Shown here one piece after another: positions 1 to 64,000 of a DNA stretch of 64,000 nt (the first letter of the stretch is position 1; each line of letters starts with the position of its first letter). The stretch lies in the IMG/VR virus record IMGVR_UViG_3300042197_000370, one strand, 5' to 3'. The translations under genes were made by a program, and so were the position numbers. The notes beneath the pieces are model-generated. The model was not told the DNA's origin. It worked only from the letters and a program-made list of their open reading frames with translations, and did no database searches. The DNA comes from a virus.

Positions 1-363
1 TGCTTCATTACCAGAACTTTTAAGTAATGTTTTTACCATAGTAATTTTATCATCAATGACTTTACGCTGATTCACTAAGTCTTTGATAGTAGGATTACGT
101 TCTGATTCTGTCTGTAAATATTGTTCTTCCATTCGTTTAGCACGTGCCCATTCAAGTAAACTTTGTGTGTCATTATCTAAATCTATTTGGGCATGATTCA
201 TACTTATGGTCATCCAACTACTACCATCATAGACCTCAAAGTTTTGATTATTACCATTATAACGCAACATTCCTGCGCTAGCATTACTCATGTTGACATA
301 GGGGTAACTACTGTTACCACCCATAACAACAATGCCTCTACCGCTATTAATGTTTCTAATCAT
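1..363 (-). CDS. Hypothetical protein, runs off the window edge (absent from ORF track)
   Basis: ATG at 363 overlaps the clamp stop. The frame is open to base 1: MIRNINSGRGIVVMGGNSSYPYVNMSNASAGMLRYNGNNQNFEVYDGSSWMTI... Confidence 0.75.
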   Translation of the reverse strand, partial: MIRNINSGRGIVVMGGNSSYPYVNMSNASAGMLRYNGNNQNFEVYDGSSWMTISMNHAQIDLDNDTQSLLEWARAKRMEEQYLQTESERNPTIKDLVNQRKVIDDKITMVKTLLKSSGNEA

Positions 364-1082
364 TTTGCTTGTGCCGGAAGAAGATACCGATATACTGCAA
401 GTCCACTGTCAACAGTAACTTCGGCAGCACCCTGATCACTAATACGTACAGTTTTGTCACCTGGCAAGTCCATGATTGCTTGGAATACCTTAACAGGCCA
501 CATCCAAGGACGATTCAATGCACCGCTGACTCCGGGATGAAATACAAAGTTACCACTGTGAGTGCTAGGTTCACCAAAGTAGATTTTCAAATCATTCTTA
601 TCAGTCTTACATGTGAACTTATCTTCTTCACTGTTAGCACTTGCTTGCTTCTTAAAACGCTGAATACCTGCAACAGTAGGCTCAAACTCAACGTCCCACT
701 TAGCACCCTTAAACTTAACGTCTTTTACCTTTTCTTCGATAATTGACTTACTCATCAATCGATAGTCATTAACAAAGTCACCGACTTTAGTTTCAAAGTG
801 TACAGCAGTAGGAACATCATCCTTATTGCGTGTAACATTAATTACTGCATTATCATCATAATCATCAAAGCCTAAAATAGTTTTGAGTTTACCTAAGTTA
901 GGCATACCAAACGTGCCGATGAAATCTGGCATAGGGGTTTTAGTAGTACCCATAACTACAACACTCTTATCTTCACTGACTGCGATAATCTGTGTTTCTT
1001 TGTCAGTGCCGTTGACTCTGATTAAGTCAATAACTCCTAGACCATGTGTATGTTGAATCAAATCCTGTAAATTGTCTTTCAT
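360..1082 (-). CDS. Probable DNA polymerase sliding clamp (T4 gp45-like)
   Basis: Start moved to MKDNLQDL (ATG 1082, AAAGGA RBS). About 240 aa, directly downstream of polB, clamp-like size and alternating alpha/beta pattern, C-terminal YRYLLPA. Function inferred from context. Confidence 0.65.
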   Translation of the reverse strand: MKDNLQDLIQHTHGLGVIDLIRVNGTDKETQIIAVSEDKSVVVMGTTKTPMPDFIGTFGMPNLGKLKTILGFDDYDDNAVINVTRNKDDVPTAVHFETKVGDFVNDYRLMSKSIIEEKVKDVKFKGAKWDVEFEPTVAGIQRFKKQASANSEEDKFTCKTDKNDLKIYFGEPSTHSGNFVFHPGVSGALNRPWMWPVKVFQAIMDLPGDKTVRISDQGAAEVTVDSGLAVYRYLLPAQAK

Positions 1083-1124
1083 ATGTGTTCCTTTGTGTTT
1101 AATATTTAGGCGAGAATATTGTGT

Positions 1125-1153
1125 ATAATAATGGATTTTATTACGCTTGTCAA
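1125..1153 (-). promoter_or_regulatory. Sigma70-like promoter for the clamp gene (plus late motif CTAAATA at 1103-1109)
   Basis: TTGACA-17 nt-TATTAT on the minus strand. Confidence 0.7.
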
Positions 1154-1161
1154 TATCTAAT

Positions 1162-3870
1162 TTAACCAAATGAGAATAAATCATCAAACGTACTATTCGT
1201 ATCAGTATTGCTACGCAAATCCCAACCTAATACACCTAATAAGTTTTCAATCTTCTCGTCAACTAATGTGCGTTCCATTTCACTATCGTCAAATGGTAAG
1301 TCACAAAACCATTTAGGCAAGCGTAGTTCATCAGTTGGATATGCAATACTAGTGAAACCCAAAGCATTTGATTTGAGTTTACAAACAATGACTTTCATAC
1401 CATCAACCATTTTCATACTGTAATTGTCACCATTCACTCTACGTAAGTAGTTCCAATTCAATGCCGCACGTACATGCCCCGGCATGTTCGCTTTACCTGT
1501 CTTACTATTTTTTTCTAGTTCTTCGTAATAGGTTAACTTGTTTGCAGATTTAGGACTGCCCTTAGTCCAACTGTCTTGTTTACCAAGTTCTACTTTAAAT
1601 TCTTTAATTTTTTCAATAACATCATCACGTGTTTTACCTGCAAGAACCATTGACAATACTTCCATCAAAAACTCTTGCACATACTTGGGCGTGTCAGCAC
1701 GTTTCAAATCAAGACCCATAGCCTTGATATCACCCATTTTACCATTCACATCTTTGCGCTTGCCTTCTTTGTCATAGATGTTAATAGCATAGCGTTTCTT
1801 TGTAATGAATAGACTACGATCACCTACAAGTTCACGACCTGCTTTGATAATTTCGCCGTTCTTTCTTGGAGCATGAAATGCACGTTCCATAAATGCAGGG
1901 AAACTTTCATTTGCCTGTTCAGCAATAGCATCATAAAGTTGCACACATGCATCTTTATTCCACTCTAATTGTCCTTTTTCTATTTGTTCTTTTAATATCG
2001 GATACGCACTAAAGTAGCAACTATCAGTATCACCATATACGATAGTAGGACCTTCGTGATTGTACTCACCCGCAACTGTTTCATTGATGGTACTCATCAT
2101 GTGTCGCACAATCTGTCGGCCCGACAATGTAACACTTTGACCAATACGCTTATCATAGAAACGGCAATGTTCGTTTAACAATGCGCCATATGCAGAGTTA
2201 AGCAAAATCTTTCTAACAAGTTGTCGCTTATCATAGTACTCAAACATATCAGTACCATATGCTTCCTTAGCCTGCTTTTGAATTGATTTACGTTCTGTAT
2301 ACCAACGTGTAAGTAGACCGGGAATCACACCTTCTTGGTCACATCTAAAGATAGTACCATTAGCACTTAAGATATATGGTTTATGACTGTCAAAAATTAG
2401 TTTCCATACTTCGGCGGCACTCATTTCCACACTGCGACCATCCTCATAGTCAACTGTAAGCATAGTACCACGTTCTTGGTTCATGATTGATGTGTATTCT
2501 AAACTACCAAACAATCCTTCCCATAGTACGCTACCAGTTACTTCGTCATCGTCTTTACTTCGTTTCTTTTCACTAGCCAACCGTCTCCCTTTGTCATGCA
2601 TGTATTGGTTGGTGAGTGACTGTCTGACTTGAGCAACGATTGTTTCGGGAGCCATGTTGAGGGCTCTAATAGCACTGGGGTAGAGCGAGTTGATATCCAC
2701 TGCCCCGACCCATTCGTGGATGCCCCTTTTGGGCGTAGCAACATAGGCACCTGCCGCTTGTTGTTCATCACTATGATTTTCCTTTCGTTTTTTGTCTGGA
2801 ACTACCAAACCTCTTTCATGAGCCTCGTTCATGATTGCCATTTCAATCATCGCAACAGACCCCATGACTGTGGGCAACAGCACTGTGTTTTCATGCGCAA
2901 GTGCATTTGCCAAATCTAAGAATTTTAATTTGTTATGAATCTTAACAAGCAACATAGTATCTTGTCGATTGTATTCAATAAAACGTTTGAAGTCTTTATT
3001 GTACAATTGATCAAGTGTGCCTTCATATTGTGTTTTGTTTTCACCGACTTCCATTTCACCAATGAAGTCAAGTTTGTAACTATGGCGACTCTCATAGTTG
3101 TACTTCTTATACAACTGCAAATAGTCCATATGAACACGACCAACTAAATCATACGTTGTTTCTTCTTTGCCGAAACGTTCATATGTTCTCGCCTTAGGCA
3201 TCTGCCCAAGCAAACAAAACTTGCGTGTATCGTCTTTACTCATAATGCGAGTAACACGATTAACCATATAGGGTATGTCATACCCTTCTGAGTTCCAACC
3301 AGTTAGTATGTCTGCATCTTCAATCAATTGAAAGAAGGTTTCAAACATTTCTATTTCACTACGGAACAATAAGCAGTTTTCAAACTGACTGCAAATCTCT
3401 TGCGCAGTTTCATTGCTCATATGTTTGGGAGGAATAACAAGCGTGATGAGTTGATCAAGCCAATCCAAGTACATAGAAATAGCCGTAACCGGATTGAACG
3501 GATCCGATGTTGGGCTAAAGCCTTTATCCGGATCAAAGTCTACCTCAATGTCAAAGAAACATGTATGGAGTTTTGGAGGCTCTACCTTTAGATAGTTTTC
3601 ACTAAGGCATCTGAATACCACATTGATATCAGACTCAAACAGTTTCTTATTCGCATGAATTCGTTTTTCTTTTTCAAACTCACCACGCTTGCGTGTACTA
3701 AAACGACTTACAGTATCGCCATACAAACTGCGATACTTGCCTTTAGGATCGCTATAGTAAAGCGTATAGTTGCAGGGATATTCTTTATACGTGCGCTTGC
3801 CTTCAGGAGTTCGTTCTACAACGAAAATCCTGTCACTATCTCGGTCATGTATTGCGTCAATATACGACAT
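1162..3870 (-). CDS. polB: Family B DNA polymerase (T4 gp43-like)
   Basis: Exonuclease motifs FFDIEVD, TGWNSEGYDIPY and YNRQD. Polymerase motifs DINSLYPS, KILLNSAYG, YGDTDS and KKRYA. No intein. Confidence 0.97.
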   Translation of the reverse strand: MSYIDAIHDRDSDRIFVVERTPEGKRTYKEYPCNYTLYYSDPKGKYRSLYGDTVSRFSTRKRGEFEKEKRIHANKKLFESDINVVFRCLSENYLKVEPPKLHTCFFDIEVDFDPDKGFSPTSDPFNPVTAISMYLDWLDQLITLVIPPKHMSNETAQEICSQFENCLLFRSEIEMFETFFQLIEDADILTGWNSEGYDIPYMVNRVTRIMSKDDTRKFCLLGQMPKARTYERFGKEETTYDLVGRVHMDYLQLYKKYNYESRHSYKLDFIGEMEVGENKTQYEGTLDQLYNKDFKRFIEYNRQDTMLLVKIHNKLKFLDLANALAHENTVLLPTVMGSVAMIEMAIMNEAHERGLVVPDKKRKENHSDEQQAAGAYVATPKRGIHEWVGAVDINSLYPSAIRALNMAPETIVAQVRQSLTNQYMHDKGRRLASEKKRSKDDDEVTGSVLWEGLFGSLEYTSIMNQERGTMLTVDYEDGRSVEMSAAEVWKLIFDSHKPYILSANGTIFRCDQEGVIPGLLTRWYTERKSIQKQAKEAYGTDMFEYYDKRQLVRKILLNSAYGALLNEHCRFYDKRIGQSVTLSGRQIVRHMMSTINETVAGEYNHEGPTIVYGDTDSCYFSAYPILKEQIEKGQLEWNKDACVQLYDAIAEQANESFPAFMERAFHAPRKNGEIIKAGRELVGDRSLFITKKRYAINIYDKEGKRKDVNGKMGDIKAMGLDLKRADTPKYVQEFLMEVLSMVLAGKTRDDVIEKIKEFKVELGKQDSWTKGSPKSANKLTYYEELEKNSKTGKANMPGHVRAALNWNYLRRVNGDNYSMKMVDGMKVIVCKLKSNALGFTSIAYPTDELRLPKWFCDLPFDDSEMERTLVDEKIENLLGVLGWDLRSNTDTNSTFDDLFSFG

Positions 3871-4471
3871 TAAATCCCTTATTGTAAATTTGTTCTGCCA
3901 TGTCTTTATGTGACTCAGGTCCTGGATGAACCTTATCCGTTGCCTTGTCCAAATAATTCCATGATATATCTTGTATTATATCAGGAACTTCAATGTTGTA
4001 AAGTGTGTTTGGATGATTCAATTTATCTTCTAAAGCCATAATGGATATGTGTTTCATGCTTTTTTCTTTAAAATACAAACTAGCATGTTGCATGATTAAC
4101 CAATTACGCCTGGCTATATCTGTTCTATATTTGTCAGATAGAATTACAAAATTTCTGTAAGAACTATGATTCTGTGAAATTCTAAGACCTTCAGATGGTT
4201 CTAAAAACTTATAGAATTCTAGCCTGTCAAAATAACTCCACATTGTTATTACAGTGTCATCAGGTTCAAATTTAAAATTAAGGACATTTGAAAATATTTC
4301 TGTCTGTCCAGCCCCCGGATTTCCCTTGTTAACAACTTCTAAATTTAATTTAGATCCTAGTACACTGGGCCATGCTAAATTACTGGCTTTATATACTTCT
4401 CTATAGGGCCAATTATCAGACAATGCAAATCCAAACGTTAGTGAACAACCAAATGTAACTAATCGACTCAT
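3857..4471 (-). CDS. SGNH/GDSL hydrolase-like protein
   Basis: Block I FGCSLTFG, block II NKGNPGAG, C-terminal DKVHPG. Confidence 0.55.
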   Translation of the reverse strand: MSRLVTFGCSLTFGFALSDNWPYREVYKASNLAWPSVLGSKLNLEVVNKGNPGAGQTEIFSNVLNFKFEPDDTVITMWSYFDRLEFYKFLEPSEGLRISQNHSSYRNFVILSDKYRTDIARRNWLIMQHASLYFKEKSMKHISIMALEDKLNHPNTLYNIEVPDIIQDISWNYLDKATDKVHPGPESHKDMAEQIYNKGFNVVY

Positions 4472-4472
4472 A

Positions 4473-4763
4473 TTAATTATTCAATAATCTTACCAAACCA
4501 ATTGTATCAATTGCTGTAAGTAATAGATAATTGGCTAACATACCAAATGATTTACGGTTCCAAGCAGCCCATGCATACATTGAGCATCCTGCAATCCATA
4601 AGGGATAAAGAGCCAAAAACGGCACGTTAGGTACCGTAATGGCTACTACAAAGGAACAACCTATGCTGATTGCCCAAGCAAGAACTTCGATAACAAATCT
4701 TAAACGATTTGATACCCAATCTTCTTTAATCCACTGAAAGATACCAACTAGTATATCGTTCAC
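4473..4763 (-). CDS. Small membrane protein
   Basis: About three hydrophobic segments; GTG start overlaps the upstream TGA. Confidence 0.7.
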   Translation of the reverse strand: MNDILVGIFQWIKEDWVSNRLRFVIEVLAWAISIGCSFVVAITVPNVPFLALYPLWIAGCSMYAWAAWNRKSFGMLANYLLLTAIDTIGLVRLLNN

Positions 4764-5023
4764 AGAGTTTTGCCAACTGCCTCAAGGACGTTGTTAAGTT
4801 CTTCGTGTTCTTTGTTAGTCTGTCCAAGACTTGCCTTGTGTGCAATACGAATTGCTTTCTTTAATACGCTAGGCTTAACTTCTAACTCTTCGGCAACAGC
4901 CTTGATTGTGTCTGTAAGACCGCCTTGAAGCGTTTCAATTTCATGCATTACTGCCATACCTTCATTGACTAATTGCGTCAACTTAATTTTTGCATCACCT
5001 GTAAATGTACGTGCGTCACTCAT
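4760..5023 (-). CDS. DsbA/GapR-like dsDNA-binding protein
   Basis: Start moved to MSDART (ATG 5023, CAGGAG RBS). 87 aa helical protein; IKAVAEELEVKPSVLKKAIRIAHK resembles T4 DsbA / DUF2312. Confidence 0.55.
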   Translation of the reverse strand: MSDARTFTGDAKIKLTQLVNEGMAVMHEIETLQGGLTDTIKAVAEELEVKPSVLKKAIRIAHKASLGQTNKEHEELNNVLEAVGKTL

Positions 5024-5051
5024 AATTTTCTCCTGTGTTATTATATAGCGA

Positions 5052-5642
5052 TTACTCTTGTTTCTCAACTAATTTTTTCACCATGGTATGTAAGCCGGGA
5101 TTGACTTGCAACGCCATTGGCAATAGATTATGTCGAATAAGATTGCGGGTATACTTTGTATCTGTGTTACTAGTATCTTCACACCATGATACACCCTTAC
5201 GCTTGCACCAGTCAACGAATTCGGACTTCCTAGTTGTGAGGAACGGGCGCAAGACATTATTACGAAAGCGGGGAATTAGTTTGGGAGTGCCATGCATACA
5301 TGCCCAAAGATAAGTTTCTACTACGTCATCTAAATGATGCCCAGTTACTACATTACCTAATGGTTCTAAAAACTTATATCGCTCGTTTCGCCAAAATTCT
5401 TCTGGGCTTAAGTCATCGGGCTTTTGACTAGTAAGCATTCCTACGAATAAAGGTAGATTTCTATTAGTGCAGAATTTGGTAACAAATTCAAATGCACGTT
5501 CGCTATTCTCAGTGCCATGATGGAAGAACGCACATGTAACTTTGTGCTTTCTACTTAGAAAGTCTGTGATAGCAACACTATCTACTCCACCGCTAAGTGC
5601 AATGGTAATTTCTTTAGGCAAAGGAAAGAGTAACTTGAGCAT
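5052..5642 (-). CDS. tilS: TilS-like PP-loop ATPase (catalytic domain only)
   Basis: SGGVDS PP-loop, RNERYKFL, TGHHLDDVVETYL, RPFL, W-x-ED-x-SN-x5-RN-x-IR. Only 196 aa, with no C-terminal domains. Confidence 0.8.
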   Translation of the reverse strand: MLKLLFPLPKEITIALSGGVDSVAITDFLSRKHKVTCAFFHHGTENSERAFEFVTKFCTNRNLPLFVGMLTSQKPDDLSPEEFWRNERYKFLEPLGNVVTGHHLDDVVETYLWACMHGTPKLIPRFRNNVLRPFLTTRKSEFVDWCKRKGVSWCEDTSNTDTKYTRNLIRHNLLPMALQVNPGLHTMVKKLVEKQE

Positions 5643-5648
5643 TTGAGT

Positions 5649-5677
5649 ATTATATAATCAAACAGATAAAAAAGCAA
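5649..5677 (-). promoter_or_regulatory. Sigma70-like promoter, probably leaderless, for tilS
   Basis: TTGCTT-17 nt-TATAAT-6 nt-ATG, no Shine-Dalgarno. Confidence 0.65.
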
Positions 5678-5686
5678 ATGAATTGG

Positions 5687-6751
5687 TTAACAATGACGTA
5701 TGTATGTCCAGTCGAACTGAGTTCTAGGATCGACTTCTTTTGGTAATATAGATTTAATTTGGGTAATATCTTCTTTAACCATTTCATTAAATCTATTGAA
5801 ATTGTGTTCCAAATCTAGTTGAATATCGTTAATATATTTGGAATAATTGTCTTTAAAGTATTGGATACAACTTATGACGGCCCTTAACCTTTCATAATCA
5901 TCTACTATTGAATCATAGTCAATAGGCAAATATTCTCTAAATGTTTTAAAACCCAACTCTTCTAAACTTTTTAATGTATTAATACACCCTAAAATTATAA
6001 AAGGATGTTTATTGAGTATTGGTCTAAATGTTTTTTCTGTCAGTGTGGCTGAATGAAAGGCTGTTTCAGACACAATACTGAATGAAGTGTTTGAATATAT
6101 TTTAGGATCGTATGGCCAAGGCGATGATACAATAAAATCTAGGTTTTTAGTAAAAGAACTTCTATGAGGATCCATTGGATCTATATCTAAACTTTTATGG
6201 CAGTAACTGATAAAATTTTCAAATTCATCTTCTGTTAAATGATGTAACAGTTCTTGTCTAATGACTTGTTTACTTTTAGGAGATACAATATAAGACCAGT
6301 CTATGTATGATAACATAGAATTTTTATATAACTCATACATCAGTACGGTTCTAGAAAATCTTTCAATCTTGCCAGGAATATACAATCCTCTGCCAAAATT
6401 GTAATTCCATTGATCACTAATCTTATTTTTATTTTTTCCGTAATATTGATGATAGTATGTCGTCAGTTGCATACCGGAAAATGCTACATTACTGCAAGGA
6501 AATTTATAATTTTTATTTCTTACATTGGTAACTATGCAATAACTTATATTATGAGTTTTAAATTCTTTATCTACTAAAGTCCAATGCTGATCATCACTTT
6601 CAGTATATTTGGAATCTTCACTTATATCATCAAGAACCACACAAATATTTTTATTAGGCTTTGCTTCAAAAATAATTTGCCTTAGGTCTTTTCGTAGTTG
6701 TTGTATATCTAACCTATAATAGTTAAACTGTTTTCTTATAGTATAAACCAT
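5687..6751 (-). CDS. Putative glycosyltransferase (GT10-like C-terminal motif)
   Basis: FSIVSET...LTEKTFRPILNKHPFIILG resembles the F-x-L-x2-EN...TEK...P-I motif of GT10-like enzymes; paralogue at 23508. Confidence 0.45.
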   Translation of the reverse strand: MVYTIRKQFNYYRLDIQQLRKDLRQIIFEAKPNKNICVVLDDISEDSKYTESDDQHWTLVDKEFKTHNISYCIVTNVRNKNYKFPCSNVAFSGMQLTTYYHQYYGKNKNKISDQWNYNFGRGLYIPGKIERFSRTVLMYELYKNSMLSYIDWSYIVSPKSKQVIRQELLHHLTEDEFENFISYCHKSLDIDPMDPHRSSFTKNLDFIVSSPWPYDPKIYSNTSFSIVSETAFHSATLTEKTFRPILNKHPFIILGCINTLKSLEELGFKTFREYLPIDYDSIVDDYERLRAVISCIQYFKDNYSKYINDIQLDLEHNFNRFNEMVKEDITQIKSILPKEVDPRTQFDWTYIRHC

Positions 6752-7344
6752 TATTGAAATATATGTCTGTTCTTTTCACCGTAAATCTTTATATATTTAC
6801 CAGCAAGCATATCAGCCATTGCTTCAATAGGACTGCCAGGGTAACTATCTCCGGGTTTTATCATACCTAATTCACTCTGTCTAACGTGAACTAATTCATG
6901 GAACACTGTTCTAAGTATGTCTACAAGATTTCTATTAGCAGAATATACCCAAACACTATCACTGCCCTCTGTATGTGATCCTGTATGATGCCCTTGTTGT
7001 GCTTCTTGGGTATCCATACTTAATTCAATTTTTGGTATTTTTTGTAGATTTAATTTCTTTGCTGCCCATTTAACGAAATTGTCAACTTCACCTTGTAAGT
7101 CAGGGTCAGTGTTATCAACTTCGTCTAGTTTATTCTTTATCCAACTATCAGGAGTTTTCTTATATTTTCTAACGAATAAATCGTGCAATGCTTTTCCTGT
7201 GATCTTGTGTTTAGCACTAATCTTACGCATTAATTTATCTATGGTGTTGTAATCATGTTTTTCAAGGCTAGGTAGGCGTTTAGCGAGTTCCAACGCAGGC
7301 CCCTCGCTAATTGCATTTTCAGTAATAAAGTCTACAGCCCTCAT
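6751..7344 (-). CDS. Putative virion-internal zincin-like metallopeptidase
   Basis: N-terminus MRAVDFITE (CTS-like); HELVH (HExxH) followed by SPIEAMAD. Confidence 0.6.
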   Translation of the reverse strand: MRAVDFITENAISEGPALELAKRLPSLEKHDYNTIDKLMRKISAKHKITGKALHDLFVRKYKKTPDSWIKNKLDEVDNTDPDLQGEVDNFVKWAAKKLNLQKIPKIELSMDTQEAQQGHHTGSHTEGSDSVWVYSANRNLVDILRTVFHELVHVRQSELGMIKPGDSYPGSPIEAMADMLAGKYIKIYGEKNRHIFQ

Positions 7345-7571
7345 TCTAACCCGTAATTGCTAACAGATACAACCTCGTCATCATCCATAGTTGTATGACT
7401 TGTTATTTGTTCTTGTATAAGCCAATTATTGTAGTGTTGGTCGTATACTTCACTAGGAAAGGTTACTTCTTTAAATTTAAAATAATCTTCCATTAATGTA
7501 ACTCTTAGCCAATCATCAAAAGATAAGAAGTCCTTACCCTTAGCAGATTCGTATATGTGTTTAATAGCCAT
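7341..7571 (-). CDS. Hypothetical protein
   Basis: Tightly packed ORF, ATGA overlap with the next gene. Confidence 0.6.
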   Translation of the reverse strand: MAIKHIYESAKGKDFLSFDDWLRVTLMEDYFKFKEVTFPSEVYDQHYNNWLIQEQITSHTTMDDDEVVSVSNYGLE

Positions 7572-7590
7572 AGTATTTTTCCCCTATACT

Positions 7591-7597
7591 TATTTAT
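7591..7597 (-). promoter_or_regulatory. T4-like late promoter motif ATAAATA
   Basis: Upstream of the 7571 start; similar to T4 TATAAATA. Confidence 0.5.
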
Positions 7598-8262
7598 CTG
7601 ATTTGGTATTCAACTACGTTTGCTAATTCTGCTAAAAACTGCTCTGTAGTTGGTGTTTTGACCCCTGTTATTTGTAAAGTTACTCTAGGATAATGACTAG
7701 CATTTGCTGTGCTATGGGGTAGATTCTGCCAATCAAATGTTGTAACTTCCCCTACTTTCCACATACTGTGTTGATAGTTCCCATAACTCCAAAACTGTCC
7801 AGGTTGCCAATCAGTTAATGCTACTTGGATTCGTATGACACTATCTGGATCATTTGGGTTCCATTTCTCTAGTTTATCTAAATGTAAGTTCCATACTTCG
7901 CCTGGCTTTTGTACGTGTATGCGATTCATGCAATCATCTAACGCAAATAGTTTGCTGACCTCCTGAAGTACTTTAGGTATATCCCAATTAAGATGAGTAA
8001 TTTGATAATCTTTGCCATATCCAAAACGTTCCAAATCATAATCTTCTGCTTCTAATTCTTCTTCGGGTCTTGACTTGCCAACCTGTCCACGAGTTCTCCA
8101 AGTTGCAGGTTTAGCATTCTCTACCATTTGTTCTACATAGTCAGCAATGTCTAATTTAAACTTTCCTAAACGTATTACTTTATCAAAGTTAGGATCGATA
8201 ACATCATTTCTAAAATGATATTTGCTTCTAGGTTTTGTTGTTTCCCAACTACTTTTCATCAT
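7594..8262 (-). CDS. 2OG-Fe(II) oxygenase, aspartyl/asparaginyl beta-hydroxylase-like
   Basis: QKPGEVWNLHLD (HxD), RIQVAL, FDWQNLPHSTAN (distal His), RVTLQITG (2OG-binding Arg). Confidence 0.7.
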   Translation of the reverse strand: MMKSSWETTKPRSKYHFRNDVIDPNFDKVIRLGKFKLDIADYVEQMVENAKPATWRTRGQVGKSRPEEELEAEDYDLERFGYGKDYQITHLNWDIPKVLQEVSKLFALDDCMNRIHVQKPGEVWNLHLDKLEKWNPNDPDSVIRIQVALTDWQPGQFWSYGNYQHSMWKVGEVTTFDWQNLPHSTANASHYPRVTLQITGVKTPTTEQFLAELANVVEYQIR

Positions 8263-8930
8263 AACACCTTTACATTAATATCTTTAGTTTTATAGTCTTG
8301 TCTATACTTTTCCGGTGGAGGTTCAATTCTACAGAATCCGCAAGTCTCAAGGTTATTGAAAGTAATCAATCCACCCTTCATAGTAAATGTATTATCTAAT
8401 GAGGGCAATGTTCCTAATTTACCGTGCCATGCTTGCATTAGACCTTCATTCTGTCTATCTATGATTTTAGCCATAGTTTTTAAGTCTACATAATATTTAT
8501 CGTATTTTGGGTATGTGATATTAAAATGACCACAACGTACCCACCATCCTAAACAAGCATCATTAGGTCTATGTACTAGTATAACCGGACATTCAGGCCA
8601 TAATTCTTTAAGATACTTTACATTCTCATAATAACTGAATATATGACTCTTTACTATTTTGACCCCAGTGCCGTTAAATGGCTTGTCAAATAGCACCTCA
8701 GCCTGTTCTTTAGTTAATGTTGTCATATCCTCTGGTAAGTCAAATTCCATACCAGGATCAAAATACGCACCAAGATGCATAAGGTGCATTACGCCTCCGT
8801 CTGCATCATGGTGGTATGTTCTTTCGTCACTGTAGTCGCTTCTGTCAATACTTGGACTATAGTAAATGTTTTTTACTACGCTACTCCACTTAGAGCCAGG
8901 AGCGCCTGCTACGAAAATATATTTCATCAT
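8259..8930 (-). CDS. Sulfotransferase-like P-loop protein
   Basis: IFVAGAPGSKWSS resembles the 5'-PSB loop; IVKSH and VILVHRP follow the sulfotransferase pattern. Confidence 0.5.
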   Translation of the reverse strand: MMKYIFVAGAPGSKWSSVVKNIYYSPSIDRSDYSDERTYHHDADGGVMHLMHLGAYFDPGMEFDLPEDMTTLTKEQAEVLFDKPFNGTGVKIVKSHIFSYYENVKYLKELWPECPVILVHRPNDACLGWWVRCGHFNITYPKYDKYYVDLKTMAKIIDRQNEGLMQAWHGKLGTLPSLDNTFTMKGGLITFNNLETCGFCRIEPPPEKYRQDYKTKDINVKVL

Positions 8931-9979
8931 TTAGCCTTTTGTGCGATATCTTCTTTGTAAATAGCATCTTGTTTAACTACGGCAGCAATCCACCATACTA
9001 AATCTTTAAGTGCTTTTTTAGTTAATTGTTTTTCAAGTGTAACCATTGCTTTATTAACATCATCACCTATAACCCATTCGTATTTGCCTGTATCTTTTTC
9101 GATATTGGCAACACTCTCAGGATCCTTAGACATTTCCAACAATGCTTTAACTAACTTATCTCTATTAGGATTGTTCTTGTCAATCCATAGTGATTTCTGT
9201 AATACGTCACGGTAGTTCTTTATTAATAGATAGGCATCGTAAAATTCACCTGAAGGAGCATTTCCCCATCGTTTGGCATATACGTCAGCGAAATGTAGTC
9301 CAGGAAAGTTTGGGTCTGCGACCACCCTCCCTGTCTTAATATCCATAACACCTTGTGAGAACCAATCAACATTTTCTTTAAGTTGTTTTGGATGTTTAAA
9401 GTATGCCGCAGTTGTCTCACGTGTAACATTGAGTTCACCTCGCATATACGCAAGTCTACGTTCGTTACCCTTCATACCCGCAACATAAATGACTTTTTTA
9501 TTGAAACAATCCTGATATTCTCTAACTGTTTTTAACGGGCCACAGATTAACATAGTGATAGCCATTAGATCAGGGTTCATGCCTGATCCTGCACTAAATC
9601 TGACTTCTTTGAACGGATCACTATCAGTTCTACGTCCAACTACGATTGTAAGATTTTGCAATCCTATTGGAGCGTAATCTTTGTAATTGTAATCGACCTT
9701 CTGTAATAAAAAACTTTCAGCATTACCACCATGTGCAACCATAATAGTTTTTGGATCCTTACGTAGTTCATTATGAAATTTGTTGAAACCAGTAACGTCA
9801 TTTATTCCTGGAATATTTTCTATAATGACTTTCTCACCTAACTTCTTTTCAAGTTCTTTGGCTACAATTCTAGCCCATACATCTGTGCCACCGCCCACCT
9901 GTTGCGGAACTATCATACGATAGTCCGCAAAGGCAGAAGTAGCGAACAGCATTGTAAATAACGCTATTAACTTCTTCAT
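8927..9979 (-). CDS. tctC: Tripartite tricarboxylate transporter solute-binding protein (TctC/Bug family)
   Basis: Signal peptide, then IVPQQVGGGTDVWARIVAKELEKKLGEKVIIENIPG, the TctC signature (P-x3-GG-x2-D-x2-AR...EN-x-PG). Confidence 0.85.
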   Translation of the reverse strand: MKKLIALFTMLFATSAFADYRMIVPQQVGGGTDVWARIVAKELEKKLGEKVIIENIPGINDVTGFNKFHNELRKDPKTIMVAHGGNAESFLLQKVDYNYKDYAPIGLQNLTIVVGRRTDSDPFKEVRFSAGSGMNPDLMAITMLICGPLKTVREYQDCFNKKVIYVAGMKGNERRLAYMRGELNVTRETTAAYFKHPKQLKENVDWFSQGVMDIKTGRVVADPNFPGLHFADVYAKRWGNAPSGEFYDAYLLIKNYRDVLQKSLWIDKNNPNRDKLVKALLEMSKDPESVANIEKDTGKYEWVIGDDVNKAMVTLEKQLTKKALKDLVWWIAAVVKQDAIYKEDIAQKAK

Positions 9980-9989
9980 TTAGTTCTCC

Positions 9990-10547
9990 TTAGAATAATC
10001 TCTTTTCGATTGAAATGCCATAACGATCACGCTTGACTCCGTTACCAAAGTCAAAATAATCATACTTAACATTTACTGCCCAACGCGGGTCTAACTTGTA
10101 CTTTACTGCAACTCTTGGTCCTTCGTAGTAGTCAACATCTCTTCCACCAAAACCTTCACGATATGCATAACCTAATTTAACTTGAACGTTATCAGTTACT
10201 TTGTATTTTACGCCTGCTTCTGCCTGCCAAAATTCTGTACTAGGCTTAAGGCTTTGATGCTTTTGTCCAACAGCAGTATTAACATAGAACATGTTATAGT
10301 CATAGTTTAATTTAACCATATAACGATTAGTCACACGACTATCTTGTTCACGTTCAACATTTCTAAAACCCAAACCCCAAGTAAAGTTTTTGTTAAGTTT
10401 AGTCTGCCAGTCTACTGACAATGCATATTGGTCATTGGTAGTATTTCGTTGGTCATCAAAGCGATAACCTAACTCAATCTTATCTTCTGCGTATGCTGCC
10501 GTACCTGCAGCCATAAGTGCTAAAATAGCAATCATCTTCTTAAACAT
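9990..10547 (-). CDS. Outer-membrane beta-barrel (porin-like) protein
   Basis: Signal peptide ending AYA, alternating aromatic amphipathic strands, C-terminal Phe (EKRLF). Confidence 0.7.
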   Translation of the reverse strand: MFKKMIAILALMAAGTAAYAEDKIELGYRFDDQRNTTNDQYALSVDWQTKLNKNFTWGLGFRNVEREQDSRVTNRYMVKLNYDYNMFYVNTAVGQKHQSLKPSTEFWQAEAGVKYKVTDNVQVKLGYAYREGFGGRDVDYYEGPRVAVKYKLDPRWAVNVKYDYFDFGNGVKRDRYGISIEKRLF

Positions 10548-11991
10548 ATTTTATCCTCGTTTTGTTGAAAAATACGCCGTATATAATGGCTACGAACGTC
10601 AGAGCCATTAATGATCCACTGATGGGTCGTGTAAAAATATCAGTAAAATCATATAACTTACTGTATTGTAAGAAAGTACCTTCAAGTCTATCTGCCAATA
10701 CATATCCTATAACAAGTGCTGCCCTACTAAATTTGTACTTGCGTAATGCAAGACCAAAAGCGCAACACATTGCAAAGAAAACATAATCTTCCCAGTAGCC
10801 AGTATATTGTACGCTACTCCAAACTAATAATGCCATTACAGGCCAAAAATAATAACTGAACGGCAAGTTAGTTATGCGAACTGCATAACGTATAAAAAAT
10901 AATCCTAATACAAAACTTAATAGCAGACTCCACATGTAACTACTTGCTAAGTTATCAAAGAACGATAAGTCATTCAATAAAGATGGAGAACCTAGTTCAA
11001 TACCTACTAATAAAAATAGTGCAATGATAATTGCTTCAAAAGGCGCACCGGGTATACCAAACAACACAGTAGGAACATAACTTGTTGCTTTCTGTGCATT
11101 GTTTGCACCCTCACAACCTATTACACCCTTGACGTTACCATCACCAAATACAATCTTTTCATTTTTGTTTAGTGCAACTGTTTGTCCATATGCTAACCAA
11201 TCTGCAACACTGCCACCTATACCGGGTATCACACCTACAATTGCACCGATGAGTCCACCTCGTAGTCCGTCCCATTTATGTACCCAACTATCTACAAATC
11301 CTTGCCATATTTGTTGCCATTCTGTTTTAATATTTTGTATTCTTTCTTGTGTATGTCTATTTTGATATGCTTCTAATAGTTCAGGTATTGCTAACACACC
11401 GGCAAGTAATGGAGCAAGTTGTATACCGCCACCTAGATAGTCCCAACCAAATGTCCAACGTTCTGCGCCTGTTATTGGATTCTGTCCTACTAACCCCAAG
11501 AATACACCTAGTGCTAACGCTAATATACCTCTGAACCAATACTTGTTATTGATAAAGCAAACACTAGCAAACGCTAATAGTAGAAACGACAATATTTCAG
11601 GTATTCCAAACTTTAATATCAATGGAGCATAGTAAGGCAAGAACATAAAAACTAATGCCCCCCATAGTATACCATTAACAGTACTTGTGCTTAGTGCGGC
11701 TCCTAATGCTCTTGCAGCCTCACCCCTTTTAGTCATGGGGAATCCATCTACCATAGTGGCAGCACTTCCACTTGCTCCGGGTATGTTCATAACTACGCTA
11801 GCAAAACTATCTCCTATCGTGGCTGCTACAACAAGTGATGTAGTGAATACTACTAATGAATATGGTTCAGCACGAAAAATGTCTAAAAACCCAAATATTG
11901 TGATAAGACCTACGCCTGCGCCTGCTACGGGTATAATACCAAATAAAAACCCATAAAGTGTGCCTAAAATTAATGAGACTATGTATTCCAT
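10540..11991 (-). CDS. tctA: Tripartite tricarboxylate transporter permease TctA
   Basis: Start moved to MEYIVSL (ATG 11991). Motifs MNIPGASGSAATMVDGFPM, GVIPGIGG, EGANNA, PTVLFGIPG and GIELGSPSL; about 12 TM segments. Confidence 0.88.
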   Translation of the reverse strand: MEYIVSLILGTLYGFLFGIIPVAGAGVGLITIFGFLDIFRAEPYSLVVFTTSLVVAATIGDSFASVVMNIPGASGSAATMVDGFPMTKRGEAARALGAALSTSTVNGILWGALVFMFLPYYAPLILKFGIPEILSFLLLAFASVCFINNKYWFRGILALALGVFLGLVGQNPITGAERWTFGWDYLGGGIQLAPLLAGVLAIPELLEAYQNRHTQERIQNIKTEWQQIWQGFVDSWVHKWDGLRGGLIGAIVGVIPGIGGSVADWLAYGQTVALNKNEKIVFGDGNVKGVIGCEGANNAQKATSYVPTVLFGIPGAPFEAIIIALFLLVGIELGSPSLLNDLSFFDNLASSYMWSLLLSFVLGLFFIRYAVRITNLPFSYYFWPVMALLVWSSVQYTGYWEDYVFFAMCCAFGLALRKYKFSRAALVIGYVLADRLEGTFLQYSKLYDFTDIFTRPISGSLMALTFVAIIYGVFFNKTRIKYV

Positions 11992-12014
11992 GATAAGTAA
12001 TGTACTGAGAAAGA

Positions 12015-12021
12015 TATTTAT
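12015..12021 (-). promoter_or_regulatory. Late promoter motif ATAAATA for the tctA operon (ATAAGTA at 11993-11999 on + may serve the methyltransferase)
   Basis: Lies in the 70 nt AT-rich divergent gap. Confidence 0.5.
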
Positions 12022-12061
12022 CCCAATCAGAGAAAAATTTTTAATTTTGAGAAAATTTATT

Positions 12062-12796
12062 ATGAATACTAAAATTTTTAAACTAGTTATAAAAAATTTG
12101 CGTGAATCATTCAATTTACCTAAGTATGCTACACTTTCTAGGGACATAAGCGAATTTACTATAGTAAAAGAACTACCTTGGACTCCTGCACGATTTGACA
12201 AGTTCAAGCATAAAATAGAACAGACATTAGACTTGCCTACTGATTTAAACGGATCCGTTAAAGATATTGTCGATGACTTAGACGTACGGTACTCAGGAAG
12301 ATTCTTCGGTGAGATATGGAAACCCAGCACAGAAAAATATAGTTACACAGGCTGGCAACTTGTTGAAGAAGTAAACAAGTTAAAACCACGTGCAGTATTA
12401 GATGTGGGTTGTGGATACAATCAATTTAAAGACCGTATCCCAAATCTTGTAGGTATCGATCCATACAATAACTGTGCTGACTATCAAGTTGACATACTTG
12501 AGTTTGCCGCAGTAGCAGGAAGTTTTGATGCTATCATAGCATTGGGTTCAATTAATTTTAACAGTAAAGAAGATATTGAACAACGACTAGCCAATTGTGT
12601 TAAACTGTTAGCAGATAAAGGTAAGATGTTCTTTAGAGTTAACCCTGGTATTCAACATGAAAAGGGACCATGGGTTGATGTTTTCCCATGGTCGTTTGAG
12701 ATAGCACACGAATTTGCTAAAAAATTCAATCTACATTTAGAAACCTTTAAGAAAGATGCCAATAATAGATTGTATTTTGTTTATAGCAAAGTCTAA
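12062..12796 (+). CDS. Class I SAM-dependent methyltransferase with an extra N-terminal helical domain
   Basis: Start moved to MNTKIF (12062) so it does not overlap tctA. Motifs VLDVGCG, VGIDPY, FDAIIALGSINF and LADKGKMFFRVNPG. Confidence 0.75.
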   Translation: MNTKIFKLVIKNLRESFNLPKYATLSRDISEFTIVKELPWTPARFDKFKHKIEQTLDLPTDLNGSVKDIVDDLDVRYSGRFFGEIWKPSTEKYSYTGWQLVEEVNKLKPRAVLDVGCGYNQFKDRIPNLVGIDPYNNCADYQVDILEFAAVAGSFDAIIALGSINFNSKEDIEQRLANCVKLLADKGKMFFRVNPGIQHEKGPWVDVFPWSFEIAHEFAKKFNLHLETFKKDANNRLYFVYSKV

Positions 12797-13417
12797 TTAC
12801 TTGTTAGCAAGCGGATTGTCAAGAGCCTTTTTAATCTTTTCATCCACTTCTTTGCGAGTAGCCTTAAGTTGATTATCAAGTTCTCTTTGTGATGCTTTTA
12901 TAGAGTTGTCCACACTTCTCATGTTAGCATCCATATCTTTACGAACTGCTCTCATTTCTGCTTGTGCATCTTTGATTGCAACATCAGTTTCACGTTGACT
13001 TTGTTTCGCACTACGCTCGACTGCTTCGACTACACCTTCTAATCTACGTATATCATTCTTTAAATCATTTTTGATATCTCTAGTATATTCTGCACTCTTG
13101 CTTACACTATCTTCGATTGACTGTTGAGCCTTAGCATTACCTTCTTCCAATACGGCAAGTCTCTTATCAAATGCTGATAAATCCGGACTTACATATTTGG
13201 CAATCTTATCTTTCATGCTCATGTAGTCTTTGTAAACTTCAAATGCTCCGTATAATCCACCTAATGTTGTAGATACAATTGTAGCCGCAACCATTAATTT
13301 AGCAGGTGTAAATTCATATCCACCAATACTAATTAAGGTGTCTTTACTAGCGTACTTTTTAGTCGCTGCCTCTAACTCATCGACCTTTTTGTTTAGGTCT
13401 ACTTTTTCTTCTGCCAT
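12797..13417 (-). CDS. Membrane-anchored coiled-coil protein
   Basis: Single TM segment (LMVAATIVSTTLGGLYGAF) followed by a long heptad-rich region. Confidence 0.7.
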   Translation of the reverse strand: MAEEKVDLNKKVDELEAATKKYASKDTLISIGGYEFTPAKLMVAATIVSTTLGGLYGAFEVYKDYMSMKDKIAKYVSPDLSAFDKRLAVLEEGNAKAQQSIEDSVSKSAEYTRDIKNDLKNDIRRLEGVVEAVERSAKQSQRETDVAIKDAQAEMRAVRKDMDANMRSVDNSIKASQRELDNQLKATRKEVDEKIKKALDNPLANK

Positions 13418-13421
13418 TTTT

Positions 13422-15170
13422 TTATCTCCTATACTGTTGCTCTACCATTTCTTGGTGTAGCCTATCTGATGATAATTGACGCAATACTCTTGAATTGTCA
13501 ATTACCTTTTGATTTTTATAAATTTCTTTCGGTGCATAAAAAGACGCATCTCTTAATGCAAGTTGTAGATATGAATTGTATCCTATAGGTTGCATCATCA
13601 TTCTGTCTAAACTGATGCCCATAGATAATTCATTGTTTTGTGCAGTCTTGTTTAATGGATTTTCTTTTTGCTCTGTGCTAGAACTATTATTATTTTTTGT
13701 GTTGTTATCTATGATTTCAGTCAATGGGTTAGCACGATTAGTTAAAAAATTGTTAGTGAATAAAACGTTCTCTACTTCTGCACTACGCAATCCAGTCATA
13801 GTGGTTGTTTGCATACTAGATGTTGATTGTGTAACTACCGGCTGTATCGATATCATAGATACCTGTGTATCGACTGATTGAGTAGATTGATTATTGTTTG
13901 AAACATTCTGTTGCACACTTGCATTATTACCCATCATGAGTTGATTATTAACTGCACCAAAATTTTGCTGAGTGCTAGATGCTAAAGGTATACCCTGAGC
14001 AAATGAAGAACTTTGCACATTACTTTGTTGTGTTGTACTAACTTGTTGTGTGGCTGCTTGTATGCTTGCATTAGACGATGTATTTGCTACTGACATAGCA
14101 GTTTGTTCTGTGGCTCGTACAGCAGATTGTGCTACATCATTAGCGGCTTGTACAGCAGTTGAGGCAATCGCTTGTTCTTTCTTTTCATTGTTCTTGATCA
14201 TAGTCAGTATTGATGAAAGACTTGGTCCACCAGAAGTAGAACCACCTTGTTGTGGTGCAAAACTTGAACTTGCTACATTGTTTGATGAACCAGGGGGAGG
14301 TTGTGATCCTGGTGGCGGCTGTGATCCAGTCGGCGCCGGCTGTGATGATCCACTTGGTGGAGGCTGACTAGTAGATGATGTAGTTGTAGTCGTGCTGCCG
14401 GGTGGTGGAGGCTCTGAGCCTGGTGGGGGAGGTGAACTATATGCAATCTGTTGTTCTTGCTGTTTGGGTTCTGACTCCGGAGGCGGCTTGCTAAATGTAT
14501 CTGCTATCTCTATAGGACTAGATGTTCCTGTGTTAGTTGTTGTAGGTGTAGGTGATGTTTGCTTAACGCTATAATTCAACGATAAAGATATATCTCGTAC
14601 CCTAGGACCATAATAACCACTCCAAAAATTCATGTCACTACCCGTCCATGATATAGAAATGTCACCTAAAGAATTTAGTTGATATGGACTACTAAAAGTT
14701 TCAGTGCCTGTAAAGGTCTGAAAGGTAGCACCGGTATTTGTCAAACTATAATCATAGTTGTAGTATTCTAAAACTTTTCCTGTATTATTTGTAAGACTGC
14801 CATATACGTTTAATGAACCTCTAGTTCCAGAAGGATTATTTAAATCATTATATATCTTCCAAGAGTAATTAAAACCACCTACACTTATACCTTGTCCGCT
14901 CAATACTGAATTGATCGCTATTATCTGACTTACTGTATACGGCATGTAACTAAAACGAATCGTATTAGTATCAGTGTTGAATGCTGGAGAAGGACCGCCA
15001 CCAGTACCTTCTACTTGACCTAATTGACCACTATTCATGTAAATGACATTGCCCCATTTAGTAGGATCAATGAGGTTAGATGTAGTCTGTACGCTACCCG
15101 TAGTGGTATCTATGTTTTGCGCACAGACTACATTACTGACTAGTAATAGTAGGACTAAGAGTTTTTTCAT
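13422..15170 (-). CDS. Secreted/periplasmic protein with Pro/Ser/Gln-rich linker
   Basis: Signal peptide MKKLLVLLLLVSNVVCA, beta-rich N domain, PPPG repeats, C-terminal domain. Confidence 0.7.
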   Translation of the reverse strand: MKKLLVLLLLVSNVVCAQNIDTTTGSVQTTSNLIDPTKWGNVIYMNSGQLGQVEGTGGGPSPAFNTDTNTIRFSYMPYTVSQIIAINSVLSGQGISVGGFNYSWKIYNDLNNPSGTRGSLNVYGSLTNNTGKVLEYYNYDYSLTNTGATFQTFTGTETFSSPYQLNSLGDISISWTGSDMNFWSGYYGPRVRDISLSLNYSVKQTSPTPTTTNTGTSSPIEIADTFSKPPPESEPKQQEQQIAYSSPPPPGSEPPPPGSTTTTTSSTSQPPPSGSSQPAPTGSQPPPGSQPPPGSSNNVASSSFAPQQGGSTSGGPSLSSILTMIKNNEKKEQAIASTAVQAANDVAQSAVRATEQTAMSVANTSSNASIQAATQQVSTTQQSNVQSSSFAQGIPLASSTQQNFGAVNNQLMMGNNASVQQNVSNNNQSTQSVDTQVSMISIQPVVTQSTSSMQTTTMTGLRSAEVENVLFTNNFLTNRANPLTEIIDNNTKNNNSSSTEQKENPLNKTAQNNELSMGISLDRMMMQPIGYNSYLQLALRDASFYAPKEIYKNQKVIDNSRVLRQLSSDRLHQEMVEQQYRR

Positions 15171-16324
15171 TACTCAAACCAACCCTTACTCTTACCTTTA
15201 GGTACCTTTTTAGGATTTGCTTCCCACGCAGCCTTTGCTTGTTCACCAATCATACCCTCATATGGGCAGGGAGTTCCGGCTGCCATCATAGCATCAAATA
15301 CACGACGATCTTGACACATAGCCGCAACCGCCGCCACTTTCATACCCATGTCGTATAATGTCTTAGATAGTTTTAAACGTTCGCAATTCTCATCACGTAA
15401 TGTAGAGCCAAAACTCATACCGAGAATTTGTGTTTGTGCTGCACCACTGACACCAGTAGTACATAAATCAGCATTACCACCTGACAACATTGCAGGAGCA
15501 ATCGCTGTTGGTGGAGGTTGAATGACTTTCTGTGTGACAGTTGTTTCATTGATGTTGCGATTAGTCATCTCACCTTGTTGGATGTTTACGTTTGTGTTAC
15601 TACTAACGCTATTATTTTGATTGACATTAGTTGCGGTGCTAGTTGAAGTATTGATGTTTCTGTTAGTCATATCACCAGTATTAACGTTAGTATTGACGTT
15701 ATTATTAGTGCTTGTGCTAGTAGAAACATTGTTGTTATTATTGGTAACACTACCGCTCATCACATTGTTATTAGTATTAACGGATGTGCTAGCATTGTTA
15801 TTGTTATAAGTCATAGTACCGCTATTGATGTTATTGTTAGTATTAACGGATGTGCTAGCATTGTTATTGTTATAAGTCATAGTACCACTATTGACATTAT
15901 TATTATTATATGTCATAGTACCGGTATTAACATTGTTATTGTTATTAGTCATTGTACCATTGTTGGTATTTTGATTGATATTAGTAACAGTACCACTTTG
16001 AATGTTGTTATTTGTATTAACATTCGTTGACGTACTTGTATTGTTATTATTGTTAGTGTTAGTGCTATTAACCGTGCTAGTGCTAGTACTATTATTGTTA
16101 GTAGTAGTCATGTTTGTAGTGTTAACAGTGCTGGTACTATTACTTGTACTATTCGTATCAACTAAAGAGGTAGTTGTATAACCTCCTTGGTTGATAGGAG
16201 TTGTGGTACTCGTAGTTGTTCCACCGGTTGTACTTTGCGTACTAGTGTTTGTAGTTTGTGAATATGCTGGAGTACTACCCATAAAGGCAGCAACTATAGC
16301 CAACATAAGGATCTTTTTTATCAT
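15170..16324 (-). CDS. Secreted Asn/Thr-rich protein with a four-Cys C-terminal domain
   Basis: Signal peptide, N/T low-complexity stalk, C-terminal LC...NCERL...MCQD...PCP. Confidence 0.7.
   Translation of the reverse strand: MIKKILMLAIVAAFMGSTPAYSQTTNTSTQSTTGGTTTSTTTPINQGGYTTTSLVDTNSTSNSTSTVNTTNMTTTNNNSTSTSTVNSTNTNNNNNTSTSTNVNTNNNIQSGTVTNINQNTNNGTMTNNNNNVNTGTMTYNNNNVNSGTMTYNNNNASTSVNTNNNINSGTMTYNNNNASTSVNTNNNVMSGSVTNNNNNVSTSTSTNNNVNTNVNTGDMTNRNINTSTSTATNVNQNNSVSSNTNVNIQQGEMTNRNINETTVTQKVIQPPPTAIAPAMLSGGNADLCTTGVSGAAQTQILGMSFGSTLRDENCERLKLSKTLYDMGMKVAAVAAMCQDRRVFDAMMAAGTPCPYEGMIGEQAKAAWEANPKKVPKGKSKGWFE
15771..15886. repeat. 66-bp-period intragenic tandem repeat
   Basis: Identical 50-nt blocks at 15771-15820 and 15837-15886, encoding GTMTYNNNNASTSVNTN. 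Confidence 0.85.
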
Positions 16325-16376
16325 TTTTATTGTTCCCTGTTGCTGTATAAACTAAAAATACCTTTAGTTTAATCAA

Positions 16377-16383
16377 TATTTAT
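16377..16383 (-). promoter_or_regulatory. Late promoter motif ATAAATA for the 16324-12797 operon
   Basis: Motif upstream of the first gene. Confidence 0.5.
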
Positions 16384-16403
16384 TAGATATGGAACAAGAA
16401 ATG

Positions 16404-16486
16404 AATGCTCACTTTTACCTACGGGGTAGCGAATCCTTTGGTAGCCCAGCAGCCGGGCACATAACCCTAACGGTCCTAGGGTATGT
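16404..16486 (-). ncRNA. Candidate structured RNA (unassigned)
   Basis: GC-rich intergenic stretch with adjacent hairpins ACAUA-CCCUA-GGACCGU-UAGGG-U-UAUGU and GCCCGG-CUG-CUGGGC, then UACC/GGUA pairing. Confidence 0.5.
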
Positions 16487-16488
16487 TC

Positions 16489-16935
16489 TTAGTTACACCA
16501 ACTTTGTTTTGCTTCGCCAAAATATTCTCTAGCGTAGCCATTGGCTATTAACATTTGTCTTAGACTTTGCCCATCAAGTAATAAATCACCTAATACTCTT
16601 CCACCAAACTTATCCCAATCCATAAGATATACTTGATGAACTTTCGCATTTGAAACGGCTTGTTTAGTAAATGCTGATGCTGCCTCTCCTCGTTGTGCTT
16701 CGTTAGGACATTTAGCACGAAATCCTTTTTCAGGAGTATCAACACCAAATACACGCAATGCTAATTCAGGCTTTAATGGCGCCGGCAAAAAACTTGCTTT
16801 AAAAACTATAGTATCCCCATCACTAACACGAATTATTGTTACATCATACATTACACCTTGCTTTTTTTGTGCGAGTACAGGAGTTGCAAACGTTAGTGTT
16901 AATGTCGTAATTAACGCTGTGATAAATTGTTTCAT
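16489..16935 (-). CDS. Staphylococcal nuclease (thermonuclease) homologue with signal peptide
   Basis: RVSDGDTI, LRVFGVDTPE, DKFGGRVLG, LIANGYAREY; hydrophobic N-terminus ending VLA. Confidence 0.85.
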   Translation of the reverse strand: MKQFITALITTLTLTFATPVLAQKKQGVMYDVTIIRVSDGDTIVFKASFLPAPLKPELALRVFGVDTPEKGFRAKCPNEAQRGEAASAFTKQAVSNAKVHQVYLMDWDKFGGRVLGDLLLDGQSLRQMLIANGYAREYFGEAKQSWCN

Positions 16936-17312
16936 TTGTCTAAGTCTCCTGCAAAGTGTGACATATATCTATCCCCTTTTATTTTCTGTACTGGCGCCAT
17001 AGTTTTATTAAAACCAGTTATAGCCTGCATAAAATCTTTTTTACTATTAGCAGCCACATCTTGCATCTGCTCTCTTTCATTTGGCTTAAGACTCATATAT
17101 GTTTTTAAGAATCCTACAATCTCATCCATAGACAATTTTGCTTTGGTATTGTCTCTAAAGAGTATAGGATAGTTGCCATCTACGTCAAATGCTTTTCTAA
17201 GTTGCATGACTAAGTGTGGTACCTTATCTTTGTCTGGATCGGCAGGAACTTCTTCCTGATCGTCAAAGTCAGGATCAAATTTGCCTTCTTTTAATATTTC
17301 ACTAATTTTCAT
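16932..17312 (-). CDS. Putative virion-internal protein
   Basis: CTS-like N-terminus MKISEILKE. Confidence 0.55.
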   Translation of the reverse strand: MKISEILKEGKFDPDFDDQEEVPADPDKDKVPHLVMQLRKAFDVDGNYPILFRDNTKAKLSMDEIVGFLKTYMSLKPNEREQMQDVAANSKKDFMQAITGFNKTMAPVQKIKGDRYMSHFAGDLDK

Positions 17313-18511
17313 AATGTTCCCTCATATCTTTCAAACCATGGATCAATGATAACTATAGTACCATCTTTACGTTGCATAGCATTGTCTGTATGCAAGTCCC
17401 AATACATTTTATTAATCTTACCTGTTCTGTATAGTAATTCCATTACAGTATACAGTAGTTGCATCTCTGCATGTTTATTTTCATTACCCTTTACCATTGA
17501 TAAATTTTGCCACTTCAAAGCAAACTGATTTGCTTTATCAGTGTGAAAATCATACCATGTTTTTGGATATCCCAACAAATCATCTACTTTATTCCATGAT
17601 ACTTTATTTGAAACGTAATCACTAAAGAACCAAACTATACCTTGTGTAAAACTATCTTCTTTAATGGGATATAGTTGTTCCATACTAACCTGTATGTAAT
17701 TCTTATTACCCAATTTAAATTCTATGTAATCTTTACCTTGTATAGGTATAAACTTTGGTAAGCATGCTAAGTCTTTATGTTGTGTACAAAACTCATAGAA
17801 CTTTTTGAATACGTATGCAGCCTGTGTAATATCTTTACTGTCAGGCATAATGACTTTTATCACATGCCCTTCATCTCTACTCCATACAGTAGCATCAGCG
17901 CCATGACCTAATTGCTTATAGCCTGCATTTTTAAGTTCCTGAGTGATTCGTTTCGCCTCAGGAGTTCCTGACTCTGCTTCGTCTACATCTACTTCATTAA
18001 CGATAACAGTGGAACCCGGTTTAGGATGTGTCAATCCTATCTTGTCTGGATATAATGGACCCGATTCAACACGTTCGCCGCCATCAAAATACTTTAACTC
18101 TACAGGCAACTCATCCCAACCTAATGCAGCCGCAGCCATGATACGATGATTACCTTCATTGACCCAGGCTTCACCGTTGTATGCCACCATAACAAAAGGA
18201 GCATATTCTTCACCATTTCTTTTTAGTGGTAACTTACCTGTATCTTTCATTATTTTCATAATGGCTTCTAGGTCTTTTTCTCTGACGTTCTTTTGTTCGC
18301 CACGCATGCCGGGCAATCTCTTCAACAAACTAACAGGTAGTTTAGGTTCAGGTCTTACAATACCAGTTGTTGATCCCATATATGGTACACCGTAACTGTC
18401 ACGACCTCTGCTCTTTGCGTATTCAACTTTTCCAGCCAGCCAATCCTCATTAGGAACATCTGTAATCAGCATGCTCTCATTTAATTTAGAGGTAAATTCA
18501 CTGGCTCTCAT
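17309..18511 (-). CDS. ParB/Srx-like plus protein-kinase-like fusion, putative virion-internal
   Basis: MRASEF...LNE leader; WVNEGNHRIMAA (ParB/Srx); LGHGADATV, VIKV, MEQL, DLHTDN and IIDP (kinase fold). Confidence 0.65.
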   Translation of the reverse strand: MRASEFTSKLNESMLITDVPNEDWLAGKVEYAKSRGRDSYGVPYMGSTTGIVRPEPKLPVSLLKRLPGMRGEQKNVREKDLEAIMKIMKDTGKLPLKRNGEEYAPFVMVAYNGEAWVNEGNHRIMAAAALGWDELPVELKYFDGGERVESGPLYPDKIGLTHPKPGSTVIVNEVDVDEAESGTPEAKRITQELKNAGYKQLGHGADATVWSRDEGHVIKVIMPDSKDITQAAYVFKKFYEFCTQHKDLACLPKFIPIQGKDYIEFKLGNKNYIQVSMEQLYPIKEDSFTQGIVWFFSDYVSNKVSWNKVDDLLGYPKTWYDFHTDKANQFALKWQNLSMVKGNENKHAEMQLLYTVMELLYRTGKINKMYWDLHTDNAMQRKDGTIVIIDPWFERYEGTL

Positions 18512-18516
18512 ACATA

Positions 18517-18523
18517 TATTTAT
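18517..18523 (-). promoter_or_regulatory. Late promoter motif, ATAAATA-5 nt-ATG
   Basis: 5 nt before ATG 18511, no SD. Confidence 0.55.
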
Positions 18524-19059
18524 TAGTTTTGACTTTTATACAACTCGTCAAAAATCTGTATGAAATAGTCAAATGCTAGGTTAGCCTCATCAGCCAAATC
18601 CATCGTTAATTTGTCGTTGAATGATTTGATGATGCCGGGTCTATCTTCAAATTGATATGCTCTACCGGTACCGGGTACAACCCTAGCCATTAGTTTGCCA
18701 CCATATAGATCGCCCATATGTCTTACATAGACATGTGCTAGTAACAAATGAGGATTGTGATATGCAGTAGCCCACAAGTGGTCGATATACTTTTTAGTAC
18801 TAGGCATTAATTCTCTAGTATAATTATTATTAAGTTCTTTTAAATCTTCACAGATTGCGGTATAGCGTTCTATGCCTGGTAAATCTTTTAGTATATCAGC
18901 ACCACGTGCGGCTAATTCTATTACTCTGTATATCTCACGCAATTCAAATAGGTAATGAACGTATTGATCTACAGTGGGACCATTCATAATGGTCTGTATC
19001 ATGGGCAGTGATTCTACCTCACGATGCTTGGCATTAGTTACTTCTCTTAATATTGTCAT
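18523..19059 (-). CDS. ho1: Heme oxygenase
   Basis: LREVTNAKHREVES (proximal His) and AHVYVRHMGDLYGG (distal helix). Confidence 0.85.
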   Translation of the reverse strand: MTILREVTNAKHREVESLPMIQTIMNGPTVDQYVHYLFELREIYRVIELAARGADILKDLPGIERYTAICEDLKELNNNYTRELMPSTKKYIDHLWATAYHNPHLLLAHVYVRHMGDLYGGKLMARVVPGTGRAYQFEDRPGIIKSFNDKLTMDLADEANLAFDYFIQIFDELYKSQN

Positions 19060-19499
19060 GCGCGGGCTTTTTTGAGTGTGCTACGTAACATCCAACCATG
19101 TTTTTCATGTGCATCTAAACGTCCTGCAATAAAATCTGCAATACCCTGTTTATTTTCTGCCTCAGCATGTTCAAAACAATTGTTGAGCAATTCAATAACT
19201 TTTTGATTATCTACTTCTAATTCTTGTAACATAAGTTCAGCACGTGGAATCATGGGTTGTTCTTCAATGATTGATAACTCACTGAATCTACGCATACTAC
19301 CTGGAGTATAACTGTCTAATGTTCTAATATATTCTGCTGTTTGGTCAATAGCGTTACCATAGACCTCTTCGTAAATGTCACCAAAGAACTTATGGTATTG
19401 TGGGAAGTTAGGGCCCTCAACGTTCCAATGAAAATGTTGCGCCTTAATTACAAACGCATAACTTGTTGATAATAATGTTTTTAATGCTTCTGCTAGCAT
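19056..19499 (-). CDS. dps: Dps / ferritin-like DNA-protection protein
   Basis: Start moved to MLAEAL (19499, GAGG RBS). HFHWNVEGPNF..H..F...YEE...DQTAE.IR and HEKHGWML. Confidence 0.92.
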   Translation of the reverse strand: MLAEALKTLLSTSYAFVIKAQHFHWNVEGPNFPQYHKFFGDIYEEVYGNAIDQTAEYIRTLDSYTPGSMRRFSELSIIEEQPMIPRAELMLQELEVDNQKVIELLNNCFEHAEAENKQGIADFIAGRLDAHEKHGWMLRSTLKKARA

Positions 19500-19500
19500 G

Positions 19501-19641
19501 TTATCCTCTACATAATAATTCTGATGCTTTTGTTTTCCAAACGTTTGGAAAAACACTGTGTACAATTAATATTCCTGCTATAGTTAATGCCCTACGCATG
19601 TGTTGAAAGTATGTCATATTTACATCTTGTAAATGTGTCAT
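19501..19641 (-). CDS. 46-aa small protein (absent from ORF track), DUF6356-like
   Basis: MTHLQDVNMTYFQHMRRALTIAGILIVHSVFPNVWKTKASELLCRG; ATGA-coupled to the upstream gene; its stop abuts the dps RBS. Confidence 0.6.
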   Translation of the reverse strand: MTHLQDVNMTYFQHMRRALTIAGILIVHSVFPNVWKTKASELLCRG

Positions 19642-19865
19642 TTCTTCTTTCTTCCCTGACAATGGGCACGTTGACTAAAACCTTTTGGATTATTACAGTT
19701 TATACTACTTTTATATTTCTTAGACCATTTCTCTTCAATCTGTTCTTCATTAGTCATAGCAGTAATACGCCTAGGACCTTTGCGTTTGAACATGTTATAT
19801 TCTTGTTCATAGGTACCGGGCATAGGTAAGCCCTTATTTTCTGCAATGAATTCGCTGGCTCTCAC
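19638..19865 (-). CDS. Small putative virion-internal protein
   Basis: MRASEFIAE leader; basic module KWSKKYKSSINCNNPKGFSQRAHC. Confidence 0.7.
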   Translation of the reverse strand: MRASEFIAENKGLPMPGTYEQEYNMFKRKGPRRITAMTNEEQIEEKWSKKYKSSINCNNPKGFSQRAHCQGRKKK

Positions 19866-20018
19866 TTCAAATATACCTTTTTAGTTTTGACACTAGGATC
19901 TGTTTTAGGATCAATAGGTTTAGTATTGGTTAACATATTACCCTTTTTAGGTTTGTTGTCAGTCAATGTTTGCTTCTTTTGACCGGCTATAGCCAATCCC
20001 GTAACTACTTTTAACATA

Positions 20019-22241
20019 TTATTTCCCTGCAGGTTTAATATCATACCAACGCCAGCCATCGCCGTCGTTACGATTGACCGCTTCAGTTTCACTTATACCC
20101 TGTGCTATGCCTGAGGGTTTTACTTTATACTTACGATAACTTTGTCCTGCGTTACCACCTTGACCCATTCCACCTGCGTATGCAGTATCTTCATTCTTCT
20201 TGCCACCAGTGCCCCAATTACTTGCGCCTTTTTTACGGCACTTGACTAATGCACCACTAGCATAAGCACTAGGCCATACTTTATAACGGCTCTTAACTTT
20301 GTAGTAGCAGGCGTCTTTCTTTTCGTTCATCATTTCTGCTTCATACATAGCACCACCGCATTTAGGACATTGTTGATGACCTTCTTCTACGCTTTCTTTT
20401 GGCACACAATTAGGGACCATTTTACCGCCCTTACTTTTCATACCAACTTGCTTATGTGTATCCCAGCACTTTTCGTCTAATTGTTCTTCCGCTACGTTTT
20501 TGGCTATTTTATTCAATTCATAGTGAACTTTATCACCGGCGTCAGCCCTAAATGCTCTGAATCCTAATTCCTTAGCATAACGCTGAACTAACCTATCATA
20601 TAAATTAGCACGACTTTGTGTTTTTTGTCCTGGTTCAACTTCTTTGCTGGCTGAGAAGATTACTCTTTTGGGTTTGTACTTCTTAATAAATGTTTGAATA
20701 GCACTTAATACTGTAGCAAATATTCTATGTGCATCACCTTCTCCTGTGACTTCTTGACTGTCATTTCTATAAAATTCAACACTCCAGGCTTCTTCACCTT
20801 CTTCATTTGCGTCTAGGTTAAACATGATACTTAGGTCATCACCATTGGGTATTTCAGCGTAGGCTGTTACCTCATCCATGTCACCAGGATACCATTTTAG
20901 TTTGTAGGGTTGGTCAAAGGATTCCTCTAAATCTTGTGCCTCCGCCGTATCTTGCTGTTTTGTAAATACAAGATCACCATCGTATTTTCTATCAACATAG
21001 CCTGCTTCTATAGCATCATCTTCCCACATGATATCACCGATCATGTTTTCTAAAAATGACCAGTAATCATCGTCTCCGATAAACTCCATGTTCATACCGT
21101 AATAAGTATTATTTTTTGTATCAAAACCATTTCGCATAGTAGAGAATTCTTTAGCATTATTGCCTGTAGTTGAAGATAGTTTATATATAGCATGTTTATG
21201 ACTATCATCCTGAGGATTTCCTGTAGCAAGAAACATTGGGCTTTGGCGTGTTATGCCATTTTGATCTATTCTTATTTCGTAAATTCCGTCACGGTCATTA
21301 TTACCAATTACTGATGCTACAATTTTATTTGTTCTAAGATTTTTGAAAACCAAATCAACATCATCTATTCCTTTTGATCGTGGTCCAGTAGCGTAAACAA
21401 TTCCTTCAGTATTGTTTTCATTTAATGAATTTTTAGGTTTTTTATGATGTTTCTTCATGTTTATAGCAATAGCAGCCTGTTGAGCAGGGTTCATAGCTTC
21501 ATTTGATTTCTTTTTTGTAGCTACATTCTTTGCTGGGCCACTACGCTCTGGATTAGGATCTTCTCTACGCTTACGTGCTGCCGCGCTTGCACGACCCTTC
21601 TTTCCTAGACTGTGGGCTTTACTCTGTGGTAAGCATTTTGGCTTACCCTCGCTGTCATCACCCCTTGCACAATCACCGCGAATCTTGCCATCAGGACCAA
21701 AACGAACCCACTTCTCTTTAAACCATTTGCGTAGATTCTCATCTAGTATTTCATCATCGTCCCAACGTGATTGTTGTAATGCTTCTTCAAATACTTCATC
21801 TAATCCGTATACTGCTGATTCTAATTGATTCTTTGCATTATACACATCATCAATTGCTGATTCAAGTGAATCTTTATCAATATTGAACTTTTCTGCAAGC
21901 ATTTGAATTTGTACAATAATATCTGTAGCAGTATCATCATACTTGATTTGTTTGGTTATCTGTCTGGCTTTTTGTAGTGCCATTTCTAATTCTGCTTGTC
22001 TATCTGCACCTTCTTCAAGTCCACCTGAATATACTGGCTTCCCTGCTTTACGTGCAGCCAATCTTTTTTGTAGTTCAGGATTAACATCAGATTTTGGCGC
22101 CGGCGCAACCGGTGATGCTGGAGCCTTAGGTTCTGCAATAGGTTTATCAAAGGATGTGATTTGTCCCGCCTTACGTGCAGCCAAACGCTTTTGTAGATCG
22201 GGATTTAATTCTGATATCAAACCTTTTATGATAGAACTCAT
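20019..22241 (-). CDS. Large mosaic (polyvalent) putative virion-internal protein
   Basis: Leader ends LISE; modules separated by x-x-E sites; includes an Alt-N-like domain and Cys/Lys-rich modules. Confidence 0.7.
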   Translation of the reverse strand: MSSIIKGLISELNPDLQKRLAARKAGQITSFDKPIAEPKAPASPVAPAPKSDVNPELQKRLAARKAGKPVYSGGLEEGADRQAELEMALQKARQITKQIKYDDTATDIIVQIQMLAEKFNIDKDSLESAIDDVYNAKNQLESAVYGLDEVFEEALQQSRWDDDEILDENLRKWFKEKWVRFGPDGKIRGDCARGDDSEGKPKCLPQSKAHSLGKKGRASAAARKRREDPNPERSGPAKNVATKKKSNEAMNPAQQAAIAINMKKHHKKPKNSLNENNTEGIVYATGPRSKGIDDVDLVFKNLRTNKIVASVIGNNDRDGIYEIRIDQNGITRQSPMFLATGNPQDDSHKHAIYKLSSTTGNNAKEFSTMRNGFDTKNNTYYGMNMEFIGDDDYWSFLENMIGDIMWEDDAIEAGYVDRKYDGDLVFTKQQDTAEAQDLEESFDQPYKLKWYPGDMDEVTAYAEIPNGDDLSIMFNLDANEEGEEAWSVEFYRNDSQEVTGEGDAHRIFATVLSAIQTFIKKYKPKRVIFSASKEVEPGQKTQSRANLYDRLVQRYAKELGFRAFRADAGDKVHYELNKIAKNVAEEQLDEKCWDTHKQVGMKSKGGKMVPNCVPKESVEEGHQQCPKCGGAMYEAEMMNEKKDACYYKVKSRYKVWPSAYASGALVKCRKKGASNWGTGGKKNEDTAYAGGMGQGGNAGQSYRKYKVKPSGIAQGISETEAVNRNDGDGWRWYDIKPAGK

Positions 22242-22243
22242 AA

Positions 22244-23443
22244 TTAATCCTTCTTCTTTTTGTTCTTATTGTCTAAGTAACCACGTTTGTTTGCAGTAGC
22301 CCAAGCAATATCTTCTGCCTTATCAGCACTCTTACCGGATTTCATTTCAGACTTTTTAATGTGCTGTACCATGCGGTCAACTTTTGCGCCTTCCATCATA
22401 CCTGGTTGACCTATGCGTTGTGCCGCGGCTTGTGCCATTTCCTTACTACGGTCACGATAAAGCATATCACCCATCTTCTTCATCATCTTATGAAACTTGA
22501 TAGGATCTGAAAATACTTTAATGATTTCGTCTACACGACCGTCTTTAACGGCTTGTTTATAAACACCATATGCAAAACGTGCTTCAGGATATTCTAATGT
22601 TACTGTGTCATCACCTAACTTAACATCAGCACTTGTGCCATCTTTGGCTGCATATGCAATTGCTTTAGCATTGTCATATCCTACAGATCCGGAACTCATG
22701 TTTTCTGTTAATCCATTAAGACTTTGTTCAACTTGCTTGACCCAACCGCTAACATCGCTTGAACCAATTTCATCAACATCACCAACAAAGTCAGCAACAT
22801 CATCTACTGCTTGTCCAACTTTCTCAGGACCATGCTTTGCTAATAAGTCAGTACGTTGCATCAATATTCTTCTAATGATAGCATTCGCTACTGGATTATC
22901 TGGGCCTTCTATACCCTCACCAACACCACCTGCGGCTACGACGCCACCCTGCATTTCTTGTACCTTCTTACCTTCTAGGTATTCTGCAATGGTGTTTAAG
23001 TAGTCTGCTGCCTTAATAATCTTTTCCTGCACCCAGCCCTCAAGACCTTCATCTTCGCTACGGTCTTTAATTAATCCATAGACTGTTTTAGCATTCTTCA
23101 TGGCTTGTATTAAATCACTACGTGCCATTTCAACTTCATGATCTACACGACTTTTTCCTTTTGGAACAAAACCAAACACCTTAGGTTTTTCTGCTCTCAT
23201 TAAGAACATATCTTCTTCAGATAGTTCATCTTCTTTAATAGCACTTTCGCTAATGCTATTTGTATATGGGCCTTTCTTCTTTGCTTTGCCAAACATGACC
23301 TTATCTGCTGGTTCTAATCCAGCAACTTTGGGTCCTGCTTTAGGTCTTTTTTGTGTCTCGCCCATAGGCTTTGCAACTGCGGCTACTGAGCCTGATGCAG
23401 TTGCCCCTGCGGTTGTTTCATTTATAATGTTTTCTATTTTCAT
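22244..23443 (-). CDS. Mosaic putative virion-internal protein
   Basis: MKIENIINE leader; modules DHEVEMARSDL...WVQEKI and EGAKVDRMVQHIK. Confidence 0.7.
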   Translation of the reverse strand: MKIENIINETTAGATASGSVAAVAKPMGETQKRPKAGPKVAGLEPADKVMFGKAKKKGPYTNSISESAIKEDELSEEDMFLMRAEKPKVFGFVPKGKSRVDHEVEMARSDLIQAMKNAKTVYGLIKDRSEDEGLEGWVQEKIIKAADYLNTIAEYLEGKKVQEMQGGVVAAGGVGEGIEGPDNPVANAIIRRILMQRTDLLAKHGPEKVGQAVDDVADFVGDVDEIGSSDVSGWVKQVEQSLNGLTENMSSGSVGYDNAKAIAYAAKDGTSADVKLGDDTVTLEYPEARFAYGVYKQAVKDGRVDEIIKVFSDPIKFHKMMKKMGDMLYRDRSKEMAQAAAQRIGQPGMMEGAKVDRMVQHIKKSEMKSGKSADKAEDIAWATANKRGYLDNKNKKKKD

Positions 23444-23466
23444 GGTCTAAATCCGTACTAATGTAG

Positions 23467-23502
23467 TATTTATCTGAAATACGGCAATATGACTTATAAA
23501 TA
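23467..23502. promoter_or_regulatory. Back-to-back divergent late promoter motifs
   Basis: ATAAATA on minus (23467-23473) and TATAAATA on plus (23495-23502), the latter 5 nt before ATG 23508. Confidence 0.6.
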
Positions 23503-23507
23503 AAAAC

Positions 23508-24671
23508 ATGATAATCAACTTAAACAAAATACCTAGCATAGAATTCGATCTACTTAAGGGAGGGTGCAAAGTAGAAGAATTGCGTCAGTCCGTACTCAAC
23601 TACATTTATGAGAGTAAAAACTCGTCAATATGTAAGAATAACAAGATTTTCTTATTAAAATGCACACAATACAAAGGTCTATATGAAGTTTCTGTGGGTG
23701 ATATTTTAGGTCCTGATATTATTAAATCCATACAAAATAAGGAGATAATGTTAGGGATAGATTGCTCTTCGGAAGCACATTACGGAATGGTAGATGTTGC
23801 CTATGAGATAGCAGAAGAATTATATTTACCTAAAAGTCAGATTTTACTTATAACCAGTTCCACTGATATGGAATCATACATGAAGAGTAAGTATGAAGAA
23901 CATATTCATTTAGAATCGTATGATCATTTTGAAAAATTAGCACAAAGACAGATAAAGAGTTATAAGTTTACAGACCATGTTAAACCGTTGGAGTACCAAA
24001 AGAAATTTATCTGTCTTAATAGAATGTTACGTGATCATAGAGTAGCATTATTACACCTACTATATGAAAAAGATTTGCTTAGACAAGGATACGTAAGTTG
24101 TCCAACGGTTGAAGATTACCATAAATTTGCGCCGGCACTACGGGTAAAAATTAACGTACATGAACAAATGAGAAATCTTTTTCCTAAACTTGCAGATAGA
24201 TTGAACTATGACCAGCAAATAAATGATATGTTGCCAATGATAGTAGATACAAATCAAATTATGGAGTTTAATTTAGCATATGGATTACCACAGAACTTTG
24301 GTTTAGAACCCTATTATACTACGTCATACTTTAGCGTAGTTTCAGAAACATATTTCTTCAATAATAACCCAACGTTCATCACAGAAAAGATTTATAAACC
24401 AATTGCTTATAAACATCCTTTCATCGTATCAGGAACATACAATATACTAAAACATCTAAGAAGCAAAGGCTATAAAACGTTTGATGGTGTAATAGATGAA
24501 AGTTATGACTCTATAGAAGATGAGACAGAACGTTTAATAGCAGTTGCTAATGAGATACAACGATTGTGTTCGCTTACACCTGCTGAAGTTATAGAGTTTA
24601 ATAATAGAACAAAAGAAATTGTTGATTACAATCAACAAGTCTTAATAAGTAAGAAAAATTTCATGCAATAA
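23508..24671 (+). CDS. Putative glycosyltransferase (GT10-like), paralogue of 5687-6751
   Basis: KKFICLNR..R.HR, FSVVSET...FITEKIYKPI..KHPFIVSG, GYKTFDGVIDESYD. Confidence 0.5.
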   Translation: MIINLNKIPSIEFDLLKGGCKVEELRQSVLNYIYESKNSSICKNNKIFLLKCTQYKGLYEVSVGDILGPDIIKSIQNKEIMLGIDCSSEAHYGMVDVAYEIAEELYLPKSQILLITSSTDMESYMKSKYEEHIHLESYDHFEKLAQRQIKSYKFTDHVKPLEYQKKFICLNRMLRDHRVALLHLLYEKDLLRQGYVSCPTVEDYHKFAPALRVKINVHEQMRNLFPKLADRLNYDQQINDMLPMIVDTNQIMEFNLAYGLPQNFGLEPYYTTSYFSVVSETYFFNNNPTFITEKIYKPIAYKHPFIVSGTYNILKHLRSKGYKTFDGVIDESYDSIEDETERLIAVANEIQRLCSLTPAEVIEFNNRTKEIVDYNQQVLISKKNFMQ

Positions 24672-24693
24672 AAAAGCCCCTTTCGGGGCTTTT
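24672..24693. terminator. Bidirectional intrinsic terminator
   Basis: AAAAGCCCC-TTTC-GGGGCTTTT between convergent genes. Confidence 0.85.
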
Positions 24694-24694
24694 C

Positions 24695-25573
24695 TTATTT
24701 TGCTTCCTGTTGCTTTTTCTGCTCTTGTGCCTGAACATACATTGGGCCAATGTTGTCAAGTAAGTACTGCTGATTTTCCATACAGAAAACATAACTACCA
24801 CTGTGACGTAGTAATACACGTTTATCAACGTAAATCTTGCCACCAAGATCACGCCAGTTTTCACAGAAGGTCCAATCTTCGCTGTAGTAACGATTCTGAC
24901 GAACTGCGGTATCAAAGTATGTCTTTAAGTGTTGATCATACTTTGGATCTAATCCGATATCATTCTTATACTGCTTTACAGCAGGATGACTGTTCAACTT
25001 TTGGAATACGTGTTTCTTCATCAACAAGAAACCAGTTCCTGCTTTGCTTACTTCTTGTAATCCATCTGGTCCTTCTTCAGCACCCTCGAATCCATTAACT
25101 ACCCACTTGATAGGCATAGTCTTCATTGGGTACAATCCACCGATAACATCCTTATCACGGTTTAACAAAACCAACAAATGCCATGGCTCCCAACCAATGT
25201 CAGCATCAACAAAGAATAAGTGTGTTGCGTCTGGCATATCTAAGAACTTAGCAGTAAGTGTATTACGTGCGCGGCTAATGAGACTTTCATTAACCATTGT
25301 TTCTAATGTCCAGTCAATACCAAGTTGACGGGCTGTGTTAGCCCACTTAATAAATGACATAAATGTAGATTCAGTTAACATACCACCATAACATGGCATA
25401 GCGATATGCACACGTGTGGTTCTTAAATAGTCTACGTTTACTTGAATTTGTCCCTGTTGATTTGTGGGCTTATCAGTTATAACTGGATTAGCAGGAGTAC
25501 CTACTCCTTGCTGTGCTGCGATTTCTTGTACCTTTTCAACTGGTACAGTCTTTTCTGATTTTTTGCGGGCCAT
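24695..25573 (-). CDS. GT-A fold glycosyltransferase (GT2-like)
   Basis: HIAMPCYGG, ESLISRARN, LFFVDADIGW (DxD), YSEDWTFC. Confidence 0.75.
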   Translation of the reverse strand: MARKKSEKTVPVEKVQEIAAQQGVGTPANPVITDKPTNQQGQIQVNVDYLRTTRVHIAMPCYGGMLTESTFMSFIKWANTARQLGIDWTLETMVNESLISRARNTLTAKFLDMPDATHLFFVDADIGWEPWHLLVLLNRDKDVIGGLYPMKTMPIKWVVNGFEGAEEGPDGLQEVSKAGTGFLLMKKHVFQKLNSHPAVKQYKNDIGLDPKYDQHLKTYFDTAVRQNRYYSEDWTFCENWRDLGGKIYVDKRVLLRHSGSYVFCMENQQYLLDNIGPMYVQAQEQKKQQEAK

Positions 25574-25596
25574 GTGTTCCTCTCAAAGTATAAACA

Positions 25597-25603
25597 TATT
25601 TAC
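25597..25603 (-). promoter_or_regulatory. Late promoter variant GTAAATA
   Basis: Upstream of the GAGG RBS and ATG 25573. Confidence 0.45.
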
Positions 25604-25623
25604 TGAGGAAACAGGTGATGAAA

Positions 25624-26271
25624 TTATTTTTCTGGAAGATAATCAGCACTTTCGGAAACCATTGTTTCTTCAGTGTTTTCTGCTAGTTCACCGCTCATAC
25701 CTATGTCTAACATTTTAACAACGGTCTGTGCTAATTTAGGATTTTTCTGAGTTGATGGGTATAAACTCATAACCATTGCAGTCTTTTGTCTATCATTAAG
25801 ATTGGGCCATGCATTACGTATTTCTGTAGCACTTTTAATGCCGGGGCCAAACTCTACAGTTGGTAGATATGCAATGTAAGCATGCTTACTAAATGGTTGT
25901 AGATTCTTTCCTGTCCATGGCTGAAAGTACGCAGGGCTACCATCTTTTTTAGTACCACCAGGCTTAGGCTGTTCGGTCTTGTCTTTCTCGCTACGTACAA
26001 ATATTAGTACATCCTCTTGTGGATCGTATTTACTTGTAATCTCTTCTGCTTTAAAAGGACTCTTAACTTGTACAAAACGTCCAGGCTCAACACCTGCAAG
26101 TTTCGCTAGTTTCTCTTTTATTGAGAAGGGGAAGGGTCTTGTTTTAGTATCGTTAGTTGCTGCCACGTATACATCTGCTTGTGGGAAGGCTTCTAATGCA
26201 CTTTTATATAATGCATAATGTCCTGCATGAAATGGATGAAACCCGCCGGGCATAACAACTATCTGTTTCAT
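25624..26271 (-). CDS. HIGH-motif nucleotidyltransferase (cytidylyltransferase-like)
   Basis: PGGFHPFHAGH, VRSEKD, SATEIR. Confidence 0.75.
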   Translation of the reverse strand: MKQIVVMPGGFHPFHAGHYALYKSALEAFPQADVYVAATNDTKTRPFPFSIKEKLAKLAGVEPGRFVQVKSPFKAEEITSKYDPQEDVLIFVRSEKDKTEQPKPGGTKKDGSPAYFQPWTGKNLQPFSKHAYIAYLPTVEFGPGIKSATEIRNAWPNLNDRQKTAMVMSLYPSTQKNPKLAQTVVKMLDIGMSGELAENTEETMVSESADYLPEK

Positions 26272-26272
26272 A

Positions 26273-26659
26273 TTAGTAAGTCAACTTTACGTAATTAACT
26301 ACACCACCCTGAAAATCTTCTACCTTGGCTCTTAAATAAACAAAGTTACCTTCTACGTTAGTATACATTCTAGCGTTACTAGCAATCTGAGGTGCGCTGT
26401 TTGGACTAGCATTGGCATTAGCCACTAGTTCGTAAACATCGAACCAGTCATTTGACGTAGGATCAGTTGCTAAACTTGCCTCTATAACAATATTTCCAGT
26501 GCAATTAGTTAAACTGATATTAACTGTTTGTAGGTCTTGATTACCTAAATAATAAGCGGCAGCAGGTTGACTGTTACCAGTCACCGTGTAAGGTGCACCG
26601 TTACCTGGATTAAGGTAAGAAGTTTGTGATAATAATATCAGAGTTGTAGTTTGAGACAT
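26273..26659 (-). CDS. Hypothetical beta-rich protein, possibly structural
   Basis: Coupled ORF with jelly-roll-like beta pattern. Confidence 0.6.
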   Translation of the reverse strand: MSQTTTLILLSQTSYLNPGNGAPYTVTGNSQPAAAYYLGNQDLQTVNISLTNCTGNIVIEASLATDPTSNDWFDVYELVANANASPNSAPQIASNARMYTNVEGNFVYLRAKVEDFQGGVVNYVKLTY

Positions 26660-26829
26660 TATTCTGCCCCCACAACCTCTACGATAACACCATCGCCTAC
26701 TAGTTCTTGGGCTACTTGCTCTAGTGCTTGCTGAATTTCACGGCTAGCAATGACTTCTTTAGAACCGTCGCTATCCTTGACAATTTTACTGAATTTTACT
26801 ACTAGAACATCTTCAACTATTTTCGCCAT
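26659..26829 (-). CDS. 56-aa hypothetical protein (absent from ORF track)
   Basis: MAKIVEDVLVVKFSKIVKDSDGSKEVIASREIQQALEQVAQELVGDGVIVEVVGAE; fills the gap exactly with a TAATG overlap. Confidence 0.7.
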   Translation of the reverse strand: MAKIVEDVLVVKFSKIVKDSDGSKEVIASREIQQALEQVAQELVGDGVIVEVVGAE

Positions 26830-27535
26830 CTAAATACTCCATTTTCTCAGAGTATTTATGCTTATTCTGCTCAGATTCTAATTTGTAGATTTTGGACGAA
26901 AGTATCCCGGGAAACACTAATCTTAGCAAAGTCAGCATACTTTCTTCGTTGTAGTCTATATAATAACTATTATGCATCCAACGGCTTGAGTTGATTCTAC
27001 CATTGGAAACCGCGTGAACTAATGCACTGGAAATCTTAACACTATCTCTAGTTTTGTAATTTTCAACAAAAGAGCATATTTGGTCTACTTTATCACTATC
27101 TAGTCTGATGCCCTTTAAGTAAATCCTATAGTCATGTTTAGGCTTATTCTTAAAGAATTTGACTCCCGGAGCAATAACGTTGGCCTCAGTATATTGGATA
27201 TCACTACCAATCTCTTCCAGTGTTTTTAGAAGTTCTAAGTCATTAGAAAACACAGCAAACGTATCATACTCAATTCGTATGATTGAGTCCTTCTTATATG
27301 TATTACGCCATTTAATAAAGAATTCAATAGCGTTTAAATCTAAATCATCATTGCTATACTGTTTTCCATAATGCCATGGATCCTGCCTACGCTTCTCTAT
27401 TTTCTTTTGGAAGTCTTTAACTGTAGTACAATAATAAGTAAATCTTACACCCAACAGTTGGCATGTTGCGCGGTACTTGTACTTGTTAAAGAATAGTTTA
27501 TCACGGTCTTCCAGGTTCAACTTGAATGATTCCAT
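26813..27535 (-). CDS. Hypothetical protein
   Basis: 240-aa ORF in the operon. Confidence 0.65.
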   Translation of the reverse strand: MESFKLNLEDRDKLFFNKYKYRATCQLLGVRFTYYCTTVKDFQKKIEKRRQDPWHYGKQYSNDDLDLNAIEFFIKWRNTYKKDSIIRIEYDTFAVFSNDLELLKTLEEIGSDIQYTEANVIAPGVKFFKNKPKHDYRIYLKGIRLDSDKVDQICSFVENYKTRDSVKISSALVHAVSNGRINSSRWMHNSYYIDYNEESMLTLLRLVFPGILSSKIYKLESEQNKHKYSEKMEYLDGENS

Positions 27536-29780
27536 CTTCTCCCACCATTGCGGTTACTTTTTGTGAAACACTAAAATCAATTTCTTGATTTTCATTTAAC
27601 ACGGCCATTACGTTAGCACTGTTGATACGCTCAAACAAAATCTTTTTAGATAGTGGGACACGAATCATTTCATCAATCTTACGTGCTAATGGTCTAGCAC
27701 CCATCTTCTTATCATAACCCTTATCAGCCAAATACTCAACAACAGGTTCGCTAAGGTTGAGAGTAATGTTATGCTTTTCTAATAGACTCTTCTTAAGTTC
27801 ATCAGTAAACTTAATTACAATCTTTTTAATGGATAGCATATCAAGTTTATTAAACTTACATACAAGGTCAAGACGATTACGAAACTCAGGCTTAAAGAAG
27901 TCCTTCAATGCTTTCTCATCTTCTCCTGACTTTTCCATGTCACCGAAGCCAATGTTATTACGTTCACTATCAGCACTACCCAAATTACTGGTCATGATAA
28001 TGATAGTATTTTTACAACTGACCTTCTTACCATTACTACCTGTGATTGTACCCTCATCAAGCATTTGTAAAAAGATATTGAAGATATCGGGGTGAGCCTT
28101 TTCAACTTCATCAAACAACATGATAGCATGTGGATTCTTACTCAAGTCACTAATCAAACGACCACCTTGTACTTGGCTATCACCAAAGCCAACATAACCA
28201 GGAGGAGGACCAATCAATGAACTAACACTATGCTTTTCACTGTACTCGCTCATGTCATATTTGAGCAATGGCATGTCGAGATTTTTACTCAATAATTTAG
28301 CAAGTTCTGTTTTACCAGTACCAGTAGGACCCAAAAATAAGAAACTTGCTGTTGGTTTAGTTTCATTACCAATACCGGCAAATGAAACGTAAACACGTTC
28401 AAGAACCTTTTCAACAGTTTCATCTTGTCCGTACAACTTACTCTTAACATTGATATCAAGGTTTTGTATCCTATCAAAATTATCACTATTCAATTTGTCA
28501 GCGGGTACGCCAGTAAACTTCTCAACTTGGTCATGCACTAGTTGCTTAGTAATGATTGCATCTTCATTACCCAATACTTTTTGTTTAGCACAGGCTGCAT
28601 CAAGCAAGTCAATGCTCTTGTCAGGATTCTTACGGTCATTGATATAACGACCTGCATTTTCTACAGCCGCTTTAATTGCTTCATCAGTAATATTAACTTT
28701 ATGGAAGTCATTAAGTCTTGCAGCCAATCCACTGAGAATGCGAATCGTAGTTTCTTCAGTAGGCTCATCAATGCTTACACGATAGAATCTGCGCATCAAT
28801 GCACGATCCTTTTCGAAACTCTCGTAGAATTCTTCCCATGTTGTACTTGCAATAACTTTCAATGTTCCCTTAGTGATTGCAGGCTTGATCATGTTAGCAA
28901 AGTCAACACTACCATTGCTGCCACTTCCTGCGTTCTGCATAGTATGTGCTTCGTCAATGAATAGAATGGCTTTCTTTTTAGTATTCAATGCATCAATAAC
29001 GTGTTTGACCTTTTCTTCAAAGTCACCACGGTAGCGACTGCCTGCAAGCAAACTACCAATCTCAAGGCTGTATAGTTCGTGATCTTCAAGGAACTCAGGA
29101 ACTTCATTGTTTACAATTGCTAGTGCGATGCCCTCTGCGATGGCAGTTTTACCAACGCCCGGGTCACCCACCATCAATACGTTACTCTTAAATCGCTTAG
29201 CCAATACGTTAATGATATCATCAATCTCTTTATGGCGACCAATGACAGGTTCTAACTTACCTTGTCGTGCAAGTTGAGTCAGATTAATTGTGTGTTCTTC
29301 AAGGATTTCATCTGCTTGATTATCGGTAAGTTTATTGCCGTAATCACTTCCCTTATAAGTTTTCTGCCAGTGTGCAACAAAGTCTTGCTTGTTTACACCG
29401 TACTTCAACAAGAAATAATGGGCATGACTATTACCCTCTGCTGCCATGCTCAAATACAAATCAATTGTAAGTACTTGTCTACGACCAGTAAACAATACTT
29501 GTGTTACACTACGATTCATAACACGCTCAAGGCTGTTAGTCTTACGTGGCATAACATCAGGGTCTTTACTTTCAATAGCATGCAATCCGTTAAGATATGC
29601 TTCTATCTCCGAAACCATCAAATCAGTATCAACATTAAGAGTGTTCAAACATTTCTTAAAGGGAGGGTGAGTAACCAATGCTAACAGTAAATGTTCAATA
29701 GTAACATATTGATGTTTACGTTCTTTAGCACTGGCTATTGCCTGCTCAATAATGTTTTCAATTTCAGGTGAGTTATTCAA
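27501..29780 (-). CDS. clpA: ATP-dependent Clp protease ATPase subunit ClpA
   Basis: Clp N-domain (HQYVTIEHLLLAL), two AAA+ modules (GDPGVGKT, GPTGTGKT), IGF ClpP-docking loop, no ClpB M-domain; TTG start with AAGGA RBS. Confidence 0.93.
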   Translation of the reverse strand: MNNSPEIENIIEQAIASAKERKHQYVTIEHLLLALVTHPPFKKCLNTLNVDTDLMVSEIEAYLNGLHAIESKDPDVMPRKTNSLERVMNRSVTQVLFTGRRQVLTIDLYLSMAAEGNSHAHYFLLKYGVNKQDFVAHWQKTYKGSDYGNKLTDNQADEILEEHTINLTQLARQGKLEPVIGRHKEIDDIINVLAKRFKSNVLMVGDPGVGKTAIAEGIALAIVNNEVPEFLEDHELYSLEIGSLLAGSRYRGDFEEKVKHVIDALNTKKKAILFIDEAHTMQNAGSGSNGSVDFANMIKPAITKGTLKVIASTTWEEFYESFEKDRALMRRFYRVSIDEPTEETTIRILSGLAARLNDFHKVNITDEAIKAAVENAGRYINDRKNPDKSIDLLDAACAKQKVLGNEDAIITKQLVHDQVEKFTGVPADKLNSDNFDRIQNLDINVKSKLYGQDETVEKVLERVYVSFAGIGNETKPTASFLFLGPTGTGKTELAKLLSKNLDMPLLKYDMSEYSEKHSVSSLIGPPPGYVGFGDSQVQGGRLISDLSKNPHAIMLFDEVEKAHPDIFNIFLQMLDEGTITGSNGKKVSCKNTIIIMTSNLGSADSERNNIGFGDMEKSGEDEKALKDFFKPEFRNRLDLVCKFNKLDMLSIKKIVIKFTDELKKSLLEKHNITLNLSEPVVEYLADKGYDKKMGARPLARKIDEMIRVPLSKKILFERINSANVMAVLNENQEIDFSVSQKVTAMVGEDGIIQVEPGRP

Positions 29781-29801
29781 TGTTTATTTCCTTTTACGTA
29801 T

Positions 29802-30599
29802 TTATTTTGCTTTGAACTTATTGATACTCTCTATGATATCATTTGATATATTATCAGGAATAAATGGTTTAATCAAGAGTATTTGGTCTCCGAACCCTCC
29901 TTTGCCATCAGGCATACCTTCTTTTGGGATACGTAGTTGCATATAAGGCTGTGTGTTTGGCTTTACAGTAACATCCAATGTCTTTCCACTTAAAGTAGTA
30001 AATTGTACTTTAGTACCAACAATTAAGTCTAGCACAGATATTGGTTGATTACTGTATAAGTCTTGCCCACGCCTATCAAATTTTAAATGAGGCATCACTA
30101 CGAATTCAACAATTAGGCTACCCGAATTCAACACGTTTTCATATCTAAGTTGGGCTCCGGTGGCTACACCTTTTGGAACATCAATACTAATGACTTTCAA
30201 GCCCTCATGAGTATGCATTTTAAGAGTATGATTAGCACCAGTGTATGCATCTTCTAATGATACAGTTACTTTAGTTCTATATACTTGTCTACCTTGATTC
30301 TGAAAGGGGTTTGGTCTGCCACCAAACATGTGTGCAAATATATCATTGATATTTTCTCCGTCGATGTTAAAACTAAATCCGCCGGGAAACCCTTGACCTT
30401 GACCAAAAGGATTGGGATTGTCGTACTGTTGTTTCTTTTGTGGGTCGCTTAATACATCGTAGGCGGTTTGAATATCCTGAAACTTGTGGGTATCCCCACC
30501 TTTATCAGGATGATGTTGACTTGCTAGTTTACGATAGGCTTTTTTAATTTCATCGGGCGTAGCATTTCTACTAACGCCCAATGTTTGATAATGATCCAT
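29802..30599 (-). CDS. dnaJ: DnaJ/CbpA-class co-chaperone (no Zn finger)
   Basis: J-domain with HPD motif, G/F-rich linker, DnaJ C-terminal domain. Confidence 0.9.
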
Positions 30600-30604
30600 T
30601 CAAT

Positions 30605-30634
30605 ATTATAGCATACTTACTTGAGTGAGTTCAA
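30605..30634 (-). promoter_or_regulatory. Sigma70-like promoter, probably leaderless, for dnaJ-clpA
   Basis: TTGAAC-18 nt-TATAAT-5 nt-ATG. Confidence 0.5.
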
Positions 30635-31132
30635 GCCAGGCAGTGACATTCCGGGTGAACCTGCTTGCGCACCATTACCGGGTGCATCTGCTAACTTCTC
30701 TTTTGTTCTACCGTATACTGCGATACCTAGAATTGCGCCCATTGAGATATGGAATAATCCAGCACCCATAAGTGTAACTGGTTGCCATTGTGCTGTTACC
30801 TGACCCTTACTAATTGCTTGAAGCAATGACCAAAGCACTGGGAAAATAATGAAGTCACAAATGCAAACTGCCATATACATCCAGCCCATGCTAGGACGCC
30901 ACTTCTTATTGATCCAATCTTCGTTTGTATTCTTAACTAACACCTCAGCGTTCTGTGCGGCATTGTTACCTGCCTGTGTGAGGTTTAACATCTGGTTGGC
31001 TTGTTCGTTTCTCTGTTGCATTTGTCCGTAAAACTCCTTGTCATCAACCATTGACGTATAATGTTCATCGTTGCGACCAATGACCACCATTTCCTCTTCT
31101 TCGTAACGCTTAGTTAAAACTGTACGCTCCAT
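30617..31132 (-). CDS. Probable holin (3TM GTA-type-like)
   Basis: KWRPSMGWMY...TM...LGIAVYGRTKEK pattern. Confidence 0.55.
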   Translation of the reverse strand: MERTVLTKRYEEEEMVVIGRNDEHYTSMVDDKEFYGQMQQRNEQANQMLNLTQAGNNAAQNAEVLVKNTNEDWINKKWRPSMGWMYMAVCICDFIIFPVLWSLLQAISKGQVTAQWQPVTLMGAGLFHISMGAILGIAVYGRTKEKLADAPGNGAQAGSPGMSLPGLNSLK

Positions 31133-31133
31133 T

Positions 31134-31676
31134 TTACATCCCCGCCATGGTTTTTATTTTTGTTATATAGTCGTTGTCAGAATGTATTTTTTTCGTACTA
31201 AGATTTGCAATAGTACGCATCTCGTTCAACTCTTCTTCTTGTTCTTTTTCTATCTTGTACTCGTTTGGATTTAATATGATTACTTGTTTTAATATATCAA
31301 TGTCAGCATCATATGTTTCATCATCAACTTCGATAGTCCAATCTTTTAATTTTAATCCAGTCAATGTTTGCAAATCTTCTAATAATTCAATGATTCTTTC
31401 TGGTACTGCAAGTCTACGATTCATTTCTACAAACACTAAGTATTTGTTTGGTTCAATCTCACCGTCACTTACACTTGCATCTAATACAAAATCATAACCT
31501 CGTTCGAACCAACTTACTAAATCTTCACCGGCCATTTTAGAATTAACAACAAAGGTAACAGTTACGATATCTTTGTCTTTACCCATTTTAGCGGAGTACT
31601 CATCTACAGTGACCTTAGGTTCAACTTGTCCCTGCATATCTTCATAGTCTAAGCCTTCTGTAAGTATTCTGTTCAT
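31134..31676 (-). CDS. Hypothetical protein
   Basis: Leader MNRILTE; acidic composition. Confidence 0.7.
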   Translation of the reverse strand: MNRILTEGLDYEDMQGQVEPKVTVDEYSAKMGKDKDIVTVTFVVNSKMAGEDLVSWFERGYDFVLDASVSDGEIEPNKYLVFVEMNRRLAVPERIIELLEDLQTLTGLKLKDWTIEVDDETYDADIDILKQVIILNPNEYKIEKEQEEELNEMRTIANLSTKKIHSDNDYITKIKTMAGM

Positions 31677-31684
31677 AATGTTCC

Positions 31685-32278
31685 TTAGGCTACTGGAGGG
31701 GCAGCGGCTGCTCCTGCATTCATTTCTTGGTCGGGTGCTGCCTCTTGGTCTTGTTCCTGAGTACCTTCTTTATCAAGGTCCTCATCATATGCATCCTCAA
31801 TTTCCTTAAGGTCAATAGTAGCGTCAGCCAAATCGATAGAACCTTCTTTAATGTCATCCATTAGTTCTAATGGAATCTCAATTTCTACGAACCAAACTTT
31901 CTTTTCTACGGCTTTAGGATAACGTGTACCGGGAACAAAATCTTCATAATCTTGTATTTGGATAGGAACTTTAACTTTAGACTTAGCAAATTTAAGTTTG
32001 CACCCAATCTTCATTAGTCTTTTAGCACCTCTTGGATCGGGCATTAGTTTATAAGGCCACATGAATACGCAAGTTACGCTATAGCGCCCAACGTCTGGAC
32101 CCTGTACTAGTTCCCCTACTAACCAATTCTTAAAAGCATATAAGTCTGCTTCGTCTAATACACGCTCGAAATCTAGTATAGTAGACATTGACCCATCGCT
32201 GGTCATGATACCCTTTATGGTATCGGTGATACTGACGAAATCAATATCATTAAAGAAATTATCTGCGACTTTTTTCAT
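31685..32278 (-). CDS. Hypothetical protein
   Basis: Preceded by ATAAATA-5 nt-ATG (32284-32290). Confidence 0.7.
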   Translation of the reverse strand: MKKVADNFFNDIDFVSITDTIKGIMTSDGSMSTILDFERVLDEADLYAFKNWLVGELVQGPDVGRYSVTCVFMWPYKLMPDPRGAKRLMKIGCKLKFAKSKVKVPIQIQDYEDFVPGTRYPKAVEKKVWFVEIEIPLELMDDIKEGSIDLADATIDLKEIEDAYDEDLDKEGTQEQDQEAAPDQEMNAGAAAAPPVA

Positions 32279-32283
32279 AGTAG

Positions 32284-32290
32284 TATTTAT
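32284..32290 (-). promoter_or_regulatory. Late promoter motif, ATAAATA-5 nt-ATG
   Basis: 5 nt before ATG 32278. Confidence 0.55.
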
Positions 32291-32393
32291 CTTTTTAGGG
32301 GCCTACGCTAGAAAGTTAAAAATCCGAGCTTAGTCTAATATTTATCTGATATTATTATTCTTAATGTATCTACATGCAACGTTATAACACCCC

Positions 32394-32425
32394 GTAAATA
32401 CGTATGAGGATATGTCATCCTCATA
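32394..32425 (+). promoter_or_regulatory. Late promoter variant GTAAATA plus 5' hairpin for phoH
   Basis: GTAAATA at 32394-32400; TATGAGGAT-ATGTC-ATCCTCATA at 32403-32425. Confidence 0.45.
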
Positions 32426-32449
32426 TCAAGTAAAATAGGAGAGATTGAC

Positions 32450-33232
32450 TTGAGTAAAAGAAAGACTGGCGCACTCAGAAACAAGGATACCAGACATACA
32501 CACTATAAGCAATTCGATGAAAGTCAAACATTCTACATGAAAGAATCTAAAACAATAGATTTCAACCAAGCACAAAAACAGGCCAAAACAAGACGGCCCA
32601 TAGAACTGATTCCGCAATCAGTTAACCAAGAAAAATACATTCTCGCTCTCAATGACACAGAAAAAGATATTGTAATAGTATCAGGACCTGCGGGCACGGG
32701 AAAGACTTATCTTGCTATGTTGGCTGCTATTAGGGCTATGCGTGAAAAACGCTGTGACCGTATTATCTTGACCAGACCTGCTGTAGCAGTTGATGATGAA
32801 AAGCACGGATTCTTACCAGGTGGATTGAATGAAAAAATGGAACCGTGGGTTAGACCACTTATAGACATACTAAAGGAGTATTATAGTACAAAAGAAATTG
32901 AATATATGCTCAATGAGCAAGTTATTGAAATAACTCCATTAGCGTTCTGTAGAGGACGCAACTTTAAACATAGTTGGATTATTTTAGATGAGGCGCAAAA
33001 CGCAACACCTACTCAACTAAAAATGTTGATGACTAGAATAGGCGTAGGCAGTAAAATTATTATTACAGGGGACGTAGAACAAACTGACAGAAGGACCCCA
33101 GAAAATGGCCTACTTGACCTAACTTCTAAGTTATCTAAAAATAAAGTACCGGGTATGATTGGTTGCGAGTTTGATATTACTGATATAAGGAGACATAAGA
33201 TTATAGAACACGTACTAAAACTATACTCATAA
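32450..33232 (+). CDS. phoH: PhoH-family ATPase
   Basis: GPAGTGKT, TRPAV, GFLPG, RGRNF, DEAQN, TRIG, GDVEQTD; TTG start with AGGAG RBS. Confidence 0.95.
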   Translation: MSKRKTGALRNKDTRHTHYKQFDESQTFYMKESKTIDFNQAQKQAKTRRPIELIPQSVNQEKYILALNDTEKDIVIVSGPAGTGKTYLAMLAAIRAMREKRCDRIILTRPAVAVDDEKHGFLPGGLNEKMEPWVRPLIDILKEYYSTKEIEYMLNEQVIEITPLAFCRGRNFKHSWIILDEAQNATPTQLKMLMTRIGVGSKIIITGDVEQTDRRTPENGLLDLTSKLSKNKVPGMIGCEFDITDIRRHKIIEHVLKLYS

Positions 33233-33233
33233 A

Positions 33234-33255
33234 AAACGGGGCTTCGGCCCCGTTT
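33234..33255. terminator. Bidirectional intrinsic terminator
   Basis: AAACGGGGC-TTCG-GCCCCGTTT between convergent genes. Confidence 0.85.
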
Positions 33256-33529
33256 ACTTTGTCTCTCTCGCCTTAGCCTGAATAGGGCCTTCCTTTTCAA
33301 GTTGTTCTATTAGTTTAGGGTAAATCTTTTTATAATACTGATTCATTTTATCAAAGTCAGTATCATGCACTTTACCTTCAACTACGCACTTGACAATTTG
33401 TTTTGTTCCATAATCAACAATGATATTACAGGAAGCACTATCAGAATTTCTGACACGTTTGGCTGCTTTAACTTCTTCATTAATTTGCCCGCCGGGCTGT
33501 CTCAAAAAGGTAATCATTAAGTAACGCAT
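33254..33529 (-). CDS. Hypothetical protein
   Basis: Preceded by TATAAATA (33537-33544). Confidence 0.7.
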   Translation of the reverse strand: MRYLMITFLRQPGGQINEEVKAAKRVRNSDSASCNIIVDYGTKQIVKCVVEGKVHDTDFDKMNQYYKKIYPKLIEQLEKEGPIQAKARETK

Positions 33530-33547
33530 AGTTGCTTATTTATATGA

Positions 33548-34471
33548 TTAAGAGGTCAATTCAACTAAAGTTGCAGCCAAACAGATTTCGGGTATACCAA
33601 CCAATGGCAAGTTTGCAAGACCATTGCGAATATGAATAATGGCTGCGTCACGTGTTTGATTAGTCTTACCCCAAAGGTCTAGATTATCATACATCCATTT
33701 ATAGCAATCTTCAATGCGTGTAGGATATAGCGCAATAAATTGCATAAGTTGCTGACGACCTTCTAAGATTTTACCTTGCTTGAATAACTCAGTAGCAGAC
33801 AATAACAATTCATCCTCACTCAATCCTTCAGCATGGGGAGGTACAAGTTTACCTGTATTACTGTTTACTTGAAGTTGATTCAAACATTTTCGTAGATCAG
33901 GATACGTAGCACGTACATATGTGTCTAATACATCTAATTCAAACTCTATATTCTCAGTAACAAGAACAGTTGCCGCACGTGCAGTAAACTCTGTCAAATC
34001 AGTTTTAGCAATATGAAACTGATGGCATCGACTTTTCAATGCTGGAATAATCTTATGCTGATAATTACAGGTTAATATGTAACGAACAGTCATGTGATAT
34101 GCTTCCATATCATTACGTAATGCGGCCTGTGCAGGTTGTGTTAGATAATCTGCTTCATCCAACAATACGACTTTGAATTTACCAAAGGGCATTGTCTGAA
34201 CAAATCCATTAATCTTATCACGCAAGTTATCAATACCATTTTCACGTGATGCGTTAATTTCTAGTACATCAAAATCTTCAACACCTAATTCGTGAATCAA
34301 TACTTTAGCAAGTGTTGTTTTACCTGTACCCGGTTCACCACTGAGTAATAGATGTGGAATACTCCCATCTTTAACCCAACTGCCCACTTGCTCACGCTGT
34401 CTATCATCAACAAATACATACTCATCTACTGTACTAGGACGATATTTTTCTACCCAAAGTTTGTTAATCAT
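33548..34471 (-). CDS. Clamp loader AAA+ subunit (T4 gp44 / RFC-small-like)
   Basis: WVEKYRP, GEPGTGKTT, INAS, LDEADYL, SRC. Confidence 0.93.
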   Translation of the reverse strand: MINKLWVEKYRPSTVDEYVFVDDRQREQVGSWVKDGSIPHLLLSGEPGTGKTTLAKVLIHELGVEDFDVLEINASRENGIDNLRDKINGFVQTMPFGKFKVVLLDEADYLTQPAQAALRNDMEAYHMTVRYILTCNYQHKIIPALKSRCHQFHIAKTDLTEFTARAATVLVTENIEFELDVLDTYVRATYPDLRKCLNQLQVNSNTGKLVPPHAEGLSEDELLLSATELFKQGKILEGRQQLMQFIALYPTRIEDCYKWMYDNLDLWGKTNQTRDAAIIHIRNGLANLPLVGIPEICLAATLVELTS

Positions 34472-35157
34472 TCTTTCTTTCCACCAAAAAGTTGTAGTAA
34501 CGACAAGAATATATTAATGAAATCTAGGTATAATGTCAATGCCCCTCGGATCTCTGCTATCCCAGAATTATCATACGTAACTTCTTCCCGAATTTTCTGC
34601 GTGTCATAGGCTGTGAGTCCAAGGAAGATGATGATTGCAAGGACACTGATGACCATAGCCATAAGACTACTACCAATAAAAATATTAATAATACTGGCAA
34701 TGATAATAGCAATAAGGCCAACAAACATAAACTTGCCAACACTATCCAAATCTTTCTTCGTAAAGTATCCATAAAAACTCATAACTCCAAATAATACAGC
34801 AGCACTCATAAACGCTGTAAAAATGCTACCCATTTGGTACACTACAAATATAGTAGCAAAACTTAAACCCATTAATGCGGCAAAGCCATGCAAACATGCT
34901 AATGCCATACCTTTTGTTGGGCTAGCGTTCAATAAAATTGAAACACCGATAATTGCTACTAAAGGCATAAAGATAGTTACCCACTTCATAAATCCTGTAA
35001 AAAAGAATTGCATGAGTTCGGGACTACTACCAACCATATAACTGACTACCATACTTACTAGTACCGCCAAACTCATGTTCTTATAAACACCTGCCATAGC
35101 GGTGTTTATTTCACTTGCACTTTTATATGTTGTACCAATACTTTCTGTATAAAACAT
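34468..35157 (-). CDS. yccA: Bax inhibitor-1 / YccA family membrane protein
   Basis: Seven TM segments; GLTAYDTQKI and ALTLYLDFINIFLSLLQLFG signatures. Confidence 0.88.
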   Translation of the reverse strand: MFYTESIGTTYKSASEINTAMAGVYKNMSLAVLVSMVVSYMVGSSPELMQFFFTGFMKWVTIFMPLVAIIGVSILLNASPTKGMALACLHGFAALMGLSFATIFVVYQMGSIFTAFMSAAVLFGVMSFYGYFTKKDLDSVGKFMFVGLIAIIIASIINIFIGSSLMAMVISVLAIIIFLGLTAYDTQKIREEVTYDNSGIAEIRGALTLYLDFINIFLSLLQLFGGKKE

Positions 35158-35159
35158 AA

Positions 35160-35462
35160 TTAACTCCTTAAATGTTCTAAAGTAATGATCTTACCAATCT
35201 CGTCACCTATGTCTTTATCATCAGTGATAATATGTAAGCCATTATTGTGTCGATCCTTATGCTTATCATAGGTTCTAGTTTCTATGATATGTCCACCGTT
35301 AGCACGATAGACAGTAAAACTCATTCCTGGACTATCAATACTATGACTAGCACGGACAAGTTGAGCCTTGTTTAGTCCAACCGTCGAATCTGCTTCAACC
35401 TCATGTCTATCATTCCATGCTTGCACGCACTTCTTTTTGAACCACTTATCAAACCATTTCAT
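35160..35462 (-). CDS. Hypothetical protein
   Basis: Coupled ORF with RBS. Confidence 0.65.
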   Translation of the reverse strand: MKWFDKWFKKKCVQAWNDRHEVEADSTVGLNKAQLVRASHSIDSPGMSFTVYRANGGHIIETRTYDKHKDRHNNGLHIITDDKDIGDEIGKIITLEHLRS

Positions 35463-35893
35463 TCTTTGTCTTCCATTTCTTCAGTTTTATAAATTTCTCC
35501 AGTTGGGTTGCCATCGTCATCTAAACGTTCAATGATCATATCACAATCAATAATCATTTCACAATCACTAAAAATCCAATCATGATCTTCTAAATCGTAA
35601 TATGAATTTTCTTCAAAAAATTCTTCTAACCATTTTTGGGTTTCTTCGGTACACTCATCGGTATAACGTTCTTCCCAACAACCGTCAGTTGTTTCGATCA
35701 TTTCTGATTCGTATTCACAGTTATACATGTCAACTCCAGGCTTGAGGTTGGGAGGATTATCATCGTCAGTTTCAACGTGAAACTCCCCCCAACGCCAACC
35801 TGTTTCAACGATAAGAATATTATCATCCTTAATAATTTCTTGACGCTCAATAATTGATTTTTTCCATGCGGGTTTTACAGACCAAGTTGCCAT
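35459..35893 (-). CDS. Acidic hypothetical protein
   Basis: D/E/W-rich coupled ORF. Confidence 0.65.
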   Translation of the reverse strand: MATWSVKPAWKKSIIERQEIIKDDNILIVETGWRWGEFHVETDDDNPPNLKPGVDMYNCEYESEMIETTDGCWEERYTDECTEETQKWLEEFFEENSYYDLEDHDWIFSDCEMIIDCDMIIERLDDDGNPTGEIYKTEEMEDKE

Positions 35894-35894
35894 T

Positions 35895-36260
35895 TTATAC
35901 CTTATCGCTCAAAGTTTCATCATAAACGGGTTCATCACTTACCATTAGTATATCATTTGTGTCTACTTTACGGATAATTTTCTCACCGGAGTCGTCAACA
36001 ATTTTAATGCCTCTAGTCCAGCGACCGTGTGAAATTAATATATATTGTCCTACTTGTATTTCTTGTTGCTTTGGGCCCACTGCATAAACTCTACCCCATC
36101 GCGGTCTAATGCCTGCCGATTTCATATCGTCATTTAACAACACAATACCACCGTGTGTGATTCTTTCATCAAATTGCATGTCAGAAACAATGACAGTATC
36201 ATTTAACGCGGTTAAACGTTTAATCTTGTGCCCTGCAAATGCTTTTGTTTTCTCTTCCAT
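35895..36260 (-). CDS. groES: GroES-like co-chaperonin
   Basis: LNDTVIV, THGGIVL mobile loop, GRVYAVGP, VGQYIL, DILMV. Confidence 0.8.
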   Translation of the reverse strand: MEEKTKAFAGHKIKRLTALNDTVIVSDMQFDERITHGGIVLLNDDMKSAGIRPRWGRVYAVGPKQQEIQVGQYILISHGRWTRGIKIVDDSGEKIIRKVDTNDILMVSDEPVYDETLSDKV

Positions 36261-36614
36261 TTATTTCTTTATTTCCTTTGCCTTAATCTGTTCAATTTCT
36301 AAATCATCATCGAAACTTTCTTCTAGTTCACGTTCTTGTTGTGTAAGTTCTTCATTAACTACGGGTCTGGTTACTCTGGGTTGAGTTGGAGGTTGTGCTA
36401 CTTTTGTTTTAGGTTGTGCGGTCTTATTCTTAACTGTGTTTGCGTATGCTTCGCCCACTTTCTGAGTTACAGGAGTAATTACACGCCCGTGACTATCAAT
36501 AGTATCACCACGTGCGTTTACCTTCATATTTCCTACTGCTCTTACCTTTTCGTTCTTAGCGGCTAGTACAGTCATATCTACTGTTCTGCCTAATGCTGTT
36601 CTATATTTTGCCAT
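36261..36614 (-). CDS. Hypothetical protein
   Basis: ORF with AAGGAG RBS. Confidence 0.65.
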   Translation of the reverse strand: MAKYRTALGRTVDMTVLAAKNEKVRAVGNMKVNARGDTIDSHGRVITPVTQKVGEAYANTVKNKTAQPKTKVAQPPTQPRVTRPVVNEELTQQERELEESFDDDLEIEQIKAKEIKK

Positions 36615-36624
36615 GTTTTTCTCC

Positions 36625-37131
36625 TTACTTTAGGAACTCTTCTATTGAGAGGTCATAATACAAACTATTTATACGGTGAACTCCAAGCAAAAACAATACA
36701 AAACTTGCTACGCTACTACCTCGACCTACGCCCCAAACTATGTTGTTTTGTCTCATGGTGTCTACCAAATACTTGAGGTATTTAAGTAATACAAACATAT
36801 CACGTTCTTGGAACATTAATAGTTCTTTTCCTGCACGTTGCAATTCTGCTTCTGTAGTACATTGATCTAATACAAATTGGGCAATATCCATATCCATATA
36901 TTCTTTTGGCATGAACCAATTGTTCCTGCACTTATCATCAAACTGTTCTACAGATATATTTTCTAGTTGATAATGTATGAGATTTGGGATGTTTTCTAAG
37001 TCTAGGTTGCGGTTAAATGTAATGGGATTTTCCACCAACACCGAATGTAACTGAAGATTAGGATTTTTAAAATAAAAATCACATAGATCCTGCTCTGAAT
37101 ATACTTGCTGACCAAATTTATCTGTTATCAT
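36625..37131 (-). CDS. DNA polymerase III alpha-like fragment (lacks catalytic aspartates)
   Basis: WGVGRGSSVASFVLFLLGVHRINSLYYDLSIEEFLK matches DnaE GxGRGS...ITDxDPLxxDLxFERFL and ends before the PDxD motif. Confidence 0.75.
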   Translation of the reverse strand: MITDKFGQQVYSEQDLCDFYFKNPNLQLHSVLVENPITFNRNLDLENIPNLIHYQLENISVEQFDDKCRNNWFMPKEYMDMDIAQFVLDQCTTEAELQRAGKELLMFQERDMFVLLKYLKYLVDTMRQNNIVWGVGRGSSVASFVLFLLGVHRINSLYYDLSIEEFLK

Positions 37132-37139
37132 GTACTAGC

Positions 37140-37168
37140 ATAATACATGAATATAGTGATAGTGTCAA
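37140..37168 (-). promoter_or_regulatory. Sigma70-like promoter for the DnaE fragment
   Basis: TTGACA-17 nt-TATTAT-8 nt-ATG. Confidence 0.7.
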
Positions 37169-37177
37169 GATAAATTT

Positions 37178-37765
37178 TTATTTTTCGGGCTCCAATACTA
37201 CCACTTTGTCTGAATTTTTAGACTTTTCTTTCCAAGTAAGACCTATCTCTGCCCATTCATCGTTAAATAGTTTAACTATCTTTTCTCTACGCTTTGGTGG
37301 TTTGGTAGTATCTTTCATTATAGTACATGGTTCATTCCACCAATGATTGCCATGGAATATGTTTTCTGCTATCTCTGGAACTACACTAAACCTAACCCCG
37401 TTACTTAACTTAGAACCCATTATTAGGTCAGTGATTGATAATCTACCTTCCATAATTGCGTTTAATTTTAATAACAATATCATAGACACTATTTGGTCAT
37501 ATGGTTCTTCGGGTGTCGTACAAACTTTAATCCCAGCCTTCTCATAATTTTCAATAACAGCAGTTTCCGATTGATGTACAAAAATGCTATTTTCTAACAC
37601 ATTACTTAAAAAGTATTCAGCCCTTTCCATCGCTACGTTCTGCTCTCGTATTGATTCTGTCTCAACTATCATTGATGCTGTTATATCATAAAAATTAATG
37701 TAAAACTTACCTTCAAAATGCGTAGCGCATTGGAAATAAAAATCTTTTTCTATTCTTGTACTCAT
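37178..37765 (-). CDS. Hypothetical protein
   Basis: 195-aa coupled ORF. Confidence 0.65.
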   Translation of the reverse strand: MSTRIEKDFYFQCATHFEGKFYINFYDITASMIVETESIREQNVAMERAEYFLSNVLENSIFVHQSETAVIENYEKAGIKVCTTPEEPYDQIVSMILLLKLNAIMEGRLSITDLIMGSKLSNGVRFSVVPEIAENIFHGNHWWNEPCTIMKDTTKPPKRREKIVKLFNDEWAEIGLTWKEKSKNSDKVVVLEPEK

Positions 37766-37995
37766 TTTTCTTTTTGAATATTAACCTGCGCATGGATGTT
37801 TTGTTTTTTCATCAGTTCATCCATTTTCTTATTATAGGCTGATTTGTAACTTTCTATAACCATATTTATCTGATGGATCATAGGCCCGTTACCCATGCGA
37901 TAGGCAAAGTTTAACTTCTTTGTCAAGTCGCCAATTTTTTCTTGTAGTTCTTCTAAGTTTTTATCTGATAAGTCGCTAATGAAAGGATGTTCCAT
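37762..37995 (-). CDS. Small coiled-coil hypothetical protein
   Basis: Helical hairpin pattern; ATGA overlap. Confidence 0.6.
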   Translation of the reverse strand: MEHPFISDLSDKNLEELQEKIGDLTKKLNFAYRMGNGPMIHQINMVIESYKSAYNKKMDELMKKQNIHAQVNIQKEK

Positions 37996-38001
37996 AAGTC
38001 T

Positions 38002-40224
38002 TTATAATGTGTACCATTGGCCTGTTCCGCCACCTGTAGTGCAGAAAAACTCTATACTAGTATTGGTAGCCAATGAATAGGCTGCATTTACGCCTAATGC
38101 ATTTATTTGCGCACCTGTTGCAGGGTATACGTTCAATGCATTTGCGCCTGCATTTCTAACAACTATTCTTAATCCTATAATTGCTGCAGGTAGAACAACA
38201 CCTGTACTTGCTGGGACAGTTGTTATAAGATTGATTGCATTTGCTAATTGTGTTCCTGTTGCCTGAGTAGTACCTGCGGCTGCTACAGTGTTAGCCACAC
38301 TAGAAACGAAATACACATTTGCTATAATGTTTGCATTTGAGAATATATTACCAGTAGCGTTTGCTAAACCACTAGAATATAAATTACCAACGTTTCCGTT
38401 ACCTGTAATAGTAGCGGATCCACCTGATAGTATTCCACCAGATACAGTTCCCGTTGCGTTTACAGAACCAACTGTAATTAGATTTCCAACTGTTGCATTA
38501 CCAGTTACAGTTAATAACCCGTTTGTAACTAAGTTGCCACCAACTACGTTACTAGTGGCTACTACTTGACCACTGGCTGATAAATTAACTACGTTAGCAT
38601 TGCCGCTTACAGATAAGTTACCAATCGTTGCTATATTTGCAACAGTTACGTTTGCACCTGTAATAGTACCTACTGCTGTTATTCCGCCAGGGGCAGACAA
38701 TAAACTAGTAGCACTATTAAATTCAAAGCCTGTGGTTGCACCAAATGCTCCTGCATTGTTATATTGAATCTGTGTGTTAGAACCTGCTACAACACCATTA
38801 CCACTACCTGCACCTGCCGACCATGCCAAATTACCAGTGCCGTCTGTAGTTAATACATAACCATTTGTACCACCACCAATTTTAACATTAGATACAGTGG
38901 CTGCATTTAATCCGTTTGGTATTAATGTACTAGGTACTAATGGTACTCTACGGAATATATCAGTACCGTCATAAACTGTCATATCAAACGCAGGAGGGCT
39001 ACCCGGTGTAAATGTCGCTACGTTTTCATATGTTGGTCCAGCAATTCCATTGTCTATAGTTTGGCTGAGTGTTATGTTAGAGCCTGCAACTGACTTGATG
39101 TAATATACACTATTTTCTGCAATGTTTGCATTGGCTGCACCGTTGCCAGTAAAGATTACTGGAAAGTTAACAGCAACGTTTGCGGTTGAAGAAGATAATG
39201 TAACGATGTTTGGTGCAGTAGTGCTGGCAACTAATTTAGGATATGAATTTGAATTATAATCATCTACTGCTACGTACATATAACGTACAGGATTTAGATA
39301 TAAATTACCTGTACTACCTGTTAAGTTTACGTTGCCGCTAGTATTAGCGTTAGCAGATATTGTAAAGTGTGTTGCGTTTGCAATATTACCTATGTAATAC
39401 GTAGCGCCGGTTGTAACATTAGATTCAAAACTAGTACCTGTAAACACTACAGGCATACCAGTATAAAGTGTAACAGTATTAGCCGTAACAAAGAAATCCG
39501 ATGAAGTTGAAGAGGTAATAGTTAATTCAGGTGCTGATAATGCATCAATACAAACAGTACCTACAGTATCACCCAATTGACCTGTTAGTGGGGGAGTTCT
39601 AGTTTGAATCTCAGTAGTTTGAAATGGTCTATTAAGAGGTGTGATTGATATTGTATTACCGCAATCTAATGTTTTCAATTGATAGTTCAATTGAGATACA
39701 CCATATGGTGCTGTAATCGTTGCTACATTAGATATATTACTATAGTTTTCAAGTAATGTTACACCAAAGTTATTGTTTGCTGAAACCACTTCTCCTGGAA
39801 ATGATATAACTGCTTCAGCATTACTAATACCCAATTTTAAAACAATTGAACTTTCTGTATTAACAGGAGCCCAACCACCAAATTGGAACGTAACGTTTCC
39901 TGCAACATTTCCATATTGCACATCGCCCAAACTAACATCAACTAAAACTGTGCCGCTTAATGCGTTACCTAAATTATATGTACTTGCTCTAAACGTTCTT
40001 GTTGTAGCATTGCTTATTAACGTGCCTGCCATGTCATTGTTTAACGTACTGTTATCCAATGCGGTTTTGAGAACGACCTTGTTCTGTAAATCCGTAATCT
40101 CTGATCCAGCAGTATTTAGGTTAGTTTTAATGGCGGCAAAGTTATCCCTAAAACCCTGAGAACTGTTGTTGATCCCGGGTACAGGATAATTTACGTCTAT
40201 TCCATTAGTGTTAATTGTACTCAT
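38002..40224 (-). CDS. Baseplate-attached tail fibre-like protein
   Basis: N-terminal helical anchor, G/N/T-rich beta repeats, C-terminal domain shared with 43399-48132. Confidence 0.7.
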   Translation of the reverse strand: MSTINTNGIDVNYPVPGINNSSQGFRDNFAAIKTNLNTAGSEITDLQNKVVLKTALDNSTLNNDMAGTLISNATTRTFRASTYNLGNALSGTVLVDVSLGDVQYGNVAGNVTFQFGGWAPVNTESSIVLKLGISNAEAVISFPGEVVSANNNFGVTLLENYSNISNVATITAPYGVSQLNYQLKTLDCGNTISITPLNRPFQTTEIQTRTPPLTGQLGDTVGTVCIDALSAPELTITSSTSSDFFVTANTVTLYTGMPVVFTGTSFESNVTTGATYYIGNIANATHFTISANANTSGNVNLTGSTGNLYLNPVRYMYVAVDDYNSNSYPKLVASTTAPNIVTLSSSTANVAVNFPVIFTGNGAANANIAENSVYYIKSVAGSNITLSQTIDNGIAGPTYENVATFTPGSPPAFDMTVYDGTDIFRRVPLVPSTLIPNGLNAATVSNVKIGGGTNGYVLTTDGTGNLAWSAGAGSGNGVVAGSNTQIQYNNAGAFGATTGFEFNSATSLLSAPGGITAVGTITGANVTVANIATIGNLSVSGNANVVNLSASGQVVATSNVVGGNLVTNGLLTVTGNATVGNLITVGSVNATGTVSGGILSGGSATITGNGNVGNLYSSGLANATGNIFSNANIIANVYFVSSVANTVAAAGTTQATGTQLANAINLITTVPASTGVVLPAAIIGLRIVVRNAGANALNVYPATGAQINALGVNAAYSLATNTSIEFFCTTGGGTGQWYTL

Positions 40225-40244
40225 AATTCGTTTCCGTATAGTAT

Positions 40245-42764
40245 TTAGTATTGAGTTTCATCCGGTAAAATAGTTTTTCGTGGGAATAAAACATAAAAAT
40301 CTTTGCTGTCCAATGGGTTTGGTACAGGGCTTGCACTAGGTAATCCTGTCCATGCGGGAGGACTAACGTTCTTATCATAGTTATACGTAATGCTCTTATC
40401 TACACTAAATCTATCAATTTGGAAATTTATAGTATTCAACTTGTTCACATTACCTAACACGTTTTTCCAATTAGTTTCTATATTGCTCTTTACGATACTT
40501 GAGAAACCAGGCTTAGTATAGCAAATCACCCAACTAGGAGTAAAGCCTAATGTGTTACCATCAGCCTGCTGACTAGTCATCCATAATGGTAATAATCTAA
40601 AATTGTATTCTTGACCCAACACTTGACCAACACGATTTCTCATGTTTGGTAAACTGTTAGGATATAATATCCTAGCATAGCCCGGTGTTAAACTTGTATA
40701 GAATGTAGGGACACCCTGATAAGTCTCATAACTTGTGTATATATCAGTCACACTTGTATACCAAGGACCTTGATTCAAATCAATAAAACGTGGCCAATAT
40801 ATCTCTTCGCTTACACTCTGTCCTTTTGGATTAACAAGATTGTCAATAACTTTGCTATAAACAACTTCGTAAATAATTTCACCTTGTTCATTTCTAGCAA
40901 TAGCAGTTGCCAATTCTCCCAAAGTGATGTTTCTCCAATAATGATTCTTTGTTACTGATGAAACATATTCATCAAAATTACTTGCGTATATACCATATGC
41001 ATGTACATATGTTACATCTTGTGCTTTTCCAAAATAAGGATCATTTGGTCTATACAAATAATCAGTTGGAATTAATGTATCATTGTTTAACAATGTAGAT
41101 AATAACATTCTGTCCGATATACTAGGAGTACATTTGATGTATAGTGTATCGGTTGGCTGATTAAATTCTTGTGTGACAGTTAATGTAAAAGTCCTAGATG
41201 CATTTACAATTGAGAACTCAGGAGAGTATGCTTGAATAGTAAATGTAAATGTAGTTGATTCATTAGGATTTAAGAATGTACTTGTTGGTTGATATGCAGT
41301 TACACCTGTAATTTCACCGTTACTTAATAATGTAAGATTAGGTGGTAGTGTGCCTGATATTAATCTATAAGATAAACTTAGATCGGATGTTGCAACAACG
41401 CTCTTATTACTAATTGTTCCGTTGTATATTTGTCCTAAGTCGCTAGGAGTTATCCATTCTACTCTACCTATAACATCGTTAGATAATCTAAATGAGAATC
41501 TAAAATAAGGAGTTGATATAGATGGATTGCTTGCTTTTCTAGCGGCAACACTAAATGTATATTCACTAATGTTATCAGGTGCTATTACTGGAGTACCTGT
41601 TATCCAGCCTGTTCCTGAATCACCTGTTAATCCTAATGGTAAATCAGCAAACACGTATTCTAATGGACTATTATCAAAATCATATCCTAAAATTCTAAAA
41701 CTAAAATAGTTATCACTATCTAATTGACCTATGTAAGCATACTGTAATGGTGTATAGGTGTAACCATTACCATCTGGCGGCAACACATAGTATCCATAAT
41801 CTTGCTGGTCTTCTGTAATATTAAAAGTTTGTGGTCTAGTATTGTATACAGTTGGTATTCTATTGTTAGGAGGGTTACCAGGTCCACCTTGACTAATTGG
41901 AGTGTTTTGGTTTACTACGGTAATGTAGTAAGAACGTAAGTCACCGCCTAAAGGACTTTCTAACTTCAATGTAAAACTGTATGTTTTAATAGTAGGTTGA
42001 CCAATTGAAATCGTAGTCAGTGTTGCGGTCATTGAACCAACATTATCAAAGAGTGGAACAACAGGACCGCCAATAGTATTAGAGACTGTAAACTTACTTT
42101 CATCGATAATAGATTGTATATAATATGTTTCATTTGCGGTTAGTCCACCAAAACTTGTACCTGTAAATATTACTGGTCTACCTATTCTAAATCCGGTAGT
42201 GCTAAGACAAGTTATTGCATTGTTAGAAGCAGTAGTTGCACTAATAGTAGTAATAACAGTTGGCAAGTTAACATCAATGAATGGAGGTTCTGCATACCCT
42301 CTTATAAGACCATCGGCATTAATTTCTAAGCCAGGTGGCATTTCACCTTGAACCACTCTAATAAGTATAGGATTAGATGGAATAGGATTATTATATGCAA
42401 TGGGTAATTCAACCCAAGTACTGTCAGGAGTATTTAAAATACTACCAGCCAATGTAGTAAATTGCGGTACAGCAGAACCAGAAATACTCATTGAAAATGT
42501 TCTGTCTCTTATATTTGCATAGTTGTCTGTTGCTCTTACAACAAATGAATATGTTAAGTTATCAACTGTTTCTAATGACGGTGTACCTACTATCAATCCA
42601 TCTTCATCCATAGACACACCGTTTGGTAGTCTACCACTTATGATAGCATATGTTACACTAACTGCTGGCAATACCGCAGACGCACTTAATTGAAACGCCA
42701 TTGATATTAATGACGGATAGGTGCCTATTGATCCTGCTGAAGTATTCCATACTGGCTGTGCCAT
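40245..42764 (-). CDS. Baseplate wedge-like protein with putative Ig repeats
   Basis: Repeated SGxLPxGLxLxxxGxIxGxP units; located among tail genes; CTAAATA motif at 40242-40248 serves the next gene. Confidence 0.6.
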   Translation of the reverse strand: MAQPVWNTSAGSIGTYPSLISMAFQLSASAVLPAVSVTYAIISGRLPNGVSMDEDGLIVGTPSLETVDNLTYSFVVRATDNYANIRDRTFSMSISGSAVPQFTTLAGSILNTPDSTWVELPIAYNNPIPSNPILIRVVQGEMPPGLEINADGLIRGYAEPPFIDVNLPTVITTISATTASNNAITCLSTTGFRIGRPVIFTGTSFGGLTANETYYIQSIIDESKFTVSNTIGGPVVPLFDNVGSMTATLTTISIGQPTIKTYSFTLKLESPLGGDLRSYYITVVNQNTPISQGGPGNPPNNRIPTVYNTRPQTFNITEDQQDYGYYVLPPDGNGYTYTPLQYAYIGQLDSDNYFSFRILGYDFDNSPLEYVFADLPLGLTGDSGTGWITGTPVIAPDNISEYTFSVAARKASNPSISTPYFRFSFRLSNDVIGRVEWITPSDLGQIYNGTISNKSVVATSDLSLSYRLISGTLPPNLTLLSNGEITGVTAYQPTSTFLNPNESTTFTFTIQAYSPEFSIVNASRTFTLTVTQEFNQPTDTLYIKCTPSISDRMLLSTLLNNDTLIPTDYLYRPNDPYFGKAQDVTYVHAYGIYASNFDEYVSSVTKNHYWRNITLGELATAIARNEQGEIIYEVVYSKVIDNLVNPKGQSVSEEIYWPRFIDLNQGPWYTSVTDIYTSYETYQGVPTFYTSLTPGYARILYPNSLPNMRNRVGQVLGQEYNFRLLPLWMTSQQADGNTLGFTPSWVICYTKPGFSSIVKSNIETNWKNVLGNVNKLNTINFQIDRFSVDKSITYNYDKNVSPPAWTGLPSASPVPNPLDSKDFYVLFPRKTILPDETQY

Positions 42765-42765
42765 A

Positions 42766-43389
42766 TTATTCCTTAAACGCTTCTAGCGCAATTTCGTAGT
42801 GATGCTTTCTATCTGCTAACCCAATAGTACCACCATTGATACGTCTGGTTAATCCCACAAAGTCATCTTTGTCACAATAGATGTTTAACTTGTTTACGTC
42901 CCAAAACCATCCTGCACTTGCTACTGCTCCTGCTGGTGTTTCTAAATAGGCTACAACTTCATCTAATGTCATATCAGATGCTTTAGCAAAACGTGTATAG
43001 TTATCACGACCTGTCAATTGAATTAACCCTCTACCTCTGAATTTGAAACCGTCACCTGATGCCTCATCACCATTCTTCATTCGATTAGCATAAACACGAT
43101 TTGCAATTTTCTCAGGTTGACGTTCATATTGTTTAGCGATTTCTTCGTTAGGAAAATACTTCTTAAAAGTATTCACTAATCCTTTAGCACCATAATTTAA
43201 ATTTTCTTTTACTGCGGTAAATCCACCACTCTCATGTGCGGTTTGTGCTAAGAATGCCGCAATACGTTTTGGGTTCTCAAACAAATCATAATGTTTGCCC
43301 ACTTCGTTGAATGAATCTACGTATGGTACTAAAACACTTTGTTTTGTTTTAGGGCATATCTTTTGTAAAAGTTCTAATGTAACAAACAT
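42766..43389 (-). CDS. Glycoside hydrolase family 19 endolysin
   Basis: AAFLAQTAHESGGF, ENLNY, FRGRGLIQLTGRDNY, INGGTIGLADR. Confidence 0.92.
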   Translation of the reverse strand: MFVTLELLQKICPKTKQSVLVPYVDSFNEVGKHYDLFENPKRIAAFLAQTAHESGGFTAVKENLNYGAKGLVNTFKKYFPNEEIAKQYERQPEKIANRVYANRMKNGDEASGDGFKFRGRGLIQLTGRDNYTRFAKASDMTLDEVVAYLETPAGAVASAGWFWDVNKLNIYCDKDDFVGLTRRINGGTIGLADRKHHYEIALEAFKE

Positions 43390-43398
43390 TCTTTATCC

Positions 43399-46300
43399 TC
43401 ATGCATATGTTGCGCCAACTGTGTACCACTGAGTAGTAGTTGGTGCTATAAATTGTATTGTACCACCTGCTTGCTGTGTATATCCTGCATTGGCTGCAAG
43501 ACTGTTTATTGCGCCACCTGATGCTGGATAAACAAGCAGACTGTTTGCTGATGTGTTAGTAATTGTTACTACCATACCTGCTACTGCTGTTGGTAATACA
43601 ACACCTTGTCCACTTGATACGGTAGACACTATGTTCATCTCTTTGGTTATTGCCGTTGCAGTGCCTTGAGTTGATCCGGCTGCACTAATACCAGTACCAA
43701 CAGAACGAATATGATATGCTGTTGCAATTACATTTGCGCCACTAATATTACCGCTAGATGTTAAACTTGTTAATGTACCAACACTTGTAATATTGGGCTG
43801 TGCGGCTGTTGTTACTGTACCTGCAGTTGTTGCACTTGTTGCACTTGTTGCACTTGGAACCGTTCCGATTACATTAGCACCCGGAATAGATGTTAGACCA
43901 TTTGCATTACCAGTAAACACCCCTGTATTAGCAGTTATGTTTACACCGGTAATTGTTCCATTAACGCCTAAACCTGTTAATGTGCCCACTGATGTAATAT
44001 TAGGTTGTGCGGCTGTTGTTACAGTACCAGCAGTTGTTGCGCTAGTGGCTGCACCACTTAATGCACCGACGAATGTTGTTGCTGTAATAGAACCGTTGGC
44101 TGCGTTTGCGGCAAATACTGTATTACCAGATAGTGCTACGTTGCCAGTAACAACGTTACCCATCATTAGATAATATGTACCAGTACTTACTGTAGACACA
44201 CCATTAAAGTCACTAACATTTGCATATGAAACGTTTAAGTTAGCAACACGTGTAGTACTTGTTACTGTTATAGGAGCAGTACCGGTTGACACATTACTTG
44301 TCAATGTACTTGCTACAACTCCTGTAGTTGAATTTAAATTGCCGGCTGATACGTTTCCTGAAACGTTCAATGAACTTAATGTACCGACACTAGTGATATT
44401 TGGCTGGGCAGCAGTTGTTACAGTACCGGCTGTGGCTGCACTACCACTTACTGAACCAGTAATAGTAGCACTAACTGTTAAGCCGGTGAGTGTGCCAACA
44501 CTCGTAATATTAGGTTGAGCCGCAGTAGTTACTGTGCCGGCTGTTGTTGCGCTACCGGCGCTTGTTGCAAAGGTTGCGTTTGCTACTGTGCCAGTTACGT
44601 TTGCACCTGTTATTGCTGATAGTGCAGAGCCATTGCCACTAAAGAAGTTTGCACTTACTAAGTTACCACCTGCAATATTACCTGCGTTAATGTTACCATT
44701 AACAATTAATGATGTTAATGAACCAACACTTGTAATATTTGGTTGACTGTTATCTGTAACATGTCCTGCTAGTGTTGCACTATTTGCCGCACCGTATAAC
44801 GTACCAGTAAAGAAGTTAGCAACTACGCTATTACCTAAGTTTGCATTACCTGCACTTACGTTGCCTGTTATTGCTAGACTTGTTAATGTGCCTACCGATG
44901 TAATGTTTGGTTGTGCCGCAGTATAAACTGTACCGGCAACAACTGCGTTGTTTACTTGACTACTTACATTAGCACCATTAATGTTAGTTATATTATAACC
45001 ATTACCTGATATGTTACCGGTGTTAATATTACCACTGACAATCAAATTACCTAATGTGCCAACAGTCGTAATATTTGGTTGACTTGCTGTTGTTAATGTA
45101 CCTGTAATAAAGTTAGCACTTACAAGATTACCACCTGTTAAACTACCTGACCCAACTAATGTGACGTTATCAACTGTCAATGTGTTTGTTGAATCATTAT
45201 ATGCAAATGCAGCCTCACCAGTGTATACTGTTGAACTGTTATATTGAACTGCTCCATTTGGTCCGCCTGGTGGAGTACCTGCAAATGCTGTGAAACTTAG
45301 TCCACCGCTACCATTTGTAGTAAGAACTGTATTACTTGAACCACCTGTAATTCTTAAATTGCTTACAGAACCTAAACTTACATTGGCAGTATTTACAAAG
45401 TTAACTGTTGCTGATGTGTTGTTTACAGTCAGTCCACCAAAAACAGACAATAAATTACTTGTCTTATTAAATGTTAATCCTGATGTGCCACCAATTGATC
45501 CTGCATCATTAAACTGAACATCAGTATTACTGCCGGCTGCGGCTGCTGTGTCTGCGCCCCATGCTAAATTACCTGCACCGTCTGTTTTAATTGTATAACC
45601 AGATGTACCACCTGGTATTCTAAAGTTAGCAAGATTACTAATATATATGTTAGCACCAGTGAAACTTGCATTACCGGACACATCTAATACAGTTAGTGTA
45701 CCGACACTCGTTATATTTGACTGGCTTGCGGTTGTGACAGTACCCGCAGTATTTGCACTGCCGGCGCTTACTGCATATGTTGCATTTGCTACGGTACCAG
45801 TTACGTTGGCGCCTGCTAAACTTGTAAGTCCTGCACCATTGCCGGTAAAGACACCGGTGTTCGCATTAACGTTTGCGGCTGTGATTGTTCCATTAACACC
45901 TAAGCCAGTTAATGTGCCTAAACTTGTAACATTTGGTTGACTTGCTGTTGATAATGAACCTGCTAGTGTTGCACCGGTAACTGTACCAGTTGCAGTTAAA
46001 TTTCCTGTAGTTAATGTGTTTATATCTGTGCGATATGTTAAATCAACATCGGCTCTGACTGTTTGACCTGTTGTTCTATTTTCTACAAATGTGGGATAGA
46101 AAGTAGTAGTTAATCCATTAGTATTTAAAATATCAACAGTGTTTGCTACTGTTGCATTTGTAGCATTAGCAACTGTACCGGTTACATTAGCACCTGCTAT
46201 GTTTGTTAAGTTAGCACCACTACCAATAAAATAGTTCGCTACTACTGCATTACCTAAATTTGCATTGCCTGCGCTTATATTACCAGTTACGTTAGCAGTT

Positions 46301-48132
46301 CCAGTTATATTTGCACCAGTAGATGTAACTGTTAATACATTACTTGTACCAGCAACAGATATAGTCACGTTACTATTGGCATCTACAACAACATTACTAT
46401 TACCATTAACAATTGATGCGCCATTGGCTGTGTTAGAACCTGTAACAATTAATTGACCTCCTTGAGGATTGGTCAATATTAACGCTGAAGAGTTTGCTTG
46501 TAATGTGGCAGCACCTAAATAAATTGTGCTATTTGCTAAGTAAATGTCTCTAAATCTATTAGTGTTATTACCTAAATCATATGTAATATTTGCGTTAGGT
46601 GTAATATGACCACCAACAGTTAATCCAGTTAATGTGCCGACACTAGTAATGTTAGGCTGTGCATTTACGGTTACAGTGTTTGCGGTATCTGTGCTTACTG
46701 CATAAGTTGCATTTGCTACAGTACCAGTTACGTTAGCACCTGCAAGATTTGTTAGTCCCGAACCATTACCTGTAAAGACACCTGTATTTGCAGTAACGTT
46801 TGGCGCAGTAATGTTTCCACTTACGTTAAGACTTGTTAATGTACCAACACTTGTAATATTTGGTTGAGAATTTGTTGTCAATGAGCCTGCTAATAATGAG
46901 CCTTGAACAAGACCTGCGTTTGCATAAACGTTTCCAGCCGTTACATTACCGGTTGTCGCTAATGAAGTTAATGTACCAACACTTGTAATGTTGGGTTGTG
47001 CATTTGTTGTTAATGTACCTGTAATGTAATTTGCAGTAACTAAGTTACCTAAATTAGCATTGCCAGATGTAATATTTCCCGTAACATCTAAACTTGTTAA
47101 TGTGCCTAAACTTGTAATATTAGATTGTGCAGCCACAGTAACATTACCAGCATATGCCGCAAAGTTAGCATTAGCCGTAGTACCGGTTATGTTAGCACCT
47201 GGTATATTTGATAAGTTTGCACCACTACCAATAAAGTAATTCGCTACTACTGCATTACCTAAATTAGCATTACCACCTGTTATGTTACCTGTAACATCTA
47301 AACTTGTTAGTGTACCGACGCTAGTAATATTTGGTTGACCATTAGTAGTTAATGTGCCGGTTAATAAACTTGCACCAATTGTGCCGCTATTTGCATACAC
47401 ATTACCAGCAGTCACATTACTTGTGAATACCCCTGCTGCCGCTCCAATGTTCCCAATATTAGCATTACCTGTTACACTTAATGCGCCACCGGTTGTTAAA
47501 TTACCACCTGTAATGTTGCTTGTAGCAGTTATACTACCGCTTGTTGATAAATTACCAACTGTAGCAGTACCCTGTACTCCTAATGTTCCTGTAATATTTG
47601 CATTGATTGATACTGATAAATTACCTGCACTACTCAAATTACCTGCTGATAAATTGGCAGTTATAGTTGCATCGTTAGAGTTTAAATTACCTACATTAGC
47701 ATTATTAGTTACGAATAAGTTGTTAGATGATGTTAGAGCAATATTGGCATTGACATAGTTTGCAGTTAATGTTCCGTCGATAGTGATATCAGTAACGTTA
47801 GCAATACTTGTCGGTAAATCTATGGTGAGTACATCGCTTGAATTTGTTAGTGAAGCATATGTAGCAACGTTATTACCTACTCCGATACCAATGCCTAATG
47901 TACTAGTTTGTACTTGTACGCAAGCAATGTTGGCTGTAACAATAACGTTACCAGTTGGACTGTTTACAGTAATACCCGCGCCGGGAGTTTTATTAATAGA
48001 AGAAACTGCCTGATTACCCAAACCAGCAAATACTTCTGTAAAGTTTTCCTGTACTTTTTGAAACGCGGTTCTTATCGCATCTGCGCTTGGATCATCAGGG
48101 AAAGAACCAAAGTCAATATTTCGTTGTGCCAT
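43399..48132 (-). CDS. Long tail fibre protein
   Basis: N-terminal DAIRTAFQKVQENF baseplate-anchor motif; about 14 QPNITSVGTL-type repeats. Confidence 0.8.
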   Translation of the reverse strand: MAQRNIDFGSFPDDPSADAIRTAFQKVQENFTEVFAGLGNQAVSSINKTPGAGITVNSPTGNVIVTANIACVQVQTSTLGIGIGVGNNVATYASLTNSSDVLTIDLPTSIANVTDITIDGTLTANYVNANIALTSSNNLFVTNNANVGNLNSNDATITANLSAGNLSSAGNLSVSINANITGTLGVQGTATVGNLSTSGSITATSNITGGNLTTGGALSVTGNANIGNIGAAAGVFTSNVTAGNVYANSGTIGASLLTGTLTTNGQPNITSVGTLTSLDVTGNITGGNANLGNAVVANYFIGSGANLSNIPGANITGTTANANFAAYAGNVTVAAQSNITSLGTLTSLDVTGNITSGNANLGNLVTANYITGTLTTNAQPNITSVGTLTSLATTGNVTAGNVYANAGLVQGSLLAGSLTTNSQPNITSVGTLTSLNVSGNITAPNVTANTGVFTGNGSGLTNLAGANVTGTVANATYAVSTDTANTVTVNAQPNITSVGTLTGLTVGGHITPNANITYDLGNNTNRFRDIYLANSTIYLGAATLQANSSALILTNPQGGQLIVTGSNTANGASIVNGNSNVVVDANSNVTISVAGTSNVLTVTSTGANITGTANVTGNISAGNANLGNAVVANYFIGSGANLTNIAGANVTGTVANATNATVANTVDILNTNGLTTTFYPTFVENRTTGQTVRADVDLTYRTDINTLTTGNLTATGTVTGATLAGSLSTASQPNVTSLGTLTGLGVNGTITAANVNANTGVFTGNGAGLTSLAGANVTGTVANATYAVSAGSANTAGTVTTASQSNITSVGTLTVLDVSGNASFTGANIYISNLANFRIPGGTSGYTIKTDGAGNLAWGADTAAAAGSNTDVQFNDAGSIGGTSGLTFNKTSNLLSVFGGLTVNNTSATVNFVNTANVSLGSVSNLRITGGSSNTVLTTNGSGGLSFTAFAGTPPGGPNGAVQYNSSTVYTGEAAFAYNDSTNTLTVDNVTLVGSGSLTGGNLVSANFITGTLTTASQPNITTVGTLGNLIVSGNINTGNISGNGYNITNINGANVSSQVNNAVVAGTVYTAAQPNITSVGTLTSLAITGNVSAGNANLGNSVVANFFTGTLYGAANSATLAGHVTDNSQPNITSVGSLTSLIVNGNINAGNIAGGNLVSANFFSGNGSALSAITGANVTGTVANATFATSAGSATTAGTVTTAAQPNITSVGTLTGLTVSATITGSVSGSAATAGTVTTAAQPNITSVGTLSSLNVSGNVSAGNLNSTTGVVASTLTSNVSTGTAPITVTSTTRVANLNVSYANVSDFNGVSTVSTGTYYLMMGNVVTGNVALSGNTVFAANAANGSITATTFVGALSGAATSATTAGTVTTAAQPNITSVGTLTGLGVNGTITGVNITANTGVFTGNANGLTSIPGANVIGTVPSATSATSATTAGTVTTAAQPNITSVGTLTSLTSSGNISGANVIATAYHIRSVGTGISAAGSTQGTATAITKEMNIVSTVSSGQGVVLPTAVAGMVVTITNTSANSLLVYPASGGAINSLAANAGYTQQAGGTIQFIAPTTTQWYTVGATYA
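43760..47350 (-). repeat. Dispersed intragenic fibre repeats [AS]QPNITSVGTLTxL
   Basis: 14 copies counted in the translation. Confidence 0.85.
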
Positions 48133-48151
48133 GTCTAATCACCTTATTTTG

Positions 48152-48158
48152 TATTTAT
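48152..48158 (-). promoter_or_regulatory. Late promoter motif ATAAATA for the fibre operon
   Basis: Upstream of the AAGGTGA RBS and ATG 48132. Confidence 0.55.
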
Positions 48159-48183
48159 CGTATTTTTCATAAAGGCGTTAGCC

Positions 48184-48211
48184 AAAAAAATACCCGAGTT
48201 TCCTCGGGTAT
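48184..48211 (-). terminator. Intrinsic terminator
   Basis: ATACCCGAG-GAAA-CTCGGGTAT followed by T7 on the minus strand. Confidence 0.85.
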
Positions 48212-48232
48212 CTGAAAGGGTATAAAATGAAG

Positions 48233-50479
48233 TTATTTTATACCACTAAGTGCTTTCCATTCATCTAACGGATCAGCACCCTCTTTTATATTGGTTCGAG
48301 CCTCATCACCTGCAAGAACAGGAACTGTCTGTTGGCCAGTAGATTTCTTCTTGTTTAATCCACTTGATATGACATTCATCATAAAATCAATGTCTGCTTC
48401 GAATGTCTCTTCTCTAAACTCATCAAGCGACTGACCTGCATCATTTGCCCATTCATTTACAGTGGTTGTCTTATTTTGCTGGGCTCCGGCTGCTAAAGCC
48501 TTATCTTCTTCTGCTTCAGCATTCTCGTCTGCTGTAGTTTCTGCGGCACCACTATCTGGTGGATTTGCTTCTGCGACTTCACGCTTAGGAACCGTGCCTG
48601 CCAACTTTTGAAGTTCTTCCATGTCTGTTTCTGCAACTTGTTCAAGTCTTTGGTCATCTGTTTCTACTTCATCGACCATTTCTGCGCTTTCATCACATTC
48701 GCAGTCAGCACTTCCACATGCTTCGCATGGCTCATCATGACCATGATCTTCGTGTCCTTCTTTAGAACCCTCTTCACTTTCGTAATCATGGACTTCTGAA
48801 CCCTGCTCCATGCCGGCTATTTTCTTCATCAAGCCCATCATACCGTCATGATCACCAACAACTTTGATACCACCGTGATCTATACTTGAATCACCTTCGG
48901 GTGCGCCATAATTGCTTGCAGGACCACCGTCACCAAACAAACCTAAACCGGCTTGTTTAATGAAACTCAATAGTTGCTCTGCTTCACCATCTTGTGCTGA
49001 TACACTAACAGTGTCAGGCATACCTTGCTGACCCTTGCTAATAGATACGCTCATTCCTTCAGTAACTTCTTCACTCTCTGTTAAGAGTGCGTTAAGTTGA
49101 TTATCAAGTGCTTCAAATGCAAATGCACCCTCTTCTTCTAATGAACTAGTATCTGTAAATGTCTTACCACCTACAGTAAACTTTTCACCCTTTTCTGCTT
49201 TTGCTAATGCACCAGTAAATGCATTGCCTTCTTCCATGTCTGCTTCCATAGCAGGTTGTGCGGCTGCTTGCTGAGCCATACCACCTGTTGTTGCTGGTGG
49301 AGTTGCTGGTGCGCCAGGTACCCCTGTCTCACCTACTAAGCCCTGTACAGGCATAACACCGTAGCACTCATCAAGACCTTCTTTGAAGCCCTCATGATAG
49401 CAACGTGCTTCATCCATATCTTCGTAACGGCAATTGTAACCCTCTTTAGCGAGAGCGTGTGCCTTACCTAAAAGTCTTGCGGCTGTATGTTTATGCATGC
49501 TTTCGTTTACCTTCTTTTTCTTTTTATCGTCAGCAGCCTTTTTCATTGTTTCTTTCTTATTGCCATCTTTATCTAAATCGATATAATCTGGCTTTGCTGC
49601 CTCTTCTACTTTTTCCATGTCCTTAGTAACTTTCTTACCCATCTTTTCAGCCTTATGATCTTTCTTCATGGCTTTCTTATCTTCTTTGGCTTCGAAAGTT
49701 GATTGACTACGACCAGCACCTAAACCTGCTCCCATATCAACTTGGTCGCTAGGAATATCTGCTTCTTTCAGTTTACCTAATGTCTTAGCAAGTTGTGCTT
49801 GCTTTTCTGTCTTAGCAGGAAACTTATCTTTGTTTGCTAATACTTTGCTTGCAAATGCTGAAGTTGACATACCATGTGACTTTGCTTTCTTAGTGAAAGC
49901 ACCTGGATGCTTAACTGCTTTTTGAATCCACTTATCGCCACCTTCTTCTGCCATCTCTTCTTTACCAGTCATTGTGACTTCGCCTTTTGCTACTGAACCT
50001 TGCAATGCTTTAATTTTGTCAGCAGGACCTGTTGCTACAACCTTATTGCTTGCAGGGTCAACTAATTGAGTTGCACCTGGTAATGGCTTGACAGCAAGAG
50101 TTTGACCAGGAGCCGTAGCCTCTTCAATCATCTTCTTATCCATCATTTCAAACCAATCTTTGAGTGTGTGCTTCTTACCAGGAAGTTTATCAAGTTCTTT
50201 ACTCTTCTTTGGCTTATTACCAATCATAAAGTCTTGTAACTTCTTAGCGTTATCATATTTCTTAACTTCACCTGAATCATCTGCACCTTTCTTAGGACGA
50301 CCGCGACCTCGCTTTGCTGCTGGCTCTTTCTTATCGTCTTTCTTTTCTTCACCTTCTTCATCGGTATCGTACTTACGGCCATAACCACCTGGGTCAGCCT
50401 TGTGTACACGACCTTTATCAGTCTCTTTAGTTGCTTCTGAAAGAAGGCTTAGTTTCTCTAACATGTCTTTGAAATTCAT
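48233..50479 (-). CDS. Putative prohead core / internal head protein
   Basis: Leader ends LLSE; highly charged; AT-hook KRGRGRPKK, DLDKDG motif, many x-x-E sites. Confidence 0.6.
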   Translation of the reverse strand: MNFKDMLEKLSLLSEATKETDKGRVHKADPGGYGRKYDTDEEGEEKKDDKKEPAAKRGRGRPKKGADDSGEVKKYDNAKKLQDFMIGNKPKKSKELDKLPGKKHTLKDWFEMMDKKMIEEATAPGQTLAVKPLPGATQLVDPASNKVVATGPADKIKALQGSVAKGEVTMTGKEEMAEEGGDKWIQKAVKHPGAFTKKAKSHGMSTSAFASKVLANKDKFPAKTEKQAQLAKTLGKLKEADIPSDQVDMGAGLGAGRSQSTFEAKEDKKAMKKDHKAEKMGKKVTKDMEKVEEAAKPDYIDLDKDGNKKETMKKAADDKKKKKVNESMHKHTAARLLGKAHALAKEGYNCRYEDMDEARCYHEGFKEGLDECYGVMPVQGLVGETGVPGAPATPPATTGGMAQQAAAQPAMEADMEEGNAFTGALAKAEKGEKFTVGGKTFTDTSSLEEEGAFAFEALDNQLNALLTESEEVTEGMSVSISKGQQGMPDTVSVSAQDGEAEQLLSFIKQAGLGLFGDGGPASNYGAPEGDSSIDHGGIKVVGDHDGMMGLMKKIAGMEQGSEVHDYESEEGSKEGHEDHGHDEPCEACGSADCECDESAEMVDEVETDDQRLEQVAETDMEELQKLAGTVPKREVAEANPPDSGAAETTADENAEAEEDKALAAGAQQNKTTTVNEWANDAGQSLDEFREETFEADIDFMMNVISSGLNKKKSTGQQTVPVLAGDEARTNIKEGADPLDEWKALSGIK

Positions 50480-50496
50480 TTTGTTGGTCCTCTAAA

Positions 50497-51117
50497 TTAA
50501 GCCATTGCGCCAGTCTTTGGCTTAGGCGGTCTTGAAATCTTACTCATTGGGCTATCAGGAAAAGTCTTGTCATCCAAATAAGGTTTAAATGGATCAAAAG
50601 CGTTAGGTGTTTTCTTAGCATCAAATTGCATTTTCATCTTACTATCTTTAGTTTGAGTCTTAATGCTCTTTAAATAACTATCACCATATGCCTTGCTTGC
50701 TTCTTTAGCACCTGCTTCCTGTTCTAACTTCTCATGTGTTAGTACAGGGCTATGTGACATTTGATTCTCATACCCTTCAACTTCTTTGTTAATGCTATCG
50801 TTATACTTGCTATCGATAACACGAACCATATCAACATTGTAGCCTAACAATTGTGCCATCTGCTGAATCATAGGTTCTGTTGCTGGATATCTGAAATTAG
50901 CCTTAATGATTGTAATTGGTTGATTTGAAACATTAGGGAAACCATATGGATCCTTTTGTATAGGAGTCGTTGTAGGCTCGCTAATGTCAATAGGGTCAAA
51001 TTTCTTCAAGTTGTACTTGAACATATCTAACCAATTCTTATCAACTTCACCAGCAATTTTAATGGTGTAGTTATAAGTCTTTATGCTTTCAGTAATGTAT
51101 TGTTTAAGGCTTTTCAT
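50497..51117 (-). CDS. Putative head-associated protein
   Basis: CTS-like MKSLKQYITE; ATAAATA at 51137-51143. Confidence 0.6.
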   Translation of the reverse strand: MKSLKQYITESIKTYNYTIKIAGEVDKNWLDMFKYNLKKFDPIDISEPTTTPIQKDPYGFPNVSNQPITIIKANFRYPATEPMIQQMAQLLGYNVDMVRVIDSKYNDSINKEVEGYENQMSHSPVLTHEKLEQEAGAKEASKAYGDSYLKSIKTQTKDSKMKMQFDAKKTPNAFDPFKPYLDDKTFPDSPMSKISRPPKPKTGAMA

Positions 51118-51145
51118 AATAGATTCCCGTGTCTAATATTTATCA

Positions 51146-51625
51146 TTATTCTTGATTTTTACCGTTCAGTATTTTAAGTAATTCGTTACGGTCTAGTGCT
51201 TGGCCAGCACCTAAGGGTACGTTTTCTACTTCTTTATCTTTGTCAGCAGACTTCGCATCTAATGCGGCCTTCTTTAATTGAAGTTCAATCATCTTTAACT
51301 TCTTGTTAAGTTTAGCAGTCTTTGCAGTAATAGCATGACCCAACATAGTTCCTGCTACTCCAAATATTTCAGCACTGAATCTGCTATCGACTTGCATGCC
51401 CAAATCCATTAGGTCTTTATAACTACTAGTTGCTAAGTCAGTTAGTGCATCCATTTCTGAATCTGCCGCATCTAATCCCTTTACTTGCGGTAATGCGTTT
51501 TCTATCTTCTCTAAACTATTCAATGCTTCTTTAGTAATACCCTCTACTAACGGAGCCTGTAACTCATTTACCGATTCGGTTTCTGTAGTTGGAAGGTCAA
51601 AAAGGTCTTGAAGTTTTTTAGTCAT
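51146..51625 (-). CDS. Helical hypothetical protein, possibly terminase small subunit-like
   Basis: All-helical about 160 aa in the head cluster; CTAAATA-5 nt-ATG (51631-51637). Function speculative. Confidence 0.4.
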   Translation of the reverse strand: MTKKLQDLFDLPTTETESVNELQAPLVEGITKEALNSLEKIENALPQVKGLDAADSEMDALTDLATSSYKDLMDLGMQVDSRFSAEIFGVAGTMLGHAITAKTAKLNKKLKMIELQLKKAALDAKSADKDKEVENVPLGAGQALDRNELLKILNGKNQE

Positions 51626-51637
51626 ACCGTTATTTAG

Positions 51638-52075
51638 TTACCTTTTTTTACCTTGATAGAAAAGGTCATCTTCAGTTATAACTCTAAACGTGTATCCTTG
51701 ACTCTTGCAATATGCCATAGCAGCCGCCCATTTAGCATGATTAATTGCTACAACCATTCTATCTCTAGCACTTGCTACTCTGCTTTCTATAAGACTTTCT
51801 TTTTTAGGTTTAATTTCTACTACTTCTGCTATCTTCTTCCCAAACTTATTTTCGTATACAACGAAAAAGTCAGGGACATAATTTGTGACCTTACCTGTAA
51901 TTGGATGCTTGTAAGGTATACGCATTGCTTCGCTAGCCCAATATAATACGTTCTTATGTGAATCACAGAACGTCATAAATGTTAATTCCCAACCCGAACG
52001 GTACTTAGGATTATGTTTCCCTATGTACTTGTGTGGATTTTTGGGTGTATATAAACCCTGTGCCCATTTAGCCAT
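51638..52075 (-). CDS. Head completion nuclease (T4 gp4 / TnsA-N-like)
   Basis: YRSGWELTFM.FCD, WASE..RIPY, YVPDF, EIKP. Confidence 0.82.
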   Translation of the reverse strand: MAKWAQGLYTPKNPHKYIGKHNPKYRSGWELTFMTFCDSHKNVLYWASEAMRIPYKHPITGKVTNYVPDFFVVYENKFGKKIAEVVEIKPKKESLIESRVASARDRMVVAINHAKWAAAMAYCKSQGYTFRVITEDDLFYQGKKR

Positions 52076-52076
52076 T

Positions 52077-52439
52077 TCATAAAACTACGTTACGGGCTAC
52101 ACTTTGATTTGGCTTAGGAACTATTCCTATACCATATAGTGATGTTTTAGATTTAAATCCGTTTAGATAATAACAAAGAGTTTGATTCATTTCTAACTTA
52201 TTCTTAGAGCCTTGAACTGATTCTAATAGTGCAATGACTGGTACACCTGCTTCCTGTGCTACTCTAAAAAATACTGCTGTAAAATTTTCAGCAATGTTTT
52301 TAGTGTCGCATACACCTAAGAAGTATGAGTATACTAAATCAAACTCAGAAGCATTAACGCTTAAGTCTGTTGAATAGAATGAATCAAATATTCTTACGGT
52401 CTGATCCAAATCGGTTCTGTTGTCTATAATTTTTCCCAT
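52077..52439 (-). CDS. Hypothetical structural protein
   Basis: ATAAATA-5 nt-ATG (52445-52451). Confidence 0.65.
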   Translation of the reverse strand: MGKIIDNRTDLDQTVRIFDSFYSTDLSVNASEFDLVYSYFLGVCDTKNIAENFTAVFFRVAQEAGVPVIALLESVQGSKNKLEMNQTLCYYLNGFKSKTSLYGIGIVPKPNQSVARNVVL

Positions 52440-52458
52440 AACAATATTTATCTACTAA

Positions 52459-53685
52459 TTAAGCACCGGTTCCCGATTTAGGGGCAGTAGTTGTCATGTT
52501 ACCTGCGACAGGCTCTTTAGATATTGTTGTTGGTTTAGTTAATGCACCAACTGGCGGGGCGCCTGCTGTTCCTAATACGTTTGGTGTTGCACCTGGTATT
52601 GGGAAATTGAACATAGTGTTTCTTGTTGGTGATGTTAATGGAGATCCTTTTGGAATACCCCTTAGGTATTGAATAAAGATTTGCTCTAATTCAGTCTTAA
52701 CAGTTTGTTGTAATTTAACGTTTTTATTACCATAGTAAAGTCTAGACATGTTAATAACATCAACTAATGTTATTTGATTGTTTCTAGCCTTCTCAAGAAA
52801 ACCGCCAATTGCATCTAAGAGTCCGTTTGGACCAAATACGTTACTATTAGATCCTGGTCTTGATATAGGACTGAGTTTTCTGTCGTAGTTTTGCTCTAGA
52901 CCGAATCCCTTAACAATGTCGCTAGGTGAATTACCATCTAATGCGCCGTAGTTATATACTACAGTTTCATAATCTACACTCATTGTATTCTGCATGACAC
53001 CTGAATTTTCAGAATAGTTGTAGGTGTCATGTGAGAATGATGTTATAATAGGATTTATTAAAGTATATGCGGTGAACTTATGTTGATAAAAACCAAATAT
53101 GTTAATTGTTCTAAAGAACGCAGGTTTAGTGGGTGCTGCATTAGGTTTAGGTGCTCTTGTTTCACCTATATAACCCCAATCATCGTTACCACTAATTGAA
53201 TTAATATATTGTGTTCTTACATTGTATTGTGTATCACCACCTGTTACAGCACCACCTCTGACACCTCTGAATAAATCAACATCAGGCTTTGTACCATCTT
53301 TGTAATAATATGTATAATATGCTTCCCAAAGTTTTGTTATTGTACTTGCATTATCATCATGAAAATTAATACTAACAGGATCATACTTGATTTTAGTTTG
53401 TACAATGCGTTTACGATTATATTGATTGAGTTGTAGTGTGTTAAAATTATATGCTGGCAGTTTAACATCTTTGACTAATAAGCCAAAGTTGGTACCAGTA
53501 CCGAGGCCAACAGGATAAGCCTCGGTATTGATATCAAAATAAACGTGAAATAAAAACTTTAACTTAGGAGCATTCTGATATAGATTGGTCCTAAAAGTTT
53601 TACTTGCGTGGGTAAAGTCTCTAAGGTAATCGTTGCCGAAGAAACCTCCGGCAACGTCCCTAAGAAAGTTTGACAACTGCGCCAT
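52459..53685 (-). CDS. Tail tube-like baseplate protein (gp48/gp54-like)
   Basis: N-terminal tube fold (VKDVKLP, YDPVSINFHDD, MSVDYE); adjacent to the tube gene. Confidence 0.6.
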   Translation of the reverse strand: MAQLSNFLRDVAGGFFGNDYLRDFTHASKTFRTNLYQNAPKLKFLFHVYFDINTEAYPVGLGTGTNFGLLVKDVKLPAYNFNTLQLNQYNRKRIVQTKIKYDPVSINFHDDNASTITKLWEAYYTYYYKDGTKPDVDLFRGVRGGAVTGGDTQYNVRTQYINSISGNDDWGYIGETRAPKPNAAPTKPAFFRTINIFGFYQHKFTAYTLINPIITSFSHDTYNYSENSGVMQNTMSVDYETVVYNYGALDGNSPSDIVKGFGLEQNYDRKLSPISRPGSNSNVFGPNGLLDAIGGFLEKARNNQITLVDVINMSRLYYGNKNVKLQQTVKTELEQIFIQYLRGIPKGSPLTSPTRNTMFNFPIPGATPNVLGTAGAPPVGALTKPTTISKEPVAGNMTTTAPKSGTGA

Positions 53686-53704
53686 GTAATAATCCTAAAG
53701 ATTA

Positions 53705-54337
53705 TTACGCGCCAACGCCAGATGCCAAATCGCCTAATGTTCTTCCGATTGCGGAACCAACACCAGAGCCTAATGGAGCCTGAACAGCGTTGTCATAAGC
53801 AATGCTTAATGCGATTGTTACGGCATCATTTGTACCATAATTTAGAGTATTGTAGTTTGCACCCTTAAGGAAGCAACCATACAATTCCCAAGTCTCTAGT
53901 ACTCTTGGTGCGGCTGTACCATTACCACCATCAAGAATTTCGATGTTAGTTTGGAACTTATAATCATTACCTGCTGATGCAGATGCTTGTTCAACAAAGT
54001 CCAATTGCTTCTGTAATTGTTGACCAACAGCCTTTGAAACGGTGCCGCTTGCATCATCACGGATATTGATACTCATATCAGCCCATGTGTGCTTACCAGC
54101 AAGTTTAATTGTTGAGTTGTAAACTTGCAATGGAATTTCAGCAAACGTTAAGTTTGGACGTGAGCAATCAATTACTTGTTTAGTTAGTGCGAGGCCACCT
54201 GTAGCATCAACTCCGAAGTTACTGAAAATAACTCTAAAGCGATACTGTAGTTTTGGCATTAACAAGCCTTGGTTACCAGTTCCTCCATCGGAACCAGAAA
54301 CTGACATGTTGATTAGTGATTGTGAGGCTACTGCCAT
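53705..54337 (-). CDS. Tail tube protein (gp19-like)
   Basis: KLQYRFRV, RPNLTF, KLAGKHTW, WELYGCF, IAYDNA; follows the sheath gene; ATAAATA at 54360-54366. Confidence 0.85.
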   Translation of the reverse strand: MAVASQSLINMSVSGSDGGTGNQGLLMPKLQYRFRVIFSNFGVDATGGLALTKQVIDCSRPNLTFAEIPLQVYNSTIKLAGKHTWADMSINIRDDASGTVSKAVGQQLQKQLDFVEQASASAGNDYKFQTNIEILDGGNGTAAPRVLETWELYGCFLKGANYNTLNYGTNDAVTIALSIAYDNAVQAPLGSGVGSAIGRTLGDLASGVGA

Positions 54338-54374
54338 TTTTTAATCTCCTGTTATCTTTTATTTATCTCATTTT

Positions 54375-54398
54375 GATTGGGTGCCGAAGCACCCAATC
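54375..54398 (-). other. Stable hairpin between sheath and tube genes
   Basis: GATTGGGTGC-TTCG-GCACCCAATC with no U-tract on the coding strand. Confidence 0.7.
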
Positions 54399-54409
54399 TA
54401 TCTTACTGC

Positions 54410-57400
54410 TTATAGTTCACCAGTGTTGAATATACGTACAGGGATGTAGATAAACTCAGCAGCCTTGACTGGTTCAAGCGCAACGTCAATCCACAATTCA
54501 TTACGATCTATTCTAGCAGGTGTGTTGTTTGAATCATCACATACTACTAGATAATCATAGATGCCTCGTTTTGCAACTAGATCCAAGAACAACGTATCAA
54601 CAACACCTGAAATTTCAGTTCTTGTTAATGCATCATTTGGTTCGAATACGAACGGTCTCGCCGCAATTGTCAACTGTCTACGTACATATGCTACAAGTCT
54701 TGCAACGTTAATTCTATCAAGTGCTGATAGACTATTGAAACTTGACTTGTTACCATAGTTCAACAATCCATTTCCTGTAAAAAATACAAGAGGATTGATG
54801 AAGTTTGTATACAATACATCACGTATACCTACTCTTGTGCGTGTTGTTACAAACTCGCCAGTAGCACTATCAACATAACCAATGTTAGTTGCATTATCAA
54901 TTAGACCACGGCGTGTGCCTGCTGGTGCTAACCAAGGATAAGCGATAGTGTCATTTCTCAGGAATGTTCTAATCATCATGTGTGATGGGGGAACTGCTAC
55001 TAGATTGCCATTAACTGGTTCTGGAGCAATACCACTTGGGTAGAACAATCCCATATAAGTGCTACGTGTTACGCAACCATCTTCACCTGTGCTTGTTGCA
55101 CCTGCAGCGTTAGTTGCCCATGCTTGAATTGCAGTAGCATTATCTGGGAGACGCATTGGTGTGTCACCGATAATGAATGCAGTGTCACCTCTATCAGCAT
55201 TCAATACAACCATGTTAGGTTGTAGTTCAGGATAGTTAGGTGTAGCCATCAAGTTGAAGAATTGATCCTCATCGCGGATATCTGTATTAGTATCAATTGC
55301 TACACGTAATGCTTGTACAACCATTGCTCTTTGAGCCTTGCGACCCATGAAAGGAGCACCGTTTGATTGCAAGCCACTTGCTGATACCCATGCATCTCTT
55401 TGTGTTGGAAGAGTTTCATCTGGGAATCTGTCATTGTTAAAGTAGTTTACGCTATACTGCTTAACATTGTAACCTGAACGTCTTGTATTGAACAACAAAA
55501 TACCTGTTGGGTATAGAGTTGGCTCAGGTGCATCTAAGTCTAAGTAATCGCTAGTTAATAAACTTACGATACTTGGAATTGGATCATCTGCTGGGTTAGT
55601 TGTGCCGTTTGGTGCCCAACGTGCATCAGCAAACAAGATACCACTTGAACCAATGTTATCAGTGTTATCAATTCTTACCCACTTGTCAGTGAGGTCTACA
55701 TTCTGCCAACGATAAATTAATGGATAATTTTCAAGGTCAGTTGTGTTGATCCAAAGATCACCATACGCAAGAGCAGTACCATCTGACTGAGTAGTTGGCT
55801 CACTTGCGCTTACAATTGGACCTGCTGGGTCAGTTGTATTTGGAATTGATGTTGATGGGAAACCATTAAAGTCATAACCAATGTTCTGATAACCATACCA
55901 GTCACCATTAAAGTTTACCATAATGTCTGCTTGGTTAACTACACTGTAGAACCAGTTAGTACCATTTGCAGGTGCTGCTACTGGAGCGCCTTCATTTGCT
56001 GTGTAGTCTAATGGGTACCAGTTACTTAACATTGTGGTGTATGGTATGCCAGCGCCTTGACCTGAAATGTATGACACTTCAAGTACTTGTCCACCTAAAC
56101 CAACTGCTGTTACAACTACTGTTAAGTTGTTGCCAGGAGTTGTACCTCCCATGTCTGCACCATTAAATGTTACTTCATCGCCTACTGCATAACCTGATCC
56201 GCCATTTGGAATGACAGTTGGGTTGACGCTATAAACTTGATGATCGTTAGTCACAGTAATCTGTAAACTTGTACCAACACCTGTTGTTGATGCTTGACTT
56301 GGTGTATAAGTGATCATAGACCATGGGCCGTATTTTACACCATATGGTGTGCTACCAGCAGTAAATCCTGCAGTGCTCATTAAACCACTTGAATTACCTT
56401 TGCTACCACCTGTTTGTATAATATCATTAATGATAATTACACCACCTTCAGTGTGACTAATTTGTAACGCACCTGAATCAGTTACGCTACATGTAGTGAA
56501 GGGCACACCTGCTGCTGACCATGCGGTAACGAAATCAGTAGCATCAGTGCTATCTGCTAAATTGAAAGTATATGTACTTGACAAAGCATTGCTGCCTGGT
56601 AATGATACTTGAATTAATGCAGTGTATGGGCCATTAGTGAAGTTAGGTGCAGTATTAGTACCTGTTACTACTGTTGGACCCTCTGCAATTCTTTCCCATA
56701 AGTAAACTGGGCCTTGATTATATTCACCATTAAAATTGTACTGTGCGTATATTGTGCCTGCAGGAATCGCTTCTCCGCCTGTTGCGTCTAATGATGCAAT
56801 AACTGCCCAATCACTCTGTGATAACGTAATTGTCTTTGGCAACCATGCTTTTGTTAAATCATTCCAAACAGACACTACTGGTAATAAACCACCGCCAGTG
56901 CTACCAACCTTAAACCAAACTGAACCAGTTGGTCTTGGGTAAGTTTGACTTGACTGCCATAATGGCTGCTGTGCTGAAGTACCATATGCGAATCCAGGCT
57001 GATAATATGTGCCTGCAGTTACGCCTAAGTCTGCTAACAATGTACCTGTACCACTGACTGTTAAGTAGTAAGGAATTGTTGGATCAATACCGCCGTCTCC
57101 TGCTGTCTGCTTACTGAAAAGATTCATTTTTCCTGATTGTACGGAAGCAGATAGATATGTCCAACCCAATGCGTTAATATCATTTACAAGAACTGACAAC
57201 ACGTTATTTGGTGAAGGCTGAACTGTAATAGTTGCATTGTTATCACCACTCATGTTGATAGTAATTGTATCACCAGGTGTTAATGTTGGGTTAGAATTAG
57301 TTGCTTGAACTGTTGGCCATGCACCTAACCATGAACCGCTTCCAACTGGAACCCAAGTATTGCTTGGTGTTTTATAGAAGAATTCAGTTGCCGTAACGTT

Positions 57401-57994
57401 TGATGGTCTTGCGGCGTCATTATACACTGTGTTAACAGCATAGTCACCGATCTGACCAAGTGATGCTACTGGAACACTACCTGCAATTAATGCTGAATCA
57501 CTAATTACGATAGGAGTTTGTACTACGAATTGACCTGTTGTTGCGTTGAATTCATAGATACCCCATGTAGATGTAGTAGTATCTAACCAATATGTTCCGT
57601 CTGTTGGATCACCTGTTGGGCGACCTGTAGAACCAACTAAACTTGCTAAGTCAATGTCTGCTCTCATTGTATATACAGTATTGGTTGCACCCAATGCTGA
57701 ATATGCGGCAAGCAAACCATACTCGTTCAATTCGTAGCCCTGAATAGGAGTACCATTTGAAGTTGTATAGAAGAAAGGATTACCATACAATGCAACCAAA
57801 TCACGCTGACTTGTAACTCTGTAGAGTTTATTAGCGTTAGCCGCAGTTGTACCTGGTGCTACTCTAGTGCTTGTAGGGTCTGCCTTATTCTGCGCTGTTG
57901 CTAACAGAATGAATGGAATTGAGTTTGTTGGCGCTGGAAGATATTGAGCTTGGTCAACGATTGTTACTTCTACGCCAGGAGATGCTAGTGCCAT
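54410..57994 (-). CDS. Contractile tail sheath protein (gp18-like) with large insertion domains
   Basis: LASPGVEV N-terminus; C-terminal PWLAPAGTRRG, DRINVARL, FEPND, KAAEFIYIP; TATAAATA at 58050-58057. Confidence 0.93.
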   Translation of the reverse strand: MALASPGVEVTIVDQAQYLPAPTNSIPFILLATAQNKADPTSTRVAPGTTAANANKLYRVTSQRDLVALYGNPFFYTTSNGTPIQGYELNEYGLLAAYSALGATNTVYTMRADIDLASLVGSTGRPTGDPTDGTYWLDTTTSTWGIYEFNATTGQFVVQTPIVISDSALIAGSVPVASLGQIGDYAVNTVYNDAARPSNVTATEFFYKTPSNTWVPVGSGSWLGAWPTVQATNSNPTLTPGDTITINMSGDNNATITVQPSPNNVLSVLVNDINALGWTYLSASVQSGKMNLFSKQTAGDGGIDPTIPYYLTVSGTGTLLADLGVTAGTYYQPGFAYGTSAQQPLWQSSQTYPRPTGSVWFKVGSTGGGLLPVVSVWNDLTKAWLPKTITLSQSDWAVIASLDATGGEAIPAGTIYAQYNFNGEYNQGPVYLWERIAEGPTVVTGTNTAPNFTNGPYTALIQVSLPGSNALSSTYTFNLADSTDATDFVTAWSAAGVPFTTCSVTDSGALQISHTEGGVIIINDIIQTGGSKGNSSGLMSTAGFTAGSTPYGVKYGPWSMITYTPSQASTTGVGTSLQITVTNDHQVYSVNPTVIPNGGSGYAVGDEVTFNGADMGGTTPGNNLTVVVTAVGLGGQVLEVSYISGQGAGIPYTTMLSNWYPLDYTANEGAPVAAPANGTNWFYSVVNQADIMVNFNGDWYGYQNIGYDFNGFPSTSIPNTTDPAGPIVSASEPTTQSDGTALAYGDLWINTTDLENYPLIYRWQNVDLTDKWVRIDNTDNIGSSGILFADARWAPNGTTNPADDPIPSIVSLLTSDYLDLDAPEPTLYPTGILLFNTRRSGYNVKQYSVNYFNNDRFPDETLPTQRDAWVSASGLQSNGAPFMGRKAQRAMVVQALRVAIDTNTDIRDEDQFFNLMATPNYPELQPNMVVLNADRGDTAFIIGDTPMRLPDNATAIQAWATNAAGATSTGEDGCVTRSTYMGLFYPSGIAPEPVNGNLVAVPPSHMMIRTFLRNDTIAYPWLAPAGTRRGLIDNATNIGYVDSATGEFVTTRTRVGIRDVLYTNFINPLVFFTGNGLLNYGNKSSFNSLSALDRINVARLVAYVRRQLTIAARPFVFEPNDALTRTEISGVVDTLFLDLVAKRGIYDYLVVCDDSNNTPARIDRNELWIDVALEPVKAAEFIYIPVRIFNTGEL

Positions 57995-58110
57995 GTTATG
58001 TTTCCTTTATTGTAAAATTATGAGGTTTACCACCTGTGTTACATATTATTATTTATAAAAATAACCAAAAAACTATGGATTACCATGCCTTCGAAGGTTA
58101 TAAATACTTC

Positions 58111-58464
58111 ATGTCTATTAAAAGACCTATATGCAAATCTTGTAATAAAAATCCATGTGCAATTAACTACGTCCGTGTAGGAATCACACATTATAGAAGT
58201 ATCTGCGACCAATGCGGAAGGAAGAAAACAAAACAAAAGCCCCGCATCTTCAACTGGGAAAAGGCGGGGTATAAGAAAAAACCCACATGTGATATATGTG
58301 GGTTTAAAAGTCTATATCCAACTCAGATGACAGTTTTCCATATAGACGGAAATCTGAAAAACGTTGAATATAGTAATCTACGTAGTATCTGTTTGAACTG
58401 CGTAGAGGTAGTGAAAAAGAGAGAAGTTACTTGGAAACGCGGGGATTTACAGGTTGATTATTGA
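58111..58464 (+). CDS. Zn-finger / HNH-like protein
   Basis: Start moved to MSIKRPIC (58111, after TATAAATA 58099-58106). Several CxxC pairs; HIDGNLKNVEYSNLRSICLNC. Confidence 0.7.
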   Translation: MSIKRPICKSCNKNPCAINYVRVGITHYRSICDQCGRKKTKQKPRIFNWEKAGYKKKPTCDICGFKSLYPTQMTVFHIDGNLKNVEYSNLRSICLNCVEVVKKREVTWKRGDLQVDY

Positions 58465-59079
58465 ATCAATCTTCCTGTGCAAATCATCAATAGTTCCGTT
58501 ATTATCAATATAATGGTCGTACTCTAATCCTACGCTACTATATTCACTAGCATGTACACTGTGCTGTTCTAAAGTTTCCATTGCACTTTTATAGCCGGGG
58601 CTGTAATATCCTTTAGAAAATTCTATGGCAGCATCGTACCATATAGGATTGCTACCCCTCAAAACTCTAATAGTGATTCCACCAGATCGTTTAATAGACT
58701 TCAATTCGTTAGGAAATCTACAGTCACTAATGACCACGTTGTTTCGTATTCCGCGCAACTGATGTTCTACACTAGCAATCCATATATCGTCATGGAACGC
58801 TCTACGACCTACTTCGGTACCCCATTGTTGCAACACCCATCGTGGTGTAAGATGTTTAATTCCCAATCGTTCTGACCACCAAGGGTCAACTTGATCGCGC
58901 CACTCTCGGCTATACCTAGAATTACCTTCTAATAATTCACGATCCCAATTAAAGATTGACGCAACTGCATCTTTGAGCGGTCCTGCATAACTCATTTTTT
59001 GGAACCCTTTGAATCTAATAAGATAGTCAGCAACCGTGTCCTTACCACTACCGATAAATCCTGAAATTCCTATGATCAT
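58447..59079 (-). CDS. Deoxynucleoside monophosphate kinase (T4 gp1-like)
   Basis: GFIGSGKDTVA, PRWVLQQWGTE, ISDCRFPNE, HASE. Confidence 0.88.
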   Translation of the reverse strand: MIIGISGFIGSGKDTVADYLIRFKGFQKMSYAGPLKDAVASIFNWDRELLEGNSRYSREWRDQVDPWWSERLGIKHLTPRWVLQQWGTEVGRRAFHDDIWIASVEHQLRGIRNNVVISDCRFPNELKSIKRSGGITIRVLRGSNPIWYDAAIEFSKGYYSPGYKSAMETLEQHSVHASEYSSVGLEYDHYIDNNGTIDDLHRKIDSIINL

Positions 59080-59101
59080 AATGTCTCCAGTTAATATTAC
59101 T

Positions 59102-59130
59102 ATTATACTGGAATTTTAAAATAAAAGCAA
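59102..59130 (-). promoter_or_regulatory. Sigma70-like promoter for dNMP kinase
   Basis: TTGCTT-17 nt-TATAAT. Confidence 0.65.
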
Positions 59131-59138
59131 GAAGTATT

Positions 59139-59924
59139 TTACCCTTGTACCCAAGTCAATGGTTGACTGTAATCTACATAACGTTTTAATTCGTCAATGA
59201 GTCTTTCCATATCTGCTTTAGATTCTGCTTTCATAGCGGCGCCGTTCAAACTTGTGCCGCCACTTGGACCCGCAATCGTTGCAAACTTTTCACGTGCTTC
59301 ACCAATAATACCTTTTAACACTGCAAATGTGTAATCGCCAATCCAAACACCTGCACCCGGATCTTGTAATAATTGCTCAACTGGTCTTTGAACGTCTGCC
59401 CAAATAAGAATGCGCTCACCACTTCCTTTGAAGTCACGCACAACTTTTAATACTTTTGTAACAGGGTTAAACGTATAAATCAAATATCCACCGAACATAC
59501 GTGCAGCCAATTCAACATAACCTGCATAGAAGTCATATGTTGCCATGCCACCTGTATAGTTATAGTTTAGCAAGTATGTGTTAAGAATAGCACTACTGAA
59601 TGGATCAAAACTAGTTGAACTTGGACCAGTTTCAAGACCTACTGTTCTACGAAATACACTACGGACATTGATAAACTCACTGGGTAATGTATAAGTGTCG
59701 ATATTCTTTTCAACGGTCATTAATGTGTAGGACTCTACCGTAGCATTTTGCGCACGTTGTCTATACACACGAATAGCATAATTAAATGCGGCTTCGTAAT
59801 GTTCCGGATCTAATTCAATGTCAATAATACCGTCACCTAGACGATATTTTAAATTGTCAAACAATCCTTGTTTGAGTTCAGTTAACGTTAAATTAGTGGG
59901 TGTTGATAAGATATCTGTTGGCAT
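59139..59924 (-). CDS. Neck protein (gp13-like)
   Basis: RLG...IDIELDPEHY, IIGEAREKF, SLNG; ATAAATA at 59946-59952. Confidence 0.75.
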   Translation of the reverse strand: MPTDILSTPTNLTLTELKQGLFDNLKYRLGDGIIDIELDPEHYEAAFNYAIRVYRQRAQNATVESYTLMTVEKNIDTYTLPSEFINVRSVFRRTVGLETGPSSTSFDPFSSAILNTYLLNYNYTGGMATYDFYAGYVELAARMFGGYLIYTFNPVTKVLKVVRDFKGSGERILIWADVQRPVEQLLQDPGAGVWIGDYTFAVLKGIIGEAREKFATIAGPSGGTSLNGAAMKAESKADMERLIDELKRYVDYSQPLTWVQG

Positions 59925-59951
59925 AATATTTCCCGATATTATGCTTATTTA

Positions 59952-60401
59952 TCAGAGGTCTCCGGCTTTACGATTCTCACTATAGAATGCATCAAACTCT
60001 CCGCCCGGATATCGTGATTTAAGTTTGTTAACATTTTCAGCAATAACATCGTTTGGGTCTAACTGCAATGCACGACAAGCATTGATCCAGTACCACATAA
60101 TGTCGCCTAATTCACGTTTCATGTGGAATACGTTTTCTTCATTGAGTGGCTTGCCCTGAAAGAAAATCTTTTTAATGATTTCTTGGAACTCGCCACCCTC
60201 ACTACCCAATCCCAATCCAGCAGTTAGTAACAATGGCACATTGATGTTAGGACCATGCATGTACTCACCGTCGCTTCCATATGCCTCGTAATTTCCATCT
60301 AATCTGTCTAGTCTATTCATAAAACTAGTAAGGTCATTACTTTCCTTACTAGTGACGGCTTCTACGAATTCCTGATACTTGTGTAAATCTATCTGTTTCA
60401 T
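59952..60401 (-). CDS. mazG: MazG-like NTP pyrophosphohydrolase
   Basis: GLGSEGGEFQEIIKK, RELGDIMWY, ENVNKLKSRYP. Confidence 0.88.
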   Translation of the reverse strand: MKQIDLHKYQEFVEAVTSKESNDLTSFMNRLDRLDGNYEAYGSDGEYMHGPNINVPLLLTAGLGLGSEGGEFQEIIKKIFFQGKPLNEENVFHMKRELGDIMWYWINACRALQLDPNDVIAENVNKLKSRYPGGEFDAFYSENRKAGDL

Positions 60402-61153
60402 TGTGTCTCCATTATGTAATTGTAAAGTTCTTCAGCATAAAGTCTATGCGGTTCAACACCATGATGACCGTATATAGCCTTAGGATTTCTGTATGAGTTG
60501 TATTCAGAATCCTTATACTTTGTGTAAAAAGATTCTTTATTATTAAATACCTTATAATAATGTTTCTTATCTATAATATTAAAATAAGATTTCAAATATT
60601 TTTCGTTAGATTCTGAAAACATGTGCATTGTGTTTATCATTAGGTATTTCACACCCAAATGTTTTAAGAAAAATTGCATTTGTAATACAAGATTAACACT
60701 GTACAATTCAAAAAATTCTGTTCTCTTAATTATAAAGGATTGATAATCCTCTTGTATATCTTTTTCTCGCTCAGTGTAACCCTTAAATGAAAGATTAATG
60801 TGCAGAAAATTAGACATAGATGGTGATATCCAATCTGCAAATTTTCCAACAACCTTATTATACCACGTGGGGTATTGAAATGGTGCATCTACTCTAGTAG
60901 ATTCAGTCCATCCTATCAGTACAAACACTTCTTTATCTGTTATGTCATGATTTTGAAACCAATCGAGGACACTCCGAGCGATTGCGCCATTTGTGCTTCC
61001 ACCAATTGCTAAGTTGATAGGTCTATATCCTAACTTTTTTGCTAAGACATTTCCATAACTTAAACTACGATTCATCGCACTATCTAATTCACCATCAATT
61101 TCACTGCCGGCTGTATGACTACAGCCAGCAATTATCATTATTTTTTCTGACAT
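60398..61153 (-). CDS. SGNH/GDSL hydrolase-like protein
   Basis: AGCSHTAG, NLAIGGSTN, GWT, YGHHGVEPH. Confidence 0.55.
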   Translation of the reverse strand: MSEKIMIIAGCSHTAGSEIDGELDSAMNRSLSYGNVLAKKLGYRPINLAIGGSTNGAIARSVLDWFQNHDITDKEVFVLIGWTESTRVDAPFQYPTWYNKVVGKFADWISPSMSNFLHINLSFKGYTEREKDIQEDYQSFIIKRTEFFELYSVNLVLQMQFFLKHLGVKYLMINTMHMFSESNEKYLKSYFNIIDKKHYYKVFNNKESFYTKYKDSEYNSYRNPKAIYGHHGVEPHRLYAEELYNYIMETQ

Positions 61154-61362
61154 TAAAACGCCTTAAGAATAATCAGAATCCGTCATTTATATTTCACTCC
61201 TAATGTGTCACATATCGCCATATATAGTATGAGACATGTGCCAAAAACAATATATGTTACTAAAGCAGGTAATACCCATATAGGCCAAGTGACCACAATA
61301 ATACCTGCTAAGATTTTCTTTTTAGTATTATAATTCATTAGAATGCCTTTAAAATAATCATA
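61151..61362. repeat. Imperfect 27-bp direct repeat flanking the small membrane gene
   Basis: 61151-61177 vs 61336-61362, 22/27 identical; both read xIILKAF-stop overlapped with ATG. Confidence 0.7.
61183..61338 (-). CDS. 51-aa membrane protein (absent from ORF track)
   Basis: MNYNTKKKILAGIIVVTWPIWVLPALVTYIVFGTCLILYMAICDTLGVKYK; TAATG-coupled. Confidence 0.65.
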   Translation of the reverse strand: MNYNTKKKILAGIIVVTWPIWVLPALVTYIVFGTCLILYMAICDTLGVKYK

Positions 61363-62531
61363 CCTGCATTGAACCTACCATTAGGTGTAGTGCTTACAGC
61401 CTTGATATCCTTGAAGTACTTACGTGCCACAGGCTTACTTCCCATCAATTGCTTGATTTGTTCATTGGGCTTGCGTAGAGTTTTAACTTCACTTTGCTTT
61501 TGATCAAAGCCAAGCAATGTGTTACCCTTGACACCGAAAGACTTAGCGTATTCATCGGCAATGTAGTGATGCATCTTACGTTTGGCAGTATCATAAACCC
61601 ATGCTTCACTAGCACCATATAACTTAGTTGCAGGAAGTCCAACAAGATCCAACTTAGTTGCTTCATCCTTAAATACTTTGAGATACTTAAGTTTGCTAAC
61701 CTGCTTCTCTACACTAACAGGCTTCTTAGCACGTGGAGTTTTTGCAGACTTCTTGACACTTACGTAACCATTTAAGTCAGCAATGACCTTATCAATAAAC
61801 AACAGAATATTTTTGACTTGTGTTTTACTGAAACGTGCATATGCTTCGTTCAATTGTGCATCTTTACCTTTTTGCAATTCAAGGTATTCTTCTTGTCGTT
61901 TCTTCCAAGGCTCAATTAAAATATTGATATGCTGTGGTAAAACACTTTTCTTACTGAGTTCTTCCATAACACGGACGTTGAATTCTTTCTTTGCACCATC
62001 AAGGATATAGTCATCATAGATGCCTTCTAGTTCACCGCCTGCCTCACGTGCCCGATCTTTCATAATCTCTTGCACATTGGGTCGATTACTAACAACTGCT
62101 TCTTTCTTTGAGCCAGTCATACTATTTTTTGGATATAGTTCATTGGCTTTATTAATAAGACGTTGTGCCTCAGATAAAATCTGACTTTGCTCTTTTTCAT
62201 TAAGAATAAGACCCCGCAATGCCATACGTGCTACCCAACCATATGACATAACATATTCACTATCTGGAATCTTACCAATCTTTTTAACTAGATCACTTTT
62301 ACCCGATTGTTCCAAATAGTTAATCATAAACTCTTTGGCTTCTTTCTTACCATAGAATCGATTATACCAAGTCAATCCTGCCATTAATGCAATCTTGTGA
62401 TTTTCGGGCTGTTCTAGGAATTTGGGTTCAAATCCAAAATACTTAGTATCTGGATCCCTAGGATTCAAGTCTTTGGGCATAACAAAAGTTGGCTCAGTAG
62501 CAACAGTTTGGGCTTTCTTTACACGGGGCAT
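61338..62531 (-). CDS. Hypothetical protein
   Basis: Start moved to MPRVKK (62531, GGAG RBS); basic and helical. Confidence 0.75.
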   Translation of the reverse strand: MPRVKKAQTVATEPTFVMPKDLNPRDPDTKYFGFEPKFLEQPENHKIALMAGLTWYNRFYGKKEAKEFMINYLEQSGKSDLVKKIGKIPDSEYVMSYGWVARMALRGLILNEKEQSQILSEAQRLINKANELYPKNSMTGSKKEAVVSNRPNVQEIMKDRAREAGGELEGIYDDYILDGAKKEFNVRVMEELSKKSVLPQHINILIEPWKKRQEEYLELQKGKDAQLNEAYARFSKTQVKNILLFIDKVIADLNGYVSVKKSAKTPRAKKPVSVEKQVSKLKYLKVFKDEATKLDLVGLPATKLYGASEAWVYDTAKRKMHHYIADEYAKSFGVKGNTLLGFDQKQSEVKTLRKPNEQIKQLMGSKPVARKYFKDIKAVSTTPNGRFNAGMIILKAF

Positions 62532-62561
62532 GGAATTCTCCAATAATCAATCATATTCAGT

Positions 62562-62590
62562 ATTATATAGTGTTTGGGCTTAAAAGTCAA
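62562..62590 (-). promoter_or_regulatory. Sigma70-like promoter
   Basis: TTGACT-17 nt-TATAAT. Confidence 0.75.
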
Positions 62591-63276
62591 TAGATATGGG
62601 CAAGAATTTTAGAGTACCAAATTTGGTGTAATAAGCGCCCATTACTCGGTATTACTACATCATAGTTCATTTGGAAAAAATTTTGGGCATATTCAAATCC
62701 ATTAGGGGTTATGAATTTTTCGGTATCAAATTGGATAACTTTACGCAAGTTTTCATGCCTGTGTTTATAGCAGTTAAATCCTTTACTAGAAATAATAACA
62801 TCGGGGTCATAAAAGGTTTTGTATTTTGACATTGGAATATCAGCAGAGTTACCATTGTCTATTGATTCCCCGTACCTATAAGGATAAAATCTTTTATAAG
62901 CGATTGAATTTTCATCGGGAAAGGTGAAAACAACTATGTCCCTAAAACTCCAATTAGTGAATATGTCATATGGTGAATCAAATTGAATGAAATTATAGTA
63001 TTCTATTACATGTGAGCAGATAATTGGTATGCCGGGTTGGCTTTTGAGTTCCTCTAGAGAATTTGGATAAACAAAAGTCCTTAAATTTTCTAATGAACCA
63101 ACATGATGATTGAACGTTGCATAAGCATACTTTTCAAGTAAACCTTTCATATAATCATCTGCTTGTATTCTTTTTTGAAATCGATTATCTAACGATAACA
63201 AGTTAGCCAAATGGTTTCCTCCGCATCCCGGGGGAAATAAAAGGATCAATATACTATCAGAGTTATTCGGAATCAT
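62587..63276 (-). CDS. Hypothetical protein with P-loop / sulfotransferase-like N-terminus
   Basis: ILLFPPGCGGNHLANLL followed by a later CSH motif. Confidence 0.45.
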   Translation of the reverse strand: MIPNNSDSILILLFPPGCGGNHLANLLSLDNRFQKRIQADDYMKGLLEKYAYATFNHHVGSLENLRTFVYPNSLEELKSQPGIPIICSHVIEYYNFIQFDSPYDIFTNWSFRDIVVFTFPDENSIAYKRFYPYRYGESIDNGNSADIPMSKYKTFYDPDVIISSKGFNCYKHRHENLRKVIQFDTEKFITPNGFEYAQNFFQMNYDVVIPSNGRLLHQIWYSKILAHIY

Positions 63277-63281
63277 AGATA

Positions 63282-63296
63282 TATTTACGATAAATA
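63282..63296. promoter_or_regulatory. Abutting divergent late promoter motifs
   Basis: GTAAATA on minus (63282-63288, 5 nt to ATG 63276) and ATAAATA on plus (63290-63296, 5 nt to ATG 63302). Confidence 0.65.
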
Positions 63297-63301
63297 CATG
63301 T

Positions 63302-64000
63302 ATGCCAAGATTATCCCTATACCGCCCAAATAAGACGAATGACTACAATTATCTAGACAAAACAGTGTCAGAAATGCTTACGGCTGGCGGCACGGATTTG
63401 TATATTCACAAGTATCTAGGACCTAATGCAAAGACTCCTAGTGTGGATTACACTCAACCTCAATATGATAAACTTGAGCCTACAAATATACAGGATTTGC
63501 TATTTTTAGAAAATAGAGATAGAGTATATGACCCAAACATATATCGTTTACGTGGGCATTACAATGTACAAAATTTAGACTTTGATTTAAGTCAGTTTGG
63601 ACTTTTCCTACAAAATGACATTATATTCATCACTGTTCATTACAACGATATGATTGATATCGTAGGACGTAAATTAATGGTAGGTGATGTTATTGAACTA
63701 CCTCACTTGCTAGATTACAATCCACTAAAGGAAACAATACCTGTTGCATTGAAACGTTTTATGCAGGTTACAGATGCGAACTATGCAAGTGAAGGTTTCA
63801 GTCAAACATGGTTCCCACATCTATGGCGTATCAAATGCGAACCATTAGTAGACAGTCAAGAATTTAGTCAAATACTTACTGAGCCAATCAATAAAGATAA
63901 TTATCTTGGTATATGGGATAAAGATAAAACATATCCCCCGGGTTATGTTATTTCGTTTGGTGATAAAAACTACGAATCAATAAAAGAAGTTCCTGCAGGA
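63302..64000 (+). CDS. Neck / head-closure protein (gp14-like), runs off the window edge (absent from ORF track)
   Basis: MPRLSLYRPNKTNDY..., QDLLFLENRDR, DLSQFGLFL, GDVIELPHL; open to 64000. Confidence 0.75.
   Translation, partial: MPRLSLYRPNKTNDYNYLDKTVSEMLTAGGTDLYIHKYLGPNAKTPSVDYTQPQYDKLEPTNIQDLLFLENRDRVYDPNIYRLRGHYNVQNLDFDLSQFGLFLQNDIIFITVHYNDMIDIVGRKLMVGDVIELPHLLDYNPLKETIPVALKRFMQVTDANYASEGFSQTWFPHLWRIKCEPLVDSQEFSQILTEPINKDNYLGIWDKDKTYPPGYVISFGDKNYESIKEVPAG

Follow-up and report, generated by a model that had tools for sequence, protein, structure and literature searches.

Can one phage locus join the uptake of a small molecule to its modification? The window analysed here, a stretch of 64,000 nucleotides from IMG/VR record IMGVR_UViG_3300042197_000370, raises this question. 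Its genes for a T4-type DNA polymerase, a tail tube protein and a Lon-like protease mark it as phage DNA, and the carrier is an uncultured giant (jumbo) aquatic phage. Known superfamilies supply every part of the cassette, and the combination is undescribed. A tctA domain match on SUP05 viral contigs was mentioned in 2014 (PMC4164917) and repeated in a 2019 review; beyond this mention and its repeat, no paper describing the cassette was found in the literature. Cultured phages showed no DNA-level match to the locus, and none of the six proteins belongs to a PHROGs family. Searched by tblastn against 50,697 phage records, the sulfotransferase-like and oxygenase proteins matched a single-cell marine virus and, weakly, one cyanophage, but nothing else, leaving no cultured phage as a model for the cassette.

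Organization of the locus

The ORF listing bears out the six genes and coordinates of the first-pass annotation (Table 1). Five genes form an operon on the minus strand (7594-11991), and the methyltransferase gene diverges from it across the control region. The oxygenase and sulfotransferase-like ORFs overlap by 4 nt (8259-8262), as do the sulfotransferase-like and tctC ORFs (8927-8930); tctC and the barrel gene are separated by 10 nt, and the barrel and tctA ORFs overlap by 8 nt. The 4-nt and 8-nt overlaps indicate that the operon genes are translationally coupled. The listed tctA ORF reaches a GTG at 12330, and the in-frame ATG at 11991 agrees with the Pfam match and with homologues; the methyltransferase start at ATG 12062 likewise agrees with its homologues (244 aa).

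The control region carries an ATAAATA motif 24 nt before the tctA ATG. The same motif occurs in 30 of 69 non-redundant methyltransferase/operon gaps of relatives. In the window overall it is rarer than chance, and about 16 of its 22 copies are found no more than 60 nt ahead of a start codon. ATAAATA may represent a T4-type late promoter. Scans of sigma-70 promoters and terminators gave nothing above chance. Only the closest relatives share the small acidic ORF beyond the oxygenase gene (38-55% identity).

Table 1. Features of the locus, in order along the window.
Feature	Coordinates	Strand	Basis or remark
Small acidic ORF, 76 aa, doubtful module member	7341..7571	-	Own ATAAATA upstream
2-Oxoglutarate/Fe(II) oxygenase-fold protein, 222 aa, cytoplasmic	7594..8262	-	Predicted structure and HxD...H...R
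Sulfotransferase-fold protein, 223 aa, cytoplasmic	8259..8930	-	Predicted-structure matches
TctC/Bug-family periplasmic binding protein, divergent (C350 type), 350 aa, signal peptide	8927..9979	-	Family profile
Small outer-membrane beta-barrel protein, 185 aa	9990..10547	-	OMP_b-brl; overlaps tctA by 8 nt
TctA, large permease of TTT transporter, 483 aa	10540..11991	-	PF01970; first gene of the operon
Divergent control region, 70 nt	11992..12061		ATAAATA at 12015-12021, minus strand
Class I SAM-dependent methyltransferase, 244 aa, divergent	12062..12796	+	Motif I

A TTT permease without TctB

The first gene product matches PF01970 at 3.6e-90 (303 bits) over profile positions 2-423 of 423, an unambiguous assignment to TctA, and it is 64-96% identical to TctA in related phage loci. 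To our knowledge, all characterized TTT systems have TctB. Between 6500 and 13500, no ORF of 35-200 aa has two or more hydrophobic segments, and therefore no TctB gene lies there, as the first-pass annotation had supposed. PF07331 (TctB) is absent at E<=1 from the genomes of five relatives, complete ones included, and TctB is also missing from a complete 359-kb relative. Two candidate substitutes were rejected. The product of the 76-aa ORF is predicted to be soluble and acidic, not membrane-bound. In one TctA-bearing locus (L003), a 3-TM DUF6552 ORF precedes tctA, but only 14 of 58 loci have a small multi-TM ORF near tctA, and its position varies.

The barrel protein passes the OMP_b-brl family threshold (PF13505; 35.8 bits against a cut-off of 28.7, 1.2e-8), and its sequence has a signal peptide, alternating (amphipathic) strands and a C-terminal Phe. 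Of the outer-membrane route that the phage was first thought to build, the barrel family is thus confirmed. Its generality is not, as homologues are limited to the window's clade and loci L022-L026 and are found in 3 of the 40 TctC-anchored loci. The approximately 165 mature residues would allow only 8-10 strands, small for a hydrophilic pore; because this is too small for a classical porin, a role as an outer-membrane channel is only putative.

Two types of binding protein in one slot

The TctC of the window scores 18.4 bits against Pfam TctC, under the 27-bit cut-off. The profile of its C350 family, however, matches the structures of BugD (8.6e-8) and of six further TctC proteins, and hhalign relates it to the canonical phage Bug family with 97.7% probability over the N-terminal domain. 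The protein database contains 760 C350 relatives, and IMG/VR has 160 stretches with one. In its commonest form the module lacks a permease and has, instead, a canonical Bug/TctC protein as an orphan. This orphan protein has a signal peptide and matches 7ndr (1.8e-27), AdpC, Bug27 and BugD; complete phage genomes of 345 and 364 kb that encode it have no TctA and no TctB anywhere. TctA and the C350-type TctC fill the same slot, from the methyltransferase to the sulfotransferase-like gene, that the orphan protein fills elsewhere, so that two TctC subfamilies, unrelated in appearance, share one position. The window holds a minority variant, in which TctA and a matched divergent TctC take the place of the binding protein.

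The nearest cellular TctA/TctC pairs, from Halomonadaceae and Rhodobacterales, are 30-36% identical to the phage pair. They retain TctB, separate or possibly fused, and lack the three enzymes; in Rhodobacterales, a 670-aa TctA ORF has an extra C-terminal 230 aa with no Pfam match. Their neighbours include PrpF, PrpD/MmgE and TcuA/TcuB-like genes (aconitate/tricarballylate-type enzymes), which makes these cellular relatives look like tricarboxylate importers. Recent capture of the transporter from a host was rejected, since the best real cellular TctA is just 33-36% identical. TctA matches at 40-50% come from MAGs of inconsistent taxonomy, about half of which carry further phage module genes; these are probably misbinned phage contigs.

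Three enzymes

The family assignments first given to the three enzymes hold on folds, motifs and conserved residues. The oxygenase model (pLDDT 93) is best matched in VIA by proline 3-hydroxylase (Z 11.9, 20-22% identity); PiuC, PHD2 and L-proline cis-4-hydroxylase are also among the top structural matches, and Foldseek matches 2OG oxygenases at E 2e-6 to 1e-5. H127-x-D129...H183...R193 is kept without change in all 24 sequences compared, the most distant at 28% identity, and R193 probably contacts the C5 carboxylate of 2OG. By identity, the closest solved relatives are enzymes of free imino acids, which are carboxylates. The AlkB-type ABH3 also matches (Z 10.3), which leaves room for a macromolecular substrate. 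In sequence searches, tblastn matched a cyanophage 2OG-Fe(II) oxygenase at 5e-6, Pfam gave no match and a PDB sequence-profile search found nothing significant. A 294-aa gene between tctA and tctC in L005 was considered as an oxygenase homologue and rejected: it is not homologous and has no Pfam match.

The sulfotransferase-like protein (model pLDDT 91.9) is probably a PAPS-dependent transferase. Among 48,161 chains compared in VIA, the seven best matches are all sulfotransferases (Z 8.4-11.0, 163-175 residues aligned), including TPST1 (Z 11.0), TPST2, OLS ST, Stf1 and Stf9, whereas kinases reach at most Z 8.3. An exhaustive aligner was needed for this result, as Foldseek returned nothing at E<=0.001 and only weakly kinases and TPST2. 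The PDB sequence-profile search found nothing significant, Pfam Sulfotransfer_3 scored 17.5 bits against a 27-bit cut-off, and NCBIfam gave no match. Residues G9, P11, G12, W15, S16, H96, R121, W129 and W130 are invariant or nearly so in the family (H96 invariant). The loop GxPGSxWS is conserved, with x being K, R, H, G or M and Gly following Pro; the family alignment shows no conserved Lys/Arg in the P-loop, where sulfotransferases and kinases carry one. A kinase was rejected as the first choice for this P-loop protein, given that it has no GK[ST] Walker lysine and that kinases rank below the seven sulfotransferases.

The supply of PAPS bears on this assignment. An APS-kinase domain (PF01583, 2.6e-11) fused to an HxGH nucleotidyltransferase lies near the module in 29 of 242 loci, counted in the fetched flanks (up to 8 kb) and mostly 1-4 kb from the trio. 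Such a gene would be expected there if PAPS were the donor, and its presence in some relatives supports sulfation. The window has no PAPS-synthesis gene. It does have a stand-alone cytidylyltransferase-like gene, which has the HxGH motif in common with the fusion.

The third enzyme is assigned by sequence to the class I SAM-dependent methyltransferases. Motif I (VLDVGCG) is invariant among its homologues, and its Atlas neighbours are viral AdoMet-MTase clusters. Pfam methyltransferase matches are sub-threshold for the window protein, and a relative (L056) passes Methyltransf_23 at 32.6 bits; the PDB sequence-profile search found nothing significant.

Conservation across viral loci

Synteny among related phages, which the first-pass annotation had proposed as a test, was surveyed in about 230 IMG/VR loci. 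In the TctC-anchored set of 40 non-redundant loci with full flanks, TctA accompanies the C350-type TctC in all 40, the methyltransferase adjoins the module in 34, and the sulfotransferase-like and oxygenase genes are present in 24 and 22, so the genes do stay together. Gene order and orientation are shuffled among loci, and adjacency is kept through these rearrangements down to 47% TctC identity. In the two enzyme-anchored sets (n=36 and n=28), 36/36 and 25/28 loci keep the whole trio; the methyltransferase adjoins the module in 36/36 and 27/28, and a binding protein is encoded in 31/36 and 26/28. TctA, in contrast, occurs in only 6/36 and 4/28, and the complete import route was thus not borne out as a conserved unit. 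These counts support the enzyme trio plus a periplasmic binding protein as the likely functional module.

All three enzymes lie within 6 kb in 16 of the 40 TctA-type loci, so the transporter can dispense with part of the trio. In variants without a binding protein, the slot is taken by extra enzymes (di-iron protein, GATase/C26 protein, cupin and the APS-kinase fusion), which fits substrate synthesis rather than import. With at least 539-584 confirmed IMG/VR stretches, the trio is among the commoner uncharacterized accessory modules of large aquatic phages.

Proposed function and alternatives

The cassette may serve the uptake and tailoring of a carboxylate in an uncultured aquatic jumbo phage, a reading to which we give an even chance. 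Synteny, the absence of TctB and the enzyme families agree with this interpretation as first proposed; the complete importer as a conserved unit and the generality of the barrel do not. During infection, possibly at a late stage, the phage would place a TctB-less TTT importer in the host envelope. The secreted, divergent TctC would take an organic carboxylate in the periplasm, a substrate class suggested by the transporter family and by the neighbours of its cellular relatives, and pass it to the phage's own TctA. In the window's clade, the small barrel would be co-translated and may ease entry or serve another surface role. In the cytoplasm, the three co-inherited enzymes would convert the imported compound or something closely derived from it: the oxygenase would hydroxylate it, the sulfotransferase-fold enzyme would move sulfate from PAPS, most simply to the new hydroxyl, and the methyltransferase would methylate it. 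The window would be a derived form, and in the commoner module the orphan canonical Bug/TctC presumably docks on host TctAB.

Alternatively, the substrate of the trio could be a macromolecule (for instance phage DNA, a protein that is injected or belongs to the virion, or a part of the host envelope), with the binding protein and transporter supplying only a co-substrate or building block (e.g., 2-oxoglutarate or an attachable acid). The top fold matches of the sulfotransferase-like protein are indeed protein-modifying tyrosylprotein sulfotransferases (Z 10.3-11.0), prolyl hydroxylases, which also act on proteins, and ABH3 match the oxygenase nearly as well as free-proline hydroxylases do (Z 10.3-11.4 versus 11.9), and the ATAAATA before the operon also precedes many genes in the structural-gene region of the window. 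This alternative nevertheless seems unlikely: the methyltransferase is small and Methyltransf_11/23-like, with no DNA-methyltransferase match seen, the module has no conserved candidate substrate protein or precursor peptide (the 76-aa ORF being confined to close relatives), and the tight linkage to a solute-binding protein is explained just indirectly. It is very unlikely that the locus is a hypervariable accessory island with no common pathway, its transporter serving stand-alone nutrient uptake like cyanophage PstS. Flanking genes differ even among close relatives, other enzymes come and go at the locus, and in 24 of 40 TctA-type loci the 6-kb neighbourhood is missing one or more of the three enzymes. 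Yet adjacency outlasts the rearrangements of order and strand, the genes of the window overlap as coupled genes would, a TctC-family binding protein is present in 57 of 64 enzyme-anchored loci, and two unrelated-looking TctC subfamilies take the same slot.

In a third alternative the binding protein would be a sensor, in the manner of Bordetella BctC, which works with the two-component system BctDE. Most phages of the group carry an orphan binding protein without a permease, and the protein could sense an external or phage-made small molecule that the enzymes make or destroy. We consider this highly improbable, as the loci have no recurrent sensor kinase, regulator or exporter, the permease added in the window variant argues for transport, and the usual view of orphan Bug proteins is that they work with shared TctAB permeases. 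Arbitrium-like signalling and iron or sulfur scavenging, which had been offered as further models, find no pointer among the locus findings.

A bolder version of the uptake-and-tailoring reading is quite doubtful: a dedicated phage pathway in which an organic acid, captured or, in some variants, synthesized, becomes a hydroxylated, O-sulfated and methylated phage-specific metabolite with its own role in infection, the window's transporter being the first working TTT system without TctB and with a dedicated outer-membrane entry protein. Such a metabolite could serve as a signal, block a host enzyme or defence, or act as a donor in the decoration of virions or DNA. The locus makes testable whether a TTT permease functions without TctB, whether phage Bug proteins hijack host TctAB, as PstS does PstCAB, and what sulfated compound, if any, phages produce and for what reason some carry a PAPS supply of their own. 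If positive, organic-acid uptake and sulfation chemistry would join the known phage rewirings of host metabolism.

Comparison with known systems

The sulfotransferase-like protein has the fold (Z 8.4-11.0) and an N-terminal phosphate-binding loop in common with PAPS-dependent sulfotransferases (TPST1/2, the olefin synthase/CurM-type ST domain, Stf0/1/9 and Sulfotransfer_3), and by sequence reading its K-S-H and R...WW motifs would correspond to their catalytic-base and 3'-phosphate sites. In contrast to these enzymes, it is only about 200-220 aa long, has no conserved basic loop residue and is sub-threshold in Pfam. The oxygenase shares the double-stranded beta-helix, the HxD...H triad and a conserved Arg with proline 3-hydroxylase, L-proline cis-4-hydroxylase and prolyl 4-hydroxylases, but is at most 20-22% identical to them and has no Pfam match.

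For the transporter, the closest systems are TctCBA of Salmonella enterica and BctCBA of Bordetella pertussis (TTT, TC 2.A.80), which likewise encode a TctA-family 12-TM-type permease together with a secreted TctC/Bug-fold protein. A carboxylate substrate, as in these systems, is suggested by the cellular relatives of the phage pair. The phage locus differs in lacking TctB, which is also absent from a complete relative's genome, in its gene order (A-(barrel)-C rather than C-B-A), in a TctC too divergent for Pfam, and in being phage-encoded and accompanied by three enzymes absent from every cellular relative. The commoner phage form has just such a protein as the orphan Bug proteins of Bordetella and other Burkholderiales (BugD, BugE, Bug27) and AdpC/TBP (E 1e-21 to 1e-27). 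The phage proteins differ in that they are encoded in complete genomes devoid of TctA and TctB, and their genes invariably share an operon with those for the sulfotransferase-like protein and the oxygenase. A parallel is offered by PstS, the periplasmic phosphate-binding protein that cyanophages encode and that works with host PstCAB: like phage Bug/TctC, it is the binding protein of a host-type uptake system supplied during infection. The transporter class and substrate differ, and the phage of the window adds a permease, an outer-membrane protein and enzymes coupled to uptake.

Identity and arrangement of the module genes

Judged by its genes, the window is phage DNA. Its DNA polymerase is of the T4-type family B, with 49% identity to those of Sinorhizobium phage Phosso and Agrobacterium phage Atu_ph07 (470-490 kb) and 42-44% to those of Rak2-like jumbo phages. 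A tail tube protein and PhoH are also encoded, GC content is approximately 37%, and the window yielded no tRNA genes. A PP-loop ATPase (ATP_bind_3, 5.6e-33; 5052-5642), kept in close relatives, lies between the DNA polymerase and the module, and a 400-aa protein (17309-18511) has a protein-kinase-like C-terminal half (phrog_15752, 3e-10). The window also encodes a 759-aa Lon/ATP-dependent protease homologue (27501-29780; phrog_4871, 2e-236), in place of which relatives have ClpB and DnaJ near the module.

ORF coordinates agree with the first-pass annotation in placing five overlapping or abutting genes on the minus strand and a divergent methyltransferase gene 70 nt away. The junctions between the five are overlaps of 8, 4, and 4 nt or a 10-nt gap.

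Coordinates of the module genes in the window and of APS-kinase fusions in relative loci (L-numbers)
Feature	Coordinates	Strand	Remark
tctA	10540-11991	-	first in transcription order
barrel gene, 185 aa	9990-10547	-	second
TctC-like gene, 350 aa	8927-9979	-	third
P-loop gene, 223 aa	8259-8930	-	fourth
oxygenase-like gene, 222 aa	7594-8262	-	fifth
methyltransferase gene	start 12062		divergent from the tctA operon
APS-kinase fusion	L163:9906-10775		close to the three enzyme genes
APS-kinase fusion	L139:6136-6927		close to the three enzyme genes
APS-kinase fusion	L048:10340-11191		close to the three enzyme genes
APS-kinase fusions	26 other loci		close to the three enzyme genes

The family assignments made at first reading (TctA, barrel, TctC, sulfotransferase-like protein, oxygenase, and methyltransferase) were matched by Pfam, profile, fold, and motif evidence. 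The identity of TctA is certain from its sequence (Pfam match, 3.6e-90), and the barrel, with its signal peptide and terminal Phe, scores above the OMP_b-brl threshold. Because the other four proteins fell below Pfam thresholds, family alignments and structural models were used for them. A profile built for the TctC-like protein from 21 sequences matches BugD at 8.6e-8 as well as further TctC proteins of solved structure. In an exhaustive comparison against 48,161 chains, the P-loop protein model (pLDDT 92) has only sulfotransferases as its top seven matches, above nucleotide kinases, led by TPST1 (Z 11.0) and followed by TPST2, an olefin-synthase ST domain, Stf1, and Stf9. Its conserved residues GxPGSxWS, K-S-H96, and R121...WW resemble sulfotransferase motifs, and no invariant basic residue occurs in its loop in the family alignment. 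The oxygenase model (pLDDT 93) matches proline 3-hydroxylase (Z 11.9, 20-22% identity), PiuC, PHD2, and other 2OG oxygenases, with H127-x-D129, H183, and R193 invariant across 24 sequences. In the methyltransferase, the VLDVGCG motif is invariant.

The motif ATAAATA precedes the tctA start codon by 24 nt, and among 69 non-redundant divergent gaps from relatives, 30 contain it too. Across the window this motif is depleted (22 copies against 32 expected), and most copies, on a manual reading of the coordinates, shortly precede a start, many of them in the part that holds the tail tube gene. The T4 late promoter TATAAATA offers an analogy, on which transcription of the module may be phage-controlled and would probably be late.

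Conservation of the module across phages

All six genes are kept in near-identical IMG/VR contigs with differing flanks. The window's binding protein, here C350, has 760 relatives in the protein database, nearly all without names, many of which sit on 50-360 kb contigs with phage genes. Its profile was used to fetch 80 IMG/VR loci (47-93% identity). TctA adjoins TctC in every one, and the three enzyme genes are usually present too, bearing out the expected synteny in related phages. Order and orientation vary widely: L003 carries the oxygenase gene between tctA and tctC, and in L005 and L010 the sulfotransferase-like gene stands upstream of tctA. Retention of these genes through rearrangement is good evidence of a functional link. 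In L005, a 155-kb phage, tctA and tctC are separated by an unrelated gene (9105-9989) whose 294-aa product contains a GAGGRF loop and has no Pfam match.

Anchoring the search on the enzymes gives a different picture. The sulfotransferase-like family occurs in at least 584 confirmed IMG/VR stretches and the oxygenase family in at least 539, whereas C350 is much rarer, with 160. In the dominant enzyme-anchored layout, which lacks TctA, the divergent methyltransferase is followed by genes for a 320-aa protein, the sulfotransferase-like protein, and the oxygenase. The 320-aa product (C320) is a canonical secreted Bug/TctC binding protein (7ndr, 1.8e-27) that also matches AdpC, Bug27, BugD, and a terephthalate-binding protein, and it shows only distant kinship to C350.

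Genes found in non-redundant loci by anchor family (4 kb of flank required on each side)
Anchor	n	TctA	Any binding protein	Methyltransferase	Sulfotransferase-like	Oxygenase	All three enzymes	Barrel
C350 TctC	40	40	40	34	24	22	16	3
Sulfotransferase-like	36	6	31	36	36	36	36	2
Oxygenase	28	4	26	27	26	28	25	1

Neither TctA nor TctB occurs anywhere in complete or nearly complete C320 genomes (345 kb; 364 kb with terminal repeats), and one complete genome of the window's type (359.5 kb) encodes a single TctA and lacks TctB. The enzyme-anchored counts and complete genomes therefore identify the recurrent unit as a binding protein plus three enzymes. The first-pass annotation had taken a full phage-built uptake route as the unit; this does not hold, given TctA in only 6/36 and 4/28 enzyme-anchored loci and the barrel in 3/40 C350 loci. 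The window carries a minority variant whose binding-protein slot is taken by TctA together with a matched TctC, and the barrel is a further addition limited to a small clade.

Origin of the TctA/TctC pair

Paired genes in Halomonadaceae, Rhodobacterales, and some Bacillaceae are the nearest true cellular relatives (TctA 33-36% identity, TctC approximately 30%). Their order is C-A-B, and TctB is either a separate gene or possibly part of a fusion. The pairs adjoin PrpF, PrpD/MmgE, or TcuA/TcuB-like genes, whose products act on aconitate, methylcitrate, and tricarballylate; none of these cellular loci has the three enzymes. In Rhodobacterales (L260:5923-7935 and other loci), a 670-aa TctA ORF, approximately 180 aa longer than usual, has an extra C-terminal part of 230 aa without a Pfam match, Pfam detecting the TctA part only, and may be a TctA-TctB fusion.

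Matches at 40-50% identity come from MAGs of inconsistent taxonomy. Contigs L245-L252, binned in MAGs of Legionellales, Weeksellaceae, Omnitrophota, Ignavibacteriaceae, Chitinophagales, and Rickettsiales, carry the phage-type TctA/TctC pair. About half of these contigs have module enzyme genes as well, so the set probably represents phage DNA that was misbinned. Given this misbinning and the low cellular identity, the phage pair is a long-standing phage lineage that descends from a tricarboxylate-type TTT (tripartite tricarboxylate transporter) subfamily that lost TctB.

In L003, a 359-kb phage, a 76-aa three-TM DUF6552 ORF (7600-7830) abuts the tctA start and might serve that lineage as a TctB surrogate; the window and most loci have no equivalent. 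Contig L011 (9113-14178), phage or cellular, has, in addition to a 75% identical module, a DctP (TRAP) binding protein, a second canonical TctC, a short TctB-like ORF, a second TctA, and ketoacyl-synthase/AMP-binding genes.

Possible functions and comparison with known systems

The best-supported reading, to which we give an even chance, is one in which a TctB-less TTT system would import an organic carboxylate, which the putative oxygenase, sulfotransferase-fold enzyme, and methyltransferase would then tailor. ORFs of 260-290 aa that fuse an APS-kinase domain (PF01583, up to 2.6e-11) to a small HxGH nucleotidyltransferase, and which may be compact PAPS synthases, lie near the three enzymes in 29 of 242 loci, one of them TctA-type. 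Their proximity supports PAPS-dependent chemistry for the sulfotransferase-like family. No such fusion occurs in the window, where a stand-alone 215-aa cytidylyltransferase-like (HxGH) protein (25624-26271) has only the N-terminal motif in common with them. In loci without a binding protein, the genes occupying that slot encode a di-iron protein, a GATase/peptidase C26 protein, a cupin, and the APS-kinase fusion. Ferritin/RNR-small-like di-iron, GATase class I/peptidase C26, and cupin genes sit between the methyltransferase and sulfotransferase-like genes in L132:4621-8004, L134:1301-3955, and L111:2357-4780, with the di-iron/GATase pair present twice in L111. Such variants would fit a substrate that is made instead of imported.

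The main rival, that the enzymes modify a macromolecule for which the transporter supplies a precursor or co-substrate, draws on the resemblance in fold to TPSTs and prolyl hydroxylases, enzymes that modify proteins; we consider it unlikely, though these matches sustain it. Mere co-travel of the genes, to be set beside their retention through rearrangement, is less likely than modification of a macromolecule and seems improbable, and a sensing role is more improbable still.

Full-text literature searches found no description of the module, the only related mention being a tctA domain match listed as a putative auxiliary gene in SUP05 viral contigs (PMC4164917) and cited again later (PMC6359870). 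The module is widespread and uncharacterised, and it brings known families together in a new combination.
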